This document shows, one piece after another, positions 1-64,000 of a stretch of 64,000 bases of DNA; position 1 is the first letter of the stretch, and each line of letters starts with the position of its first letter. The stretch covers positions 2,283,333 through 2,347,332 of the forward strand of contig CAVVXN010000005.1 in the NCBI GenBank assembly GCA_963752285.1, given 5' to 3'. The DNA comes from an uncultured Planctomycetota bacterium (GTDB lineage Bacteria; Planctomycetota; PLA2; JAEUHO01). A program made the translations under genes and the position numbers. The notes under the pieces were generated by a model. The model did not search any database. It saw only the letters and a list, made by a program, of their open reading frames with translations, and had not been told where the DNA came from.

Positions 1-847
1 GTCCGGTCGGCGCGAGGAGCCGGCCCGTCTGCGCGAGGGCGACGACGAAGAGGAGCGCGAGCAGGGCGGCGAGCCACGTCGCGCGGAGCCACGCGTCGAT
101 CCGGGTCGCGGCCACGCGGCCCTCCTCGTCCCGGCGCCAGAGCCAGAAGCGTCCCCAGGGCCAGTGGACGAGCCCGCGACCCGCGACGACGGCGAACGGA
201 CCGAAGAGCGCGAGCGGGACCCAGCCCGGCAGCGCGGCGAACGCGAGGAAGAGACCCACGAACGCGGCGACGCGGAGGACCAGGCGCCGCGCGCGTGTCG
301 CCGGTGGCGCGCGGTCCGCGCGGCCGGGAACGAGACCGAGCGTGGAGACGAGACCGAACAGGAGCCACAGGAGCGTCAGGAGGAGCACGTACGGCGTGTA
401 CGCGAGGTGCCACCGCGTGAAGAGGAGCGCATCCGGGATCTGGGGACCCAGGAGGAGGGCCACGACCACGAGCCCCGAGAGCACGAGGAGCGTCGTCCGG
501 CGCGGCGCCCATGCACACGGGGTCGGCGCCTCGGGCAGGCGGAACGCGAGCGCCGCGGCGGGCTCGGTTCGGCGCGCGACCGCTTCGACCGCGCGCCGCA
601 CCGCGTGCGCGAAGCGTCGGCTCAGCGGCGCCCGGCCGGAGCGCGCCCCGTTCGCGAGCGCCCCCACCGTGAGGAGCAGGAGCAGCACACCCACCACGTC
701 GCCCGACTCGTCGGGGAACGCGCGGCCGAACCCCTCGAGGATCGCGATCCCGAGCCCGAGAAGGCCCGCCTCGAGGAGGAGGTCCCCCGCGTGGTTCGGG
801 TGGATCTCGCGCGCGAGTCGAAGGCGTAGGCTCGTGAAGAAGCGCAT
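1..847 (-). CDS. Multi-pass membrane protein, 3' end beyond window start
   Basis: Hand translation from ATG 847: MRFFTSLRLRLAREIHPNHAGDLLLEAGLLGLGIAIL..., with several hydrophobic stretches (VVGVLLLLLTVGAL, LLVLSGLVVVALLLG, YVLLLTLLWLLFGLV). Absent from the ORF track, consistent with its stop lying outside the window. Confidence 0.7.
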   Translation of the reverse strand, partial: MRFFTSLRLRLAREIHPNHAGDLLLEAGLLGLGIAILEGFGRAFPDESGDVVGVLLLLLTVGALANGARSGRAPLSRRFAHAVRRAVEAVARRTEPAAALAFRLPEAPTPCAWAPRRTTLLVLSGLVVVALLLGPQIPDALLFTRWHLAYTPYVLLLTLLWLLFGLVSTLGLVPGRADRAPPATRARRLVLRVAAFVGLFLAFAALPGWVPLALFGPFAVVAGRGLVHWPWGRFWLWRRDEEGRVAATRIDAWLRATWLAALLALLFVVALAQTGRLLAPTG

Positions 848-940
848 CGGGGTCGCCCCACTCTACGCCGCGGGCCGCCGGCCTGCCCCGACAGGTGGGC
901 GGCCGCCCCGGCCCGCGGCGGGGGTGGGCGAAGCGCTCGA

Positions 941-1132
941 TCAGATGTCGGGGCGATCGTCCACGAGGGCGAGCCCGTTCACGGCCTGCCAGAGCGAGGC
1001 CATCGCCTCCCTCACGTTCGCGGCGGCCGTCGGCGGGAGCGGGGACGCGGCGAGGCGGGCGAGGGCCTCGTACGCCTCGACGAGGCGCGCTTCCCAGTCC
1101 GTCATCTCGCGGCCGAGCAGGTCCTTCGCCAT
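941..1132 (-). CDS. Small hypothetical helical protein (~63 aa)
   Basis: MAKDLLGREMTDWEARLVEAYEAL...; starts 1 nt after the CoA-ligase stop and has protein-like composition. Confidence 0.65.
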   Translation of the reverse strand: MAKDLLGREMTDWEARLVEAYEALARLAASPLPPTAAANVREAMASLWQAVNGLALVDDRPDI

Positions 1133-1133
1133 C

Positions 1134-2480
1134 TCAGCTCCCACTCCCCTTCACGACGCGGTCGTCTTTCACCCGCTTCGCCTTGAGCTCGAAGCGCGGC
1201 AGGAGACCGGTCTCGACGCGGCGCACCACGAAGCCCAGCCCCTCGTGATGCGTGGAGAGGTCCTTCTGGAGTCGCGGCTCGACCGACGACCAGTCGCCCT
1301 CGTGGCCCTCGCGGACCTCGCACAGCACCTCGATCTCGTCGCGGATGCCCTCGGCCGTGTACAGGTGGATCTGGAACTCGTCCACGGCCGGGTACTCCCG
1401 CACGATCGCCTCCACGGCTCGGGGGTACACGTTCGTCCCGCGGATGAGGAGCATGTCGTCCACGCGCCCCCGGATGCCGCCTTCGTAGAGGTCCCAGGTC
1501 CGGCCGCAGTCGCACGTGTCGTGGGGAACCTTGAGGACGAGGTCACGGGTGCGGTAGCGGAGCAGCGGGATCATCCCGCGCCCGAACGAGGTCACCACCC
1601 GCTCGCCCTGCTCGCCGTACCCGATGGGGTCGCCGGTCGCGGGGTCCACGACCTCCTCGATGAAGTGGTCCTCGATGACGTGCGTGCCGCCCGGCTGACG
1701 TTCGCACTCGAACATGAGGATCGTGCCGATCTCGGTCATGCCGGCCGTGTCGGCCGCCTTCGCGCCCCACTGGTCCTCGATCATGCGCTTCGACGCGGGA
1801 ATGGAACCCGCGGGCTCGCCGGAGAGGACCAACCGCTCGACGGGCCCGGTCCGGAGGTCGATGCCCAGGGCCGCGGCCTCCTGCGCGAGACGGAGCGCGT
1901 AGGTGGGCGTCGCGCAGACGACCGTGGCCTCCATCTCGTCGATCATCTCGACGCGCTGCGAGGTGGTCATGTTGCCCGAAGGGATGACGAGGCAGCCCAT
2001 CTTCTCGCAGCCGTAGTGCGCCCCCCAGAAGCCGATGAACGTGCCGTACGAGAACGCGAAGAAGACCCGGTCCTTCGGACGCACGCCGAAGCCGTGGAAC
2101 GCGTAGCACCAGCATTCCGCGATCCACTTCCAGTCGATGCGGCCGTCGAGGACGCGGAGCGGCGTCCGGCCCGAGGTGCCGGACGTCGTGTGATAGCGCA
2201 CCGCGCGGTCCACGGGCCGGACCAGCATGTCGCCGAACGGCGGATGCTCCTGCTGACACGACATCCAGGCGTCCCGCGTCGTGAAGGGGATCTTCGACAG
2301 GTCCGCGAGCCCCCCCACGTCGTCCGGCGTGATCCCGGCCCGGTCGAAGAGCCGTCGGTGGAACGCGCTCCCGTCGTACGCACGCCGCACGAGCAAGCGG
2401 AGACGGAGCCCCTGGAGGGCGGCGAGGTCCCTCCTCGGGAGCGTCTCGAGCTTCGGGTTCCAGAAGCGGTCGTCGGGCAT
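1134..2480 (-). CDS. Phenylacetate-CoA ligase family (PaaK-like) aryl-CoA ligase
   Basis: P-loop TTSGTSG, FFAFSYGTFIG, SGEP, AGMTE, PLLRYRTRD, GRVDDMLLIRGTNVYP, C-terminal KAKRV. Confidence 0.9.
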   Translation of the reverse strand: MPDDRFWNPKLETLPRRDLAALQGLRLRLLVRRAYDGSAFHRRLFDRAGITPDDVGGLADLSKIPFTTRDAWMSCQQEHPPFGDMLVRPVDRAVRYHTTSGTSGRTPLRVLDGRIDWKWIAECWCYAFHGFGVRPKDRVFFAFSYGTFIGFWGAHYGCEKMGCLVIPSGNMTTSQRVEMIDEMEATVVCATPTYALRLAQEAAALGIDLRTGPVERLVLSGEPAGSIPASKRMIEDQWGAKAADTAGMTEIGTILMFECERQPGGTHVIEDHFIEEVVDPATGDPIGYGEQGERVVTSFGRGMIPLLRYRTRDLVLKVPHDTCDCGRTWDLYEGGIRGRVDDMLLIRGTNVYPRAVEAIVREYPAVDEFQIHLYTAEGIRDEIEVLCEVREGHEGDWSSVEPRLQKDLSTHHEGLGFVVRRVETGLLPRFELKAKRVKDDRVVKGSGS

Positions 2481-2653
2481 CGGCCGGGGGACCCTCCTCC
2501 CGCCCCGCCGCGGGGCGGCGGCGAGGGTAGCGACCTCGCGGGGCCCGCGCGAGGCCCGGGTCCGCCGCGCGCGCCGCGCCCCCGGCCGACGGGTAGGCTC
2601 CGGCGCCGGGTCGCCGGGCGGGCCCGGCCGGCCTGCGAGACGAGGGAGCCGGG

Positions 2654-3103
2654 ATGGCGTTTCGCTGCGAGATCCCCGTGCGGTTCGCCGACTGCGACGC
2701 GGCGTGGATCGTCTACCACCCGCGGATCCCCCACTTCTGCCACGTCGCGATGGAGACGATGTTCGCGCGCCACGTGGGCGTGCCGTACGCGAGGGCGCTC
2801 CGCGAGGAAGACGTCGGGTACCCGACCGTGCGGCTCGAGGCCGAGTACCGGCGGCCGATCCCGATGGGCGCGACGCTCCTGGTGGACGTCTCCGTCGCGC
2901 GCCTGGGGAACCGGAGCGTGGACCTCCGCTACGAGGGGCGCCTCGCCGACGGCGCCGAGCCCGTCTTCGTCGTGCGCGCGCGGCAGGTCGCGACGAGCCT
3001 GGCCCGCTGGGAGAGCCGCGACATGCCCCCCCACCACCGGCAGGGATTCGCGGCGCTGCTCGAACGCGAGGACCCCCGGGCCGCGGACGGCCCGCGCCCC
3101 TGA
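2654..3103 (+). CDS. Acyl-CoA thioesterase (4-hydroxybenzoyl-CoA thioesterase-like hotdog fold)
   Basis: VRFADCDAAWIVYHP motif; EYRRPIPMG; LGNRSV. Confidence 0.85.
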   Translation: MAFRCEIPVRFADCDAAWIVYHPRIPHFCHVAMETMFARHVGVPYARALREEDVGYPTVRLEAEYRRPIPMGATLLVDVSVARLGNRSVDLRYEGRLADGAEPVFVVRARQVATSLARWESRDMPPHHRQGFAALLEREDPRAADGPRP

Positions 3104-3107
3104 CCGG

Positions 3108-4655
3108 TCAGGGACGGCGCCGCGGCGCGAGGGCTTCCTTCGCCGCGGCGCGCACGGCGGCGTCGGGGTCGTCTTTCTCGAGCTTTCGGAGCACCCTCGC
3201 CACCCTCGAGGGGGGCCGCCCGATCGCCCCCAGGGCGCGCACGGCCGCCGCGCGCACGCTCGCCTCGGCGTCGCCGAGGGCGGAGAGCAGCTCGTCCACC
3301 GCGCCCTTCGCCGGCGCGCCGACCGCGCCGATCGCCTCGGCGGCGCCCTGGCGAAGCGTCGCGTCGTCGGAGCGAAGCGCCGTGAGGAGCGCCGGCAGCG
3401 CCGGGGCCGCACCCGATCCGAGCCGCGCGAGGCTCGCGAGGGCCGCGCGCCGCACGCCGGGATCGTCGTCCGCGAGGCGGTCCACGAGCGACGTCACCAC
3501 GTCGCCCGCCCCGGGCGCCGACGCGAGGTCGGACCGGCCGAGGGCCGTCACGACGGCGACGCGCACCGCGGCGTCGGTGCTCGCGAGCGCCGAGAGCAGC
3601 GCGGGCAACACGTCCTTCGCGTCCGCCCCCAGGTGCGAGACGACCTCGGCGGCCCGCGCCCGGACCGCGCCGTCCGCGTCGAGGAGGGCGCCCACGGCGG
3701 GCGCCGCGGCCGGGCCCATCGGGCGGCCGTCGGCGGCGAGGAGGACGAGCGCGCCGAGCGCCGCCTCGCGCGCATGCGCGCTGTTCTTGTCGCCGAGCGC
3801 CGCGCCGAGCGGACCGACCGCGGCGTCGAGCGCCGCGCGACGCGTCGGGTCCGCGGGACCGCGCTCGGCTGCGACCTTGGCGTCCACGCTCGCGATCTTC
3901 CCGATCGCGGACGCGGCGGCGAGGCGGACGCTCCAGTCGTCCGCCGCGAGGAGTCGCGTGGCCGCGGCGACCACCGCGCCCCGCACGCCGTCGCGCTGCA
4001 TCTCCGTGAGCGCGAGAACGGCTTCTCGCGCCACGCGCGGGTCCTCGCTTTCGAGCGCGGCCTCGAGTCGCGCCGCGCCGGCGTCGTCGCCGGGCCGGGC
4101 GAGGAAGAGCGCGTGCGCGGCCGCCATCGCCCGGAGCGGCGCGTCCGACGCGAGCGTCTTCTCGAGGTAGGGCACGGCCGCCGAGCCGAGGCGCACGAAC
4201 GCGTCGCCGGCCTTCACGCGGACGTCCGTCTCCTCGTCGGCCATCGCGTCGAGGAGGGCGGCGAGCGACTCGTCGCCGGTCGCGCGCACGTGGCCGAGCG
4301 ACTCCACCGCGGCGCCGCGCACGTTCCATACGGCGTCCTTCGTGAGCGGCACGAGCGCCGGCGCCGCCGACGCGCCCTTCTCGCCGAGCCCCCCGACCGC
4401 GACGGCGGCCCAGTAGCGGACGAGCTGGCTCCGGTCTCCGAGCGCCGTCTCGATCGCGGGCAGGGCCTCCTTTGCGTGGACGCCCATCTTCGCGAGGGCC
4501 TCGGCCGCCGCGGCGCGGACCTCCTTGTCGGGGTTCGCGAGCCGCTCGGCCTCGGCCTTCGCGTCGGCCCGCGCCGGGCGCGCGAGGAGGAGCGGGGACG
4601 AGAGCGCGACGACGAGGAGGACGAGGTGCGAAGGGCGCGTGGGCGTCGTCGGCAT
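3108..4655 (-). CDS. Secreted HEAT/PBS-lyase repeat protein
   Basis: Signal peptide (HLVLLVVALSSPLLLARPARA) followed by many L-x-D-x-D-xx-VRxxAAxALG repeats. Confidence 0.85.
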   Translation of the reverse strand: MPTTPTRPSHLVLLVVALSSPLLLARPARADAKAEAERLANPDKEVRAAAAEALAKMGVHAKEALPAIETALGDRSQLVRYWAAVAVGGLGEKGASAAPALVPLTKDAVWNVRGAAVESLGHVRATGDESLAALLDAMADEETDVRVKAGDAFVRLGSAAVPYLEKTLASDAPLRAMAAAHALFLARPGDDAGAARLEAALESEDPRVAREAVLALTEMQRDGVRGAVVAAATRLLAADDWSVRLAAASAIGKIASVDAKVAAERGPADPTRRAALDAAVGPLGAALGDKNSAHAREAALGALVLLAADGRPMGPAAAPAVGALLDADGAVRARAAEVVSHLGADAKDVLPALLSALASTDAAVRVAVVTALGRSDLASAPGAGDVVTSLVDRLADDDPGVRRAALASLARLGSGAAPALPALLTALRSDDATLRQGAAEAIGAVGAPAKGAVDELLSALGDAEASVRAAAVRALGAIGRPPSRVARVLRKLEKDDPDAAVRAAAKEALAPRRRP

Positions 4656-4666
4656 GGGGAGGTGTC

Positions 4667-5611
4667 TCACGGGGTACGTGGGCCAGGATACGGCGGCGCT
4701 TCCACGCCCCGGCCCGCGAGCGGATGGCCGAGGTACGGCGCCACGAGTCGCGAGGCCTCGCGCTGCCGCTCCACGTCCACGCCGTGCCGGATCCCGAGCC
4801 GCTCGAGCAGGTAGAGCGCGTCCTCGGTGGCGAGGTTTCCCGCCGCGCGCGGCGCGAACGGGCAGCCCCCGACACCGCCGCTGCTCGCGTCGTACGCGGC
4901 CACGCCGTGGCGGAGCCCCTCCATCAGGTTCGCCACGGCCGTCCCGCGCGTGTCGTGGAAGTGGAGGACCACCTTCTCGGTCCCGACGAACGGCAGGAGG
5001 ACGTCGAGCAGGCGCGCGACGTCGAGCGGGGTCGCGGCGCCGATCGTGTCGCCGATCGAGATCTCGTCGCACCCGAGGTCGAGGAGCCGCGCGGAGACGT
5101 CGCGCACGGCGTCGGGCCGGATGGCGCCCTCGTACGGGCAGACGAAGGCCGTCGAGACGTAGCCGCGGAGCCGAAGGCGTGCGTCCTTGGCGCCGCGCGC
5201 GACGGGCCGGAAGCGCTCGATCGACTCGGCGATGGACGCGTTCACGTTGCGGCGGTTGAACGTCTCCGACGCGGCCGTGAACACGGCGACCTTGCCGATC
5301 GTGCCGACGGCGAGGGCGCGGTCCAGGCCCCTCTGGTTCGGTACGAGCGCGCCGTACACCACGCCGTCGGGTGGCGGGCCGAGCGCGCGAAAGAGCGCCT
5401 CGGCGTCGGCCAGCTGGGGCACCACGTCGGGCCGGACGAACGACGACACCTCGACGTCGCGGTGCCCCGCGGCGACGAGCGCGCGGACGAAGGCGGCCTT
5501 CACCTCGGTCGGAATGACGTCCGCCTCGTTCTGGAGACCGTCGCGCGGGCCCACCTCGGTCAGGCGGACCCCGCGGGGGACGGCGGACGGCGCGCTGGCG
5601 CCCGCGGTCAC
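4667..5611 (-). CDS. liuE: Hydroxymethylglutaryl-CoA lyase
   Basis: EVGPRDGLQNE, HFHDTRG, GGCPFAPRAAGNLATED; GTG start overlaps the upstream stop (GTGA). Confidence 0.93.
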   Translation of the reverse strand: MTAGASAPSAVPRGVRLTEVGPRDGLQNEADVIPTEVKAAFVRALVAAGHRDVEVSSFVRPDVVPQLADAEALFRALGPPPDGVVYGALVPNQRGLDRALAVGTIGKVAVFTAASETFNRRNVNASIAESIERFRPVARGAKDARLRLRGYVSTAFVCPYEGAIRPDAVRDVSARLLDLGCDEISIGDTIGAATPLDVARLLDVLLPFVGTEKVVLHFHDTRGTAVANLMEGLRHGVAAYDASSGGVGGCPFAPRAAGNLATEDALYLLERLGIRHGVDVERQREASRLVAPYLGHPLAGRGVEAPPYPGPRTP

Positions 5612-6123
5612 GCGGACACCTCGAACGTGACGACGGGGTCGTCCACCTTCACGCGGTCGCCCACCCGGCCCCGGACGTCCGCCACGGTCGCCGCGCGCGG
5701 GGCGCGGACCGCGTACTCCATCTTCATCGCCTCGACGACGAAGAGGACCTGACCCTCCTCGACCGCGTCGCCGGCGTTCACCGCCACGTTGAGGAGGACG
5801 CCCGTCATCGGGCTCGTGCACATGCGGGCGGGACCCGCGGCGCTCTCGGCGCGCCCGCGCCCCTCGGTCCGGAGCTCGTAGGTCTGGCCGTCCATCGCGA
5901 GCCAGAGCGTCGTGCCCTGGCGCGCGAGCACCGCGCGGTGACGTCGCCCCCCCACGCGGAGGATGACTGCGTCGCTCGCCGGACGGTGGACGTGCGCCTC
6001 GACCTTCGACCAGCCGGACGCCGTCTCGACCACGCCCACCACGCGGTCGTCCTCCAGGCGGACGTCGGCCGACACGACGAGGCCGCCGACGCGCCACGAC
6101 CGCTCGAGCCGTCCCCCACTCAC
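5608..6123 (-). CDS. Biotin carboxyl carrier (BT-BCCP part of methylcrotonyl-CoA carboxylase alpha)
   Basis: SPMTG and EAMKME biotinylation motif. Confidence 0.88.
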   Translation of the reverse strand: MSGGRLERSWRVGGLVVSADVRLEDDRVVGVVETASGWSKVEAHVHRPASDAVILRVGGRRHRAVLARQGTTLWLAMDGQTYELRTEGRGRAESAAGPARMCTSPMTGVLLNVAVNAGDAVEEGQVLFVVEAMKMEYAVRAPRAATVADVRGRVGDRVKVDDPVVTFEVSA

Positions 6124-6142
6124 GACGCTTCCTCGTCCCGGA

Positions 6143-7669
6143 TCATCCGCCGCCCCCGTTCGAGAGGCGGAACCCGCGGAGCGTAGCCCACGGCGAGGGC
6201 CTCGGCGCGCCGCCGTTCGACGACGCGCCGTGGCCCGGCGCCGTGCGCGGGAGGAGCAGGTGGGCCGCCGCGGCGAGGATCACGGGCGCCGTCGGCGGCG
6301 GCTCGTCGCAGAGCGTCTTCGAGGCGCGGTCGATGAAGTCCGTGCGGAGCCGGCCGGCACGGAAGTCCTCGTGCGCGAGGAGGCGGCGCAGGAAGCCGAC
6401 GTTGGTCCGGAGGCCCAGGACGACCGTCTCGGCCAGCGCGAGGTCCAGGCGGCGGAGCGCCTCCTCGCGGGTCTGCCCGTGCGCGATCACCTTCGCGAGG
6501 AGCGGGTCGTAGTGCGACGTCACCTCCATGCCGACGGCGAGGGCGGAGTCCACGCGCGTGCCGGGACCCTCGGGCTCGCGGAGCGCGAGGATCTTGCCGG
6601 ACGACGGCAAGAAGCCGCGCGCGGGGTCCTCCGCGTACACGCGCGCCTCGATCGCGTGGCCGCGCGGGAGGAACGCGTCGGGTTCGCGCGGGAGCGGCTC
6701 GCCGGCCGCCAGGCGGAGCTGCCACGCGACCAGGTCGAGCCCGAGCACGGCCTCGCTCACGGGATGCTCGACCTGGAGGCGGCGGTTCATCTCGAGGAAG
6801 TGGAACCGCCCGTCCTCGTCGAGGAGGAACTCGACGGTGCCCGCGTTGCGGTAGCCGAGCGCGCGGGCCGCGGCGGCGCCGGCCTCGTGGATGCGGCGGC
6901 GGAGGTCGTCGTCGAGGCCCGGGGCCGGCGTCTCCTCGAGCACCTTCTGGTGGCGGCGCTGCACGGAGCAGTCGCGCTCGCCGAGGACCACGACGTGCCC
7001 GGTGTCGTCGGCCAACACTTGCACCTCGACGTGACGCACGTGCTGGAGGATCCTCTCGACGTAGAGCTCGGCGTCGCCGAACGCGCCGCCGGCCTCGCGA
7101 CGCGCGGCCTCGGCGCCGGGGAGCAGCTCCGCCTCAGAGTGCACCTCGCGCATGCCCTTCCCGCCGCCGCCCCGCGCGGCCTTCAGGAGCAGCGGGTAGC
7201 CGAGCTCGTTCGCGATGGCGAGCAGGGCGTCTCCGTCGTCGGGCACGACCTCGAGCGGACCGGGGATGACGGGGACCCCCGCCTTCGCGACGAGGCGCTT
7301 CACGGTCAGCTTGTCCGAGGACGCGGCCAGCACATCCGCCGGCGGGCCGATGAACACGAGGCCGGCGTCGTGGACGGCCTCTGCGAAGCGCGCGTCCTCG
7401 GAGAGGAACCCGTAGCCGGGGTGCACGGCGTCGGCGCCGCTCGACCGCGCGGCGGCGAGGAGCGCGTCCACGCGGAGATACGAGGCACGCGCCTCGGCGG
7501 GGCCGATCGACACGGCCTCGTCGGCCTCGAGCACGTGGCGGTGGTCGGCGTCGGCGTCGCTGTACACGGCGACCGAGCGGAGCCCGAGCGCGCGGAGCGT
7601 CCGGACGATCCGGAGCGCGATCTCGCCGCGGTTCGCGATCAGCACCTTCTCGAAGGGCAGGCGCGTCAT
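6143..7669 (-). CDS. liuD: Biotin carboxylase of methylcrotonyl-CoA carboxylase (alpha subunit, BC part)
   Basis: KVLIANRGEIA, HPGYGFLSE, GGGGKGM, ERDCSVQRRHQK, EMNRRLQVEHPV; liu operon context. Confidence 0.9.
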   Translation of the reverse strand: MTRLPFEKVLIANRGEIALRIVRTLRALGLRSVAVYSDADADHRHVLEADEAVSIGPAEARASYLRVDALLAAARSSGADAVHPGYGFLSEDARFAEAVHDAGLVFIGPPADVLAASSDKLTVKRLVAKAGVPVIPGPLEVVPDDGDALLAIANELGYPLLLKAARGGGGKGMREVHSEAELLPGAEAARREAGGAFGDAELYVERILQHVRHVEVQVLADDTGHVVVLGERDCSVQRRHQKVLEETPAPGLDDDLRRRIHEAGAAAARALGYRNAGTVEFLLDEDGRFHFLEMNRRLQVEHPVSEAVLGLDLVAWQLRLAAGEPLPREPDAFLPRGHAIEARVYAEDPARGFLPSSGKILALREPEGPGTRVDSALAVGMEVTSHYDPLLAKVIAHGQTREEALRRLDLALAETVVLGLRTNVGFLRRLLAHEDFRAGRLRTDFIDRASKTLCDEPPPTAPVILAAAAHLLLPRTAPGHGASSNGGAPRPSPWATLRGFRLSNGGGG

Positions 7670-8463
7670 CGGGCGGGCCCCCACGGCGGCGGCCGTCGCG
7701 CGAGGAACGCCCCCGTCCCCGCACGGCCGTCCGCCGACGCGCGCGCCTCGGCGATCGCCTCGCGGGCGAGGCGCTGGCGGTCGGCGTCGGTAGCCGCGTG
7801 GAGGAGGTCGCGGGTCAGCGCCTTCGCGCGCCGGACGGCGTCGGGCGAGGTCTGGCGGACCTCGCCGAGGGCCTCGGCCACGGCCTCGTCGAGGCGCGCC
7901 GCGGGGACGACGCGGTCCACGAGGCCGAGGCGCAGCGCCTCCTCGGCCTCGAGGACCCGGCCCGTGACGAACAGGCGGCGCGCGGCGCCCGCGCCGATCC
8001 GTCGGAGCACGTAGGGCGCGACGACGCCCGGGACGAGGCCGAGGCGGACCTCCGGAAAGCCGAGGCGCGTTCCCTCGGCGGCGATCGCCACGTCGGCGAC
8101 CGCGACCAGGCCCGCGCCGCCGCCGAGCGCCGCGCCCGTGACGCGCGCGAGGACCACGTGCGGGCACCGGTCGATCGCGTCGTACGCCCGCTGGAACGCC
8201 TCGGCGTCGGCGAGGTTCTCGTCGGGCCCGTAGTCGGCGACGCGCCGCATCCACGCGAGGTCCCCGCCCGCGCAGAAGACCGGCCCCGCGCCCTCGAGGA
8301 CGACCGCGCGCACCCCGTCCTCGCCCGCGAGGTCCACGAACGCCCGCTCGAGCTCGGCCGCGAGACGGTCGTCGAACGCGTTCCGCTTGGCGGCGCGGTC
8401 GAGGACCACGCGCGCGTGGTCCCCCTCTCTTCGGACGACGAGGCTCGGCGCGGTGTCGCTCAT
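7666..8463 (-). CDS. liuC: Methylglutaconyl-CoA hydratase (crotonase family)
   Basis: KRNAFD, FCAGGDLAWM, GAALGGG, FPEVRLGLVP; lies between the carboxylase subunit genes. Confidence 0.85.
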   Translation of the reverse strand: MSDTAPSLVVRREGDHARVVLDRAAKRNAFDDRLAAELERAFVDLAGEDGVRAVVLEGAGPVFCAGGDLAWMRRVADYGPDENLADAEAFQRAYDAIDRCPHVVLARVTGAALGGGAGLVAVADVAIAAEGTRLGFPEVRLGLVPGVVAPYVLRRIGAGAARRLFVTGRVLEAEEALRLGLVDRVVPAARLDEAVAEALGEVRQTSPDAVRRAKALTRDLLHAATDADRQRLAREAIAEARASADGRAGTGAFLARRPPPWGPAR

Positions 8464-8466
8464 CGG

Positions 8467-10089
8467 CTACATGCGGTACACGGGCGCCGCGGGCGCGGGA
8501 TCGGGGGCGTGGAGCGTCACGGCGAGCGCGAGGCCCAGGACGTCGCGCGTCTCGCGCGGGTCGATCACCCCGTCGTCCCAGAGGCGCGCGCTCCCGTAGT
8601 AGGGGTGGCCCTCGACCTCGTACTTCTCGCGGATGGGGTCGAGGATCGCCGCCTCCTCGTCGGGGTCGAGAGCGGGCGCGCCCTCGTACGCGCGCTGGTC
8701 GCGCTTCACCGTGAGCAGCGTCTGCGCGGCCTGCTCGCCCCCCATCACGCTGATCCGAGCGTTCGGCCAGGTGAAGAGGAAGCGCGGGTCGTACGCGCGC
8801 CCGCACATCCCGTAGTTGCCCGCGCCGAACGACGAGCCGATGACCACGGTGATGCGCGGCACGTTCACGGTCGCGACGGCCTGCACCATCTTCGCCCCGT
8901 CCCGCGCGATGCCGCCGTTCTCGGCCTCCTTCCCGACCATGAAGCCCGTCACGTTCTGGAGGAAGAGCAGCGGAATCCCGCGCTGGCCGCACAGGAGGAC
9001 GAAGTGCGCGCCCTTCCGCGCGGACTCGGCGAAGAGGACGCCGTTGTTCGCGACGATGCCCACGGGGTAGCCGTGCAGGTGCGCGAAGCCGGTGACGAGC
9101 GTGGTGCCGTAGCGCGCCTTGAACTCCTGGAAGCGGCTCCCGTCCGCGATCCGCGCGATGACCTCGCGCACGTCGTACGGGATACGCAGGTCGGTCGGGA
9201 GGATCCCGAGGATCTCGTCCGGCGGATAGAGCGGGGGCTCCGGCTCCCTGCGGTCGAGCGTGCGCGGCGGCGGCCGGTTCAGGCTCTCGAGGATCGACCG
9301 GAGCAGCGAGATGGCGTGGTCGTCGTCCTCCGCGAAGTGGTCGGCGACGCCGCTCACGCGCGTGTGGACGTCCGCGCCGCCGAGGTCCTCGGCCGACACC
9401 TCCTCGCCGGTCGCCGCCTTCACGAGGGGCGGCCCCGCGAGGAAGATGGTCCCCGCGCCCTTCACGATCACGGCCTCGTCGCTCATCGCGGGCACGTACG
9501 CGCCGCCCGCGGTGCACGACCCGAGGACCGCGGAGATCTGCGGAACCCGGAGCGACGAGAGGACCGCCTGGTTGCGGAAGATGCGGCCGAAGTGGAGCCG
9601 GTCCGGGAAGACCTCGGCCTGGAGCGGCAGGAACGCGCCGCCGGAGTCCACGAGGTACACGCAGGGGAGACGGTTCTCGATCGCCACCTCTTGCGCGCGG
9701 ACGTGCTTCTTGACGGTCAGGGGGTGATAGCTCCCTCCCTTCACGGTCGCGTCGTTCGCGAGGACCATCGTGACGCGGCCGTGGACGAGGCCGATGCCCG
9801 TGACGATGCCGGCGGCCGGCACGTCGCTCCCGTACACGCCGTGCGCCGCGAGGGGCGAGAGCTCGAGGAAGGGGCTCCCGGGGTCGAGCAGCCGGTCGAT
9901 GCGCTCGCGAGGCAGCACCTTGCCCCGCTCCTTGTGCTTCCGCCGGGCCTTCTCGGGCCCGCCGAGGCGGATGCGGGCGAGGAGCGCGCGGAGGTCCTCG
10001 ACCTCGGCGAGGTGCCGCTCGAGGTTCGTGCGGTACGTGTCCGAGCTCGCGTCTACGTGGGTGGGCAGGACGTCCATCGGGCGCGGCAT
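8467..10089 (-). CDS. liuB: Methylcrotonyl-CoA carboxylase carboxyltransferase (beta) subunit
   Basis: [54 protein letters not shown]; alternative start ATG 10077. Confidence 0.93.
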
Positions 10090-10156
10090 CGTACCGCCCC
10101 CGGCCCGGGAGCCCGTCGGCTCCGCCGGGGGAACCGACCCGGCGGCGTCGTGGCCG

Positions 10157-10429
10157 CTACTCGACCGTCACGACGGTTCGCACCTCGGGGACGTGGTCCC
10201 TGAGCGCGCGCTCGATCCCCATCTTGAGGGTCATCGTGCTGCTCGGACACGAGTTGCAGGCGCCCTGGAGTCTCAGCGTGACGACGCCCTCGTCGTACGC
10301 GAGGTACTCGAGGTCCCCGCCGTCCCGCTGCAAGAACGGTCGGATCTGCTCGAGGATCGCCTGGACCTTCTCGGCGGGCGTCTTCGCGACCTCGCCCGCG
10401 GAGGGTCCCGAGGCAGGCGGCGTGGACAT
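10157..10429 (-). CDS. NifU C-terminal/Nfu-type Fe-S carrier
   Basis: [11 protein letters not shown]...[20 protein letters not shown] (CxxC). Confidence 0.92.
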
Positions 10430-10538
10430 GGCGGCTCCCGGGGGACGTGGCTCGCCTAGAGGATAGCCGTCCGATCGGCGGCGGTCGCCCCGGTACGCTG
10501 GGTTCGGGCCCGGTCCGGGCCCGAGCGGGAGGCGCGGG

Positions 10539-11285
10539 ATGGAGTCGGACGGCTCGGGGGTCGCCCTCGTCACCGGCGCGGGCGGCGGCGTCGGCGGTCG
10601 GACCGCCGAGGTCCTGGACCGCGCGGGCTGGAGGGTCGCGCTCCTCGGTCGGACCGCGGCGTCGCTCGAGCGAACCGCCCGCGGGCTCCGAAACCCCCAC
10701 GTGGTCCTCGCGGCCGACGTGGCCGACCGGGACGCCGTCGAGGCGCGCGTGCGCGAGACGGAGCGCCGGCTCGGGCCGCCCACGGCCCTCGTGAACGCGG
10801 CGGGGGTCTCGGCCGCGGCGCCGCTCCTGCCTCCCGACGACGAGATCTTCGACCGGACGATCGGGACGAACCTCCGCGGCGCGTGGGTGGTCACCACGGC
10901 CTGCCTGCCGGGCATGCTCCGCGCGGGCCACGGCGTGGTCGTGAACGTCGCGAGCACCGCGGCGCTGCGCGGCTACCGCCACGTCGCGGCATACGTCGCG
11001 AGCAAGCACGGCCTCCTCGGGCTCACGCGGGCGTGGGCCCTCGACCTCGAGAAGAAGGGCGTGCGCGTCCACGCGATCTGTCCGGGATTCCTCGACACCG
11101 AGATGACGGCGGTGAGCGTCGCGGCGATCGTCGCGCGGACGAGCCTCTCCTTGGAGGACGCCCGCGCGGCCCTCGCCCGCCAGAACGCGAGCGGTCGGCT
11201 GATCGCCCCCGAGGCGGTCGCGGCCCGCGTCCTCGCCCTCCTCGACCCCGCGACGGGCACCGGTCGGGTCGAGACCCTCGAGTAG
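10539..11285 (+). CDS. Short-chain dehydrogenase/reductase (3-hydroxyacyl-CoA/3-hydroxybutyrate dehydrogenase-like)
   Basis: [19 protein letters not shown] (YxxxK), ICPGFLDT. Confidence 0.9.
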
Positions 11286-11382
11286 TCGCGCCCGCGCCCG
11301 CCCCATTCCTTCGCGACGCACCCGGGGCGTGCCATCCTGCGACGAACGCGCCCCGCGCGACGCCACAGGGAGGGAGCGCACG

Positions 11383-12753
11383 ATGATCCGATTCGGGCCC
11401 GGGAACCTCAGGATCCCCCGCTTCCAGAAGCCCGTCTTCGCGGTGGCCGGCGGGCTCACCGACTACCGAAAGCGCTATCCCGAGAAGAACACCTCCGAGC
11501 TCTGCATGGAGGCGACGCGGATGGCGGTCGAGGAGAACGACCTCAAGGTCTCTCCCGACGAGCTCCGCCGCCGCGTCAACTGGTGCGTGTACTCGCAGTT
11601 CGCCGACCACTTCGGCGACCAGCTCCTCGCGGCGGCGAAGATCCACGACTACCTGGGCTTCGACCCGCTCGGGAACATCGAGGTCAAGACCGGCGGCGCC
11701 ACCGGTGGCTCCGCGGTCCTCGCCGCGTGTCAGGCCGTGGCCTCGGGCTACGCCGACTGCGTGCTCGTCGTCGGGTGGGAGCGCATGGACGAGGTCTCGA
11801 CGCGGGTCGGCAACGCGTACATCGCCTCCGCCGCGTGCAAGGACTTCGAGAGCGAGCTCGGGTGGATGTACGCCGCCTACTACGCGCTCATGGCGCAGCG
11901 GTACCAGTACGAGAACCAGGTCCCCCACGAGACGCTCGCGAAGATCGCGGTCAAGAACCACGAGTACGCCCGTCACTCGCCCTACGCGCAGCAGCCCGGC
12001 CGATACACGGTCGAGGACGTGCTGAAGAACCCCGAGGTCTCGACCCCGCTGACCTTCCTGGAGTGCTGCGCCATGAGCGTCGGGGCGGCGACGCTGCTCG
12101 TCTGCGACGAGAAGGTGGCGCACGAGATCTCCGACGCGCCCGTCGAGATCAAGGCCTGCTGCGGCGGCACGCACACCCTCCGCACGGCCGACCGGCGGAA
12201 CATGCCGATCCTCCTCCTCCCGAACGAGGACGAGAAGACGTACGCCGAGTACTTCGCGGACCGGCGCCACGAGTGGCCGGGCTTCTCGTCGTTCCTCGCC
12301 GCGCGGATGGCCGCCTACCTCGCGTACCACCAGGCGGGCATCCACGACCCCGTCGAGGACCTCGACCTCCTCGAGACCCACGACGCGTTCACGATCAGCG
12401 ACATCCAGACGTACGAGGACGTCGGGCTGAGGCCGTACGGCCGAGGGCGCGAGTTCATCGAGTCGGGCGACGCGTACTACGAGGGGCGCCTCCCCACGAA
12501 CCTCTCGGGCGGGCTCATCGGGACGATGCACGCGGTGGGCGCCACCGGCATCTTCCAGGTCGTCGAGCTCCTCTGGCAGCTCCAGCAGAAGTGGGCGAAG
12601 TTCCACGCGGCGCCCGAGCTCTGGACGCGCTACGCGAAGTCGAAACCCGACGACCACCGCGACCTGCAGGTGAAGAAGGCCCGGCGGGGCATGGCGATCT
12701 CGCACGCCGGGACGGGAAGCCACGTGACGTGCACCATCCTCGAGAGGGCCTGA
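11383..12753 (+). CDS. Thiolase-superfamily protein (SCP2-thiolase-like) lacking the nucleophilic Cys
   Basis: KTGGATGGSA at the usual xCASG/xCATG site, LETHDAF, NLSGGLIGTMHAVGATG. Confidence 0.88.
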   Translation: MIRFGPGNLRIPRFQKPVFAVAGGLTDYRKRYPEKNTSELCMEATRMAVEENDLKVSPDELRRRVNWCVYSQFADHFGDQLLAAAKIHDYLGFDPLGNIEVKTGGATGGSAVLAACQAVASGYADCVLVVGWERMDEVSTRVGNAYIASAACKDFESELGWMYAAYYALMAQRYQYENQVPHETLAKIAVKNHEYARHSPYAQQPGRYTVEDVLKNPEVSTPLTFLECCAMSVGAATLLVCDEKVAHEISDAPVEIKACCGGTHTLRTADRRNMPILLLPNEDEKTYAEYFADRRHEWPGFSSFLAARMAAYLAYHQAGIHDPVEDLDLLETHDAFTISDIQTYEDVGLRPYGRGREFIESGDAYYEGRLPTNLSGGLIGTMHAVGATGIFQVVELLWQLQQKWAKFHAAPELWTRYAKSKPDDHRDLQVKKARRGMAISHAGTGSHVTCTILERA

Positions 12754-12756
12754 GCC

Positions 12757-13230
12757 ATGACCGTGAAGCTCGACGGCACGAAGGCGGACCTTTTGAGTCG
12801 CGACCCGATGGTCGTGAAGAACCAGAAGAGCTGGTACCACGCGCACTCGTACGGCGGGTGGAGTCGGTTCTTCCAGGGCCTCCAGGAGGGGCGCCTGCTC
12901 GGCACGAGGTGCACGAGCTCCGACTGCTCCGAGAAGCGGATCTTCCTGCCGCCCCGTACCGACTGCGTGGACTGCTGGGCGCGAACCGAGTGGGTGGAGG
13001 TGCCTCCGAAGGGCCGCGTGTTCACGTTCAGCGAGATCACGTACCCCGGCGAGCTGTTCCGCGCGGAGCCGCCGGTCTACCTCATCAGCGTGGAGATCGA
13101 GGGGGTCTGCACGAAGCTGATGTCGTACCTCCGGGACGGGAAGCCGGAGTTCGGGATGCCCGTCCGCGCGGTGTTCGAGACGAAGAACCCGACGAACACG
13201 ATCCTCGACCTGGCGTGGGTCCCCGCCTGA
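12757..13230 (+). CDS. DUF35-type Zn-ribbon + OB-fold protein
   Basis: FFQGLQEGRLLGTRC-x4-C...PPRTDCVDC...WVEVPPKGRVFTFS; starts 3 nt after the thiolase-like gene. Confidence 0.9.
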   Translation: MTVKLDGTKADLLSRDPMVVKNQKSWYHAHSYGGWSRFFQGLQEGRLLGTRCTSSDCSEKRIFLPPRTDCVDCWARTEWVEVPPKGRVFTFSEITYPGELFRAEPPVYLISVEIEGVCTKLMSYLRDGKPEFGMPVRAVFETKNPTNTILDLAWVPA

Positions 13231-13583
13231 CCCCCCCATACGGAGCCAGAGCAATTCGTCCGAATCAGCCGGGGGCGCCCCGGCGGATCGGACGCGATGG
13301 CGGCCCGGATGGCGGCCGCAGGCCGGGGCTCCGAACGGCCGCCCCGTAGCCGCCCCCCCACCCCGCCGGTCCCGGCCCTCGGGTCGCCGTCCGACGCCCC
13401 GCCCCCCTCGTCGCCGACCCCACGGAGCCAGGGCGACCTCGTCGCCTCGCCGAGCACGAGCGTCTCGCCCTCGGCGAGACCGAGACGAACGTCCGTCCCT
13501 CGGCGGTCTCGTAGCCTCCCGCCGAGCCGGCCCCGGGCGCGGCCCCCGATCTCGCGCGCGCCCCTCGGCGGCGCAGGAGACCC

Positions 13584-14195
13584 ATGACGGACCTCGCGGA
13601 GCAGCTGGGCGGCATCGACATCTACCTGCTCGACCAGGTCCTGCGGGGCCGCATCCACGAGGGGCAGCGGATCCTCGACGTCGGCTGCGGCAACGGCCGG
13701 AACCTCACCTACTTCCTGCGGCAGGGCTTCGACGTCTCGGCGATCGACACCGACGCGCGGAGCGTGGCGCATGTCCGTGCGCTCGTCGCGGAGCTGGCCC
13801 CTCGTCTCGAGGGCGACCGGGTCCACGTCGCGCGGGTCGAGGACATGCCCTTCGCCGACGGCGCCTTCGACGTCGTCGTCGCGAACGCCGTCCTCCACTT
13901 CGCACGCGATCCCGAGAACTTCGCGGAGATGCTCGGCGAGGTGCGCCGTGTCCTCGCCCCCGGCGGCATCCTCTTCGCCCGCCTGGCCTCGCGCATCGGG
14001 ATCGAGGACGCGCTCGAGCCGATCGGGAACGGCCGCTGCCACCTGCCCGACGGGACCGACCGGTACGTCGTCGATCTCGACCAGCTGCTCGCGTGGACGG
14101 AGCGCCTGGGCGGCGCCCTGCTCGACCCGATCAAGACGACGAACGTGCAGGGCCTTCGATGCATCACGACGTGGGTCCTCCGGATCGCGAGCTGA
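13584..14195 (+). CDS. Class I SAM-dependent methyltransferase
   Basis: ILDVGCGNGRN, FDVVVANAVLHF, LAPGG. Confidence 0.9.
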   Translation: MTDLAEQLGGIDIYLLDQVLRGRIHEGQRILDVGCGNGRNLTYFLRQGFDVSAIDTDARSVAHVRALVAELAPRLEGDRVHVARVEDMPFADGAFDVVVANAVLHFARDPENFAEMLGEVRRVLAPGGILFARLASRIGIEDALEPIGNGRCHLPDGTDRYVVDLDQLLAWTERLGGALLDPIKTTNVQGLRCITTWVLRIAS

Positions 14196-14793
14196 GGCGG
14201 CGGACCCAGGCCGAGACCGGCGCGCGGCGCGCGGTCGCGATCGACGAGGGCCGGTAGGCCTCGATCACGGCCCAGCCTCCGCCGCGCGACGACCGGATCC
14301 CCCGAGGCCGCCGCGGGCCCGCCCCTGCTGGTTCTCCACGACTCCCCGGTGGACGTACGTACCCGCGACGCGCGGGTTCCCCTCGGGGTCGGTGCCCCGG
14401 CGGGCCCTGCACGCCCGGGGTGGTGGGACCCCGGTCCGTGTCGTCGTCACCGTTCCTCACCGCCGCGCTCGAGCGGCTCGGAGGCCGTCGGACGACCGAG
14501 GGAGAGACGGTGTCGATCGCGTTCTCGACGCGGGTCGCCACGCCGACGTCGGGCGGGACGTCGTGGAGACGCCGCACGATCGTCGTCCCCGATCGACCCG
14601 GCAGCGCCGAGGAGCGAACGGCCGTCCCGAACGTGCGCGCGTACAGCGCGGTAGACCGGGGAAGACGCGACGCGCGCCAGGGGGCAGAGGAGCCGGCACG
14701 GCCGTCGATCTCGAAGCGACGGCCGTGCGTGCCGCGCGCGCCCACCCATTCGACCGACCGCCGGCTTCGCGCCCGCGACGCCGACGGCAGGCG

Positions 14794-15339
14794 CTACGGG
14801 TCCGTCGTCATCGCCGTCGCGTCAGGGGTCAGCCGGGCCGGCCGCTCGGTGGCGTAGACGAGGTGCGGCATGCCCTTCCGCGTCGTCTCGACGATGCGAT
14901 CGTGAACCCGCTCGGCCACCGTGCGCGAGGCGACATTGTCGGCGTGGACGATCGAGACGACGAGTCCGCATCCCAAGACGTCGAGCGCGTGGTCGCGGCA
15001 CGCGCGGGCCGCTTCGGTCGCGAGGCCGCGGCGTCGGAGGCGCCCCACGACGTGGTAGCCCACCTCGTGGCGGGGCGACCCTTCCACGTCCTGCATCGTG
15101 ATCCCGCAGTCGCCCACGTACTCGCCGGTCTCGCGAAGCTCCATGGCCCACAGCCCGAAGCCGTGGTTCTCGTAGTTCCGCAGATTCCACCGGATCCAGC
15201 CCTCCGCGTCGGCCTCGGGGTTCTCGTGGATCGGGTAGAACCGTCGCGCGTACTCGTCCTCGAACTGCGCTACGACGTGCGACAGGTCATCGAGCGTGAA
15301 GGGACGGAGACGCAGTCGCTCGGTCTGGGGAATCCGCAT
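14794..15339 (-). CDS. GNAT acetyltransferase, RimJ/RimL-like
   Basis: TERLRLRPFTLDD, GFGLWA, EVGY, RRRGLATEAA, NVASRTVAER. Confidence 0.9.
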   Translation of the reverse strand: MRIPQTERLRLRPFTLDDLSHVVAQFEDEYARRFYPIHENPEADAEGWIRWNLRNYENHGFGLWAMELRETGEYVGDCGITMQDVEGSPRHEVGYHVVGRLRRRGLATEAARACRDHALDVLGCGLVVSIVHADNVASRTVAERVHDRIVETTRKGMPHLVYATERPARLTPDATAMTTDP

Positions 15340-15819
15340 GGGCGCTCCCGATCCTCGCCGGGCCGTCGGGCCTGGCCAACGGCGCGTGGGTCGGAAGACG
15401 CCTTCGGGGAGCGAGGGAGGCGCCGCGCCTCCAGGGCGGAGCGGCTTGTTCGCGGGCCCCTCCGAGACGGCGCCGCCGTGAAGGGACCCTTCCGGAAGGT
15501 GGAGGGGGAGGGAGGCGCGCCCCGGTCCGGCCCGATCCCGCGCCCGACTCCGAACCCGGGGGCTTCGCCCGGGCGACCCCGCGCGCGCCCCCGCGCCGAG
15601 GGTCTTCCTGCGAGACGACGAAGCCTTCGCGCGGAACCCCGCCGGCCGCCCCGCGCAGGGCCTTCGCTACCGGGCCGGTCGCGACCTCGTGGTCGAGAGG
15701 GAGACCGCTCCCGTTCGCGGGTCGCGCCGCGTCCCCCTGCCCCGCGTCGGGACGGACCCGCGACGCCTCGCGACCCGCTCCGCCTCAATCCGGCCCGGGC
15801 CGCCGGTCGATCGGGGAGG

Positions 15820-16896
15820 ATGACCCGCGGGAGGTCCGGCTCCGGGATGCCCACGCTCGAACCGCACGCCCGGTCGGCGGAGCCCGCACGTGGCACCCCG
15901 CCGACCGCCACGACCGCCTGGACCCGCGCGGCCCAGGAGACGCTGCCGTCGGCCCGGGACCTGGTCGTGGTCCGCGCGGGTCCCGACGAGACCCCGGCGT
16001 TCGCCGCCTTCGCGCGCCGCCGACGCGCGGGCGTCGTCCGGCTCGAGGCGCCCGGCCACCAGGAGCTCCAGGAACCGTTCGGCGTCTACGCCGGGGCCCG
16101 GGGCGGAGCGCTCGACGACCTCGCGCGCGCGGTCGTGGACCTCGCACGTCCGATTCGCATCGAACGGACCTTCGCCGACGCCCCGTTCCTCGACGCGCTC
16201 GAACGGGCGCTCGGGCGCGGAGGCCGTCTCTTCCGACGGCCCCGCGGCGGGACCCCGGTGCTGCGGCTCGACGCGGGCTGGACGGACCCGCGGGCGCACC
16301 TCTCCGCCCGGAGGCGGAGCGACCTCCGTCGCGCCGAGCGCCGCGCCGGCGACGTCGAGGCGACGATCTACGCGCCCGGCCCCGACGAGGTCGGAGCGCG
16401 CCTCCGGGAGGCGCTCGACGTCGAGTCGCGCTCGTGGCGCGCCGCCCGCGGCGGCGCCATCGCCGAGGACGCGATGCGCGGACCGTTCCTCCGTCGCCTC
16501 GCCGAGCTCGCGGCGGCCGAGGGCACCCTCCGCCTCGGGCTCCTGCGGGTGGACGGGAAGCCGGCGGCCATGTGCTACGCCCTCGTCGTGGGCGGCAGCT
16601 TCTGGCTCCTCAAGATCGGCTACGACGAGGCCTTCGCGCGGTGCTCGCCGGGCGTGCTCCTCACGGTCGCCTCGATCCGGCACGCCGCGGAGGCGGGCCT
16701 CGCCACGTACGACTTCCTCGGCGTACGCGAGGATTGGACCGCGCTCTGGACGAGCGAGGACCGCGCCTGCGTCGCCGTCTTCGCGTACCCCCGCGGCCTC
16801 GCGAGCCGCGCGGGCCTCGCGATCGACCTCGCCGCGGCGGCGGCCCGGAAGGCGAGGCTCCGCCTCCGGCGCCGCCCCGCGGGGATCGCGACGTGA
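15820..16896 (+). CDS. GNAT-family protein, CelD/BcsL-like
   Basis: LSARRRSDLRRAERR, LRVDGKPAA, KIGYDEAFARCSPGVLL, YDFLG; start may instead be ATG 15847. Confidence 0.8.
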   Translation: MTRGRSGSGMPTLEPHARSAEPARGTPPTATTAWTRAAQETLPSARDLVVVRAGPDETPAFAAFARRRRAGVVRLEAPGHQELQEPFGVYAGARGGALDDLARAVVDLARPIRIERTFADAPFLDALERALGRGGRLFRRPRGGTPVLRLDAGWTDPRAHLSARRRSDLRRAERRAGDVEATIYAPGPDEVGARLREALDVESRSWRAARGGAIAEDAMRGPFLRRLAELAAAEGTLRLGLLRVDGKPAAMCYALVVGGSFWLLKIGYDEAFARCSPGVLLTVASIRHAAEAGLATYDFLGVREDWTALWTSEDRACVAVFAYPRGLASRAGLAIDLAAAAARKARLRLRRRPAGIAT

Positions 16897-17723
16897 AGGC
16901 GCTGCTCCGCCGCGCGATCGAGCCCCTCGCGGCGCAGGCCGCACGCGCGTACGTCGCGGGCCCCCGGGCGGGCGACGCGCTCCGCGTGGCGCGACGGCTC
17001 TCGGCGTGGCGCCTCGGGGTCACGATCGGCTACTGGAACGCGGCCGGCGAGTCGCCGGAACGCGTCCACGCCGCGTCCGCGGAGGGCCTCGAGGCCATGC
17101 ACCGCGCGGGCCTCCCCGGCTACCTCTCCCTGAAGCACCCGGCCCTCGGACCGGACGAGGGCCTCCTCCTCGACCTCCTCGACCGCGCCCGTCGGCTCGG
17201 TCGGCGCGTCCACTTCGACGCGCTCGGGCCCGAGCACGCGGACCGCACGAACGCGGCGATCGAGGCGGGCCTCGCGAAGAAGTCGGACCTCGGGACGACG
17301 CTCCCGGGCCGATGGACGCGCAGCCCCGGCGACGCCGACTGGGCCGCCCGCCTCGGCCTCGTCGTCCGGGTCGTCAAGGGCCAGTGGGCCGATCCCGACG
17401 CGCCCGACCTCGACCCGCGCGCGGGGTTCCTCGCCGTCGTGGAGCGCCTGGCCGGACGCGCGCGCGAGGTCGCCGTCGCGAGCCACGACCTGGCGCTCGC
17501 CGAACGGTCGATCGAGCGGCTCCGCGCGCGCGGGACGAGGGTCTGCTGGGAGCTCCTCTTCGGTCTGCCGCTCCGGGGGGCGCGCCGCGCGGCGCGACGT
17601 CTGCGCGTGCCCGTGCGCGTGTACGTCCCGTTCGGCGCGTCCTGGCTCCCCTACACGATGGACGTCGTCCGCGCGCGCCCGACCGTGGTCCCCTGGCTCG
17701 TCCTCGACCGTCTCGGTCTCTGA
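16893..17723 (+). CDS. Proline dehydrogenase-like flavoprotein (divergent)
   Basis: AYVAG, YLSLK, VRVVKGQW, VASHD, ELLFGL, VRVYVPFG; GTGA overlap with the GNAT gene. Confidence 0.75.
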   Translation: MKALLRRAIEPLAAQAARAYVAGPRAGDALRVARRLSAWRLGVTIGYWNAAGESPERVHAASAEGLEAMHRAGLPGYLSLKHPALGPDEGLLLDLLDRARRLGRRVHFDALGPEHADRTNAAIEAGLAKKSDLGTTLPGRWTRSPGDADWAARLGLVVRVVKGQWADPDAPDLDPRAGFLAVVERLAGRAREVAVASHDLALAERSIERLRARGTRVCWELLFGLPLRGARRAARRLRVPVRVYVPFGASWLPYTMDVVRARPTVVPWLVLDRLGL

Positions 17724-17725
17724 GG

Positions 17726-18694
17726 TCAGGCGCGCGACGGCGCGCGGGCGCCGTCCGTGGACGGGTGGATCACGCGGCTGTACGGGGACATCCGCGGGTC
17801 GAGGACGAACCGGAGGAGGACCGCGGTCCACGAACGGTACGAGGCGAGCGGGTCGTAGAACTCGGACGCCCGCGCCTTGATCCGGGGCAGGCGGTTCCAC
17901 GCCACGTTCATGAAGTCGTGGTGCTCGTTGTGGTAGCCGACGTTGAACGCGAGCAGGTTGGCGGCCCCGTAGTACGAGTAGGTCTCCTGGCCCGGGGTCG
18001 TGACGTAGTGCTCCTGGATCCACCGGCCGCCGAGCGGGTGCAGGCCGAGCCCGAAGAGCATCGACACCACGACGTAGGCGAGCGCAAAGGGCCCGAAGAA
18101 GAACACGAGGACCGCGTCCGTCGTCGCCACGACGGCCGCGTTCGCGAGGGTCCAGCCGTCGATCAGGGGCACCGACCGGATCTTCCGGGGCCGGAGCGCC
18201 TGCGAGATCGAGAAGAAGGTCATCCAGACGGCCTTCCGCCACCAGGCGTGGCCGACCAGGCGCGCCTCCCAGGCGGGCGCGACGTCGGCGTCCAGCTCGG
18301 GCTCGCCCAGGAACCGGTGGTGGAGCAGGTGGTACTTGCGGAACGCGATCGCCCCCGGGAATCCGAGCGCGACGTCACAGAAGATCCCGATCAGCCGGTT
18401 CGCCGTCGCGGAACGCGCGACGAGGTTGTGCGTCGCCTCGTGGATCATGACGTAGAGGGCGTGCGCGATCGTCGCTCCGATCACGTACGCGAGGAGCAGG
18501 CTCGCCCACCAGGGCCAGGTCGTCTGGAGCGCGGCGAGGGCGATCTGTGCCGCGACGAGCCCCACCACCGCGAGGACCGTCCACCGGTTGGGGCCCGCGA
18601 GGTCAAGAACCTCCGGGTGGGCCCGGAGGATCTCCTTCCTCCGCACGAAGTGGACCTGCGGTCCGTCGCCGGGGATGAACGCTTCGGGAGACAT
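17726..18694 (-). CDS. Membrane desaturase, sphingolipid delta-4 desaturase (DEGS1/DES1)-like
   Basis: N-terminal HFVRRKEILRAHPEV; His boxes HEATH, HLLHH and GYHNEHHDF; GLHPLGGRWIQEHY; QETYSYYG. Confidence 0.85.
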   Translation of the reverse strand: MSPEAFIPGDGPQVHFVRRKEILRAHPEVLDLAGPNRWTVLAVVGLVAAQIALAALQTTWPWWASLLLAYVIGATIAHALYVMIHEATHNLVARSATANRLIGIFCDVALGFPGAIAFRKYHLLHHRFLGEPELDADVAPAWEARLVGHAWWRKAVWMTFFSISQALRPRKIRSVPLIDGWTLANAAVVATTDAVLVFFFGPFALAYVVVSMLFGLGLHPLGGRWIQEHYVTTPGQETYSYYGAANLLAFNVGYHNEHHDFMNVAWNRLPRIKARASEFYDPLASYRSWTAVLLRFVLDPRMSPYSRVIHPSTDGARAPSRA

Positions 18695-18860
18695 CGATCG
18701 ACCGTTCCGGTACGGAGGCGGATCGTACCGCCCGTGGCGGGCGGGCGATCCCGCGCGGGCGTCCCGACCGTGCGTCGTGGGACGAACGGGTACCATGGCC
18801 GCCCCGGACGGGAGCAGGCGACGCGGGCGTCCCCGGGACGCGAGGAGAGCGAGGAGCGGG

Positions 18861-19655
18861 ATGACGGAAGAACCCTTCGCCGAGGAGATCGAGGACGGCG
18901 TCGCGACGATCGTCCTCGACCGGCCCGACCGGTTGAACGCGCTCACGTTCGAGGTCTACCGCCGGCTGACCGACCGGTTCCGCGAGCTGCGCTTCGACGA
19001 CGACGTGCGGGCGGTGGTGGTCACGGGCCGGGGCAAGGGGTTCTGCTCGGGCGGAGACGTCGAGGACATCATCGGGAGGCTGTTCGAGCAGGACCCGCGC
19101 GCGACGCTCGAGTTCGCGCGGATGACGGGGGAGCTCGTCGAGAACGTACGGCGGCTCGACAAGCCCGTGGTCGCGGCGGTCAACGGCACGGCCGCCGGCG
19201 CCGGGTCCGTCCTGGCCCTCGCCTGCGACCTGCGGGTGGTCTCCGAGCGCGCCCGCTTCCACTTCCTCTTCTCGAAGGTGGGGCTCGCCGGTGCGGACAT
19301 GGGCGCGGCCTGGCTGCTCCCGCGGATCGTCGGCCTCGGACGCGCCACGGAGTGGCTGTACCTCGGCGACGGCGTGGACGCCGCGACGGCCCTCGCGGCC
19401 GGGCTCGCGAACCGCGTCGTCGCCCCCGACCAGGTCCTCCCCGCGGCCCTCGAGATCGCGCGGACGCTCGCGAAGGGCCCGAGCCTCGCGCTCTCGCTCA
19501 CGAAGCGGGCCCTCCTCGGCGAGCAGTCCATGGACCTCGCGTCGGCCATCGAGCACGAGGCGGTCCTCCAGGCGTACCTGCTCCGCGCGGAGGACCACCG
19601 GCGCTTCTACGACGCGTGGCGCGAAGGGCGGCCGCCGGAGTTCCTCGGGCGGTGA
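18861..19655 (+). CDS. Enoyl-CoA hydratase/isomerase family protein
   Basis: DRPDRLNALTFEVY, FCSGGDV, AAVNGTAAGAG, VGLAGADMGAAWLLPRIVG. Confidence 0.9.
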   Translation: MTEEPFAEEIEDGVATIVLDRPDRLNALTFEVYRRLTDRFRELRFDDDVRAVVVTGRGKGFCSGGDVEDIIGRLFEQDPRATLEFARMTGELVENVRRLDKPVVAAVNGTAAGAGSVLALACDLRVVSERARFHFLFSKVGLAGADMGAAWLLPRIVGLGRATEWLYLGDGVDAATALAAGLANRVVAPDQVLPAALEIARTLAKGPSLALSLTKRALLGEQSMDLASAIEHEAVLQAYLLRAEDHRRFYDAWREGRPPEFLGR

Positions 19656-20854
19656 CGACACACGCCCACTACGACCCGGGCGACGCGCGCGCCCGCTACG
19701 GCTGGTCCGACGACGACGAGGCCTGGCGGCGGCGGGCCGAGGACTTCGCGGCCGAGCGTCTGGCCCCCGACGCGACCGCGCGAGACCGCGCCGGCGGGTT
19801 CGACCGCGCGCTGGCCCTCGCACTCGGCGAGGCCGGACTGCTCGGCGCCTCCCTTCCTCGCGCGCGCGGCGGCGGCAGCGCGACGACGGTCGCAGCGTGC
19901 CTCGTGGCCGAGGAGCTCGGCGCGGTGGACGGGAGCGCGCGGGGGTTCCTCGCGGTGCAGGTGGACCTCGTCGCGAGGACGGTCTCCGAGCACGGGACGG
20001 ACGCGCAGCGCGCCACCTGGCTCCCCGGCCTCCTCGACGGCTCGAAGATCGGCGGCTACGCGCTGACCGAGCCCGAAGCGGGGAGCGACGTCGGCGCGAT
20101 CCGCACGAGGGCGACGCCGGACGGCGACGGCGTGGTCATCGACGGCGAGAAGGTATGGATCACGAACGGCGGCGTCGCGGACGTGCTCCTCGTCTTCGCG
20201 AGCGCCGACCCGTCGGCGGGGACCCGCGGTCTCGAGTGCCACCTCGTTCCGGGCGACGCGCCGGGTCTCTCGCGCGCGCCGGTCGGCGGCGAGGCGGTCG
20301 GGCACCGTGCGTCCGACCACGCGCGTCTCGTCTTCGAGGGCGTCCACGTACCGCGCGCGAGCCGCCTCGGCGCCGCTCGCGGCGGGTTCGCCGTGGCGAT
20401 GGGCGCGCTCGCGCACGGACGGCTCCACGTGGCGGCGGGCGCGGTGGGCATCCACCGCGCGTGTCTCGACGTGGCCGTGGACTTCGCGCGGCGCCGACGG
20501 CAGTTCGGCTCCCGGATCGGCGACTTCCAGCAGGTGGGCGCGACGCTCGCCGAGATGGCCACCTCGCTCGAGGCCTCGCGCGCGCTGGTCCTCTCGGCCG
20601 CGCGGCAGGCGGACCTCGGGCTCGAGCACGCCGGCGCGGCGAGCGCGGCGAAGCTCGTGGCGACGGAGGCCGCGCTCGGCGCGGCGACGCGGGCGATCCA
20701 GATCGTGGGCTCGCGCGCCTACACCGACGAGCTTCCCCTCGGTCGGCACTGGCGCGACGCGGTGGCGCTCACGATCTACGAGGGAACGAGCAACGTGCAG
20801 CGGCTGATCCTCGCCCGGCGGCTCCTGGGCAAGGACGAGGAGGCGCGGACGTGA
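19652..20854 (+). CDS. Acyl-CoA dehydrogenase
   Basis: ALTEPEAGSD, GEKVWITNGG, RRQFG, IYEGTSNVQR; GTGA overlap. Confidence 0.92.
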   Translation: MTTHAHYDPGDARARYGWSDDDEAWRRRAEDFAAERLAPDATARDRAGGFDRALALALGEAGLLGASLPRARGGGSATTVAACLVAEELGAVDGSARGFLAVQVDLVARTVSEHGTDAQRATWLPGLLDGSKIGGYALTEPEAGSDVGAIRTRATPDGDGVVIDGEKVWITNGGVADVLLVFASADPSAGTRGLECHLVPGDAPGLSRAPVGGEAVGHRASDHARLVFEGVHVPRASRLGAARGGFAVAMGALAHGRLHVAAGAVGIHRACLDVAVDFARRRRQFGSRIGDFQQVGATLAEMATSLEASRALVLSAARQADLGLEHAGAASAAKLVATEAALGAATRAIQIVGSRAYTDELPLGRHWRDAVALTIYEGTSNVQRLILARRLLGKDEEART

Positions 20855-21267
20855 ACGACCAGGGCCCCTGGCGCAAGATCGACCCGCCGGCGCTGGCGCG
20901 CCCCATCGGCTACGCCCACGCGGTCGAGTCGAGGGGCGGCCGACGCATCTCGATCGCCGGGCAGGTCGCGATGGACCCGTCGGGGCGCGTCGGCTTCCGC
21001 GGCGACCTCGTGGCGCAGGCGCGGTGTGCGTTCGAGAACGTGCGGACGGTCCTCGACGCGGCGGACGCGCGGCCCGAGCACGTCGTTCGCATGCGCGTGT
21101 TCGTCCTCGACGCGAGGGCGTGGGCCGCGAACAGCCGCGCGATCGGCGAGGCGTGGCGCAACACGTTCGGGCGCTGGTTCCCCGCCATGACCCTCGTCCA
21201 GGTCGCGGGCCTCTACGACGAAGGCGCGCTGGTCGAGGTCGAGGCGGAGGCGGTCGTCCCGGACTGA
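20851..21267 (+). CDS. RidA/YjgF family protein
   Basis: GYAHAV, IAGQV, FPAMTLVQVAGL, LVEVEAEAV. Confidence 0.9.
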   Translation: MNDQGPWRKIDPPALARPIGYAHAVESRGGRRISIAGQVAMDPSGRVGFRGDLVAQARCAFENVRTVLDAADARPEHVVRMRVFVLDARAWAANSRAIGEAWRNTFGRWFPAMTLVQVAGLYDEGALVEVEAEAVVPD

Positions 21268-21340
21268 CGCCACGGCCGCGGCGCGCGGCACGCGCCACGC
21301 GGCGGGGGGCCGGCTGCGGGGGGTCGGGTACCCTCGGGGG

Positions 21341-23311
21341 ATGCCTCTCGTCGCGGCCCACCGGATCTCGATGCACCATGGCGGGCCGCTGCTCTTCGGC
21401 GACGTGAGCCTGGCCGTCGAACCCGGCGCGCGAATCGGGCTCGTCGGGCGGAACGGCGCGGGCAAGTCCACGCTGCTGAAGATCCTCGCCGGTCTCTCGC
21501 CCCCGACCGCGGGCACGGTCACGGTGCCGAGCGGCGTCCGCGTGGCGTACCAGGCGCAGGAGCTCGACATCCCGCCTCAGACGACGGTCAAGTCCGCGAT
21601 GCGCGCCGTCCTGGAGGACCGGCTCCGCGCGGCCGAGCGTCTCGTCGAGACCGCGCGGGCGATCGCGGACGCCGGCGACGAGAGGGCCCGCGAGAAGCTG
21701 CTCGGCGCCTACGCCCGCCTCGAAGAGGCCGAGGCGCGCTCGGGCTTCCTCGACTGGGAGCGACGGATCGAGACCCTCCTCGACCACTTGGGCCTCCCCG
21801 AGACGACGTGGGAGACCCCCGTCGGCGCCTTCTCGGGCGGCGAACGCAACGTGATCGGGCTCGCGCGCGTGCTCCTGGCCGAGCCCGACGTCATGCTTCT
21901 CGACGAGCCGTCGAACCACCTCGACATGGACGGCGTCGAGTGGTTCGTAGACTGGCTGCGTCGCGCGCGGACGGCGTGCGTGATCGTCAGCCACAACCGG
22001 CACCTGCTCGACGTGGCCGTGAACGAGATCTGGGAGCTCGAGTCGCGGACGGTCAAGCGCTGGCCGGGCTCGTACTCGGACTACCAGCGCCAGAAGGCGG
22101 AGGCCCTCCTCCGCCAGGAGCGCCAGTACAAGGCCCAGCAGCGCTGGATCGCGCGCATCGAGTTCCAGGCGCGGCGCCTGATGGACATGGCGAACGCGTA
22201 CGACGACCCCGGACAGGCGAAGCGCGCGAAGTCGATGCTGAAACGCCTCGATCGCGTGGAGCGGATCGAGCCGCCGCCGGGGGAACGGCCCCGGCTCCGT
22301 GGCTCCCTCGCCGGCGCGCCCCGACACGGTCGGATCGCGCTCCAGGTCCGCGACTTCTCGTACCAGATCGGGGACCGCGTGCTCTTCGACCACGCGCACC
22401 TCGAGATCGAGTACGGCGAACGTGTGTGCCTCGTCGGGCCGAACGGGAGCGGGAAGTCCACGCTCTTCCACGAGATCGTGAACCACGGCGACTGGGAGAA
22501 CCCGACGATCCGCCTCGGGCGTTCCGTGCGCCTCGGCGAGTACCGTCAGCTCTTCGACGACCTCGACCCCGGCGCGACGCTCCTCGGCTGGGCCGCGGGC
22601 CTCACGCGCGGCCGCGAGCGCGAGGCGTCGGACCTGCTCCACCGGTTCCTGTTCACCCGCGAGGACCTGGACCGGCCCATCGGGACCCTGTCCGGCGGCG
22701 AGAAGAGCCGACTCGAGCTCGCGCGGCTCGTCCACGCGAAGGTGAACCTGCTCCTCCTCGACGAGCCCACGAACCACCTGGACATCGCCTCGGCGGAGGT
22801 GCTCGAGGAGATGCTCCAGGAGTTCGAGGGCACGCTCTTCGTGATCAGCCACGACCGCTACTTCCTCGATCGCCTCGTGGACCGGGTGGTCGAGGTGGAA
22901 GGCGGTCGGCTCGTGGACCGCCCCGGCCCCTTCGCCGCCTGGTGGCAGGCCCGGAGCGGACACGCGCGACGGCGGGCCCTCGAGGACCGTCGCGAGGGCC
23001 GGGACAAGCAGGAGGCCCGCGAGGCCTTCGAGGCCCGGAAGGAGGCCCGTCGCGCCCGCGACCGGCACCGAAGTCGCGTCGAGCGCCTGGAGGACGAGAT
23101 CGCCGCCCTGGAGCGGGCGCAGGCCGAGCTCCAGCGGGCGTTCGAGGACGTCTGGCAGGAGGGCCGGCCCCGGGAGGAGGGGGCCGAGATCGAGCGCCGG
23201 ATCGCGGCGGGCAAGGACCGGCTCGAGGCGCTCTACGAGCGGTGGGCCGTGGTCACGGAGGCGGCGCCCGACCCCCGGGGCGACGCCCCCGGCGGGTCGT
23301 CGGGGGCCTGA
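21341..23311 (+). CDS. ABC-F family ATPase (ribosome-associated)
   Basis: Two ABC cassettes (GRNGAGKS/FSGGE/DEPSNHLD and GPNGSGKS/LSGGE/DEPTNHLD), no TM segments, C-terminal coiled coil. Confidence 0.93.
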   Translation: MPLVAAHRISMHHGGPLLFGDVSLAVEPGARIGLVGRNGAGKSTLLKILAGLSPPTAGTVTVPSGVRVAYQAQELDIPPQTTVKSAMRAVLEDRLRAAERLVETARAIADAGDERAREKLLGAYARLEEAEARSGFLDWERRIETLLDHLGLPETTWETPVGAFSGGERNVIGLARVLLAEPDVMLLDEPSNHLDMDGVEWFVDWLRRARTACVIVSHNRHLLDVAVNEIWELESRTVKRWPGSYSDYQRQKAEALLRQERQYKAQQRWIARIEFQARRLMDMANAYDDPGQAKRAKSMLKRLDRVERIEPPPGERPRLRGSLAGAPRHGRIALQVRDFSYQIGDRVLFDHAHLEIEYGERVCLVGPNGSGKSTLFHEIVNHGDWENPTIRLGRSVRLGEYRQLFDDLDPGATLLGWAAGLTRGREREASDLLHRFLFTREDLDRPIGTLSGGEKSRLELARLVHAKVNLLLLDEPTNHLDIASAEVLEEMLQEFEGTLFVISHDRYFLDRLVDRVVEVEGGRLVDRPGPFAAWWQARSGHARRRALEDRREGRDKQEAREAFEARKEARRARDRHRSRVERLEDEIAALERAQAELQRAFEDVWQEGRPREEGAEIERRIAAGKDRLEALYERWAVVTEAAPDPRGDAPGGSSGA

Positions 23312-23407
23312 GCCGGCGCCCGGCGCAAGTTCGCGCCGGCCCTGGTCGAAAGGGACCTGCCCGAGCCGCCCTCGCCCCAGGCCAGGGGTCGGCCGGCCGG
23401 GGAACCC

Positions 23408-25369
23408 ATGCCCGCGCCCGACCTCCGATCGTCCGCCGGACCCGACCTCGTGATCCGCCTCGCGGAACGGTGGGCGGACTTCACCAAGGCGTGCGCGATC
23501 TACCCCGACGCGAACACGCGGGTGCGACGGGCGCTCGACGAGATGATCGAGGCCCTCCCCGCCGCCTACGGCGAGGTTCGAGCCGGTCACGGGCTCGAGA
23601 TCTGCTTCTCCGCCACGGAGGTCCACGTCGCGGGCCGGGTCGTCCCGTTCGCGCGAGGCTCGAACCTGGAGTGGCTCGCGGACCGCCTGCACCGGGCCGC
23701 GCTCGCGGGCGTCGAGCTGAAGGACGGGGCCACGCTCGACTCGGTGCTGCGGTTCACGAAGCGGCTGCTCGCAATCTACACGCTACAGGACGTAGAACGC
23801 ACCTTCGACGCGCTCTGGCCGGATGCGACGGACTTCGAGGGCCTCCGCCTCGTGGACCGCCGTTTCGCGGGGACGTTCGGCGAGCGTCACGAGGACGACG
23901 AGCGCCCCGTGTCGTGGGGCGAGAGCGGGCTCGTGGACCTCTCGAGCGAACGCCCGATCGCCTCCGCCCTCAGCGCGAGCCCGCGCGTCGCCGCGGCGCT
24001 GGCGCGCCTCCAGTCGCTGCTCGACGCGTCCCACGGGGGCACGGAGGAGGTCACCGAGGTCGAGGTGCTCGCACGCCTCCTCCGGCAGATGCCGCGCGAC
24101 GTGATGCACGAGCCCCGGATGGTGGTCCGTCTCGTCGAGCAGACGCTCGACCAACTCGCGGCGCGCCTCGAGGACGGCGTGAGCGCGGGCGCGTGCGAGC
24201 TGCCGGGCGACGCCGACATGGTCGCGCTCATGTTCGAGGCCAGCCAGGGCCTGCTCGGGCGCGCGAACGACGCGCCGACCCTCCTGCCGGAGATCGACCG
24301 GTACGAGGACCTCGTCTTCGACGAGGCGGATCCGCCCGCGACGGGCGGCGCGTCGTCGCGGGACCGCGACCGCGACGTCCAGGACGATCCCGGCGCGTTC
24401 TGGGCGGACGTCTCCCAGCTCCCCGAGGCGTTCAAGGCCCCCTTGACGCGGACCACGATCGGCAGCGACGGGGAACAGAGCGGGGTCTTCCTCCACTTCC
24501 TGGCGGACGCCGCGGCGACGGAGCTCCATCCGTTCGCCAGGACCGCCCTCGCGCGACTGCTCGCCCGGCCCTCCGAGCAGAGTGTGAGCGTCCTCGCGTC
24601 GTATCTGCGACCCGATCCGGGTGGGGACCGGTCGCGGTGGGAAGCTCGGTACGAGCGCCTGGTGGCGTTCCTGCGCGAGTCCCGACTCGCCGGGATCCTT
24701 CGGCGGTGCGACATCCTGACCCCCCAGGACGTACGCTTGGACTTCCCGCGCGACTTCGGTCTCTACATCGACGCGATCGAGCCGAGCTCGGCTCCCGACC
24801 TCGCGGAGCTCGCGGGGGTGGTCGCGAGCGTGGGACGCTCCCAGGTCCTGGCCGCGCGCGACGTGCTCGTGGAGCAGGAGGGGATTCTCGACCCCCGCCG
24901 CGTGGAGCGCATCGTCGCCAGCCCGAGCGAGGCGATGCTGCCGCTCCTCCGGATCCTGATCGACCGCGGAGACCCCGAGACGCGCCGCCGCGCCGTCGCC
25001 GCGCTGAAAAAGCTCCAGGCCGAGGCCGCGGGCGCGTGCCTGCTCTTCGTCGTGGACCAGCCCGAGCTCCTACCTAGAGACTACCTCCTCGCGTTGACCG
25101 ACGTGCCGCCCGGCGCGGACGACCCCGGACGGTTCCGCATCCGGGTGGCCCAGACGCTCGCGCAGTACCTCGACGCCACGGCCGGGGACACGGCCCGCAC
25201 GTCCCGTCGTCTGTACGCGATCCAGCACCTGAGGCGCTACATGACCTCCGACGCGCGCGCCGCCCTGGAACGGATCCTCGGCCGGCGGCGTTGGTTCGTG
25301 CTCCCGAGCGAGCCGAAGGCCGTCCGGGAGGCGGCCCACGCCGCGCTCCGCGACACCAAGGCCCTCTGA
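23408..25369 (+). CDS. Large hypothetical protein; N-terminal module shared with the downstream HD-GYP protein, helical/HEAT-like C-terminus
   Basis: 653-aa ORF with protein-like composition, ending 11 nt before the HD-GYP gene. Confidence 0.75.
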   Translation: MPAPDLRSSAGPDLVIRLAERWADFTKACAIYPDANTRVRRALDEMIEALPAAYGEVRAGHGLEICFSATEVHVAGRVVPFARGSNLEWLADRLHRAALAGVELKDGATLDSVLRFTKRLLAIYTLQDVERTFDALWPDATDFEGLRLVDRRFAGTFGERHEDDERPVSWGESGLVDLSSERPIASALSASPRVAAALARLQSLLDASHGGTEEVTEVEVLARLLRQMPRDVMHEPRMVVRLVEQTLDQLAARLEDGVSAGACELPGDADMVALMFEASQGLLGRANDAPTLLPEIDRYEDLVFDEADPPATGGASSRDRDRDVQDDPGAFWADVSQLPEAFKAPLTRTTIGSDGEQSGVFLHFLADAAATELHPFARTALARLLARPSEQSVSVLASYLRPDPGGDRSRWEARYERLVAFLRESRLAGILRRCDILTPQDVRLDFPRDFGLYIDAIEPSSAPDLAELAGVVASVGRSQVLAARDVLVEQEGILDPRRVERIVASPSEAMLPLLRILIDRGDPETRRRAVAALKKLQAEAAGACLLFVVDQPELLPRDYLLALTDVPPGADDPGRFRIRVAQTLAQYLDATAGDTARTSRRLYAIQHLRRYMTSDARAALERILGRRRWFVLPSEPKAVREAAHAALRDTKAL

Positions 25370-25380
25370 GGAGGATCGGG

Positions 25381-26814
25381 ATGTGCCAGCAACCCGTCGC
25401 CGATCCGCACCTCGATGGCACGCCGCAGACCCCGGCGGACCTCGCCGACGACGTCTGCCTGGTCCTGAACCACGCGCGGTTCTACGGCCCCGCGCACCGG
25501 AGCGTCGAGGACGCCGTCCAAAGGGCCGTGCGCACGGCCCGGGCGGTGACCGCCGGCCGCCCGCTCGAGCTCGGCTACGCCGACGCGTGCCTCTTCGTGG
25601 ACGAGCGCCCCATGCTCGACGCGACCCGAGCGGCCGCACGCCTGCGCCCCCTCCTCGAAGCGGTCGGCTCGGGTGGGCTCTCGATCGGACCGGGGACCGC
25701 GGCCCAGGACCTCCTGGCGCTCGTGAGCGTCGCCTCGCGCCGCGACCTCTCCGACCTCGACGTCGTGTCGGCCAACGAGGCCCTCGCGGCGGAGGGGGCG
25801 ACGGAGATCCGGTTCCTCGGGCCGTACGGGCTCGGCCGGGACGGCGGCGACGCGCGACACGGCGACGCGGACGCCCGCGGGCCCGACGGCGACGCCGCCG
25901 GCAGCATCTTCGTTCCGGAGCGCCTGTACGACACCCTGTTCGACCACCTGACCGACGTGATGACGAGGCTCCTTCGCGGAGACCTCTTCATGCTCGACGA
26001 CACGAGAGGATGCGTCGAGACGCTCCTGAAACGCCTCAACCAGAACGCCTCGCAGGTGATGCAGGTGGTGGACCGGACCAACACGCGTTCGGACGTGTTC
26101 CAGTTCCGCCACTTCATCCGCGTCGCGTGCCTCGCCCTCAACTTCGCCCGCGCGCTCACGGACGACCGCGACGCGCTCGTCCGGATCGGGACCGCGGCAC
26201 TCCTCCACGACGTCGGAAAGCGGGACGTGCCGGAGAGCGTGCTCACGCACCACGGCCGGCTCGAGGGCGAGATGCTCGAGCAGATGCAGCGCCACCCGGT
26301 CTATGGCGCGCAGATCCTGATGCAGATCCCCGACACCGACCCGCTCGCCATCGCGATCGCCTTCGGTCACCACCGCGAGCTCGGCGAGGGGGGCTATCCC
26401 TCGACGCTGCACCGCGCGGCGCTCTCCCCCGCGACGCGCATCGTGAAGCTCTGCGACGTCTACGAGGCGCTCACGGCGGAGCGTCCGTACAAGGACCCGA
26501 TGCCCCCCCGCCGCGCATACCGGGTGATGATGTCGATGGGGCAGCACTTCGACCGCGCGCTGCTCCACCGGTTCATCCTCGAGAACGGGATCTGGCCGGT
26601 GGGGAGCGTGGTCCGCTTCGAGTCCGGGGCGAGTGCGCGCGTCGTGGAACAGACCGACCGGCTCGCCCAGCCGGTCGTGCTGGTCGCCGGCGAAGAGGAG
26701 ACCATGGACCTCCGCCGGCCCGAGGCACGGGCCCTCGGCGAGATCACGGGTTTCACGCCGACGTCCGACCCGATCCGGATCCGACGCCAGGCGCCCTCCC
26801 CCGCGAACGCGTGA
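25381..26814 (+). CDS. HD-GYP domain protein (putative cyclic-dinucleotide phosphodiesterase)
   Basis: HFIRV, LLHDVGK, HPVYG, HHRELGEGGYP, DVYEALTAERPYK. Confidence 0.88.
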   Translation: MCQQPVADPHLDGTPQTPADLADDVCLVLNHARFYGPAHRSVEDAVQRAVRTARAVTAGRPLELGYADACLFVDERPMLDATRAAARLRPLLEAVGSGGLSIGPGTAAQDLLALVSVASRRDLSDLDVVSANEALAAEGATEIRFLGPYGLGRDGGDARHGDADARGPDGDAAGSIFVPERLYDTLFDHLTDVMTRLLRGDLFMLDDTRGCVETLLKRLNQNASQVMQVVDRTNTRSDVFQFRHFIRVACLALNFARALTDDRDALVRIGTAALLHDVGKRDVPESVLTHHGRLEGEMLEQMQRHPVYGAQILMQIPDTDPLAIAIAFGHHRELGEGGYPSTLHRAALSPATRIVKLCDVYEALTAERPYKDPMPPRRAYRVMMSMGQHFDRALLHRFILENGIWPVGSVVRFESGASARVVEQTDRLAQPVVLVAGEEETMDLRRPEARALGEITGFTPTSDPIRIRRQAPSPANA

Positions 26815-26901
26815 GCCGGTCCGCGGCCGCCCGCGGCGGGCCTCGTCGCGCGAAGGCTTCGTCGAGACGCTGGTTCGTCGAGACGTTCGTCCGTCGAGAC
26901 G

Positions 26902-27498
26902 TCAGTTCGTCGAGATCAGGTGGACCTGGAAGACGAGGGTGGACCCCGGGGGGATGAGATCGCCCGGCGGATGGTCGCCGTAGGCGAGCTCCGGCGGGAT
27001 CACGAACACGTAGGTGGCACCTTCCCGCATCAGCTGGAGCCCCTCGGTCCAGCCGCGGATCACGCCGCCCAAGGGGAACGAAATCGGCTGTCCCCGGCGG
27101 TAGGACGAGTCGAAGAGCGTGCCGTCGGTGAGCCAGCCGCTGTAGTGGACGGTCACGTTGGCGTTCGGACCGGACGGCCTCTTCCCCGTGCCCTCCTGGA
27201 GCGCCTCGTAGCGGAGACCGGAGGGGGTGGTCCTCAAGTCGGCGGGGTCGGGACGCGGGAACGCGGGCTGGCCCGTCCCCGACGCCGCGGGCGGCGCGCC
27301 GGCGCCCGGGTGGGCCGGGTTCGCCGCCGGGTTCGCGGTCGGGCTCGAAGCGGAGGACGCCGTGGGGCTCGTCCCGGCACGCGACGACGACGGCGTGGTG
27401 CCGTTCGAGGACGGCGGCTCGGCGACGTCCCGGTCTCCGCACGCGGCGAGGAGCGCGGCCAGGGTCGCGAGGAGGAGGAAGGGCAGAAGGGTTCGCAT
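26902..27498 (-). CDS. FKBP-type peptidyl-prolyl isomerase lipoprotein
   Basis: Lipobox LAAC; VTVHYSGWLTDGTLFDSS, VIRGWTEGL, IPPELAYG. Confidence 0.93.
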   Translation of the reverse strand: MRTLLPFLLLATLAALLAACGDRDVAEPPSSNGTTPSSSRAGTSPTASSASSPTANPAANPAHPGAGAPPAASGTGQPAFPRPDPADLRTTPSGLRYEALQEGTGKRPSGPNANVTVHYSGWLTDGTLFDSSYRRGQPISFPLGGVIRGWTEGLQLMREGATYVFVIPPELAYGDHPPGDLIPPGSTLVFQVHLISTN

Positions 27499-27535
27499 GC
27501 GGTCGGAGGATACCCGCCGGTCCGGCCGAGTTGCG

Positions 27536-28615
27536 TCAAGGGGCGCGAGACGGCCGGACCAGCCGGTACAGGCGACTCCGAAGCGTCGGGACGTACGCCT
27601 CGACGTTGACGAGAGTCCGCGCGTCGTCGGCCCAGCGGTCCTTGTACGCGTCCTCGCCCGAGAGGAAGTCGTACTCCGCGTACCCGTGCTCGATCCCCCA
27701 CCGAAGGGTCGCGGCCGTCGCGAGCGTCCCCGGACGCAGCGCCCCGAACGCGGGATCCCATCCGCCCTGGAAGCACCAGACGCGCCCGCCGTGGAGGAAG
27801 TCGTAGCGCGCCGCGACGTCCTCGCCGTTCGAGCGGAGGACCAGGAGGAGGAGCGCGTCCTCGGCGAGCAGCCGCGGCGCGAGCGCACGGTGGAAGCGCA
27901 GGTAGTCCCCGGTCCGAAAGCTCCCCCGGCCCTCCCCAAAGCGCCGGCGGTGGAGCCGGACCAGCACGTCCATCGCGTCGTCGAGCCCGATGTCCTCGCC
28001 CGCGCGGAGCACCTCTACGGGACCGCGCGCTGCGAGGTCGCGCTCGGCGCGGCGCACCTGCTGGCGGAGGCTCCGGCCGCGCGAGGCGAGGAGCCGCTCG
28101 TAGGTCTCGGGGAGCCGCACGTAGGGGCTCCGCTGGGCGCCCGTTCGCCGGGGGTCGAGCCCGGCTTCCACGAGCGTCCGTTCGAGGTGGGGCAACACGG
28201 GCGAGTCGGCCCGCACGCGCTCGAGGAGGAGAACGTCGAACCGGTGGCCGGCCTCCGCGATCGCCGCCCGGACGAGCGCCGGCACGACATCGGCCTCGCG
28301 ACCGCGCTCGACCAGGAGGTCCAGGTGCTCGGCGAGCGTGTCGGCACGCTGGCCCAACAGCATCAGGTGGCGGAGACGACCGCGCAGGCGACCGGGGCCG
28401 GGTCCGACCACGAACGGCGCGACGCCGACGAGACGGCCCGCTTCGTCGCGCGCGGCGAGACCGCGCCACGTGAACCGCGGGCCGAAGACCGGCCACCACG
28501 TCTCGACCCAGGCGCGCGATAGGAACACGCTCGAGGCCGCGCTCCGGTCGAGGAGCGCGTCCCAGTCGGGGTCCGGCGCGCTCGGCTCGGGCAGCGGCTC
28601 GACGCGGATGCTCAC
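27536..28615 (-). CDS. GNAT-family protein, CelD/BcsL-like
   Basis: WDALL...VFLSRAWVETWW, LVGVAPF, LRPGTL, YDFLSGEDAYKDRWA. Confidence 0.85.
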   Translation of the reverse strand: MSIRVEPLPEPSAPDPDWDALLDRSAASSVFLSRAWVETWWPVFGPRFTWRGLAARDEAGRLVGVAPFVVGPGPGRLRGRLRHLMLLGQRADTLAEHLDLLVERGREADVVPALVRAAIAEAGHRFDVLLLERVRADSPVLPHLERTLVEAGLDPRRTGAQRSPYVRLPETYERLLASRGRSLRQQVRRAERDLAARGPVEVLRAGEDIGLDDAMDVLVRLHRRRFGEGRGSFRTGDYLRFHRALAPRLLAEDALLLLVLRSNGEDVAARYDFLHGGRVWCFQGGWDPAFGALRPGTLATAATLRWGIEHGYAEYDFLSGEDAYKDRWADDARTLVNVEAYVPTLRSRLYRLVRPSRAP

Positions 28616-29565
28616 GGCCGGTGGCAGCGCCAGGCGAAGGTCGCGAGATCCTCGGCGATGCCCACGCGGGGCAGACCGTGGAGCGGGTCCCCGGGCTCGA
28701 CGAGACCCGCGCGCGTCGTCACCGCGGCTCGGTAGTGCGTCTCCACGAGCGCCTGGACGCGCGCGCTGTGATCGCCGTTCGGGTAGCAGAAGAGGTCCAC
28801 GGGACGATCGAGCCGAGCTTCGAGGGCCCGCCGGCTCCCCACGATCTCCGTCTCGAGCGAGGCGTCGTCGAGCGTCGGGAGGATCGGGTGCGTCGCGCTG
28901 TGCGAGCCCACCGTGAACAGGCCGCCGTCGAGGGCACGCACGTCGTCCCACGTGAGGACGTCGTACCGCGCGTGCTCGTCCGCCGTGGGCTCGAACCCGG
29001 GCGTGGCCTCGCGCACCTTCGCCTCGGCGGCGGCGCGCCGCGCGGGCACCATGCGCTTCATCGCGGCGACGAGATCGGCGGCGCCCGGGCCCTTCGCCCG
29101 CCCGCGCGTGACCCGGAGCGCGAGCGCCTGCCGCGCATCGGGGCCGAGGCGCGCGAGACGCGCGCGGACCTCGTGGTTCCAGAGCCACGCGCCGCGGTCC
29201 ACGAGGCCCGGACACACGAAGAACGTCGCCGGGAGGCCCAGACGCTCGAGGACCGGCGCCGCGACCTCGCGGTGGTTTCGGAGGCCGTCGTCGAACGTGA
29301 GAGCGACCTCGCGTCCGCTCACCGTGCCCGCCCCCTCGAGGCGGCGGACCAGATCGGAGAGCGGCACGACATCGAGCTCGCGCGCGAGGAAGCCCATCTG
29401 TGCGGCGAACGCCTGCTCGGAGACGCGCGAGCCGCCGATGCCATGCATCATCACGATCCGCATCCTGCACAGCCGCCGCGCGCGCCGCGCGGAGACCCCG
29501 CTCCAGAGCGCGAGGTTGTGGAGCGTCCGGACGAGGGGGCGGGCGCGGACCATCACCCCCCCCAT
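28612..29565 (-). CDS. Polysaccharide deacetylase (CE4/NodB-like)
   Basis: MMHG, ALTFDDG, PATFFV, GSHSATHPIL, FCYPNG, LPRV. Confidence 0.9.
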   Translation of the reverse strand: MGGVMVRARPLVRTLHNLALWSGVSARRARRLCRMRIVMMHGIGGSRVSEQAFAAQMGFLARELDVVPLSDLVRRLEGAGTVSGREVALTFDDGLRNHREVAAPVLERLGLPATFFVCPGLVDRGAWLWNHEVRARLARLGPDARQALALRVTRGRAKGPGAADLVAAMKRMVPARRAAAEAKVREATPGFEPTADEHARYDVLTWDDVRALDGGLFTVGSHSATHPILPTLDDASLETEIVGSRRALEARLDRPVDLFCYPNGDHSARVQALVETHYRAAVTTRAGLVEPGDPLHGLPRVGIAEDLATFAWRCHRP

Positions 29566-29605
29566 CGGCCGGCGGCCCCGCGCTCCGAAAGCGGCGAACG
29601 GGCGT

Positions 29606-30508
29606 TCAGGAGGGAATCCCGGCCACGACGGGCGCGGCGAGGTCCCCGGCCATGTACGCGACCCCCATCGCCGGCGTGTCGAACCCCCAGCCGAGCGACC
29701 CGTCGCGGGCGATCAGGACGAGGCCCGCCTGGCCGCCCACGCGCTCCTGCATCTCCCGAAGAGCGAGCCAGCAGGCGTCCTGCGCGGAGTGGTCGCGGCC
29801 GAGCTCGGCCGCGCGCCGCGCGAGCCCGAACCGGAGCACGCGCTCGCCCCTACCCGTGGCGGCGACGGCGGCGAGGCGGTCGTCGGCGAAGAGACCCGCC
29901 CCGGCGATCGGAGCGTCGCCGACGCGACCGCTCGGCTTCCCGGGCCGGCCGCCGGTCGAGGTGGCCGCGGCGAGGTGGCCCTCGGCGTCCAACGCGACGG
30001 CGCCGACGGTGTCGGGAGGGACGGCGGGGCCCCGCACGGCGGCCCAGGCGGCGAGGCGCTCCCGCTCGCGCGGGAGGACGAGCGACGCCGCATCCACGGT
30101 CGCGATTCCGTGCGACCGGGCGGCGCGGCTCGCCGCCTCGCCCACGAGGAGGATCTCGTCCCCGCCGAGGAGCGCGTCCGCGAGGCGCACCGGGTTCGCG
30201 ACGTCCCGCACGCACGCGACGGCACCGACGAGGAGCTCCGCCCCGTCCATCACCGCGGCGTCGCACTCCACGAAGCCCTCGCGACAGAGCACGCTGCCGC
30301 GCCCGGCGTTGAGCTCGGGGTCGTCCTCCATCGTCGTGACGGCCACCACGGCCCCCGCGCGCGCGGACCCCCCGGCGTCGAGCACGCGCCACCCCGCCTC
30401 GACCGCGCGGCGCGCGCCGGCGAGGTGCGCCGCCCGGGCCTCGGCGGGCACGTCCCACGCACCCGTGTGGACGAGGAGCAGAGGGCCGACTCTCGGTTGC
30501 GGATCCAT
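29606..30508 (-). CDS. iaaA: Isoaspartyl peptidase/L-asparaginase (Ntn hydrolase)
   Basis: HTGA, NAGRGS, DTVGAVA, AATSTGG, GRVGD. Confidence 0.9.
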   Translation of the reverse strand: MDPQPRVGPLLLVHTGAWDVPAEARAAHLAGARRAVEAGWRVLDAGGSARAGAVVAVTTMEDDPELNAGRGSVLCREGFVECDAAVMDGAELLVGAVACVRDVANPVRLADALLGGDEILLVGEAASRAARSHGIATVDAASLVLPRERERLAAWAAVRGPAVPPDTVGAVALDAEGHLAAATSTGGRPGKPSGRVGDAPIAGAGLFADDRLAAVAATGRGERVLRFGLARRAAELGRDHSAQDACWLALREMQERVGGQAGLVLIARDGSLGWGFDTPAMGVAYMAGDLAAPVVAGIPS

Positions 30509-30564
30509 CGGCCGCGGATCGTACCCGCGGCCGCTTGGCCGTCAGGCATAGACTGCCGGTACCC

Positions 30565-31155
30565 GTGTCGCAGATCGAGGACGCCCACGACGTACGCGAG
30601 GCCCGAGAGGGCGATCGCGAGGCGTTCGCGCGGCTCGTCCGCCGGCACGCGGCCCGCGTCCACGACCTCGCCCGGCGGATGCTCAGGGACGCGGTCGAGG
30701 CCGAGGACGTGGTCCAGCAGACGTTCTGGAACGCGTGGCGCGCGCTCGACCGTTTCGACCTCGCCCGCCCGTTTCGGAACTGGCTGCTCCGGATCGCCTC
30801 GAACCAGTGCCGGAACCGGATCGCGGCCCGCGGTCGCGCGCGCGTCCTCCCCGCCCGCGGGGGCGAGGACGACCCGCCGGACGTGGCCGCGCCGCGGGCT
30901 CCCTCGGCCGGGGGCGGGGACCGCCGGACGGCCGTCCGCGACGCGATCGAGGCCCTGCCCGAGCCCTACCGCCTGGCGGTGATCCTCCACTACGTCCAGG
31001 GCCTCTCGCTCGACGCCGTCTCGGAGATCTCCGGCGTCGGCGTGGCCACGCTCAAGACCCATCTCTTCCGGGCCCGAGCCGCGCTCCGGAAGGCCCTGGA
31101 AGCCGGCGAAACCGACGCCGCGCCGGGCGGTACGACGAGAGGAACGGCCCCGTGA
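30565..31155 (+). CDS. ECF RNA polymerase sigma factor
   Basis: GDREAFARLV, AEDVVQQTF, FRNWLLRIASN, LKTHLFRARAAL. Confidence 0.9.
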   Translation: MSQIEDAHDVREAREGDREAFARLVRRHAARVHDLARRMLRDAVEAEDVVQQTFWNAWRALDRFDLARPFRNWLLRIASNQCRNRIAARGRARVLPARGGEDDPPDVAAPRAPSAGGGDRRTAVRDAIEALPEPYRLAVILHYVQGLSLDAVSEISGVGVATLKTHLFRARAALRKALEAGETDAAPGGTTRGTAP

Positions 31156-31619
31156 ACGGACCCGACGTCTCCCCTCCGCCGCCCGACCCCGCCGACGACG
31201 AGGCGCTCGTCCGGCGGCTCTGCGCGGAGGCCCCCCTCCCCCTCCCACCCGGGCTCGTGGAGCGCGTCCTCCTCGGCCTCCCGCCGCGGACCGCCCGGCC
31301 CGCGGCGCGGCGTCTCGGGCCCCTCGCCGCGGCGGCGCGCGTGGCCGCGGCGGTGCTCGTCGCCACGGTCACGTGGCTCGCCGCCACGGGCGCGGTCCCG
31401 ACCGAGGCGGTGGCCGACCCCGCGCCCGCCCTCGGCGCGCTCGCCCCGGCCACGGACCTCTTCGCCGCGTCGCCGGTCGCCGACGCGGTGCCCGATCTCC
31501 CCGACCTCCCCGACCTCCCCGGTGCGCCGCCCGCGCTCCTGGCCACCCTCGGCGCGGGCGCCCTCGCCCTCGGTCTCGCCCTCGCACCCCGCGCGCTCGG
31601 CCGTCGGAGCTCCCCGTGA
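31152..31619 (+). CDS. Putative membrane-anchored anti-sigma factor
   Basis: Coupled to the ECF gene by GTGA; PPGLVERVL then two hydrophobic segments. Confidence 0.6.
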   Translation: MNGPDVSPPPPDPADDEALVRRLCAEAPLPLPPGLVERVLLGLPPRTARPAARRLGPLAAAARVAAAVLVATVTWLAATGAVPTEAVADPAPALGALAPATDLFAASPVADAVPDLPDLPDLPGAPPALLATLGAGALALGLALAPRALGRRSSP

Positions 31620-32317
31620 ACCCTCCCCGCCCCCACCGCGCCATCGGCGTCCTCGCGGCCTTCCTCGTCTCCCTCCTGCTCGTGCCGGCATGGGCGGAGG
31701 AGGCGACCAGCGCGACCGCGGGCGCCGCGCCGGCCACCCCTCCGCTGGGCCACGTCGTCTCGGCCCTCCTCGTCGGCGCGTTCGCGGCGGCCGGCGTGGG
31801 CTGTCTCCTCGCGGTCCTGCGGATCGTCTTCCCCCATCCGACGGCCACGGCCGATCGCGCGGTCTCGCGTCTCGCCAGCGGCCGCCTCCTCCTGACCGGC
31901 ATCCTGCCTGCCCTCGGCGTGGGCCTGCTCGGCCAGGCGGTCGGCCACGCGGGCGTGCCGTTCCTCGGGGGCGCGTACGCGCTCGTCGTCCTGCTCCCCG
32001 CCGCGGCCCTCGCGCTGCTCGGGGCGATGGCTGCCGTCCCGCATCTCGGACGCGGGCTCCTCGGCGCGGGCCACGACCGCTCCCTCCTCGTCTCGGTCGT
32101 GACCGGAGCCCTCGTGCTGACGCTCGCGGGCGCGGCGGCGGTCGTGCTCGGACGAGCGGGCGGCGCCGCGCTCTTCGGGCTCCTCGTGGGCGGCTGGTTC
32201 CTCGGGACGGGCCTCGGCGCGGCGCTCGACCGCGCGAACGGAGGCGCGGCGCCGACCGCGCCCGGAGAGGCCGAGGCGCCCGTACCCGGGAACCCGGACG
32301 GCGTCGAGCCGGAGTGA
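31616..32317 (+). CDS. Multi-pass membrane protein
   Basis: Signal-like N-terminus and about five hydrophobic helices; GTGA overlap. Confidence 0.7.
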   Translation: MNPPRPHRAIGVLAAFLVSLLLVPAWAEEATSATAGAAPATPPLGHVVSALLVGAFAAAGVGCLLAVLRIVFPHPTATADRAVSRLASGRLLLTGILPALGVGLLGQAVGHAGVPFLGGAYALVVLLPAAALALLGAMAAVPHLGRGLLGAGHDRSLLVSVVTGALVLTLAGAAAVVLGRAGGAALFGLLVGGWFLGTGLGAALDRANGGAAPTAPGEAEAPVPGNPDGVEPE

Positions 32318-32364
32318 CGCTCGGCCCGGTGGGCTCGCGGAACGGGTCGGCTACACTCCTACGG

Positions 32365-34905
32365 ATGGAGGATCTGCTCTCGCTCGCGGAGCGGCTGGGA
32401 GAGGCCCAGGATCTCGGTTCGGCCGCGGAGATCGTCGCCGAGCACATCCTCTCGCTCCTCCCCGACGCGGCGGTCCGCACGTGGGTCCTCGGGCCGGGCG
32501 ACCACTGCAGGACGTGCGCCTCGGCGCGCGTGTGCGACGACCGCTCGCGCTGCCTCCACCTCGCGTCGAGTCTCGGCTCGTTCGCGCGCCCGCCGAGCCT
32601 CGCGGAGCGGATGCCCCAACACGTCGAGCCCTGGCGCACGGTCCTCGCCGGGACGACGCACGGCCACGACGTGTCGGTCCCGCCCGACCTCGCGGCGCCC
32701 CCCGCCGCGGGGGATCCCGCGCCGCCTTCCACGTGGGTCCTGCCGCTCGTCGCGCGCGGCGAGCCGCTCGGGGTCGTCGGCGTGCGGTCCGCCGCGCCGC
32801 TGTCGGGCGCGGCGCGGCGCGAGGTCCGCGCGGCGTGCCAAGTCGCCGCCGCGACGCTGGCGCACCTGGCCACGGACCGCCGCGTCGAGGAGGGACGGCG
32901 GCACCTGATGCTCCTGGAGGACCTCGGGCACCGGGTCGGGACGATCCTCGACGACGACGTGGTCCTCAGGCAGGCCGTCGTCGCGCTGCGCCGCACGTTC
33001 GGATTCCACAATGTGATGGTGTTCCTGAAGGACCCCGCCGAGGAGGGGCTCGTGCTCCGCGCGCAGGCCGCGGGGACCAAGAGCGCATCGTCCCTCGGTC
33101 GCGGCGTCGGACCCGACCAGGGGGTCGTGGGTCGCGCGGTGCGCACGGGCGCGACCGTGGTCGTGGACGACGTCCGCGAGGACCCCGACTTCGTGGGCTG
33201 GTTCCAGGAGACGCGCTCCGAGATCGCCGTTCCCATCACGATCGACGGGCGGGTGGCGGGCGTCCTGAACGTCGAGAGCGACCGACCGGGCGCGTTCGCG
33301 ACGTCGGAGCGCCTCGTGCTCGAGACCGTCGCGAACCAGCTCGCGATCGCGCTCGAGAACACGCGCCTCTTCCGCATGGTGAAGGAGCGCGAGGCGCGAT
33401 ACCGGACGCTCGTCGAGTCGAACCCGGGCGCGGTGCTCCACCTGGACACCGAGGGCCGGGTCGTCTTCTCGAACCCGGCCGCGCGGATCCTGACGGGACA
33501 CGACGACGCGTCCCCGGCCGAGGAGGGCGAGCGCTTCTCGGCGTGCGCCGTGCCCGAGGACCGCGCGCGCCTCGCCGAGGCCGTGGCGGAGGCGGCCCGT
33601 GGCGTGCCGCGCCCCGACGTCGAGCTCCACCTCCTCCACGCCGACGGGACGACGCGCTGGGTCCAGGCGTCGTTCCAGCCCCTGCCCGACGACCAGGGGC
33701 GGCCCCGGGGCGTCGTGGTCCTCGCCCGAGACCGCAGCCGCGAGAAAGAGCTCCAGGACCGGCTGTACCAGTCGGAGAAGCTCGGCGCGATCGGTGGGCT
33801 CGTGAGCGGCGTGGCGCACGAGCTCAACAACCCGCTGGCGGGCATCCTCGGCTGGGCCCAGCTCCTCCTGGGTCAGCCCCCCGAGGAATGGACGCGCGCC
33901 GACCTCGAGAAGATCGAGGGCAACGCGCGCCGTTGCCAGGCGATCGTCGAGAGCCTGCTCCAGTTCGCGCGGCAGGCGCGGCTTCGCAAGCGCCCGGCGA
34001 ACCTGAACGAGATCGTCGAGTCTGTCCTCCGGTTGAACGAGTACCAGCTCCGCATGGACGGCGTGCGGATCGAGAAGTCGTACGACTCGCGCGTGCCCGT
34101 GCTCGAGCTCGACGTGAACCGCTGGCAGCAGGTGGTGATCAACCTCGCCTCGAACGCGCACCAGGCCATCGTCTCGGCCGAGTGCCCGGAGCGGCGGATC
34201 CGCTTCGAGACGAAAGCGCTCGAGAACCAGGTCGTCCTCCGCGTGAGCGACACGGGCCCCGGGATCGCCGAGGCCGAACGCGCGCGCGTGTTCGAGCCCT
34301 TCTACACGACGAAGGAGACGGGAACGGGCCTCGGGCTCTCCATCTGCTACGGCATCGTCCAGGACCACGGCGGCACGATCGAGCTCGACGCGGACTACCC
34401 CGAGGGTTGCCGGTTCGTGATCCGTCTCCCGCGCAGCCGGGAGGCGGCGTGCGCGGTCGCGACGCCCGAGCCGCCGCAGCCCGAGACCGAGCGGGGGCGG
34501 GGACGTCGGGTCCTGGTGCTCGACGACGAGCCCACGGTCCGCGAAGCGGTGTGCGAGTGGCTCTCGAAGAGCGGGTTCGTGGCCCGCGGGTTCGGGGACG
34601 CCGAGACGGCCCTCTCGCGCGCGGCCGCGGAGCACTTCGACGCGTTCCTCGTGGACCTTCTCCTGCCCGGCACGCTCGACGGGCTCGCCTTCTACGACCG
34701 GCTCGTGCTCCTGGAGCCCGCGCTGGCCCGGCGCGTCGTGTTCCTGACGGGCTACGGCCTGCACGAGGGTCTCTCCGGCGAGATCGAGCGGCGGGGCGCG
34801 ATCTGCCTCGGCAAGCCGTGCGACCTGCACGAGCTCGTGCACCTGGTGGGCGAGGTCTCGATGGGCCGCGCGCCGCTCCCCGGCTCCGGTCGCCTCGAGC
34901 GGTAG
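32365..34905 (+). CDS. Hybrid sensor histidine kinase (GAF-GAF-PAS-HisKA-HATPase-REC)
   Basis: SEIAVPI GAF motif, PAS, GVAHELNNPL H-box, N/G1/F/G2 boxes (DTGPG, FEPFYTTK, GTGLGL), receiver VLDDE...DLLLPG...KP. Confidence 0.93.
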   Translation: MEDLLSLAERLGEAQDLGSAAEIVAEHILSLLPDAAVRTWVLGPGDHCRTCASARVCDDRSRCLHLASSLGSFARPPSLAERMPQHVEPWRTVLAGTTHGHDVSVPPDLAAPPAAGDPAPPSTWVLPLVARGEPLGVVGVRSAAPLSGAARREVRAACQVAAATLAHLATDRRVEEGRRHLMLLEDLGHRVGTILDDDVVLRQAVVALRRTFGFHNVMVFLKDPAEEGLVLRAQAAGTKSASSLGRGVGPDQGVVGRAVRTGATVVVDDVREDPDFVGWFQETRSEIAVPITIDGRVAGVLNVESDRPGAFATSERLVLETVANQLAIALENTRLFRMVKEREARYRTLVESNPGAVLHLDTEGRVVFSNPAARILTGHDDASPAEEGERFSACAVPEDRARLAEAVAEAARGVPRPDVELHLLHADGTTRWVQASFQPLPDDQGRPRGVVVLARDRSREKELQDRLYQSEKLGAIGGLVSGVAHELNNPLAGILGWAQLLLGQPPEEWTRADLEKIEGNARRCQAIVESLLQFARQARLRKRPANLNEIVESVLRLNEYQLRMDGVRIEKSYDSRVPVLELDVNRWQQVVINLASNAHQAIVSAECPERRIRFETKALENQVVLRVSDTGPGIAEAERARVFEPFYTTKETGTGLGLSICYGIVQDHGGTIELDADYPEGCRFVIRLPRSREAACAVATPEPPQPETERGRGRRVLVLDDEPTVREAVCEWLSKSGFVARGFGDAETALSRAAAEHFDAFLVDLLLPGTLDGLAFYDRLVLLEPALARRVVFLTGYGLHEGLSGEIERRGAICLGKPCDLHELVHLVGEVSMGRAPLPGSGRLER

Positions 34906-34945
34906 GGCTCGCGGCGTCGTAGCCTGGGCCGCCGCGGGAGGCACG

Positions 34946-36024
34946 ATGGCGACCACGTACTGGGACTACATCGACGTCGAGCGTCTGCTCGCGCTCCAGG
35001 GCGGCCTCGACGACGACGAGACCTCGCTCTCGAACCACGAGGTCGTCTTCATCACGGTCCACCAGGTCTTCGAGCTCTGGTTCAAGCTCGTGCTGCGAGA
35101 GCTCGTCTCGCTACGCGACCTCTTCGCCGCGCCACGCGTTCCGGAGGACGGGCTGGCCACGGCCGCGCGAAGCCTCGACCGCATCCGTCGCATCTTCGCG
35201 GTGGCGAACGACCACTGGACGGTCGTGGAGTCCCTGAACACCCGCGACTACCTCGATTTCCGCGACAAGCTCTTTCCCGCGAGCGGGTTCCAGTCGGCCC
35301 AGATGCGCGAGATCGAGGTCCTCCTCGGCCTCGACGAGGTCGATCGGGTCGGCCTGGGCGGCGAAGGCCGATGGCGTGTCGCGCTGGAGAACCCCGACGG
35401 CTCGCCCTCGCCGGGCCTCCGTCGCGTCGAGGCGCGGCTCGCGGACCGCCCGACGCTCCGCGAGGCCGTGGAGGCATGGCTCTCTCGAACGCCGATCCGC
35501 GGGTCGAAGCCCGGGGACCCGAACGACGACGACACGGTGGACGCGTTCGTCGGCGACTACCTCGCCGCGCTCGAGGGCGTCGTCCGACACGTCGTCGCCG
35601 AACGTCTGGACGCGCGGCACACGGAGGCGGAGCGCCGCTCGATCGGGGCGCGGTACGACAAGGAGATCGAGGCCGCGCACCTCTGGCTCCGACCCGACGA
35701 CCGGCGGCGGCGGCGCATCCGCGCGGCGATCCTGTTCCTCGAGTCGTACCGCGAGCTCCCGCTGCTCGCGTGGCCGCGCGAGGTCATCGAGCGGCTGGTG
35801 GAGGCCGAGCAGGCGATGCTGATCTTCCGGCAGCGACACGCGCGGATGGTGGAGCGCATCATCGGCCGCCGCGTCGGGACCGGCGGCAGCTCGGGCGTCT
35901 CGTACCTCGACGACACGGCGCTCCGCTACCGCGTGTTCCAGGACCTCTGGGCGGCGCGGACGTACCTGGTCCCGAAGGAAGCGCTCCCCCCCTCGCCGAC
36001 CCCTCGTACTACGACTTCCGCTGA
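34946..36024 (+). CDS. kynA: Tryptophan 2,3-dioxygenase (apparent 1-nt frameshift near the 3' end)
   Basis: YWDYI, HEVVFITVHQVFELWFK, ASGFQSAQMREIE, VERIIG...GTGGSSG. One more C in the C7 run at 35986-35992 gives the end LADPSYYDFR* at 36024 and removes the overlap with moaA. Confidence 0.9.
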
Positions 36025-36033
36025 GGCCGACGG

Positions 36034-37044
36034 TCAGCCGCCGATGAAGCTCATCTCGACGCGGTCCTCGGGCGGCGTGCCTTCCGTGCGGGCCTCCGAA
36101 TAGCGGTCGGTCCGCGCGCGCCACGCGTCGGCGACGAGGCGGCTCAAGTCGTCGTCGCTCGCGCCCGCGCGGAGCGGGGTCTTCAGGTCGAGGCCCCGCG
36201 CCGAGAAGAGACACGTGTAGAGGTGTCCGTCGGCCGAGAGGCGCGCCCGCACGCAGTTGCCGCAGAAGGGTTGCGTCACCGACGAGACGAGGCCGATCTC
36301 CGCCGAACCGTCGCGGTAACGCCAACGCTTCGCGACCTCGCCCGCGTACGCGGGCTCGACGGGCTCGAGGTCCAGCTCGTCCTGGAGCCGCGAGAGCACC
36401 TCGGCGGACGAGACCACGTCGTCCATACGCCAGCCGTTCGTCGTGCCGACGTCCATGTACTCGATGAAGCGCAGCGTGTCCCCGCGGGCCCGGAAGTACC
36501 GCGCCATGGGCAGGATCTGGTGCTCGTTCACCCCCCGCCGCACGACCATGTTCACCTTCACGGGAAGGCCCGCCGCGCGGGCGGCGTCGATGCCCTCCAG
36601 CACGCGCCGGACGGGGAAGCCGACGTCGTTCAACGCGTGGAAGGCCTCGTCCTCCAGGGCGTCGAGGCTCACGGTGACCCGGCGAAGGCCCGCCCCGACG
36701 AGCGCGTCCGCCTTCGCGGCGAGCGCGGAGCCGTTCGTCGTGAGGGCGAGGTCCTCGAGGTCCCGGAGCCGCGAGAGGTGGTGGACCACCACCTCGACGT
36801 CGCGGCGCAGCAGCGGCTCCCCGCCCGTGATCCGCACCTTCCGGACACCCAGCTCGACGAAGACCGACGCGAGCCGGGCGATCTCCTCGTAGGAGAGGAT
36901 CTCGGCACGGGGGAGGAACGCGTACGCCGCCGAGAAGACCTCCTTCGGCATGCAGTACGTGCAGCGAAAGTTGCACCGGTCCGTGACCGAGATGCGGAGG
37001 TCACGGAGGCCGCGCGAGAGACGATCGACCACGGGGGCGTCCAC
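36034..37044 (-). CDS. moaA: GTP 3',8-cyclase (molybdenum cofactor biosynthesis)
   Basis: LRISVTDRCNFRCTYC, TGGEPL, FCGNCVRARL...YTC, C-terminal MSFIGG. Confidence 0.96.
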   Translation of the reverse strand: MDAPVVDRLSRGLRDLRISVTDRCNFRCTYCMPKEVFSAAYAFLPRAEILSYEEIARLASVFVELGVRKVRITGGEPLLRRDVEVVVHHLSRLRDLEDLALTTNGSALAAKADALVGAGLRRVTVSLDALEDEAFHALNDVGFPVRRVLEGIDAARAAGLPVKVNMVVRRGVNEHQILPMARYFRARGDTLRFIEYMDVGTTNGWRMDDVVSSAEVLSRLQDELDLEPVEPAYAGEVAKRWRYRDGSAEIGLVSSVTQPFCGNCVRARLSADGHLYTCLFSARGLDLKTPLRAGASDDDLSRLVADAWRARTDRYSEARTEGTPPEDRVEMSFIGG

Positions 37045-37095
37045 GCGCGCGAGGATAGCCTGTCGCGACGGGGACGACCGCCCTTCCCATCCCAT

Positions 37096-39297
37096 CTAGC
37101 CCACGAGCCCGTTCTCGATCTCGAGGATCTGGAAGTCGCGGTTTCCGCCCTCGAGCGCGACGCGCACGTGCTCGCCCGGCCGCCGTCCCATGAGGGCCTG
37201 CGCGAGCGGGGTGAGGTAGTTGATGATGCCCCGCTTCACGTCCACGTCGGGCGGGCCGAGGAGCGTGTACGTCGCGTGCTCGCCGTTCGGGCTCTTCAGG
37301 TGGACACGGGAGCCCACCGTCACGGCGTCGGTCCGGACGAGGTCCGCCGTGAGGGGGAGTGCGCGGGCGAGCTCTCCGTTCATCACGTCCGCGCGCGCCT
37401 GGAGCAAGCCCTGTTTCTCGCGCGCCGCGTGATACTCGGCGTTCTCGCTCAGGTCTCCGAACTCGCGCGCCCGGGCGATCTCCTGCGCATTCGCCGGCAT
37501 CTCCTCGTTCACGATCTTGTCGCGCTCGGCGCGGAGCCTCGCCATGCCCTCGGGCGTCATGTAGATCCGGTCGAGCCGATCTCCAAGCGGAAGATCCTCC
37601 TCGGCCGTCGCGACGGTAGCCCGCGACTTGAGCGCGTTCGGCCGCGTACGCAGGATGATCGCCTGGATGCGCTGGAGTACGCGGCCCTTGAGCCCGCGGT
37701 TCTGTTCGAGGACGCGGATCAGGTGCAGCGCGCCGCCGTCGTCGGTCGCCTCCGCCGCCTCGCGGATCAGCGCGCCGTGCCGCGCGGTGAGCACGTCCGT
37801 CAGCGCCGACACACCGCTCTTGTCGCGCGCGCTCCCACCCCGACGGCTGCGGTACTCGACGGCGTCGATCACCTTGAGCGCACGCGCGAGGAGCGCGTAG
37901 GGCTCGAAGGAGCGGCCGTCCCAGCGGTCGCGCCTGAGCCCGCGCACGTACCACGCCCAGAGGTTCGGAAGCATGGCCGCGCGGGCGTCGATCTCGTCGA
38001 GCATGCGCGCGACCAGGTCGGGGCGCCCCGCGGGGCCGAACCGGTCCACGCCCGCGTCGGCGAGGACCGGGTCGTCCTGGTCCATCACGGCGTCGTACAG
38101 GAGCTCGGTGCCGTCCGGGCGCGCCTGGACGAGCCCGCGCGCCGCGATGCCGCGCGCGTCGTCGTCGGGAATCGCGGCGAGGAGCGCCTTCGGGTCGGGC
38201 GACGCGAGGAGCACCTCGTGCAGGGCGGCCTGCTCGTCGCGCCCCTCCAGCGCCGCGAGAAGGAGGTCCCACCCGAGGCGGAGCGAGGGCCGGCGCGTCG
38301 CGTTGCGCTCCGCGTTGACGAGCTCGGCCAACGTCTCCCGCGCAGAGGGATCCTTCGCGACGGTCTGCAGGAACTCGCGCGACGCCTTCTGCCGTTCTTC
38401 CACCGTGGCGCAGGCGCTGAAGCGCCGCTCGACCTGCGTGCGGAAGTCCACGGCCGCCTTGTCGTCGTACTCGAGGATGGGGTCGCGCCCGCCGCCGACG
38501 TGGAAGCGCGGATCGAGGTGCGCCCGCTTCTTGGCCTCCTGCCACCACGACGACCACCGCGAGGTCGCCACGGCGTCGGGAACGAGGGCGTCCTTCACGT
38601 GGCGCAGCTTCGTGCGGTTCGAGAAGCGGGAGAGGACCTGGCGGATCATCTCGAGCGGGTCCTCGGCGGCCCATCGCCGGAGCCCGGTCGGGTCCGCCAT
38701 CGACATCGCCCGCACGTCGTTCGCCTCGAGACGCTCGAGGCGCTCCGCCGCGGCGTCGAGGTCCATCTCGTGGCCCGCGCGACCGCGGAAGTCGATCACG
38801 CAGCGGCCGCGCTCCGGCAGGTACCCGACGATCCGACCGACGCCCCACCCGCCGCGGTGGTAGACGTACGCCCCCGGCTCGAGCTCCAGGTAGCGCTCCA
38901 GGCGCTCCGCCTCCACCGGCAGGTTCTGGTTCTCGCCGCCCGCCATCCCGCTCTTCTCGAGCAGGCCCTCCAGGTCCGCACGTTCTCCGTACGCCTCGCG
39001 CGCCGCCGCGACCAGGCCGGTCCGGACCGTGCCGTCGTCCGGGCCCATCCGCGCGAGGTGCACGTAGACGGGGATCAGGTCCTTCGCGCGCCCCTTCTCC
39101 TTCAGCGTCTCGGCCAGCATCCACAGCAGCAGGCCCGCCTGGCGCTTGCCGCCCGAGTGCCCGGCCATCGCGCGCGAGGCTTCCAGGAGCCGCGGGAGGG
39201 ATTCGAGGTCGGTTTCGAGCAGCTCGAGCCAGATCCGCTCCGCTCCCTCGTGGTCGCGCGCGGCAATGGCACGGTGCAGGTCGTCCCATCGGGCCAT
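37096..39297 (-). CDS. greA: Transcription elongation factor GreA with long N-terminal extension
   Basis: C-terminal YMTPEG...AREFGDLSENAEYHAARE...INYLTPLAQALMG after an extension of about 570 aa. Confidence 0.9.
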   Translation of the reverse strand: MARWDDLHRAIAARDHEGAERIWLELLETDLESLPRLLEASRAMAGHSGGKRQAGLLLWMLAETLKEKGRAKDLIPVYVHLARMGPDDGTVRTGLVAAAREAYGERADLEGLLEKSGMAGGENQNLPVEAERLERYLELEPGAYVYHRGGWGVGRIVGYLPERGRCVIDFRGRAGHEMDLDAAAERLERLEANDVRAMSMADPTGLRRWAAEDPLEMIRQVLSRFSNRTKLRHVKDALVPDAVATSRWSSWWQEAKKRAHLDPRFHVGGGRDPILEYDDKAAVDFRTQVERRFSACATVEERQKASREFLQTVAKDPSARETLAELVNAERNATRRPSLRLGWDLLLAALEGRDEQAALHEVLLASPDPKALLAAIPDDDARGIAARGLVQARPDGTELLYDAVMDQDDPVLADAGVDRFGPAGRPDLVARMLDEIDARAAMLPNLWAWYVRGLRRDRWDGRSFEPYALLARALKVIDAVEYRSRRGGSARDKSGVSALTDVLTARHGALIREAAEATDDGGALHLIRVLEQNRGLKGRVLQRIQAIILRTRPNALKSRATVATAEEDLPLGDRLDRIYMTPEGMARLRAERDKIVNEEMPANAQEIARAREFGDLSENAEYHAAREKQGLLQARADVMNGELARALPLTADLVRTDAVTVGSRVHLKSPNGEHATYTLLGPPDVDVKRGIINYLTPLAQALMGRRPGEHVRVALEGGNRDFQILEIENGLVG

Positions 39298-39396
39298 GGG
39301 CACCTCCCAGCCGGACGTTGTCAACCCCGGCACCGCTCTCGGTGGGCGACGGGGACAAAACACCGGCGGCCCCGGGAACGGGACCGCCGGCATCGG

Positions 39397-39471
39397 TGGT
39401 ACGCCCTAAGGGAATCGAACCCCTATCCCCGGCTCCGGAGGCCGGTGCTCTATCCGTTGAGCTAAGGGCGC
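39397..39471 (-). tRNA. tRNA-Arg(CCG)
   Basis: Reverse complement GCGCCCTTAGCTCAACGGATAGAGCACCGGCCTCCGGAGCCGGGGATAGGGGTTCGATTCCCTTAGGGCGTACCA; anticodon arm CCGGC-CTCCGGA-GCCGG; encoded CCA. Confidence 0.96.
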
Positions 39472-39486
39472 TCGCCGTGGCGCGGG

Positions 39487-39515
39487 ATTGTACGTACGCC
39501 GGCGAGGCAAGTCAC
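39487..39515 (-). promoter_or_regulatory. Sigma70-type promoter of tRNA-Arg
   Basis: GTGACT-N17-TACAAT on the minus strand, 15 nt upstream of the tRNA. Confidence 0.6.
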
Positions 39516-39640
39516 CCCGCGCCCGACGGCTCGCCTGTGCGGGGCCGCGCGCTTCGCGTGGAGCGCGTGGAGAATGCGACGTCCTGCGCCGCGCGAGCGT
39601 CCCCGTGCGCGTGGCGTCCCCGGCCCGTGCCCGCGTCCGC

Positions 39641-40677
39641 TCAGGAGCCGTACGGACGCCGACGACGGCGACCCGGCGTGGCGCCGCCGCCCGGCGCGCC
39701 GCCGCCCGGGCGCGCCGCCGGGCGCCACCGGAGGGGCCTCCGGCGCGCCCGCCGGCGCGACGGTGCCCGCGGGCGGGCAGGGCGCCCACCGGGCCCTTCC
39801 CGGCAGGCGACTTGCGGGGCCCGCGTTTCAGGGCCCGCTTGGGCCGGGGCCGCTCGGGCGGGAGCTCGGCGTCCCAGGCCTCCTTGTTCGCGAGGTACAT
39901 GCGCTCGGCGTCGGCGATGAAACCGAGGTCCCTGGGGTCCACCTTCCGCCAGGCGCCCGGCGGGAGCTCGCCGATCTCGAGCGGCCCGACGTGGGTGCGG
40001 CGAAGGCGCTTGACGTGCAGGCCGACCTTCGCGAACACACGGCGGATCTCGCGGTTCCGCCCCTCGAGGATCACGATCTCGAGCACGCTCTCGTCGCGCT
40101 TGGGGTTGTAGCCGACGGGATGCACGCGCGCCGGCGAGGAGCGCCCCTCGGCGAGCCAGACGCCGGCGGCGGCCCGGGCGAGCTGCGCCCGGGTGACGTG
40201 GCCGCGGATCACCACCTGGTACCGCTTCTCGATGCGGTAGCGCGGGTGGCAGACGACGTTCGCGATCTGGCCGTCGTTCGTGAGCAGGATGAGACCCGTG
40301 CTCTCGGCGTCGAGGCGCCCGACCGTGTAGACGCGGCGCGCCTCGGGCACGAGGTCCACGACGCGCGGGCGTCCGCGCTCGTCGGCGTTCGTGCAGATGT
40401 GGCCGACGGGCTTGTTCACGAGGTAGTAGACGAGCGATTGCGGGCGCACGCGCTCGCCGTCGAGCAGGACGGTGTCGCGCTCGGGGTCCACTTTCACGCC
40501 CATCTTGCTCACGACCTGGCCGTTCACCGAGACCCGGCCCTGGGCGATGAAGGTCTCGCACTCACGGCGCGACCCCGCGCCCGTCGAGGCGAGGAACTTG
40601 TGCAGTCGCTCGCCCGCGCCCTCCGCCCCCTCCGTCTCTCGACGGTCGGGAGCGCGATCCTCATCGTTCTGCGTCAT
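39641..40677 (-). CDS. rluB: rRNA pseudouridine synthase (RluB/RsuA family) with basic low-complexity tail; probable frameshift in the tail
   Basis: S4 domain (ERLHKFLA..GAGSRR), NKP, VGRLD, EGRNREIRR. The track frame runs into the tRNA; another frame ends ...RRRRRPYGS* at 39641. Confidence 0.85.
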
Positions 40678-40830
40678 CAGGATTCGCTCCGATCGACGGG
40701 TTCGCCTCACGGCGCCGTCGTCCACGTCTCGTCCATCCCCACGGCCACGAGACGCCGAGAGGCTAGCGCGGATGCTCGGGTGCACGACCAAAGTCCACGG
40801 CGCACCGCGCGCGCCCGAACGCGCTCGACG

Positions 40831-41979
40831 TCACTTGACTCCGGTCAGGCGCGGTGCGTGTCTCCGCGGTGCACCCGCGGGCACGGGCGGCGGCGGCGTC
40901 GGCGCCTCGGCCTCGTCGTCGGGCGTGCCGGGAAGGTCGTCGGTCCGTGGCTTCGGCGGTGCCCCGCGCGCAGGGGACGCGGGTCCGGCACCGCTGGCAG
41001 GCCGCGCCGGCGGCGCGGCGCGCGGGGGCGAAGGCGCACCCACGGGCGTTCCCGGGAGGTCCGTCGTGAGGGGGCCCGCGCCGACAGGCTGTCCGGGCAG
41101 GTCCGAGGTGATGACGCCGGGTGGCGCACCGGGTTGGCCGGGCCCGGGGGGCGTACCAGCGGGCGCGCCCGCGGCCGAAGGCGGCGGCGCGACGGCCACC
41201 GGCCCGCCGAGTCCCGGCGGCGGTCCCGCGGGGCCCGGGAGCGGGTCGCCGAGGAGTCCGCCGCTCCCGCCCGGCACGACCGGACGCGTCTCGGGCGCGC
41301 CGGACGACGCGACGATGCCCCCGCCGTCCATGCGGTCCGCCTCGTCCCCGCGTCCGAGGCGGCGCAAGGCCTCGGCGACGCGCTTCTTCACCAGCATCTC
41401 GTACGCGGGCGGAAGGTCGGGCGTCAGGGCGCGGCGGTAGTTCTCGTACGCGAGGTCGAGGTCGCCCGCCTCGGCGTGCCGATCGCCGGCCATCACGCTC
41501 TGCACGACGTATCCGCCGACACGCTGCGAGGTCGGACGGAACGAGACCACCTCGATCTGCGGGATCGAGCGGAGGATCGAGCGGACGCGGCCCGTGACCT
41601 CGATCCGCGTGAACGCCTCGAGAGACGTGAGGGCGTCGTGCTGCGGGTTCTGCTGGTCCATGTAGAGGAACGGGAAGTCGTGCGCGTAGGTGTCCTGGTC
41701 CCACACCGCGGCGCCGTCGGCCCAGACCGCCACGTTCGCGTACCGCGCGGGGTGGAACGGCGTCGCGATCGGGTTGAACACCTGGTCGCGACGGTGGAAG
41801 ATGCAGAAGAAGCTGACGAGCCCGGTGCGGTAGCGATCGGGCTGCGCGATCAGGTCCCCGAGACCGACGCTCTGCCCCTTGTCGAGGTCGTCCCACCAGC
41901 CGGCCCGAGCCGGCCGGTCGAGGGCGAGGGCCAGGAGCAGGCCAGCCGTGGCGAAGGCGAGCGCGCGTCGCAAGGCCAT
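40831..41979 (-). CDS. Secreted hypothetical protein (possible OB-fold, helical segment, Pro/Gly-rich tail)
   Basis: Signal peptide (ALAFATAGLLLALAL...ARA), DLIAQPDRY motif, GGAGGAG RBS, long Pro-rich C-terminus. Confidence 0.75.
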   Translation of the reverse strand: MALRRALAFATAGLLLALALDRPARAGWWDDLDKGQSVGLGDLIAQPDRYRTGLVSFFCIFHRRDQVFNPIATPFHPARYANVAVWADGAAVWDQDTYAHDFPFLYMDQQNPQHDALTSLEAFTRIEVTGRVRSILRSIPQIEVVSFRPTSQRVGGYVVQSVMAGDRHAEAGDLDLAYENYRRALTPDLPPAYEMLVKKRVAEALRRLGRGDEADRMDGGGIVASSGAPETRPVVPGGSGGLLGDPLPGPAGPPPGLGGPVAVAPPPSAAGAPAGTPPGPGQPGAPPGVITSDLPGQPVGAGPLTTDLPGTPVGAPSPPRAAPPARPASGAGPASPARGAPPKPRTDDLPGTPDDEAEAPTPPPPVPAGAPRRHAPRLTGVK

Positions 41980-42020
41980 CTCCTCCCCCGAGGACGCGGC
42001 CCCTCGTTTCGGACGCCGCT

Positions 42021-42254
42021 CTACTTCTTCTCGGGCGAGGGCGGTCCGTCGGGGCCGAGGAACATCTTAGCCAGCCCTCCGATCACCGCGGCGTCGAGCG
42101 GGTACGACCCGTTCAGGATCGATTCGCGAAGCCGCCTCAGCTTCTCGGGGCCGATCGGCTCGAGCCGGCGACGACCGGGGGCCGGACGCGCCGTCTGCGG
42201 CGCGCGCGCGAGCGCGCCCGTCTCGATGCGGCCGTGCCGGGGCATGGAGGGCAT
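42021..42254 (-). CDS. Small protein with FlgM-like C-terminus
   Basis: EKLRRLRESILNGSYPLDAAVI resembles the FlgM sigma28-binding helix motif; TATCAT box 7 nt before ATG 42254. Confidence 0.55.
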   Translation of the reverse strand: MPSMPRHGRIETGALARAPQTARPAPGRRRLEPIGPEKLRRLRESILNGSYPLDAAVIGGLAKMFLGPDGPPSPEKK

Positions 42255-42407
42255 GTAGCGCATGATAGGTCCGGCGGACGCGGCGGGTCGAGGTGGTCGT
42301 CCTGCACCCTCCTCCATCGGCCGGGCGACCCGCCGCCTTGACGGACGCCGCCCGCCCGAGGCGCGGCGCCCGCGCGCGGACCGCGGCCCGCCCGCCCCCC
42401 CGCCCGC

Positions 42408-42959
42408 TCAGGCCTCCGCGCCGCGCCCCGGGGGCCGCACCACGACCCACGCCGCGCCGCCGACCCGCCGCCGGCGCTCCTCCACGCCCACGGTGCCCCG
42501 GGGCAGCTCGAGGCGGGCCGGCACCTTGAGGACTACGCGGCCCTCGGGCGCCAGACGGGCGAGCGCGCGGTCCACCATCCCCGCCGCCTCCCCCTCGGAC
42601 CACGCCGCGTACGGCGGGTCCGCGAAGATCAGGTCGAAGGGCCCGGGGGGGAGCCGGCCCGCGAGCGCGTCCGTCCGGACCACGCGCGCCTCGCCCTCGG
42701 CCCCGGCCGAGCGGAGCCAGCGCTCGAGGGCGCCCGCGCGTCCCGCGTCGCGCTCGACGAGCACGACCTCGGCCGCGCCGCGCGAGAGCGCCTCGAGGCC
42801 GAACCCACCCGCGCCCGCGAAGAGGTCGAGCACGCGCGCGCCCTCGAGCCGGGGACCGAGCGCCGAGAACAGGCTCTTCCTCAGGCGCGCGCCCGCCGGC
42901 CGTGCGTGGCTGGCGGGCGGGAGCGTCCGCCCCTTGAAGCGACCGGCCTCGATGTGCAT
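42408..42959 (-). CDS. rsmD: 16S rRNA m2G966 methyltransferase-like protein
   Basis: MHIEAGRFKGR, LDLFAGAGGFGLEALSRGA, FADPPY. Confidence 0.88.
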   Translation of the reverse strand: MHIEAGRFKGRTLPPASHARPAGARLRKSLFSALGPRLEGARVLDLFAGAGGFGLEALSRGAAEVVLVERDAGRAGALERWLRSAGAEGEARVVRTDALAGRLPPGPFDLIFADPPYAAWSEGEAAGMVDRALARLAPEGRVVLKVPARLELPRGTVGVEERRRRVGGAAWVVVRPPGRGAEA

Positions 42960-43002
42960 GGTCCTGTCCCCGCCGGGGGCCGTGGCGCCTACAATTCGTC
43001 GC

Positions 43003-43749
43003 ATGATCCGACTCGGAGTCAACGTCGATCACGTGGCGACCGTCCGGCAGGCGCGACGCGGCCGCTCTCCTTCCGTCGTCGCCGCGGCGCACGCGGCCCT
43101 CCTCGGGGGCGCCGACCACGTCGTGATGCACCTTCGCGAGGACCGCCGTCACGTCCAGGACGCGGACGTCGAGGTGGTCCGCGCCGCGCTCGACGCCCCG
43201 CTGGCGCTCGAGATGGCCGCCACGCCCGAGATGGTGGGTGTCGCCTGCCGCGTGAAGCCCGACCAGGCCTGTCTCGTCCCGGAGCGGCGGGAGGAGCTCA
43301 CGACCGAGGGCGGCCTCGACGTGGTGCGGCACCGCGACGCCGTCCGGCAGGCCATCGACAAGCTGCACGCGGCCGAGGTGCAGGTGTCGGTGTTCGTGGA
43401 CCCGGAGGAACAGGCGCTCCTCGCCGCGAACGAGGTCGGCGCCGACGCTGTCGAGCTCCACACGGGGCGGTACGCGGACGCGAACACCGAGGCGCGGCGC
43501 GTCCACGAGTACTCGGCGCTCCGTCGCGCGGCGGCCGCGGCGAAGCAGCTCGGGCTCCGGGTCCACGCGGGGCACGGCCTCGACTACCTCAACGTCGGCC
43601 TGGTCGCGGCGATCCCCGACGTCGAGGAGCTGAACATCGGCTTCGCGATCATCGGTCGCGCGCTCTTCGTCGGGATGTCCGCCGCGGTCCGCGAGATGCG
43701 CGAGCTCCTCGGGCGGGCGCGCGAGCTCTCCGCGAGCGGCGAGGCCTGA
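43003..43749 (+). CDS. pdxJ: Pyridoxine 5'-phosphate synthase
   Basis: LGVNVDHVATVRQAR, HLREDRRH, TTEGGLD, ELHTG, HAGHGL, ELNIG. Confidence 0.96.
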   Translation: MIRLGVNVDHVATVRQARRGRSPSVVAAAHAALLGGADHVVMHLREDRRHVQDADVEVVRAALDAPLALEMAATPEMVGVACRVKPDQACLVPERREELTTEGGLDVVRHRDAVRQAIDKLHAAEVQVSVFVDPEEQALLAANEVGADAVELHTGRYADANTEARRVHEYSALRRAAAAAKQLGLRVHAGHGLDYLNVGLVAAIPDVEELNIGFAIIGRALFVGMSAAVREMRELLGRARELSASGEA

Positions 43750-43750
43750 C

Positions 43751-44671
43751 GTGCCGGTCGAGGGACGAGAAGGCGCGGACGGGGCGACGAGGCCCGTGGA
43801 GGGCGTCGGCACCGCGCTCGTGACGCCGCTTCGGGACGGCGCCGTGGACCTCGGCCTCCTCGCCGCGCTCGTCGAGCACCAGATCGCGATGGGCGTGGAC
43901 TTCCTCGTGCCGTGCGGCACGACCGGCGAGTCCCCCACCCTGACCGACGACGAGCGCGTCCGGGTGATCGAACGGACGGTCGAGGCCGCGGCGGGGCGCG
44001 TGCCGGTCGTGGCGGGCACCGGCACGAACGACACGCCCCACTCCGTCGCGATGACCCGCGCCGCGCGGCGTGCGGGTGCGGACGCGTGCCTCGCGGTCGG
44101 GCCCTACTACAACAAGCCCACGCAAGAGGGCCTCTACCGGCACTTCCGCGCCATGATCGACGACGGCGGGCTGCCGGCGGTCCTCTACCACGTCCCCTCG
44201 CGCGGCTGCGCGCCGATCGAGGTGGACCTGCTCGCACGCGTCGCGAAGGCGGGCGGCGTGGTCGCAATCAAGGAGACGGGCGGGGTCGATCGCGTGACGC
44301 GGATCCGGCGCGTGTCGGCCGTGCCCGTCCTCTCGGGCGACGACGGCTTGACCCTCCCGATGATCGCGCTCGGCGCGGTGGGCGTGGTGAGCGTCGCGAG
44401 CAACGTCGTGCCCCGCGCCGTCGGCGACCTCGTCCGCGCGGCCCGATCGGGGTCCCTCGACCGCGCGCTCGCCCGGCACGAGCGCCTCGCGCCCCTCTTC
44501 GAGGCGCTCTTCCTCGAGACGAACCCGATCCCCGTGAAGGCCGCGCTCGTCCTCGCGGGCGCGCTCCCGGAGCCGACGGTCCGTCTGCCGCTCGTCGCCG
44601 CGAGCCCGTTCGTGGTCGAGGCCGTCGAGAGGGCGCTCCGCCCGTTCCTCGAGGCCGCACCGGCGTCCTGA
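43751..44671 (+). CDS. dapA: 4-hydroxy-tetrahydrodipicolinate synthase
   Basis: GTTGESPTL, PYYNKP, IKE, LSGDD, ETNPIPVK. Confidence 0.93.
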   Translation: MPVEGREGADGATRPVEGVGTALVTPLRDGAVDLGLLAALVEHQIAMGVDFLVPCGTTGESPTLTDDERVRVIERTVEAAAGRVPVVAGTGTNDTPHSVAMTRAARRAGADACLAVGPYYNKPTQEGLYRHFRAMIDDGGLPAVLYHVPSRGCAPIEVDLLARVAKAGGVVAIKETGGVDRVTRIRRVSAVPVLSGDDGLTLPMIALGAVGVVSVASNVVPRAVGDLVRAARSGSLDRALARHERLAPLFEALFLETNPIPVKAALVLAGALPEPTVRLPLVAASPFVVEAVERALRPFLEAAPAS

Positions 44672-44813
44672 ATCCGGGGCCTCCGCGGTCCGACCGCGCT
44701 CGTGCGGCGGGGATCTGCCGTTTCGGCGTGCCGACGTGGCGATCTCCGGCTTGGACGTACCGGGGCGCACCCCGCGCCTGCCGACGATCCGCCGCTCGCG
44801 CTCCGACGTGCGA

Positions 44814-44830
44814 CTGGTACGGGCGTTGCC
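44814..44830 (+). promoter_or_regulatory. Sigma54 (-24/-12) promoter upstream of hsp20
   Basis: CTGGTAC-GGGCG-TTGC matches TGGCAC-N5-TTGC, about 100 nt upstream of the hsp20 ATG. Confidence 0.65.
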
Positions 44831-44928
44831 TTGGTGCGGGTGGTCGCGGGGCGCTGCCCCGTCCGGTCCATTCCACCCGCGGGCGGCGCCCGGCGCACCG
44901 TCCCCGCGAACGATGAAGGAGAGAACCC

Positions 44929-45360
44929 ATGGAAAAGGAGCTCATGCACCGGGAACCCGTAGACGTCTTCTCGCCCTTCTGGGACTTCAGCCGCCGCTTC
45001 GAGGACCTCTGGCGCGCCCGCTCCGAAGGGGGCCAGATGGTCAGCCCCGCCGTGGACATCAGCGAGAGCGACGACGCGCTCCTCGTGCACGCGGAGCTGC
45101 CGGGCCTCACGAAGCAGGACGTCAAGATCACGATCGAGGAGGGCGTCCTCACGATCGCGGGCGAGAAGAGGTTCGTGAAGGAGGAGAACAAGCACGACTA
45201 CCACCGCGTGGAGCGCCGCTACGGGACCTTCCACCGGTCGTTCAGCCTCCCGAGCGGCGTGGACACGCAGAAGGCCGAGGCGCAGTTCCAGGACGGCGTC
45301 CTGACGATCAAGCTGCCCAAGTCCGAGTCCGCCAAGCCGAGGACCCTCGAGATCCACTGA
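44929..45360 (+). CDS. Hsp20/alpha-crystallin small heat-shock protein
   Basis: PAVDISE, AELPG, ERRYGTFHRSFSLP, DGVLTIKLPK. Confidence 0.95.
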   Translation: MEKELMHREPVDVFSPFWDFSRRFEDLWRARSEGGQMVSPAVDISESDDALLVHAELPGLTKQDVKITIEEGVLTIAGEKRFVKEENKHDYHRVERRYGTFHRSFSLPSGVDTQKAEAQFQDGVLTIKLPKSESAKPRTLEIH

Positions 45361-45402
45361 GCGCCGGCGCGCGGACCGCGCCCCGGACGGACCGACGAGA
45401 AC

Positions 45403-45430
45403 GGAGCCGGAGCGGCGACGCTCCGGCTCC
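45403..45430 (+). terminator. Strong hairpin between hsp20 and clpB
   Basis: Perfect 12-bp stem GGAGCCGGAGCG/CGCTCCGGCTCC with a GCGA tetraloop. No U-tract, so terminator versus mRNA-stabilising hairpin is unresolved. Confidence 0.5.
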
Positions 45431-45484
45431 ATGACGTAGATTGGGCCCGCGCGCGCGGGCCGCCGACACGGAGAGGAGTGACGA

Positions 45485-48094
45485 TTGTTGAACCCGGACC
45501 AGCTGACCCACAAGAGCCGCGAGGCGCTCCAGGCCGCCCACGAGAGCGCGGCGGCGTCGGGACATCCGGAGCTCACTCCGGAACACCTCCTCCTGGCGCT
45601 CCTCGGGCAGTCGGGCGGCATCGTCCCCGCGGTGCTCGGACGCACGGGCACCGACGTCCAGGCGCTCGAGGTGCTCGTCCGCCGCGAGCTCGAACGCCTT
45701 CCGCGCCAGGAGGGCGGCTCGACGCCCCGGCCCTCGCGCCGGCTCGGCGACGCCCTCGAGCGGGCCGCGAAGATCGCGAAGAAGGGCGGGGAGGCGTACG
45801 TCTCGGCCGAACACCTGCTCCTGGGCCTCCTCGCGGAGGGGAAGGGCGCGGCGTACGACCTCCTCCGCACGCACGGCGCGACCGCCGAGGCGGTGGAGCG
45901 GGCGACGGGCGAGCTCAAGGGCGCGCAGAAGGCGACGGACGCCGACCCCGAGGGCCGCTACGCCGCGCTCGAGAAGTACACGCTCGACCTCACGGAGCGG
46001 GCGCGCCAGGGCAAGATCGACCCCGTGATCGGACGCGACGAGGAGATCCGTCGCGTGATGCAGGTGCTCACGAGGCGCACGAAGAACAATCCCGTGCTGA
46101 TCGGCGCGCCGGGCACGGGCAAGACGGCGATCGTCGAGGGGCTCGCGCGGCGCATCGTCGCCGGCGACGTCCCCGAGCAGCTCAAGGACAAGCGACTCCT
46201 CGCGCTCGACCTCGGATCCCTCCTCGCCGGGTCCAAGTACCGCGGCGAGTTCGAGGAGCGCATGAAGGCCGTGCTGAAGGAGATCGAGGCCTCGGCCGGC
46301 GAGGTCGTGCTCTTCATCGACGAGCTCCACACGATCGTGGGCGCCGGCGCGGCGGAGGGCGCCGCGGACGCGGCGAACCTGTTGAAGCCCGCGCTGGCGC
46401 GTGGCGACCTGCACTGCGTCGGCGCGACCACGCTCGACGAGTACCGCAAGCACGTCGAGAAGGACAAGGCCCTCGAGCGGCGGTTCCAGCCCGTCTTCGT
46501 GGACGAGCCGGGCTTCGAGGAGAGCATCGCGATCCTCCGTGGCCTGAAGGAGCGCTACGAGGTGCACCACGGGGTGCGCATCACCGACGCCGCGGTCGTC
46601 GCGGCCGTACGTCTCTCGACCCGCTACCTCCCCGACCGCAAGCTCCCGGACAAGGCGATCGACCTGGTGGACGAGGCCGCGAGCGCGCTCCGGCTCGAGA
46701 TCGACTCCGTGCCGAAGGAGCTCGACGCGATCCAACGCCAGATCTCGCGCCTCGAGATGGAACGGTTCGCGCTCGCCAAGGAGAAGGACCGCGCGAGCAA
46801 GGAGCGGCTCCAGGCGCTCGAGAAGGAGCTGGCCGACCAGCACGAGCGGGAGACGGCGCTCAAGACGCAGTGGGACGCCGAGCGGTCGCAGCTCCACGAC
46901 GTCCAGGCGCTCAAGGAGCAGCTCGAGCAGGGTCGCGAGCGCCAACACCTCCTGGAGCGGCAAGGCAACCTCGAGGAGGCCGCGCGCCTCCGCTACGAGG
47001 TGATCCCGTCCCTCGAGCGCCGGATCGGCGACGCCGAGGCGCAGCTTCGCCGCCACGGCGACAGAAGGCTCCTCAAGGAGGAGGTGGGCGAGGAGGAGAT
47101 CGCCGAGGTCGTGTCGCGGTGGACGGGAATCCCCGTCTCGCGGATGCTCGAGTCCGAGAGCGACCGGTTGCTCCACATGGAGGACCGCCTGCGCCAGCGC
47201 GTCGTCGGGCAGGACGACGCCCTCGAGGCCGTCTCGGACGCGATCCGCCGCAGCCGCGCGGGGCTCACGTCGGGGACACGCCCGTACGGGTCGTTCCTCT
47301 TCGTCGGTCCGACCGGCGTCGGCAAGACCGAGACCGCGCGGGCTCTCGCCGGGTTCCTCTTCGACGACGAGAAGGCGATGGTGCGCATCGACATGAGCGA
47401 GTACCAGGAGCGCCACACGGTCGCGCGCCTGGTGGGCGCGCCTCCGGGGTACGTCGGCTACGAGGAGGGCGGACAGCTCACCGAAGCGGTGCGCCGGCGC
47501 CCCTATTCGGTCGTGCTCTTCGACGAGATCGAGAAGGCCCACCCCGAGGTCTTCAACGCGCTGCTCCAAGTTCTCGACGACGGACGTCTGACCGACGGCC
47601 AGGGTCGCACCGTGGACTTCACGAACACCGTCGTGATCATGACGAGCAACCTCGGCAGCCAGGCCGTGATGGAACCCGACCTCTCCGACGAGGCGATCCG
47701 CCACCGCATCATGGACGCGCTCCGCGCCGCGTTCCGGCCCGAGTTCCTGAACCGGATCGACGACGTGATCGTGTTCCACCGACTCGACCGCGACCAGATC
47801 CGGAAGGTCGTGGACATCCAGCTCGAGAGCCTCGCCGCGCTCGTGAGCGAGCGGGGGATCGAGCTCCGGGTCACGGATGCCGCGAAGGACCGCCTCGCGG
47901 AGGAGGGCTTCGACCCGATCTACGGGGCGCGCCCCCTGCGCCGCCTGATCCAGCGCAAGATCCAGAACGGCCTCGCAAAGCGGATCCTCGACGGCGAGAT
48001 CGGGCTCGGGGACACGGTGCGGGTGGACGTCGCGGGCGACGACCTCGTCTTCGAGAAGACCGTCTCCGAAACGACGGGACTCCCCACCGGCTGA
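45485..48094 (+). CDS. clpB: ATP-dependent disaggregase ClpB
   Basis: Clp-N repeats, NBD1 GAPGTGKT, coiled-coil middle domain, NBD2 [21 protein letters not shown]. Confidence 0.96.
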
Positions 48095-48161
48095 GACCGG
48101 GTGGGGAGCCCCGTTCGGGACCGATGGAGGCCGTGCGCGAGGACGGCGGGCGGTCGGGCGT

Positions 48162-48818
48162 TCAGCTCGCGCTCGGCGCGGCGCCGCGAGCGCCGTCCGC
48201 GCCGTGACGGTGCCTCCACCGGAGGAACCGGCGGCCGCGCGGGCTTCGCTCGAACGCGCGCCGGGCGGCCGCCTTCTCGGCGTCGTCCAGGGTGCCGTCG
48301 TGGTTCGCGTCGAAGCGCTCGAGGATCCGGGCGTGGGCCTTCTCCTTGGCAGCGGCCTTCTCCTCGTCGCTGACCGTGCCGTCGTGGTTCGTGTCGAGGC
48401 GGTCGAGGATGCGCGCGCGGACCCGGTCCTTCGCGGCGGCCTTCTCGGCGTCGCTGACCACGCCGTCGTGGTCGGTGTCGAGCCTCTCCTTCACCCTCTC
48501 GAGGAACCGCGCGTGCATCGCAGCCCGCATCTTCTCGCGCTCCGCGGCGTCGAGCCTCCCGTCACCGTTCTCGTCGAACTCGCGGAGCGCCTGGGCGCGA
48601 CGCTCGGCGCGCGCCTTCTCCATGGTCTCGCGCGCGGCGGCGCGCTCCGATTCGTCGAGCGTGCCGTCGTGGTTGGTGTCGAACCGCTCGAGCGCCCGCG
48701 GACACGCTGCGCGCGCGCGCGGTCCGCGTGTGGCACGACCGCCCGGATCGGCCGACGCTCCCGGCGCGAGGTAGAGGGCCGCCGCGCCCACGGCCACGAA
48801 GATTCCCAGGCGTCGCAT
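48162..48818 (-). CDS. Secreted EF-hand Ca2+-binding repeat protein
   Basis: RBS AAGGAG, signal peptide, five DxNxDG/DxDxDG loops (DTNHDGTLD, DENGDGRLD, DTDHDGVVS, DTNHDGTVS, DANHDGTLD). Confidence 0.88.
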   Translation of the reverse strand: MRRLGIFVAVGAAALYLAPGASADPGGRATRGPRARAACPRALERFDTNHDGTLDESERAAARETMEKARAERRAQALREFDENGDGRLDAAEREKMRAAMHARFLERVKERLDTDHDGVVSDAEKAAAKDRVRARILDRLDTNHDGTVSDEEKAAAKEKAHARILERFDANHDGTLDDAEKAAARRAFERSPRGRRFLRWRHRHGADGARGAAPSAS

Positions 48819-48872
48819 CTTCTTGCTCCTTGTTCGTGCGTCCACGTCGTTCTCGACGTCGAGCGCGACTCC

Positions 48873-48950
48873 GATCTCGATCTCGATCTCGATGTCGATG
48901 TCGATCGCGATCTCGATCTCGATGTCGATGTCGATGTCGATGTCGATGTC
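48873..48950. repeat. Hexanucleotide tandem repeat (GATSTC)x13
   Basis: Direct reading: GATCTC x3, GATGTC x2, GATCGC, GATCTC x2, GATGTC x5. Confidence 0.95.
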
Positions 48951-49136
48951 GCAGCCAGGATCGAGGTCGCGAGCACGGCCACCCGCGCGGTCGCATCCGC
49001 GATCGCGGTGCCCCCCCTGATACCCGCCCCGCGCCCGACGGTTTCGGCCCCGTTTCCGCCCTCGTGCCCGCCCCTTCTCCCCCCCTTCTCGCCGCCATTC
49101 CCGCCGCCCTTCTCGCCACGGTCTCCCCGACTCGCC

Positions 49137-49316
49137 GCGTTCCCCCGTCCCGCGTCGTCCGCCCGTCCGCCCCCGTCCGCCCGTCTCGCACCGTCCCCCG
49201 GTACCGCGCCGTCCCCCGGTACCGCGCCGTCCCCCGGTACCGCGCCGTCCGCCCGTCCCGCACGATCCGCCCATCCCGCACGATTCGCGCGTCCCGCACG
49301 ATGCGCCCGCCCCGCG
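49137..49316. repeat. 18-bp tandem repeat, about 10 units
   Basis: Three exact copies of CCGTCCCCCGGTACCGCG (49191-49244) flanked by degenerate in-register units. Confidence 0.85.
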
Positions 49317-49769
49317 CGGTCCGGCCCCCTTCGCCGCTCCCCTTCCCCCTTGCCCCGCGACCCTTGCCCCGCGCCCCGCCGCGCTCTCGATCTCCGCCGT
49401 GGCGCATCCGCCGCAACGAACCCCAAGTGCGCCCGCTCCTCTGCATACGTCCATCGCACGAGGCGCGTCACCGGTCACATGCGGCCGCACGCGGTTGGCA
49501 CCGGGTCCGCACCGGGTGCCTGCCCGGCCCCCGCCCAGTCCCCACCCGGCTCCCGTCCGGCTTCCGGCTGGGCACACGCCCGATCCTTACCCGGACGGGG
49601 GTCCGACTCTTGGCCGCTCTTCGGACTCCGCGACGCGCTCCGTGCTTGACCCGGCGATCGTGTCCCGCGTAGAGCAGTGCTCGCGAAGAGGGGGGCCGCG
49701 TGACCACCCGCGCCGCTCGCGCGGTGTACCTCCCGCGGCCCCCGTCGAGCGGGGGCCCACGGGAGGCGC

Positions 49770-50405
49770 ATGGACCCTCGACTCGACGATGCGGTCCGCC
49801 GTGCCCGTGCCGGGGACCCGCGGGCGTTTCGGCAGGTCGCGGAACGCATGGCGCCGGACCTCGTCCGGTACCTGACCTTCTATCTCGGCGGCGACTTCCA
49901 CGCCGCGCACGACGTCGCACAAGACGTCCTGATCGGAGCGTGGGACGCGCTCTCGGGCATCACCGACGCGACGCATCTCCGACGATGGTGCTACCGCGTC
50001 GGCCGGTGCCGCGCCGTGAGCTGGCTCCGCCGGCGCGGGCCACGTGGGCTGCGCCCCGAGTCGCTCGACGCCGTCCAGGACGACGTCCGATCCCCGCTCG
50101 CGCCCGCCGCGACGCCCCGCCCCGAGCCCGACCAGGTGGAGCGCGCGCTTCAGAAGGCGCTTCGGACCCTGCCGCCCACCTACGCGGGGCCGATCCACCT
50201 GCACTACGTACGAGGCCTCAGCACGCGTGAGACGGCTGAGCTCCTCGGCCTCACGCAGAGTACGGTGAAGATGCGACTTCACCGCGCGCGCACGATGCTT
50301 CGCCGCGAGATCGACCGCGAGATCGAACGCGAGACCGACAGCCCGCCCCGGAGCGGGAACGGAGACGTCCACCATGAGAACCGCCCACCCCCCCGCGCCC
50401 CTTGA
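49770..50405 (+). CDS. ECF RNA polymerase sigma factor
   Basis: AGDPRAF, AHDVAQD, LRRWCYRV, ETAELLGLTQSTVKMRLHRAR. Confidence 0.9.
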   Translation: MDPRLDDAVRRARAGDPRAFRQVAERMAPDLVRYLTFYLGGDFHAAHDVAQDVLIGAWDALSGITDATHLRRWCYRVGRCRAVSWLRRRGPRGLRPESLDAVQDDVRSPLAPAATPRPEPDQVERALQKALRTLPPTYAGPIHLHYVRGLSTRETAELLGLTQSTVKMRLHRARTMLRREIDREIERETDSPPRSGNGDVHHENRPPPRAP

Positions 50406-50718
50406 CGGATTCGAGCGTCGGCTGAGACGTCTCGGCTCCGAGGCGCGCCAGGCGCCCTTCGACTCCGCCCTCCCCCTGCGGGTCGAGGCCGAGGTGCGCC
50501 GGCGCCTCGGCCTTCCACCGCGCGGCGGCACGCGCGTGCTTCCGCTCCCGCTCGCGCTGCTCGCCGCCGTGCTCCTGGCTTTGGGTGCCTGGTGGCGCCC
50601 GCCGGTCCCGCGCGTCGGCCGCGCGGACGCCGCGGGGCCGCCCGCGAGCGCAGGCCCGGCCCTCCCGAACCGGTCACGCGAGGCGACACCCGCGCGGTCT
50701 CGGACCTCCACGCCGTGA
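50374..50718 (+). CDS. Putative small anti-sigma membrane protein
   Basis: Overlaps the ECF 3' end; single TM segment LPLALLAAVLLALGAWW. Confidence 0.55.
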   Translation: MRTAHPPAPLDGFERRLRRLGSEARQAPFDSALPLRVEAEVRRRLGLPPRGGTRVLPLPLALLAAVLLALGAWWRPPVPRVGRADAAGPPASAGPALPNRSREATPARSRTSTP

Positions 50719-51464
50719 GCCGCGCCGGGCTCGGCACCGCGGCGCGCGGAATGGCGGCCGTCCTCCTCGTCCTCGCGTGCGCCGCCCAGGCCGCACGCGG
50801 CGGTCCCGTCGAGGCGCGCCGCCGGCTCGACGACGCCCGACACGTCGTCGGGGACGCCTGGGCGCCCAGGGTCCGGGCGTTTCGGCAGGCGATCGAGGCC
50901 GCGAACCCCACGGACCGGACGTACGCGCGGGCGATCGCGGGTGTCGCGTCGGCGCTCGAGCGGGCGGGGCTCGTCCACGGCGCGATCGCGTTCGCGGAAC
51001 GACGGGCGCGTCTCGGCCCACGCCGCGACCGCGCGCGCCTCGACGCAACGATGGACCTCGCCCTCCTCCTCCGGCGCGAGGGCGATCTCGAGACGGCCGA
51101 CCCCCTGCTCGACGAGGTCCTGGACCTCGCGCGGCCCGTCTCCGCGCACCTCGCAGACCGGGCACTGGAAGCGCGGAGCGAGGACGCGTTCGAGGCACGA
51201 GATCTCGCGGCGCTCCGCACGCTCTCACGGCGCGCAAGGAAGGAACGCGCCGCGCCATCGGTCCGCATCGCGGTCCACGACGAGCTGGGGCGACTGCTCC
51301 TCCTCCGCGGCGACCGCCGCGGCGCCGCGCGCGCCCTCGAGGAGGCCGAGGCCGACTGGCGGGACGCCGCGCGCGAAGACGGCCCCGAGACCGCCCGGAC
51401 CGCCCGACGCTGGCTCGACCTCGCGCTCCGCAGGCGCCTCGCGACGACGGGGGATGCCGAATGA
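50715..51464 (+). CDS. Secreted helical (TPR-like) protein
   Basis: Signal peptide MAAVLLVLACAAQA; TPR-like segments LALLLRREGDLETA and LGRLLLLRGDRRGAARALEEA; GTGA coupling. Confidence 0.6.
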   Translation: MSRAGLGTAARGMAAVLLVLACAAQAARGGPVEARRRLDDARHVVGDAWAPRVRAFRQAIEAANPTDRTYARAIAGVASALERAGLVHGAIAFAERRARLGPRRDRARLDATMDLALLLRREGDLETADPLLDEVLDLARPVSAHLADRALEARSEDAFEARDLAALRTLSRRARKERAAPSVRIAVHDELGRLLLLRGDRRGAARALEEAEADWRDAAREDGPETARTARRWLDLALRRRLATTGDAE

Positions 51465-51502
51465 ATCGGCAGCGCGCGGTCCACCCGCGCCGAGTGGACG
51501 GC

Positions 51503-52843
51503 CTACGTGGTGCGCGCCGACGCCGGACGCGGGGCGGCGGTTCCGCGCCGTCCCATGCCGTGGTGCTCGAAACCAGCGGCCTCGAGCCTCTTCGAGTCGT
51601 AGAGGTTTCGCCCATCGAACACGACGGGCGTGCGGACGAGTCCCCGCAGGCGGTTCCAGTCGGGCTGACGGTACTCGTTCCATTCCGTGCAGAGGACGAT
51701 CGCGTCCGCGCCCTGGGCGGCCTCGTAGGGGCCGGGCGCGTATTCGATCTCGACGGGGACGACAGCCCGGAAGCCCGACTCCGCCTCGGGGTCGGTCCCG
51801 ACGACCGACGCACCGGCCTCGACCAGGGCCTCCGCCACCACGAGGGCCGGCGCCTCGCGCACGTCGTCGGTCTGCGGCTTGAATGCCAGTCCCCAGAGAG
51901 CGACACGGCGGCCGCGCAGGTCGGGGCCGAGACGCTCCTTCACCTTGTCGGCGAGCCGCGCCTTCTGCTGATCGTTGATGCGCTCGGTCGCGGTGACGAT
52001 CTCCATGGGAACGCCGTACCGATGGCCCACGTGGATCAGCCCTTGCGTGTCCTTGGGAAAGCACGACCCGCCGTATCCGCAGCCCGAATAGAGAAAGGCG
52101 GGCCCGATCCGCGAGTCGCTGGCGAGACCGCGGCGCACCTGCTCGATGTCCACGCCCACGGCGTCGCAGACGCGGGAGATCTCGTTCATGAACGAGATGC
52201 GCGTCGCGAGCATGGCGTTCGCGGCGTACTTCGTGAGCTCGGCCGCCTGGTTGCTCATGCGGAGGATCGGGCGCCCGGAGCGCACGAAGGGGTCGTAGAG
52301 CTCCTGCATGACCTCCCAGGCGTGGTCGTCGTCGGTTCCGATCACGACGCGGTCGGGACGAAGGAAGTCATCGACCGCGGCCCCCTCTTTCAGGAACTCG
52401 GGGTTGTTGACCACCGAGACCGGCCGCTCCGTCCGCGACACGGCGCGGTCGCGGACCCAGGCCGCGGTGCCGACGGGGACCGTGCTCTTGAGGACGAGGA
52501 CGAGGGGGCCGTCGGCGTGCTTCACCACGTCGTCCACGGCCGCACCCACGTACTGGAGGTCCGGCGCGCCGTCGGGTCCCTCCGGCGTCCCGACCGCGAT
52601 GAAGACGACCGCGGCCCCCTTGACGGCCACAGCGTGGTCCGTGGTGAACGCGATCCGGCCCTCGCGCTGCGCACGGTGGAGAATCGGCTCGAGGCCGGGC
52701 TCGTAGATCGGGATCCGGCCGGCCCGGAGGGCCTCGACCTTGCCGGGCACCGTGTCCACGCAGACCACGTCGTGGCCGGTGTCGGCGAAGCAGACCCCCG
52801 CCACGAGCCCGACGTACCCGGTACCGACCACTCCGATCCGCAT
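51503..52843 (-). CDS. ugd: UDP-glucose 6-dehydrogenase
   Basis: GTGYVG, KSTVP, NPEFLKEG, GYGGSCFPKD, GLAFKP. Confidence 0.93.
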   Translation of the reverse strand: MRIGVVGTGYVGLVAGVCFADTGHDVVCVDTVPGKVEALRAGRIPIYEPGLEPILHRAQREGRIAFTTDHAVAVKGAAVVFIAVGTPEGPDGAPDLQYVGAAVDDVVKHADGPLVLVLKSTVPVGTAAWVRDRAVSRTERPVSVVNNPEFLKEGAAVDDFLRPDRVVIGTDDDHAWEVMQELYDPFVRSGRPILRMSNQAAELTKYAANAMLATRISFMNEISRVCDAVGVDIEQVRRGLASDSRIGPAFLYSGCGYGGSCFPKDTQGLIHVGHRYGVPMEIVTATERINDQQKARLADKVKERLGPDLRGRRVALWGLAFKPQTDDVREAPALVVAEALVEAGASVVGTDPEAESGFRAVVPVEIEYAPGPYEAAQGADAIVLCTEWNEYRQPDWNRLRGLVRTPVVFDGRNLYDSKRLEAAGFEHHGMGRRGTAAPRPASARTT

Positions 52844-53181
52844 GGGGAAGCCCTCCGAGGCCCCGTCGGGGGCGGCCCCCCGGACGGGGTCGCCAGCCTA
52901 GCGGCCGGCCCCGGTCCGACCCTGGAATGGCGCGGCCCGCCCCCGCGGCCCCCCCGCGGCCCCCCGCGCCGTGCCCACGGAACCGTCCTGCCGCGACGGG
53001 CCCACCGAGCGCAGTCCCACGCAGCGCGCACACCGCAGGCCGTGGCGCGCGCGCCGGCCATGGAGGCCGAATCGAGACCGACGGCGCACCCCCACCGCGT
53101 GCGGACGCCGAGCGCGGCACATCCGGCTCCACAACGCCCCCATCGGGGCGCCGCACGGACCAACGCGACACCCCCCCGACG

Positions 53182-53209
53182 TTGACGGCGCCGGGGCGGG
53201 ACCTACACT
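53182..53209 (+). promoter_or_regulatory. Sigma70-type promoter of tRNA-Asp
   Basis: TTGACG-N16-TACACT, 22 nt upstream of the tRNA. Confidence 0.65.
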
Positions 53210-53231
53210 CCCTCCCTCTCTGGTCGCGACC

Positions 53232-53309
53232 GGGGGTGTAGCTCAGCTGGTTTAGAGCGCCGGCCTGTCAAGCCGGAGGTCGCGGGTTCGAGTCCCGTCA
53301 CTCCCGCCA
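53232..53309 (+). tRNA. tRNA-Asp(GTC)
   Basis: GGGGGTGTAGCTCAGCTGGTTTAGAGCGCCGGCCTGTCAAGCCGGAGGTCGCGGGTTCGAGTCCCGTCACTCCCGCCA; anticodon GTC. Confidence 0.97.
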
Positions 53310-53520
53310 TTCACACCGCGCCCACGCGGCCAGTTACTGGCCCTTTGCGGCGGATCGGCGCTTGCGCTCACTTTCGCGTCTGCGTCGAAAGGTACATACC
53401 GTCCCAGCACCGGTGCTGGGACGGCGCTCTCAGGTCGCGTCGCTGCGGCGACGTCTTCCTTGCTCCCTTCCACGCGCCGGCGAGGTACTGCTGCGCACGT
53501 CCAACGGAATGGAGTCTCGG

Positions 53521-54588
53521 ATGCCCTGGCTACGCTCGCGAACGGAACGCTCCACGGGTCTCACGACCTGGGCCATCGAGTGGCGCGAAGGTGGCCGCAG
53601 GGCAAGGTGCGCCACCGCGTCGCTCGGCCCCATCACCGAGAAGGAGGCGCAGTACGAGCTCGCCGCGATGAACGCCGGCAAGCGCACGCGCCGCGGCGCC
53701 GACGCAGACCGCCGACCCCGAAGCGCGCCGTCGCCGAGTACCTGAAGCACCTCAAGGTCTCGGGCCGCCGCCAGGGCACGCTCGACCACGACGCCGACAA
53801 GCTGAAGCCGCTGCTCGACGAGTGGGCCGAGCGCCCGATGGCGCGAGTGGTCCCGCCCGATGCTGGAGGCGCTCGCTCGAGCGCGCGCGGGTGGTCGCCC
53901 AGCCGGGTCCGCCAGGCGCTCGGCGTCTACCGCCGCTTCATCGCCTGGTGCGGCGCCGTGGGCTACGCGTGCGGGGACTTCGTCGGCGAGTTCAAGCCGC
54001 CCCGCGCCCGCCCCCTCGAGCACCGCGAGGCCCTCTCCGCCGAGCAGTGCCGCCGCCTCCTCGACGCGGCCCGGGGCCACTACCTCGAGGTCCCCGTCGC
54101 CCTGGCCCTGTTCACCGGCCTCTCCCGGGCCGACCTCCGGGCCATCACCTGGAAGGAGGTGGACCTGGACGGCGGGTTCATCACCCGCCCCCGGTCCAAG
54201 ACCGGCCGCCCCCTCCGGCTCCCCATGTCGGAGCCCCTCAGGGAGGTCCTGGAGCGCCACCGCCAGCGCTCGGGCCGGGTCTGCCGCCGCCTCCCGAAGT
54301 CCGATTCCTCGCTCTACAAGGCCCTCCACCGCCTCATGGACCGGGCCGGGGTCCCCCGGAGCGGCTGGCACCAGCTTCGCCACACGCGCCGCCACGCTCC
54401 TCGCGGCCGCGGGGATCGACGTGGCCACGATCGGGCGGATCCTCGGGCATCGGCCGGGGGCGTCGTCACCTTGCGGTACCTTCACACGGACGATGCCGCG
54501 GCTCCGGGAGGCCGCGGAGGCGGTTGCGAAGGCGGTGTCGCAACGCATGGCGCGGAGGCAGCGAATTGACCGGCGAACGAGGCCCTAG
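53521..54588 (+). CDS. Tyrosine recombinase/integrase (several frameshifts)
   Basis: Reconstructed across frames: MPWLRSR...WAIEWREGG (arm-binding-like), LALFTGLSRADL, RSKTG, HQLRH, ILGH, TLRYLH. Confidence 0.88.
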
Positions 54589-54601
54589 TGGGCGGAGCAT
54601 C

Positions 54602-56247
54602 TTGAAACTCATCGACACCATTGCGGCGAACAAGCTGCGCGGCGGCTACTACACTGCCCGCCCAGTTGTGGACTTCTGCATCCGCAGGGTAACGGGCGCT
54701 GATGCGAAGTCGAGGAGGGACCAACTGCATGGCTTGAGCCTTCGGCCGGTGATGGTGCGTGTTCTCCGAGGACTCGCTGGAGGCCCGGGACCATCGCGTA
54801 ATCGCCCCACCTACGGTAACGGCGGTCGAGCTAGACCGCGGCGAGGCCACCAAGTGTTCGAGGATCGTGCGGGAATCTGGCATGGCGGGTTCTGTGTCGA
54901 GTCAGTGCTTTTTCGAATGGGGCGAACGTCACGCCGCACGTGTTCGACGCGGTGAGTTGGCAACCCGCCGTTCGTTCGCTATCAGTTCGTCGATATCACG
55001 CCAGCGCGAGCTGTTCGAGCGTCAGGCGCAGCGCTTTGGGCATCAAACTTGGTGGCGTGTCCAACCTCTGGATCCCGTTCGCTATTCTCAGCCTCTCACG
55101 ACTAGAGGCAGGCGGGGCGTTTGCATTGGTTCTTCCAAGCGAATTTGTCTCCACGGTCTCTGCGGGGGTTTTCCGTACGTTCCTCGTGCGGAACTTCGCC
55201 ATCGCCCAAGTGGACCTCTTCCCGCGAGACACGTTTCCGGAGTTGCTCCAGGACGTGGTGGTCCTGAGCGGGCGGCGTGCCTGCCGCACCGCACCGTCGC
55301 GCCGCGTGGCTTTCTGCGAGCACCAAGCTGGTCTCTGAGACCCATTGGAAGCACAGCATCTCAGGACAGGGCGCATCTCGTGGACGCAGTACCTCCTGAC
55401 CGAGGATGAAGTGACTGCTTTCGATGCGGTACGGGCGTCTGCCGACCATCCACCAGCTTGGGGAAGTGGCTCGGACTCGAGGTCTCGACCGTAACCGGGT
55501 GCCAATTCGTTCTTCACTGTTGACGACCAGAGCGCGAGCTGCACACGAACTAGACCCGTGGGCGAGGCCATTCCTCGCACGGACCTCCGACTGTCCCGGC
55601 ATTGTCTTCCGCAAGGCTGACCATCGCGCAGCCCGCAAAAATGGAAGTCGGACTTGGATTCTCGACTTTTCCGCTGACCGTCCAGCTCCTATCAATGGGG
55701 CAGTCGCGTACATGGCCGGGGGCGCGGCAGAGGGGCTCCCCGCGCGTTACAAGTGCCGAATCCGAGAGCCTTGGTACCGCGTTCCACACATCAAGGTCGG
55801 CCGACTACTACTGACTAAGCGAGCGCATCTCTATCACCGCCTACTATGCTGAACGAGGCCAGGGGTTCTGACGACTGACACGATCTATCGGGGTGAAATG
55901 CTCCCTGGATTCACGGCGAGGGCATCAGGACCTTGTGGCTGGCTTCCAGAACACAATGACGCTTCTCTCTACTGAATTGGAGGGCCGTTCCTACGGCGGC
56001 GGAGTACTTGAGCTTGTCCCATCCGAGATTGCACGATTGCTCGTACCGCTCGTTGATATGCGCTACGATCTACCCAAGCTGGATCTCGTGAGCCGGGCGC
56101 GGCGGGGGGACAACGCGACGAATTGGAGACGGTATCCGCCGGGAAGTGGACGCGTGCATCGCCCGCCACCTGCCGGGCTTCGCTGATCTGCTCCCACCTC
56201 TCGAGCGTGCTCGATCTCGCCTCTTGGATCGTCGCCTCCGTTCCTAG
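54602..56247 (+). CDS. N6-adenine DNA methyltransferase, gamma class (several frameshifts)
   Basis: Across frames: KLRGGYYT, WLEPSAGDGA, AVELD, GNPPFVRYQ, NLWIPF, YKCRIREPWY, ELEGRSYGGGVLELVPSE; ends LDRRLRS*. Confidence 0.85.
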
Positions 56248-57412
56248 GGCGCCCAGCTCCGGACGTTCTTCGGTGATCGTGATCGAGTAGCTACCGTCCT
56301 CGTGGCGTTGGATCACAACCCAGTTTCCGACTCGGGAATTGGCCCGCAGCCAAGCGATAAGGTCTCTCCCCCAATGCAGATGTGTGACGATGTTGGCTTG
56401 CGCCGATTCGCGCGACGGCTTGTGGCTGACCTTCAGCGTACGCTGCTCCGGATCTCTTCCTGGAAACGCAATGGTAAACGTAACGTGGCACTCCTGCTTC
56501 TCGCCCACGTCGATCCAGGTCTTCGAGCTCCAAGAACCCTCACGGAAGTAGGTCGCCGCGTGATGCCCCAACCTGCCCGCGATAGGCCGAGGATCCCGCG
56601 CACATTCGAGTTTGGGTTGCTGGGCTGCTGGGCGTCGTTCCTCGGAAGTCGCTTGCACCAACGAAGGTGCTGGACAAGCACGCACCCCTTGAGGGCCTCT
56701 CCGGCCTCTGCGATGACCCCGGCACCTCCTTCCTCACCCGTCCGCGTGGGGATGGCGCCGTAGTGGACGCCAAAGGCGCGCGACTCGCAACCCCGCTGCC
56801 CACCGCGCGCCGCCTCGGTATCGGCACGCGCGGCGGCGCGACTCGCACGCCGAGCGCGCTGGCGGTCACCAGTACACCGCTCCACGAGCAGTGCGTCGAG
56901 TCCTCACGGACCCTGATCTGGAATACCCCATCCTCGGTCCGGCGGGCCCAGGCGTCGATCGCGTCGGCTAGCGCACTAAGTGCCGACGTCGCTACCATGC
57001 CCGAGGATGACTCCTGCCTCGATATTTCGGCCAAGCCCGGCCTCGGTCAGATTGGCGGACCCAACGTAGCCGGCTGCCTTCCGTCGGGCCCGACCAGATG
57101 AATGGACTTGGGATGGAAGAGAGCGCTTCCCGCACAGCTAACGATCGTCAGGGATCGCCGGGCGGGGTCGGTGAGCAGCGGGACAAGCGCGTCAACGTCC
57201 TCGATGGTCGGCTGCTCCGGAGCGTTCGACCCGAGTACCAGCCGCACGACTTCGACTCCATCCAGTACTTCAAGGTGATCACGCAGGAGCCCAGGGAGAA
57301 GAAGCCCGTCTCGGCAACGGAAGCTCCGCACGCCCGCGACCAACTTCGTACGGAGCCAATTCCCGAGCGCGTCCTCGGGGCGGCCCCTGCTTGAGTCCAA
57401 GTACTCGACCAT
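56244..57412 (-). CDS. Phospholipase D-superfamily nuclease with C-terminal putative DNA-recognition domain (frameshifted; 3' end approximate)
   Basis: VRLVLG, FHPKSIHL...GYVGSANLTEAGLGRNIEAG (HxK...GSxN...NxE); C-terminal WCKRLPRNDAQQP...SHKPSRESAQANIVTHLHWG. Confidence 0.8.
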
Positions 57413-57696
57413 GGCATCGAGCGTATTCCCAGAACGGGTGTCGCGCTGAGGGAGACCTCGGAGGGGACCGGTCGCGGCAGGCACGCAACCTGTCCGGAAC
57501 AGCACTCCAGCCGCCCTACCCGCGAATCCCGCCGCCATCGGCGATGCGGTTCCAGTCTGCGCCCGGCAGATCGCAGGGGATGTGAGCTCGCTTCTTCGCG
57601 GGGCCGGATGCCTCTGCGGATAGGTGCTCGCGAATGGCCAGCCGCACGGGGGGGTTGGGCCACGTAGGATGTAGGCCCACGGAGGCCAACTAGCCC

Positions 57697-59721
57697 GTGG
57701 ACACGCGTCGAGTCAGAGACTACTGACGAGAACATCCGGCAGCAGTACCAATGCGGGCCGAAGGTGGCCGTCGAGGAACTGATCTGGAACGCGGCTGGAC
57801 TCCGGAACCGACATTGTTGAGGTCGTTCACGAGGCGACGCCACTTGCGTCGGTGACCGCCATCGAGGTCCACGATCGGGGCGTCGGAATTCCCCTTGCCA
57901 TGTTGGACCGGGCGTTCGGTACGCTCGGGCATCGATCAAAGTCGACGCGTCCCGCACGGCACCTGCGGATGGGCGGTCCTTCCACGGATCCGAGGGGCGC
58001 GGTCGCTATCGCGCGCTGGCACTCGGTCAGACAGCGACCTGGCGCACGAGATACCGCGAAGGTGGGCAGACCTGGGCCTACGAAATTGTCCTGAGTCGCG
58101 GCAGCGAAGTAACTACGAGCGTCACAAAGGCCCGTCAAGGGCGAGTGGCAGTGCGACCGGAACGGTGGTACGAGTCGAGGGGATCGATGACGGACACCTG
58201 GCACTCCTTGCAGGCGAGATACAGGAGTACCTGACTCGGCGTCTTGCACTCTACCTTGTCAGCTACCCAAGCGTACGCGTGAATACGGCGAGGAGTGGGA
58301 ACGATCCGGCTTCTCAGATTCAGCGATCCGAAGAAGAACCCTCCAGCCCATCTCGTCAGACCTGCAACGGCCGCGGATCCGCCTTGTTGAGTGGACATCC
58401 AGCATGGGCGCGAAGACGATTTACATGTGCGATCCCACGGGCTTCGTTTGCGCCGGAAGTCCGCGCTGGTGTTCAGACTCGAAGCCTTCGACTGCTCGGC
58501 GTTCGTCTCGTACGAAGACGTTCCCCGGTGGACCGCTGCGACACATGATTGCGCTTGCCGACCTCGGCAACGAGCAGAACGAGGTCAAGAAGCTGATCGA
58601 CTCCGCGCGAGACGAGATGCGGAAGTATGTGAAGGAGCGGTGGCCGAAGAACGCCGAATCTCGTGGATGCATGGAAGGAGGAGCACAGCTATCCATTCCG
58701 TCGAGACCGAGCCCGACACGCCCGTCCTCCAAGCGGAGAGGCAGGTCTTCGACATCGTTGCGTCCCGCGTCCACCAGTACAACTCAGGCTTTCGCGATGG
58801 ACAAGTCGGCCGATCGGCGGCTAACCCTCGGCTTGCTCCGGCAGGCGCTGCAGGCCGGGCCCCTCTGACTTGAAGCGCATCCTCGAAGAAGTGCTGGCCT
58901 TGCCCGACGCGCAGCGCAGGGAGTTGGCGGACATCCTCCAGAAGACGAATCTTTCCGCTTTGGTTTCGGCCGCGAAGACGGTCTCGGATCGCATGAGCGT
59001 CGTAGAGGGACTCGACCACATTCTTTTCGACGAGGACTGGCGCGCGCGACTGCGAGAGCGCACGCAGCTCCATCGACTGCTCGTGCACCATCAGTGGGTC
59101 TTCGGCGACGAGTACACTGTCGACACCGATGATGAGGGGCTAACCCAACTCCTCAAGCAGCACGTCAAGATGCTTGGCCGGGATGAGCTGGCGCCAGACG
59201 TTCACGTGGATCAGATCGACGGGCGAGGCGGGATCCCCGACCTCATGCTCTCCAGGAAGTTCAAGCGCGATCGCGGAGCATTTGAACACCTTGTCGTCGA
59301 GCTCAAAGCGCCCGTCAATCTCGTTGGGTGCAGACGAGATCAACCAGATCGAGAACTACGCGTTCACGGTCTTGGCGGACGATCGGTTTTCGAAGACAAG
59401 GACGGACTGGACCTTCATCCTGATCGGTACATCCTGGTCACCCTTCGCAGAGGAGAAGGCAAATCAGGATGCACTCCCCTACGGGACCCTCCACCAGCGC
59501 GGAAACGTGCGGATCTTGTTGCGCCGTTGGAGCGACGTCCTTTCAGAGGCGCGCCACCGATACGAGTTCTTCCGAGAGAAGCTGCAGATCGAGGTCTCGA
59601 AGTCAGAGGGTCTACGGTACCTGCAGCAACGACATCATGACCTGCTCACTGGGAAGGGGCTGACCAAGCGTCAGGAAGCGGCCAGTCAGGAGGCATCGGA
59701 AGCTGAGGCGGCCTGCCCTAG
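57697..59721 (+). CDS. GHKL (MORC/MutL-type) ATPase fused to a C-terminal PD-(D/E)xK nuclease (frameshifted; 3' end approximate)
   Basis: AVEELIWNALD, IEVHDRGVGIP, HGSEGRGRY; C-terminal ERTQLH...WVFGDEY...IPDLML...VVELKAP...EINQIENY; GGAGG RBS at 57681. Confidence 0.8.
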
Positions 59722-59754
59722 GCAGCATTGGGATCGCGGTCCGTGTGTGGATTG

Positions 59755-60040
59755 CTACCGCGCCAGCATCGCGATCGCCGCCGCCACCGCCACCCCGACG
59801 ACCCACGCCACGATGCCCCACTTGAGCCGGTGCTCGCCGACGGCGGCGAACAGGCGCATCACGCTGCTCCTCCAGGGCGCCGACGCGGGCCTCGACGTGG
59901 GCCGCCTGCGCCCGGACCTCGACGACGGACTGGGCGGCCCACTGGTCGTGGCGCCCCGCCCAGTCCTCGATCCGGCGAATCCGACGCTCGGGGTCGTCGG
60001 ACTCGGCGGGAGCGAACGGGGGGCCACGATCGAAGCTCAT
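59755..60040 (-). CDS. Small coiled-coil protein with C-terminal TM helix (holin/XhlA-like architecture; one frameshift)
   Basis: ERRIRRIED...EARVGALE, then KWGIVAWVVGVAVAAAIAMLAR*; ATGA overlap with the upstream gene. Confidence 0.6.
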
Positions 60041-60794
60041 GCTCCCTTGAGCACGCCGGCCGAGTGCAGCGCGGCCTCCAGGGCGTCGAGGCGCGACGGA
60101 GCGTCCGTGAGGCGCTCCTCGGGCTCGAGGCGCCCGCCGGTGCCCACGAACGGCGCGTCGTCCTGGCGGGCGACGACCTCCCGGCTCTCGCGCTTGGCCT
60201 CCTCGAGCACGGCCTTCGCGTCGCGCTTGCGCTTCTCGTTGAGGACGAGCAGGAGCCCCGTGCTGAGCGCCCAGGAGATCAGCCCCCAGGGCGAGGTGTC
60301 CTTCGGGCCCTCGACGTCGAGGCCCTGGCCCTCGGCATCGCGCCAGGCCTGCTCGGCCTTCGCGAGCCGGTCGTTGGCGGCGGTCACGCGCGCGGCGAAG
60401 TCGTCCGTCCAGGCGCGCGCACGTTCGGCGCGCTCCTTCGCCTGGGTCGCCTCCGTCGCGGCCTCGGTGGCGCGCCGGCGCGCGCGATCGAGGTCATCCT
60501 GCGTGGCCTCGCCGGCTGCAACCTGGCGCTCGAGGTCGGCGACGGACGCGGCGGCCGCCGCACGGGCGGCCTCGGCCTCGGCCGCGAGTCGGGCCGCCTC
60601 CTGGGTCCGCTCCTCGGCGGCCGCGACCTCGGCCTGGGCGGCCTCGATCTGCGGGCGACGGCGGGGTCCGGCGGCGGGACGGCGGGCTTGACCCCGACGC
60701 CGAGCTCGACCCCCTGGCATGCGGCGAGGCCGGCCAGGAGGACGACGGCGAACCCGGCGTAGCGGGAGCCCAGGGCGGCGCGGAGGGCGGTCAC
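60037..60794 (-). CDS. Lipoprotein with long coiled coil and C-terminal TM helix (u-spanin-like topology; one frameshift)
   Basis: FAVVLLAGLAAC lipobox, Pro-rich linker, Ala/Glu-rich helix, WGLISWALSTGLLLVL followed by NEKRKR. Confidence 0.65.
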
Positions 60795-61141
60795 GGCTGC
60801 CCCCCGTCGCCAAACGTGGGCGCCTCGGGCGCGGCCGGCGCGGCGGCGGGGACATCGCCCGGCCGGCAGGCCCCGCCCGGACAGGGCGCGTCCTGGGCGC
60901 CCGGGGCCGCGGTCGCGGGCGTGGCCACGGGGCCGGCTCGGCCGCCTTGCCGGTGCGGAGCCCGTACCGGCCCAGGTCGAGCCGGGCGGCGCAGCCGACG
61001 CCGTCCTCGGGGCCGGCGAAGACGCGGGCGCCGCCGCCGACACCGGGCTGCAGGTCGAGGGCGCTCGACGGGCCGGGGCCGGACTGGCAGGCAGAGAGAA
61101 GAACGAGTGCGCAGAGCGCGAGAAGAAGCCAGCGGGCGCAT
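60791..61141 (-). CDS. Small Pro/Gly-rich lipoprotein (frameshifted)
   Basis: GGAGG RBS, RWLLLALCALVLLSAC lipobox, tail ...CPGGAC...PEAPTFGDGGQP*; GTGA overlap with the next gene. Confidence 0.6.
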   Translation of the reverse strand: MRPLASSRALRTRSSLCLPVRPRPVERPRPAARCRRRRPRLRRPRGRRRLRRPARPGPVRAPHRQGGRAGPVATPATAAPGAQDAPCPGGACRPGDVPAAAPAAPEAPTFGDGGQP

Positions 61142-61307
61142 GCGAAACCTCCGGTGGGAGTTCGCGCCGCTGGAGAGGCGCTCGGTCGTGTGCGAGAGAG
61201 GATACCACCGGGGACCCCGCGGTCAGCGGGGCTGCCCAGGGTGTCCCCCGCGAGGGTACGAGGGGGGTGGGCGCTGAAACCGTAGAGGCAGCGCTTGCGG
61301 AGGCGCT

Positions 61308-61514
61308 GTGATGAACGGAACGGCCGACTGGGCAGGCGTGGAGCGAGATGTCGTCGACCGAATCCGCGCCCTCGCGGCGATCGACCGCAGCCTGGACGCT
61401 CCGCCCGACTGCAGGAGAAGTTATCCGCAGGATCTCGTGGTGCCCGCGGCACGGCTGCTCGCGGAGTTCTGCGCGTGCGTCCAGATCGAGGACGACGAGT
61501 CCGAGGCCGGCTAG
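61308..61514 (+). CDS. Possible small hypothetical protein
   Basis: GGAGG upstream; 68-aa ORF filling the gap between the tail-like gene and the lipoprotein cassette; no recognisable motif. Confidence 0.35.
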   Translation: MMNGTADWAGVERDVVDRIRALAAIDRSLDAPPDCRRSYPQDLVVPAARLLAEFCACVQIEDDESEAG

Positions 61515-61541
61515 TCCCGCGGCACATCTTCCCGCGCCGGA

Positions 61542-64000
61542 TCACTCCTTCTTGATCCACTCGTAGCCGGGCGGCGGCGGGAGCATGCCCATGAGCATCG
61601 GGTCGGGCGACCAGCCGGGAGGCATCGGGCCCGCGAGCGTGTCGTGGAGCACCGCGCCGCCAGGCTGCACGTGGTCCGCGTTGCCGGGCGTGGCGCCGTC
61701 GGTCATGTGCGAGGCCGGCAGCTGGTTCGTCCCGTCGTCGAGCTGCTGCGCGCTCTCCGGGATGAAGTCCTGCGGCACCGGGTGCGGCTCGTAGTCGCCG
61801 CCGTTCGTGCCCGTCCCCGGGCCTCCCGCGGCAGGCTGCACGTGCTCCCAGGTGTGGCCGCCGCCGTACGTGCCGGGCGCCGCGGGCGCGGGGCGGAACA
61901 GCTCCCCGTGCCGTCCTCGAACACCTCGCCGCCGGGATCCTCCAGGTCGTGCGGCACGAGGCCGAGCGCGCCCTCTGTGGCGTGCTTCTCACCGAGCACC
62001 GTGGGCGGCACCGTGCTCCCGGGCGGCAGGTCCACGGGCCCCGAGCCACCGGGCGGGAAGTAGAGCCCGCCGTCGGGCGCCACGGCACCGGGCACGCCGA
62101 TCTCGCCCGTGAGCGCGCCGTCGGCGTCCACAAGCAGGGTCTTGCCCAGCTGCTGCGCGAGGCCCTGGATCAGCGAGAGGAGGATCGGCATCCGAGCCGC
62201 CGTCGGCGACGCCGTCGGGCGCGCCGCCGAGCCCGCCGCCCTGGTCCCACGGCGTGTCCGTGAAGCCGCCCATCCCGTCGCTCCACGTGCCCGCGTCCGG
62301 GTCGTAGGTCCAGAGCGTGCCGCCCGGGTCCATGTAGGTGACGTCGCCGGTGTCGGGGTCGACGGAGAAGTCGCCGCCCTTCTGGAACTCCAGCAGGTCG
62401 AAGAGGATCTCCAGGATCTCGAAGATGATCTCGATCTCGATCTTGAGGTTCGTGGTCTTGCCGCCGCCGCTCGGGCGCGGGAACACGACGCGCTCGGCGC
62501 ACACGGGCGTGGGCGCGTCCTGCCCGATCTGCTGCCCGTGCGAGGAGAGGCAGGCCATCAGCTCTTCGAGGCGCTGCGTCGCGGTCTTCTGACGCTCGGC
62601 CCGGTGCTTGGCCATGAGCGCACGGCGCAGCGCATCGAGGTTGAAGCGCCCCGAGGCCTTCGTGCCGGCGAAGACGCGCGTGATGGTGTTCTCGACGTCC
62701 CACTCGACGGCCACGACCGAGAGCGTCACGCCGTCGAGGAACGAGAAGTCCCGCGCGCCCGTCGTGTCCACGAGCTTGAGCGTGCGCCCGAGGCCCGCCC
62801 ACTGGGTGTCGAGCACGCCCTTGATCTCGATCTGGACCTCGTAGGCGAGCTCGCCGAAGAGCCCGAGCAGGTCGTCGGCCACGGCGGTGAACGCGGTGAT
62901 CATCGCGGCGGAGCCGTCGAACTGCGGGGCGTTGAGCCCGTAGATCCGCATGACGGCCGGGTCGCCGCGCCCGGGCTTGCCGCCGCCGTTCCACTTCGCG
63001 CTGTCGGTCGCGTAGGCCGTGCCGCGGAACCCGCCTCGGGGACGCGCAGCGTCGGCACCCACGGGAGCGTGCGGTCGTAGGTCGGGACCTCGATCTTCAC
63101 GATGGCCTGCGCCGTGGCCTCGGCGTTCCCCTCCTCACAGGGGTTGGCGGGCTCGGCCGGGGGCGTCAGGTAGTTGATGAGCCCGATCGCGGGGAGATCC
63201 AGCTCGACCTCGGCGGGGCGCGAGGGGTCGTCGGGCGTCGTCGTCGTCGCCTTGGTCTGGATCTCCATGTTGCCGAGCTTCACGGAGACCTTCGCGCAGG
63301 CGTCGGGCGCGATGCCCTTGTCCGGGTCGCTCAGCGTGAAGAGCCGCCCCATGATCCGGTGGCCGTTGTCCCGGCCGCCGCCCTTCGCGTCGCCCTCGAC
63401 GTCGAACGTGTCGCCCGGGTTCGGGCCGCCCGCCTGCCACGGGCCCGTGAGCTCGAACTCCAGCGCCGTGTTGTCGTTGACGCGGTAGGCGTTGCCCGAC
63501 TCGGGGCCCGACGTGAACCGGAGCAGCCCCAGGTACCACTCGTGCGCGTCCATCTCGAAGGGCGCGTCGGGCACCATGGTCACGGGATCGCCGGCGCCAG
63601 CCGAGGAGAGCACGGCGCCCGAGTCCTTGTTCTTCCAGCTCTTGGCCTGGTCGTGCGTGCCCTCGAGCCCCGCGTCCCAGCCTGCGTCGAGGCCTCCGCC
63701 GCCGCTTTCGAGCTCGGACATGGTCGTCTCGGGGCGGTCGCCCCGGACCTCGACGGCAGTGAAGTTGTCGTCCGGGTTGACCTGGATCTCGCCGGTCACG
63801 TGCTGCGAGCCCACGTCGACCTGCGTCTCCGTGCCCGAGGTGCGGTCGTAGAAGCGCCACTTCCGCGTCGCGGGGTCGATCTTGCAGGCGAACTTCGTGA
63901 ACGAGAGCAGCGTCTCGATGCCGGCGTAGACGTCCTGGCTCGCGGACATGCCCGGCACCTTGGTGGTGATCAGGTCCAGGTCCGCCTGCTCGTAGGGCGC
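61542..64000 (-). CDS. Large phage tail/baseplate-hub-like structural protein (5' end outside window; at least 3 frameshifts)
   Basis: Track ORFs 62900-63958, 61989-63062, 61703-62191 and 61542-61841 join into one acidic Gly/Thr/Asp-rich protein with IDPATRKWRFYDR, DNFTAVEVRG, LRFTSGPESG...GDTFDV and LSVVAVEWD. Confidence 0.6.

Follow-up and report, generated by a model that had tools for sequence, protein, structure and literature searches.

The window, as the whole stretch of 64,000 nucleotides analysed here is called, comes from an uncultured Planctomycetota bacterium and carries a frameshifted copy (a pseudogene) of a conserved Planctomycetota prophage gene. This gene, the target of the analysis, is the middle member of a translationally coupled trio, lipo1-target-TM94. 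The trio is carried by HK97-like temperate siphophages of one Planctomycetota family. The initial annotation proposed the target as a candidate new type of spanin, a single-chain helical protein spanning the periplasm. The trio is probably not the device with which the phage breaks the outer membrane. We tentatively favor another reading over the spanin, namely that the trio may be a moron-type accessory envelope module of the lysogen, transcribed on its own and possibly acting in exclusion. The positions of the features in the window are collected in Table 1.

Table 1. Features of the prophage remnant in the window
Feature	Position	Strand	Remarks or basis
Tyrosine integrase pseudogene, two frames	53521..54494	plus	homologues match Pfam Phage_integrase; at the opposite end of the remnant
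Lower-GC cargo island (0.55-0.70 G+C)	54500..59700		between integrase and trio; no family match
TM94 pseudogene	59755..60040	minus	1-nt insertion at 59865; ATG overlaps target stop (ATGA)
Target pseudogene (252-aa protein in intact copies)	60037..60794	minus	GTG 60794-60792, stop 60039-60037
Conserved 66-aa C-terminal tail, predicted cytoplasmic	60040..60237	minus	alignment, AF2 model, dN/dS 0.24
Hydrophobic anchor, residues 169-186, K-R-K-R cluster after it	60238..60291	minus	sequence, dN/dS 0.11
Predicted periplasmic helical region	60328..60665	minus	AF2 model of homologue P0004, heptad pattern
1-nt deletion site, third base of codon Arg48	60652..60653		alignment and GC3 frame plot; frame A to frame B
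Predicted signal peptide and lipobox L-A-A-C, codons 1-26	60717..60794	minus	Cys26 = 60719-60717
lipo1 pseudogene	60791..61141	minus	2-nt deletion after 61126 and a second frame change; stop overlaps target start (GTGA)
Conserved non-coding leader of the trio	61142..61226	minus	alignments of 17 loci
Tail-fibre-region gene	61545..62191	minus	single ORF in L033; in the window two tblastn segments, frames -1/-3
Large tail protein relative (24-26% identity)	62484..64000	minus	cut by contig end

In the window the target is divided between two frames of the minus strand. Frame A, which starts at the GTG codon, encodes a signal peptide, the lipobox L-A-A-C with Gln at position +2, and a linker rich in Gly, Val, and Pro. 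Frame B, which runs to the stop codon, encodes about 110 helical residues rich in Ala, Glu, and Arg, the 16-residue hydrophobic segment W-G-L-I-S-W-A-L-S-T-G-L-L-L-V-L followed by N-E-K-R-K-R, and the 66-aa tail. Third-position GC marks the coding frame in the 73% G+C DNA found here, and this signal moves from frame A to frame B at about 60620-60680. DNA alignment places the break more exactly. The base after 60653 is absent from the window and present in all six homologous loci. Gene callers report at this place a truncated ORF of 227 aa (P0003), which starts at an out-of-frame ATG (60720). The initial annotation had repaired one frameshift near 60655 and had listed a lipobox, a Pro-rich linker, a helix of roughly 110 residues, a hydrophobic segment, a positive cluster, and a tail. 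Both the position and the listed elements are correct, because the translations of the two frames, the GC3 switch, and the six-locus alignment agree.

The target is a real protein-coding gene under purifying selection. A search of 5.8 billion proteins with the frame-B translation gives 68 matches, all from Planctomycetota MAGs or metagenomes; 35 of these are exactly 252 aa and five are 251 aa long, and the others are fragments or fusions. Lipobox, helix, and hydrophobic segment are found in a single ORF in 12 of 14 fetched sequences, the two exceptions being the 227-aa call from the window itself and a read-through with a truncated N-terminus. The lipobox and the coiled-coil/TM part are therefore not separate genes; separate genes would have undone the original proposal. 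Cys26 and Gln27 are invariant in all 23 aligned full-length sequences, and the ORF is intact (251-252 codons) in 18 of 18 extracted copies. Pooled over the pairs formed by 16 intact copies, dN/dS comes to 0.21; two copies of 251 aa were excluded so that the codon alignment had no gaps. Each domain is constrained: dN/dS is 0.06 for the lipid-Cys and linker, 0.31 for helix 1, 0.13 for the turn and helix 2, 0.11 for the hydrophobic segment, and 0.24 for the C-terminal tail.

An AF2 model computed from the alignment has a mean pLDDT of 77.7, with values above 90 across residues 44-150. It has four helices, at residues 44-93 (helix 1), 99-156 (helix 2), 169-209, and 226-245. The turn at residues 94-98 carries the nearly invariant motif V-A-A-G-E-A-T, of which A-G-E is invariant. 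In the best register, L, I, V, M, F, W, or A occupies 86% of the heptad a/d positions in helix 1 and 94% in helix 2. The claim of a helical rather than beta-rich periplasmic part is borne out by these helices and heptads, set against the u-spanins as they are presented in the accessible text of PMC6139136. The hydrophobic segment and the beginning of the tail fall within the helix at 169-209. As a C-terminal transmembrane domain (TMD) this segment is short (best 15-residue Kyte-Doolittle mean 1.95), and the K-R-K-R cluster and 66 more residues come after it. A PDB fold search with the model finds only generic antiparallel helical bundles and BAR domains, none at E <= 0.001.

These elements suggest the following arrangement, in which the signal peptide and lipobox are called by pattern inspection. 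The intact 252-aa protein would be exported and lipid-modified at Cys26, and its C-terminal hydrophobic helix would provide a second hold in the inner membrane. The heptad helices of about 50 and 58 residues, joined by the A-G-E turn, would lie in the periplasm and the conserved tail in the cytoplasm. By arithmetic, the 113 helical residues would measure about 17 nm when extended, or up to about 27 nm with the linkers of 17 and 12 residues. Folded as a hairpin, they would measure about 8 nm and bring the two anchors together at one end.

On sequence comparison the target family is narrow and new, without known relatives. Pfam, PHROG, and NCBIfam hold no family that matches the target, and tblastn against 50,697 phage records finds nothing; nor is a relative found in the viral contig collection. 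PADLOC gives only a sub-threshold coiled-coil match to LmuB (E 0.0096, 12.6 bits). A profile search of 1.84 billion cluster representatives returns one full-length cluster and fragments, and the nearest ESM Atlas clusters are unnamed and 83-96% viral, with a score of 0.89 at a lead threshold of 0.9. All 15 genome loci of the target are in Planctomycetota MAGs, with several copies per genome. Within the order, the target is present in eight of 40 genomes and five of 24 genera. It is found in seven of 28 genomes of the window's family (the window genome excluded) and in none of 11 genomes of the sister family. Such a patchy distribution is expected of a mobile gene or cargo.

The HK97-like siphoprophage that carries the trio is seen at loci L001, L002, and L010, the last extended by L016. 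Its gene order begins with HNH, small and large terminase, portal, S49 protease, capsid, connectors, and tail chaperone, and continues with a gp10-like gene, a 658-aa tape measure, a 1526-aa tail protein, a fibre-like gene, and a DUF2460-like gene. The trio comes next, followed by variable cargo and a tyrosine integrase on the reverse strand. Thus placed, the trio closes the tail operon and lies on the strand of the late operon, and its starts overlap the preceding stops by 4 nt. A complete prophage was sought in order to locate the lysis genes: the copy at G001:C40 runs into the end of its contig, those at G002:C2 and G001:C59 are remnants, and an order-wide scan adds no further genomes. The capsid search gives only distant phages. 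There is no close isolated phage for comparison of gene order, because the capsid matches reach only 24-31% identity.

The two neighbors of the target are fixed members of the unit. lipo1 (103-117 aa when intact) encodes a lipoprotein with two invariant Cys, in which a Gly-rich segment is conserved and another region is rich in Pro and Ala. Of the 29 loci that extend far enough upstream, all but L004 (28 of 29) have it directly upstream of the target. TM94 encodes 94 aa predicted to form one long helix (residues 17-93, pLDDT 82), of which the last third is hydrophobic. Among the 27 loci that extend far enough downstream, TM94 is an intact gene of 94 aa in 12, truncated or frameshifted in nine, and undetected in six. 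Neither set of loci consists of independent cases, as some are near-identical lineages. A complex prediction for target residues 27-168 with mature lipo1 (20-113) scores 0.01 and counts neither way. The TM94 family is as narrow as that of the target, with 75 matches, all named "hypothetical protein" and all with the organism label Planctomycetota or Planctomycetia. Kinship of TM94 with XhlA-like proteins or holins was considered and rejected, the sole match being phrog_937 "hemolysin" for one of 12 members at E 0.12. That TM94 is split by integration and rejoined on excision was also rejected; no separate 3' halves are found.

Upstream of the trio is a conserved leader of about 85 nt. It contains a GC-rich palindrome of the GGGGnCCCC type, a TATCCT/TATGCT box, and a GGAGG ribosome-binding site. 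The leader accompanies the trio in 17 of 17 loci, in at least four different upstream contexts; in L010, for example, the ORF upstream of it is on the reverse strand. Scans near the trio give no sigma-70-type promoter and no terminator, and the box is a conserved motif only. A structure of the leader RNA has no covariation support because the predicted pairs are invariant save one.

In the window, this prophage is most likely a decaying remnant cut by the contig end at 64000, because the trio, the integrase, and the fibre gene all carry frame breaks. The large tail gene aligns as two segments 17 nt apart, with a probable frame change near 63040-63060. Two host genes tested give full-length, single-frame alignments, and no domain match elsewhere in the genome is interrupted by a stop. 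The cargo island was also considered as the site of a Shedu-like nuclease, which is not supported by any Pfam or PADLOC match.

The constancy of the leader, whatever lies upstream of it, is one of the observations that point to an accessory module with transcription of its own. Another is the location of the trio, where the tail genes give way to the variable cargo arm beside the integrase. The target also stays intact in remnants without structural genes (both copies of L003, L009, and L007), and in L007 it does so between two truncated neighbors. The conserved cytoplasmic tail and the cargo-like distribution are consistent with such a module, and so is the result of the lysis-gene search, in which no lysis-partner families appear among the scanned proteins though the host has peptidoglycan synthesis genes. 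The most plausible action of the module would be to obstruct DNA entry by related tailed phages, or otherwise to alter the envelope.

Several points weigh against the accessory module. The trio is co-oriented with the late operon and coupled internally, and the promoter-like leader box is a conserved motif for which the sigma-70 consensus scan is empty. The window copy and its neighbors decay together, so this host, at least, is not keeping the module. One MAG holds two nearly identical prophages (L001 and L002, with target proteins 94% identical), which argues against strong exclusion of close kin. Lysis genes may lie in the early region of the phage, which is seen only in part. Finally, neither PHROG nor PADLOC places the target in a known defence or exclusion family, PHROG giving no match and PADLOC nothing above threshold.

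Prophages are known to encode envelope proteins that block superinfection, such as T5 Llp, phi80 Cor, TP-J34 Ltp, and HK97 gp15. These are small lipoproteins or membrane proteins whose genes lie near those for tail or receptor-binding proteins or in accessory regions. The prophage expresses them, and remnants often retain them. Unlike the target, none of them to our knowledge combines a lipid anchor, a TM helix, and a helical hairpin, and we know of no other exclusion protein with this architecture. Nor is any of them a three-gene coupled unit like the trio, and no homology to them is found with PHROG or PADLOC.

The spanin originally proposed is a doubtful alternative to the accessory module. 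As a helical unimolecular spanin (u-spanin), the target would have its lipid in the outer membrane and its C-terminal helix in the inner membrane, with the helices spanning the periplasm. After degradation of the wall, the helices would collapse into a hairpin and pull both membranes together. lipo1 would then be an o-spanin-like helper and TM94 a holin of class III type or a trigger.

Kongari et al. 2018, in the part of the text that is accessible, describe 58 u-spanins in 13 families with T1 gp11 as the prototype, and define a u-spanin by a signal for an outer-membrane lipoprotein together with a TMD at the C-terminus (PMC6139136). The predicted topology of the target matches this definition. 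The same text reports that periplasmic Cys is absent from all 58 known u-spanins (PMC6139136), and the fetched target sequences have none either. The two heptad helices and the conserved turn resemble the CC1-linker-CC2 of Rz as described there (PMC6139136). By pattern inspection the lipobox (L-A-A-C-Q) has Gln and not Asp at +2. The host is diderm, with two Omp85 matches and with LspA and Lgt present, and the carrier is a phage by its TerS, TerL, portal, capsid, tape measure, and integrase. lipo1 is small, Pro-rich, and o-spanin-like with its two invariant Cys. Many temperate siphophages keep their lysis genes between the tail genes and the integrase, which is where the trio is found.

TM94 also has the gross topology of a known holin. 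According to the accessible text of PMC12894885, phiKZ gp142, a class IIIb holin, has an N-in TMD, a helical cytoplasmic domain of about 70 aa at its N-terminal side, and a very short periplasmic end, and TM94 likewise would have a cytoplasmic N-terminal domain and one TMD. TM94 differs from phiKZ gp142 in that it shows no sequence similarity to it, is predicted as one continuous helix, is often truncated beside an intact target, and has no adjacent endolysin.

The genes around the trio speak against lysis. Endolysin, holin, and spanin families are found neither next to the trio nor in about 32 kb of prophage, in which the early region is seen in part. The scan covered 12 proteins of L002, 20 + 22 of the most complete prophage, 32 of prophage fragments elsewhere in the genome, and 8 + 13 window ORFs. 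Among them only the DUF2460-like tail protein receives a "glycoside hydrolase" label, through a weak PHROG match (E 3e-4 to 1e-3). In the accessible text of PMC6139136, u-spanins are located in lysis cassettes; no cassette with holin and endolysin is recognizable at L002, at L010/L016, or in the window region. That no other spanin is found in the scanned prophage counts in favor of the spanin. Still, spanin function is without contextual support because no endolysin, holin, or spanin family is found in the scanned prophage. The first proposal is supported in part: its architecture and its diderm host are borne out, and its lysis function is doubtful.

Other features of the trio are unlike those of described spanins. 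A conserved cytoplasmic tail like that of the target is in no spanin described in the accessible text of PMC6139136, and the trio adds two membrane-protein partners, a leader of its own, and the persistence of intact target copies in gutted prophages. The order of the genes is reversed: here the coiled-coil gene follows that of the lipoprotein, and the accessible text of PMC12894885 places o-spanin genes always downstream of their i-spanin genes. Two of the three loci whose tail module is complete, L001 and L010, carry a truncated TM94, and the hydrophobic segment of the target is short for a membrane-spanning anchor at 16 residues. LolA is undetected in the host, a weak point against the spanin in a genome that is 89% complete and with a family that detects only three of seven diderm controls.

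The two known types of spanin offer further comparisons. Like u-spanins such as T1 gp11, the target is phage-encoded, has no periplasmic Cys, and belongs to a diderm host (PMC6139136). Unlike the u-spanins in the accessible text of that paper, of which the T1 gp11 family is beta-rich, it has two long heptad helices in place of beta strands in the periplasm (PMC6139136). It also differs from them by the 66-aa tail after its anchor and the missing endolysin/holin cassette, and it has no sequence kinship to a u-spanin family in PHROG, Pfam, NCBIfam, or the phage records. The trio has in common with lambda Rz/Rz1 a centrally broken periplasmic coiled coil and an adjoining gene for a small, Pro-rich, Cys-containing lipoprotein. 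However, the target is not an i-spanin of the Rz type. Its putative TMD is C-terminal and not N-terminal, its N-terminus is a lipobox that makes the coiled-coil protein itself a putative lipoprotein, and lipo1 is upstream, neither embedded nor downstream as Rz1 would be.

A fuller version of the spanin proposal would make the target a single-chain, helical, class-I-like fusogen, with a lipid anchor as in Rz1, a CC1-turn-CC2 hairpin as in Rz, and a C-terminal anchor as in T1 gp11. Its setting would be a three-gene lysis cassette that lacks an endolysin, carried by phages of Planctomycetota, and its partners there would be an o-spanin-like lipoprotein and a tail-anchored holin of class IIIb type. 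We consider this combination unlikely.

More improbable is that both the lipid and the TM helix of the target sit in the inner membrane, from which an 8-nm hairpin would project into the periplasm. In a complex with TM94 such a protein could time or regulate permeabilization, as in a holin/antiholin pair, or sense the periplasm. The start of helix 1 and the end of helix 2 would be side by side in the hairpin, and the linkers are short (17 and 12 residues). The hydrophobic segments of target and TM94 share the pattern W-G-x-x-x-W-x-x-x-T with small-xxx-small spacing, both proteins have conserved helices predicted to be cytoplasmic, and the two genes overlap by 4 nt. However, 15 of the 27 loci that extend far enough downstream have an intact target with TM94 missing or truncated beside it. 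A Gln at +2 does not, by the E. coli rule, cause retention in the inner membrane, and the Gln of the target is accordingly no retention signal.

Very improbable is an artefact, either unrelated ORFs of a GC-rich genome or an assembly-error frameshift in a live gene: high-GC DNA does yield long spurious ORFs, and the window's indels are read from the assembly with no matching read run (none holds more than 0.12 of the words sampled from the window sequence), but single 252-aa ORFs occur in dozens of independent assemblies at a dN/dS of 0.21, at least six frame breaks cluster in neighboring prophage genes while the two host genes tested are in frame, and two of the indels, a deletion of 2 nt and an inserted A that is not in a homopolymer run, are atypical of read errors.

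Virtually nothing is known of how phages of Planctomycetota cross or break the unusual envelope of their hosts, and our literature search found no paper on spanins in Planctomycetota and none on a helical unimolecular spanin. Proteins of the target family would be anchored twice, just as a bridge between two membranes requires, and their helices resemble those of Rz. If the target is a spanin, the beta-rich design of known u-spanins would not be obligatory, and the protein would offer a minimal single-chain model of membrane fusion. If, as we tentatively favor, the trio is an accessory or exclusion module, it would represent a new architecture among prophage-encoded envelope proteins.

The gene trio made up of lipo1 (a small Pro-rich lipoprotein), the 252-aa lipobox protein, and TM94 (a 94-aa tail-anchored helix) is preceded by a conserved leader, which is kept regardless of the identity of the upstream gene in the window and 16 homologous loci. 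In this leader, a short GC palindrome of the GGGGnCCCC type precedes a TATCCT/TATGCT box located ~60 nt ahead of the ATG. CCTCC...GGAGG pairing is also present and could mask the ribosome-binding site.

Features of the window adjoining the trio and the integrase
Feature	Position	Strand	Remarks
Non-coding leader of trio	61142-61226	-	Counterparts at 16 loci, among them L002:9588-9662
Lower-GC island	54500-59700		Between integrase pseudogene and trio; GC 0.55-0.70 vs 0.73 overall
436-aa host gene	51548-52843	-	Flanks integrase in window and in L002

In alignments, the hydrophobic segments of the 252-aa protein and its neighbor TM94 (residues 170-180 and 74-84, respectively) have the pattern W-G-x-x-x-W-x-x-x-T in common, and both have small residues spaced i/i+4. 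Based on topology, these segments would be antiparallel in the membrane.

Surroundings of the trio vary among homologous loci. In one otherwise complete prophage (L010), a lower-GC reverse-strand ORF of 369 aa (L010:8500-9609, -) separates the tail genes from the trio. In L001, a truncated TM94 is separated from the integrase by three large ORFs on the reverse strand (534, 1061, and 489 aa; L001:10904-17163). A contig of another genome carries the N-terminal half of the 252-aa protein (residues 1-128; G002:C9:396983-397366) and a near-complete TM94 copy (G002:C9:434177-434443) on the same strand 37 kb apart, as if an insertion or rearrangement had occurred between them.

Beyond the window, the same genome carries repeated prophage fragments arranged as a mosaic with differing orientations (G000:C5:2150000-2206000, loci L045-L047). 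These include HNH, Phd-like antitoxin, ParB-methyltransferase, terminase pieces, DUF2924, and an intact-looking integrase, with IS transposases scattered among them.

Within the window, the ORFs of the lower-GC island, some of which look frame-broken, had no match in Pfam, PHROG, or PADLOC. The island is probably phage cargo. Because the same host gene (70% identity between the window and L002) flanks the integrase in both, the two genomes appear to share one chromosomal integration site.
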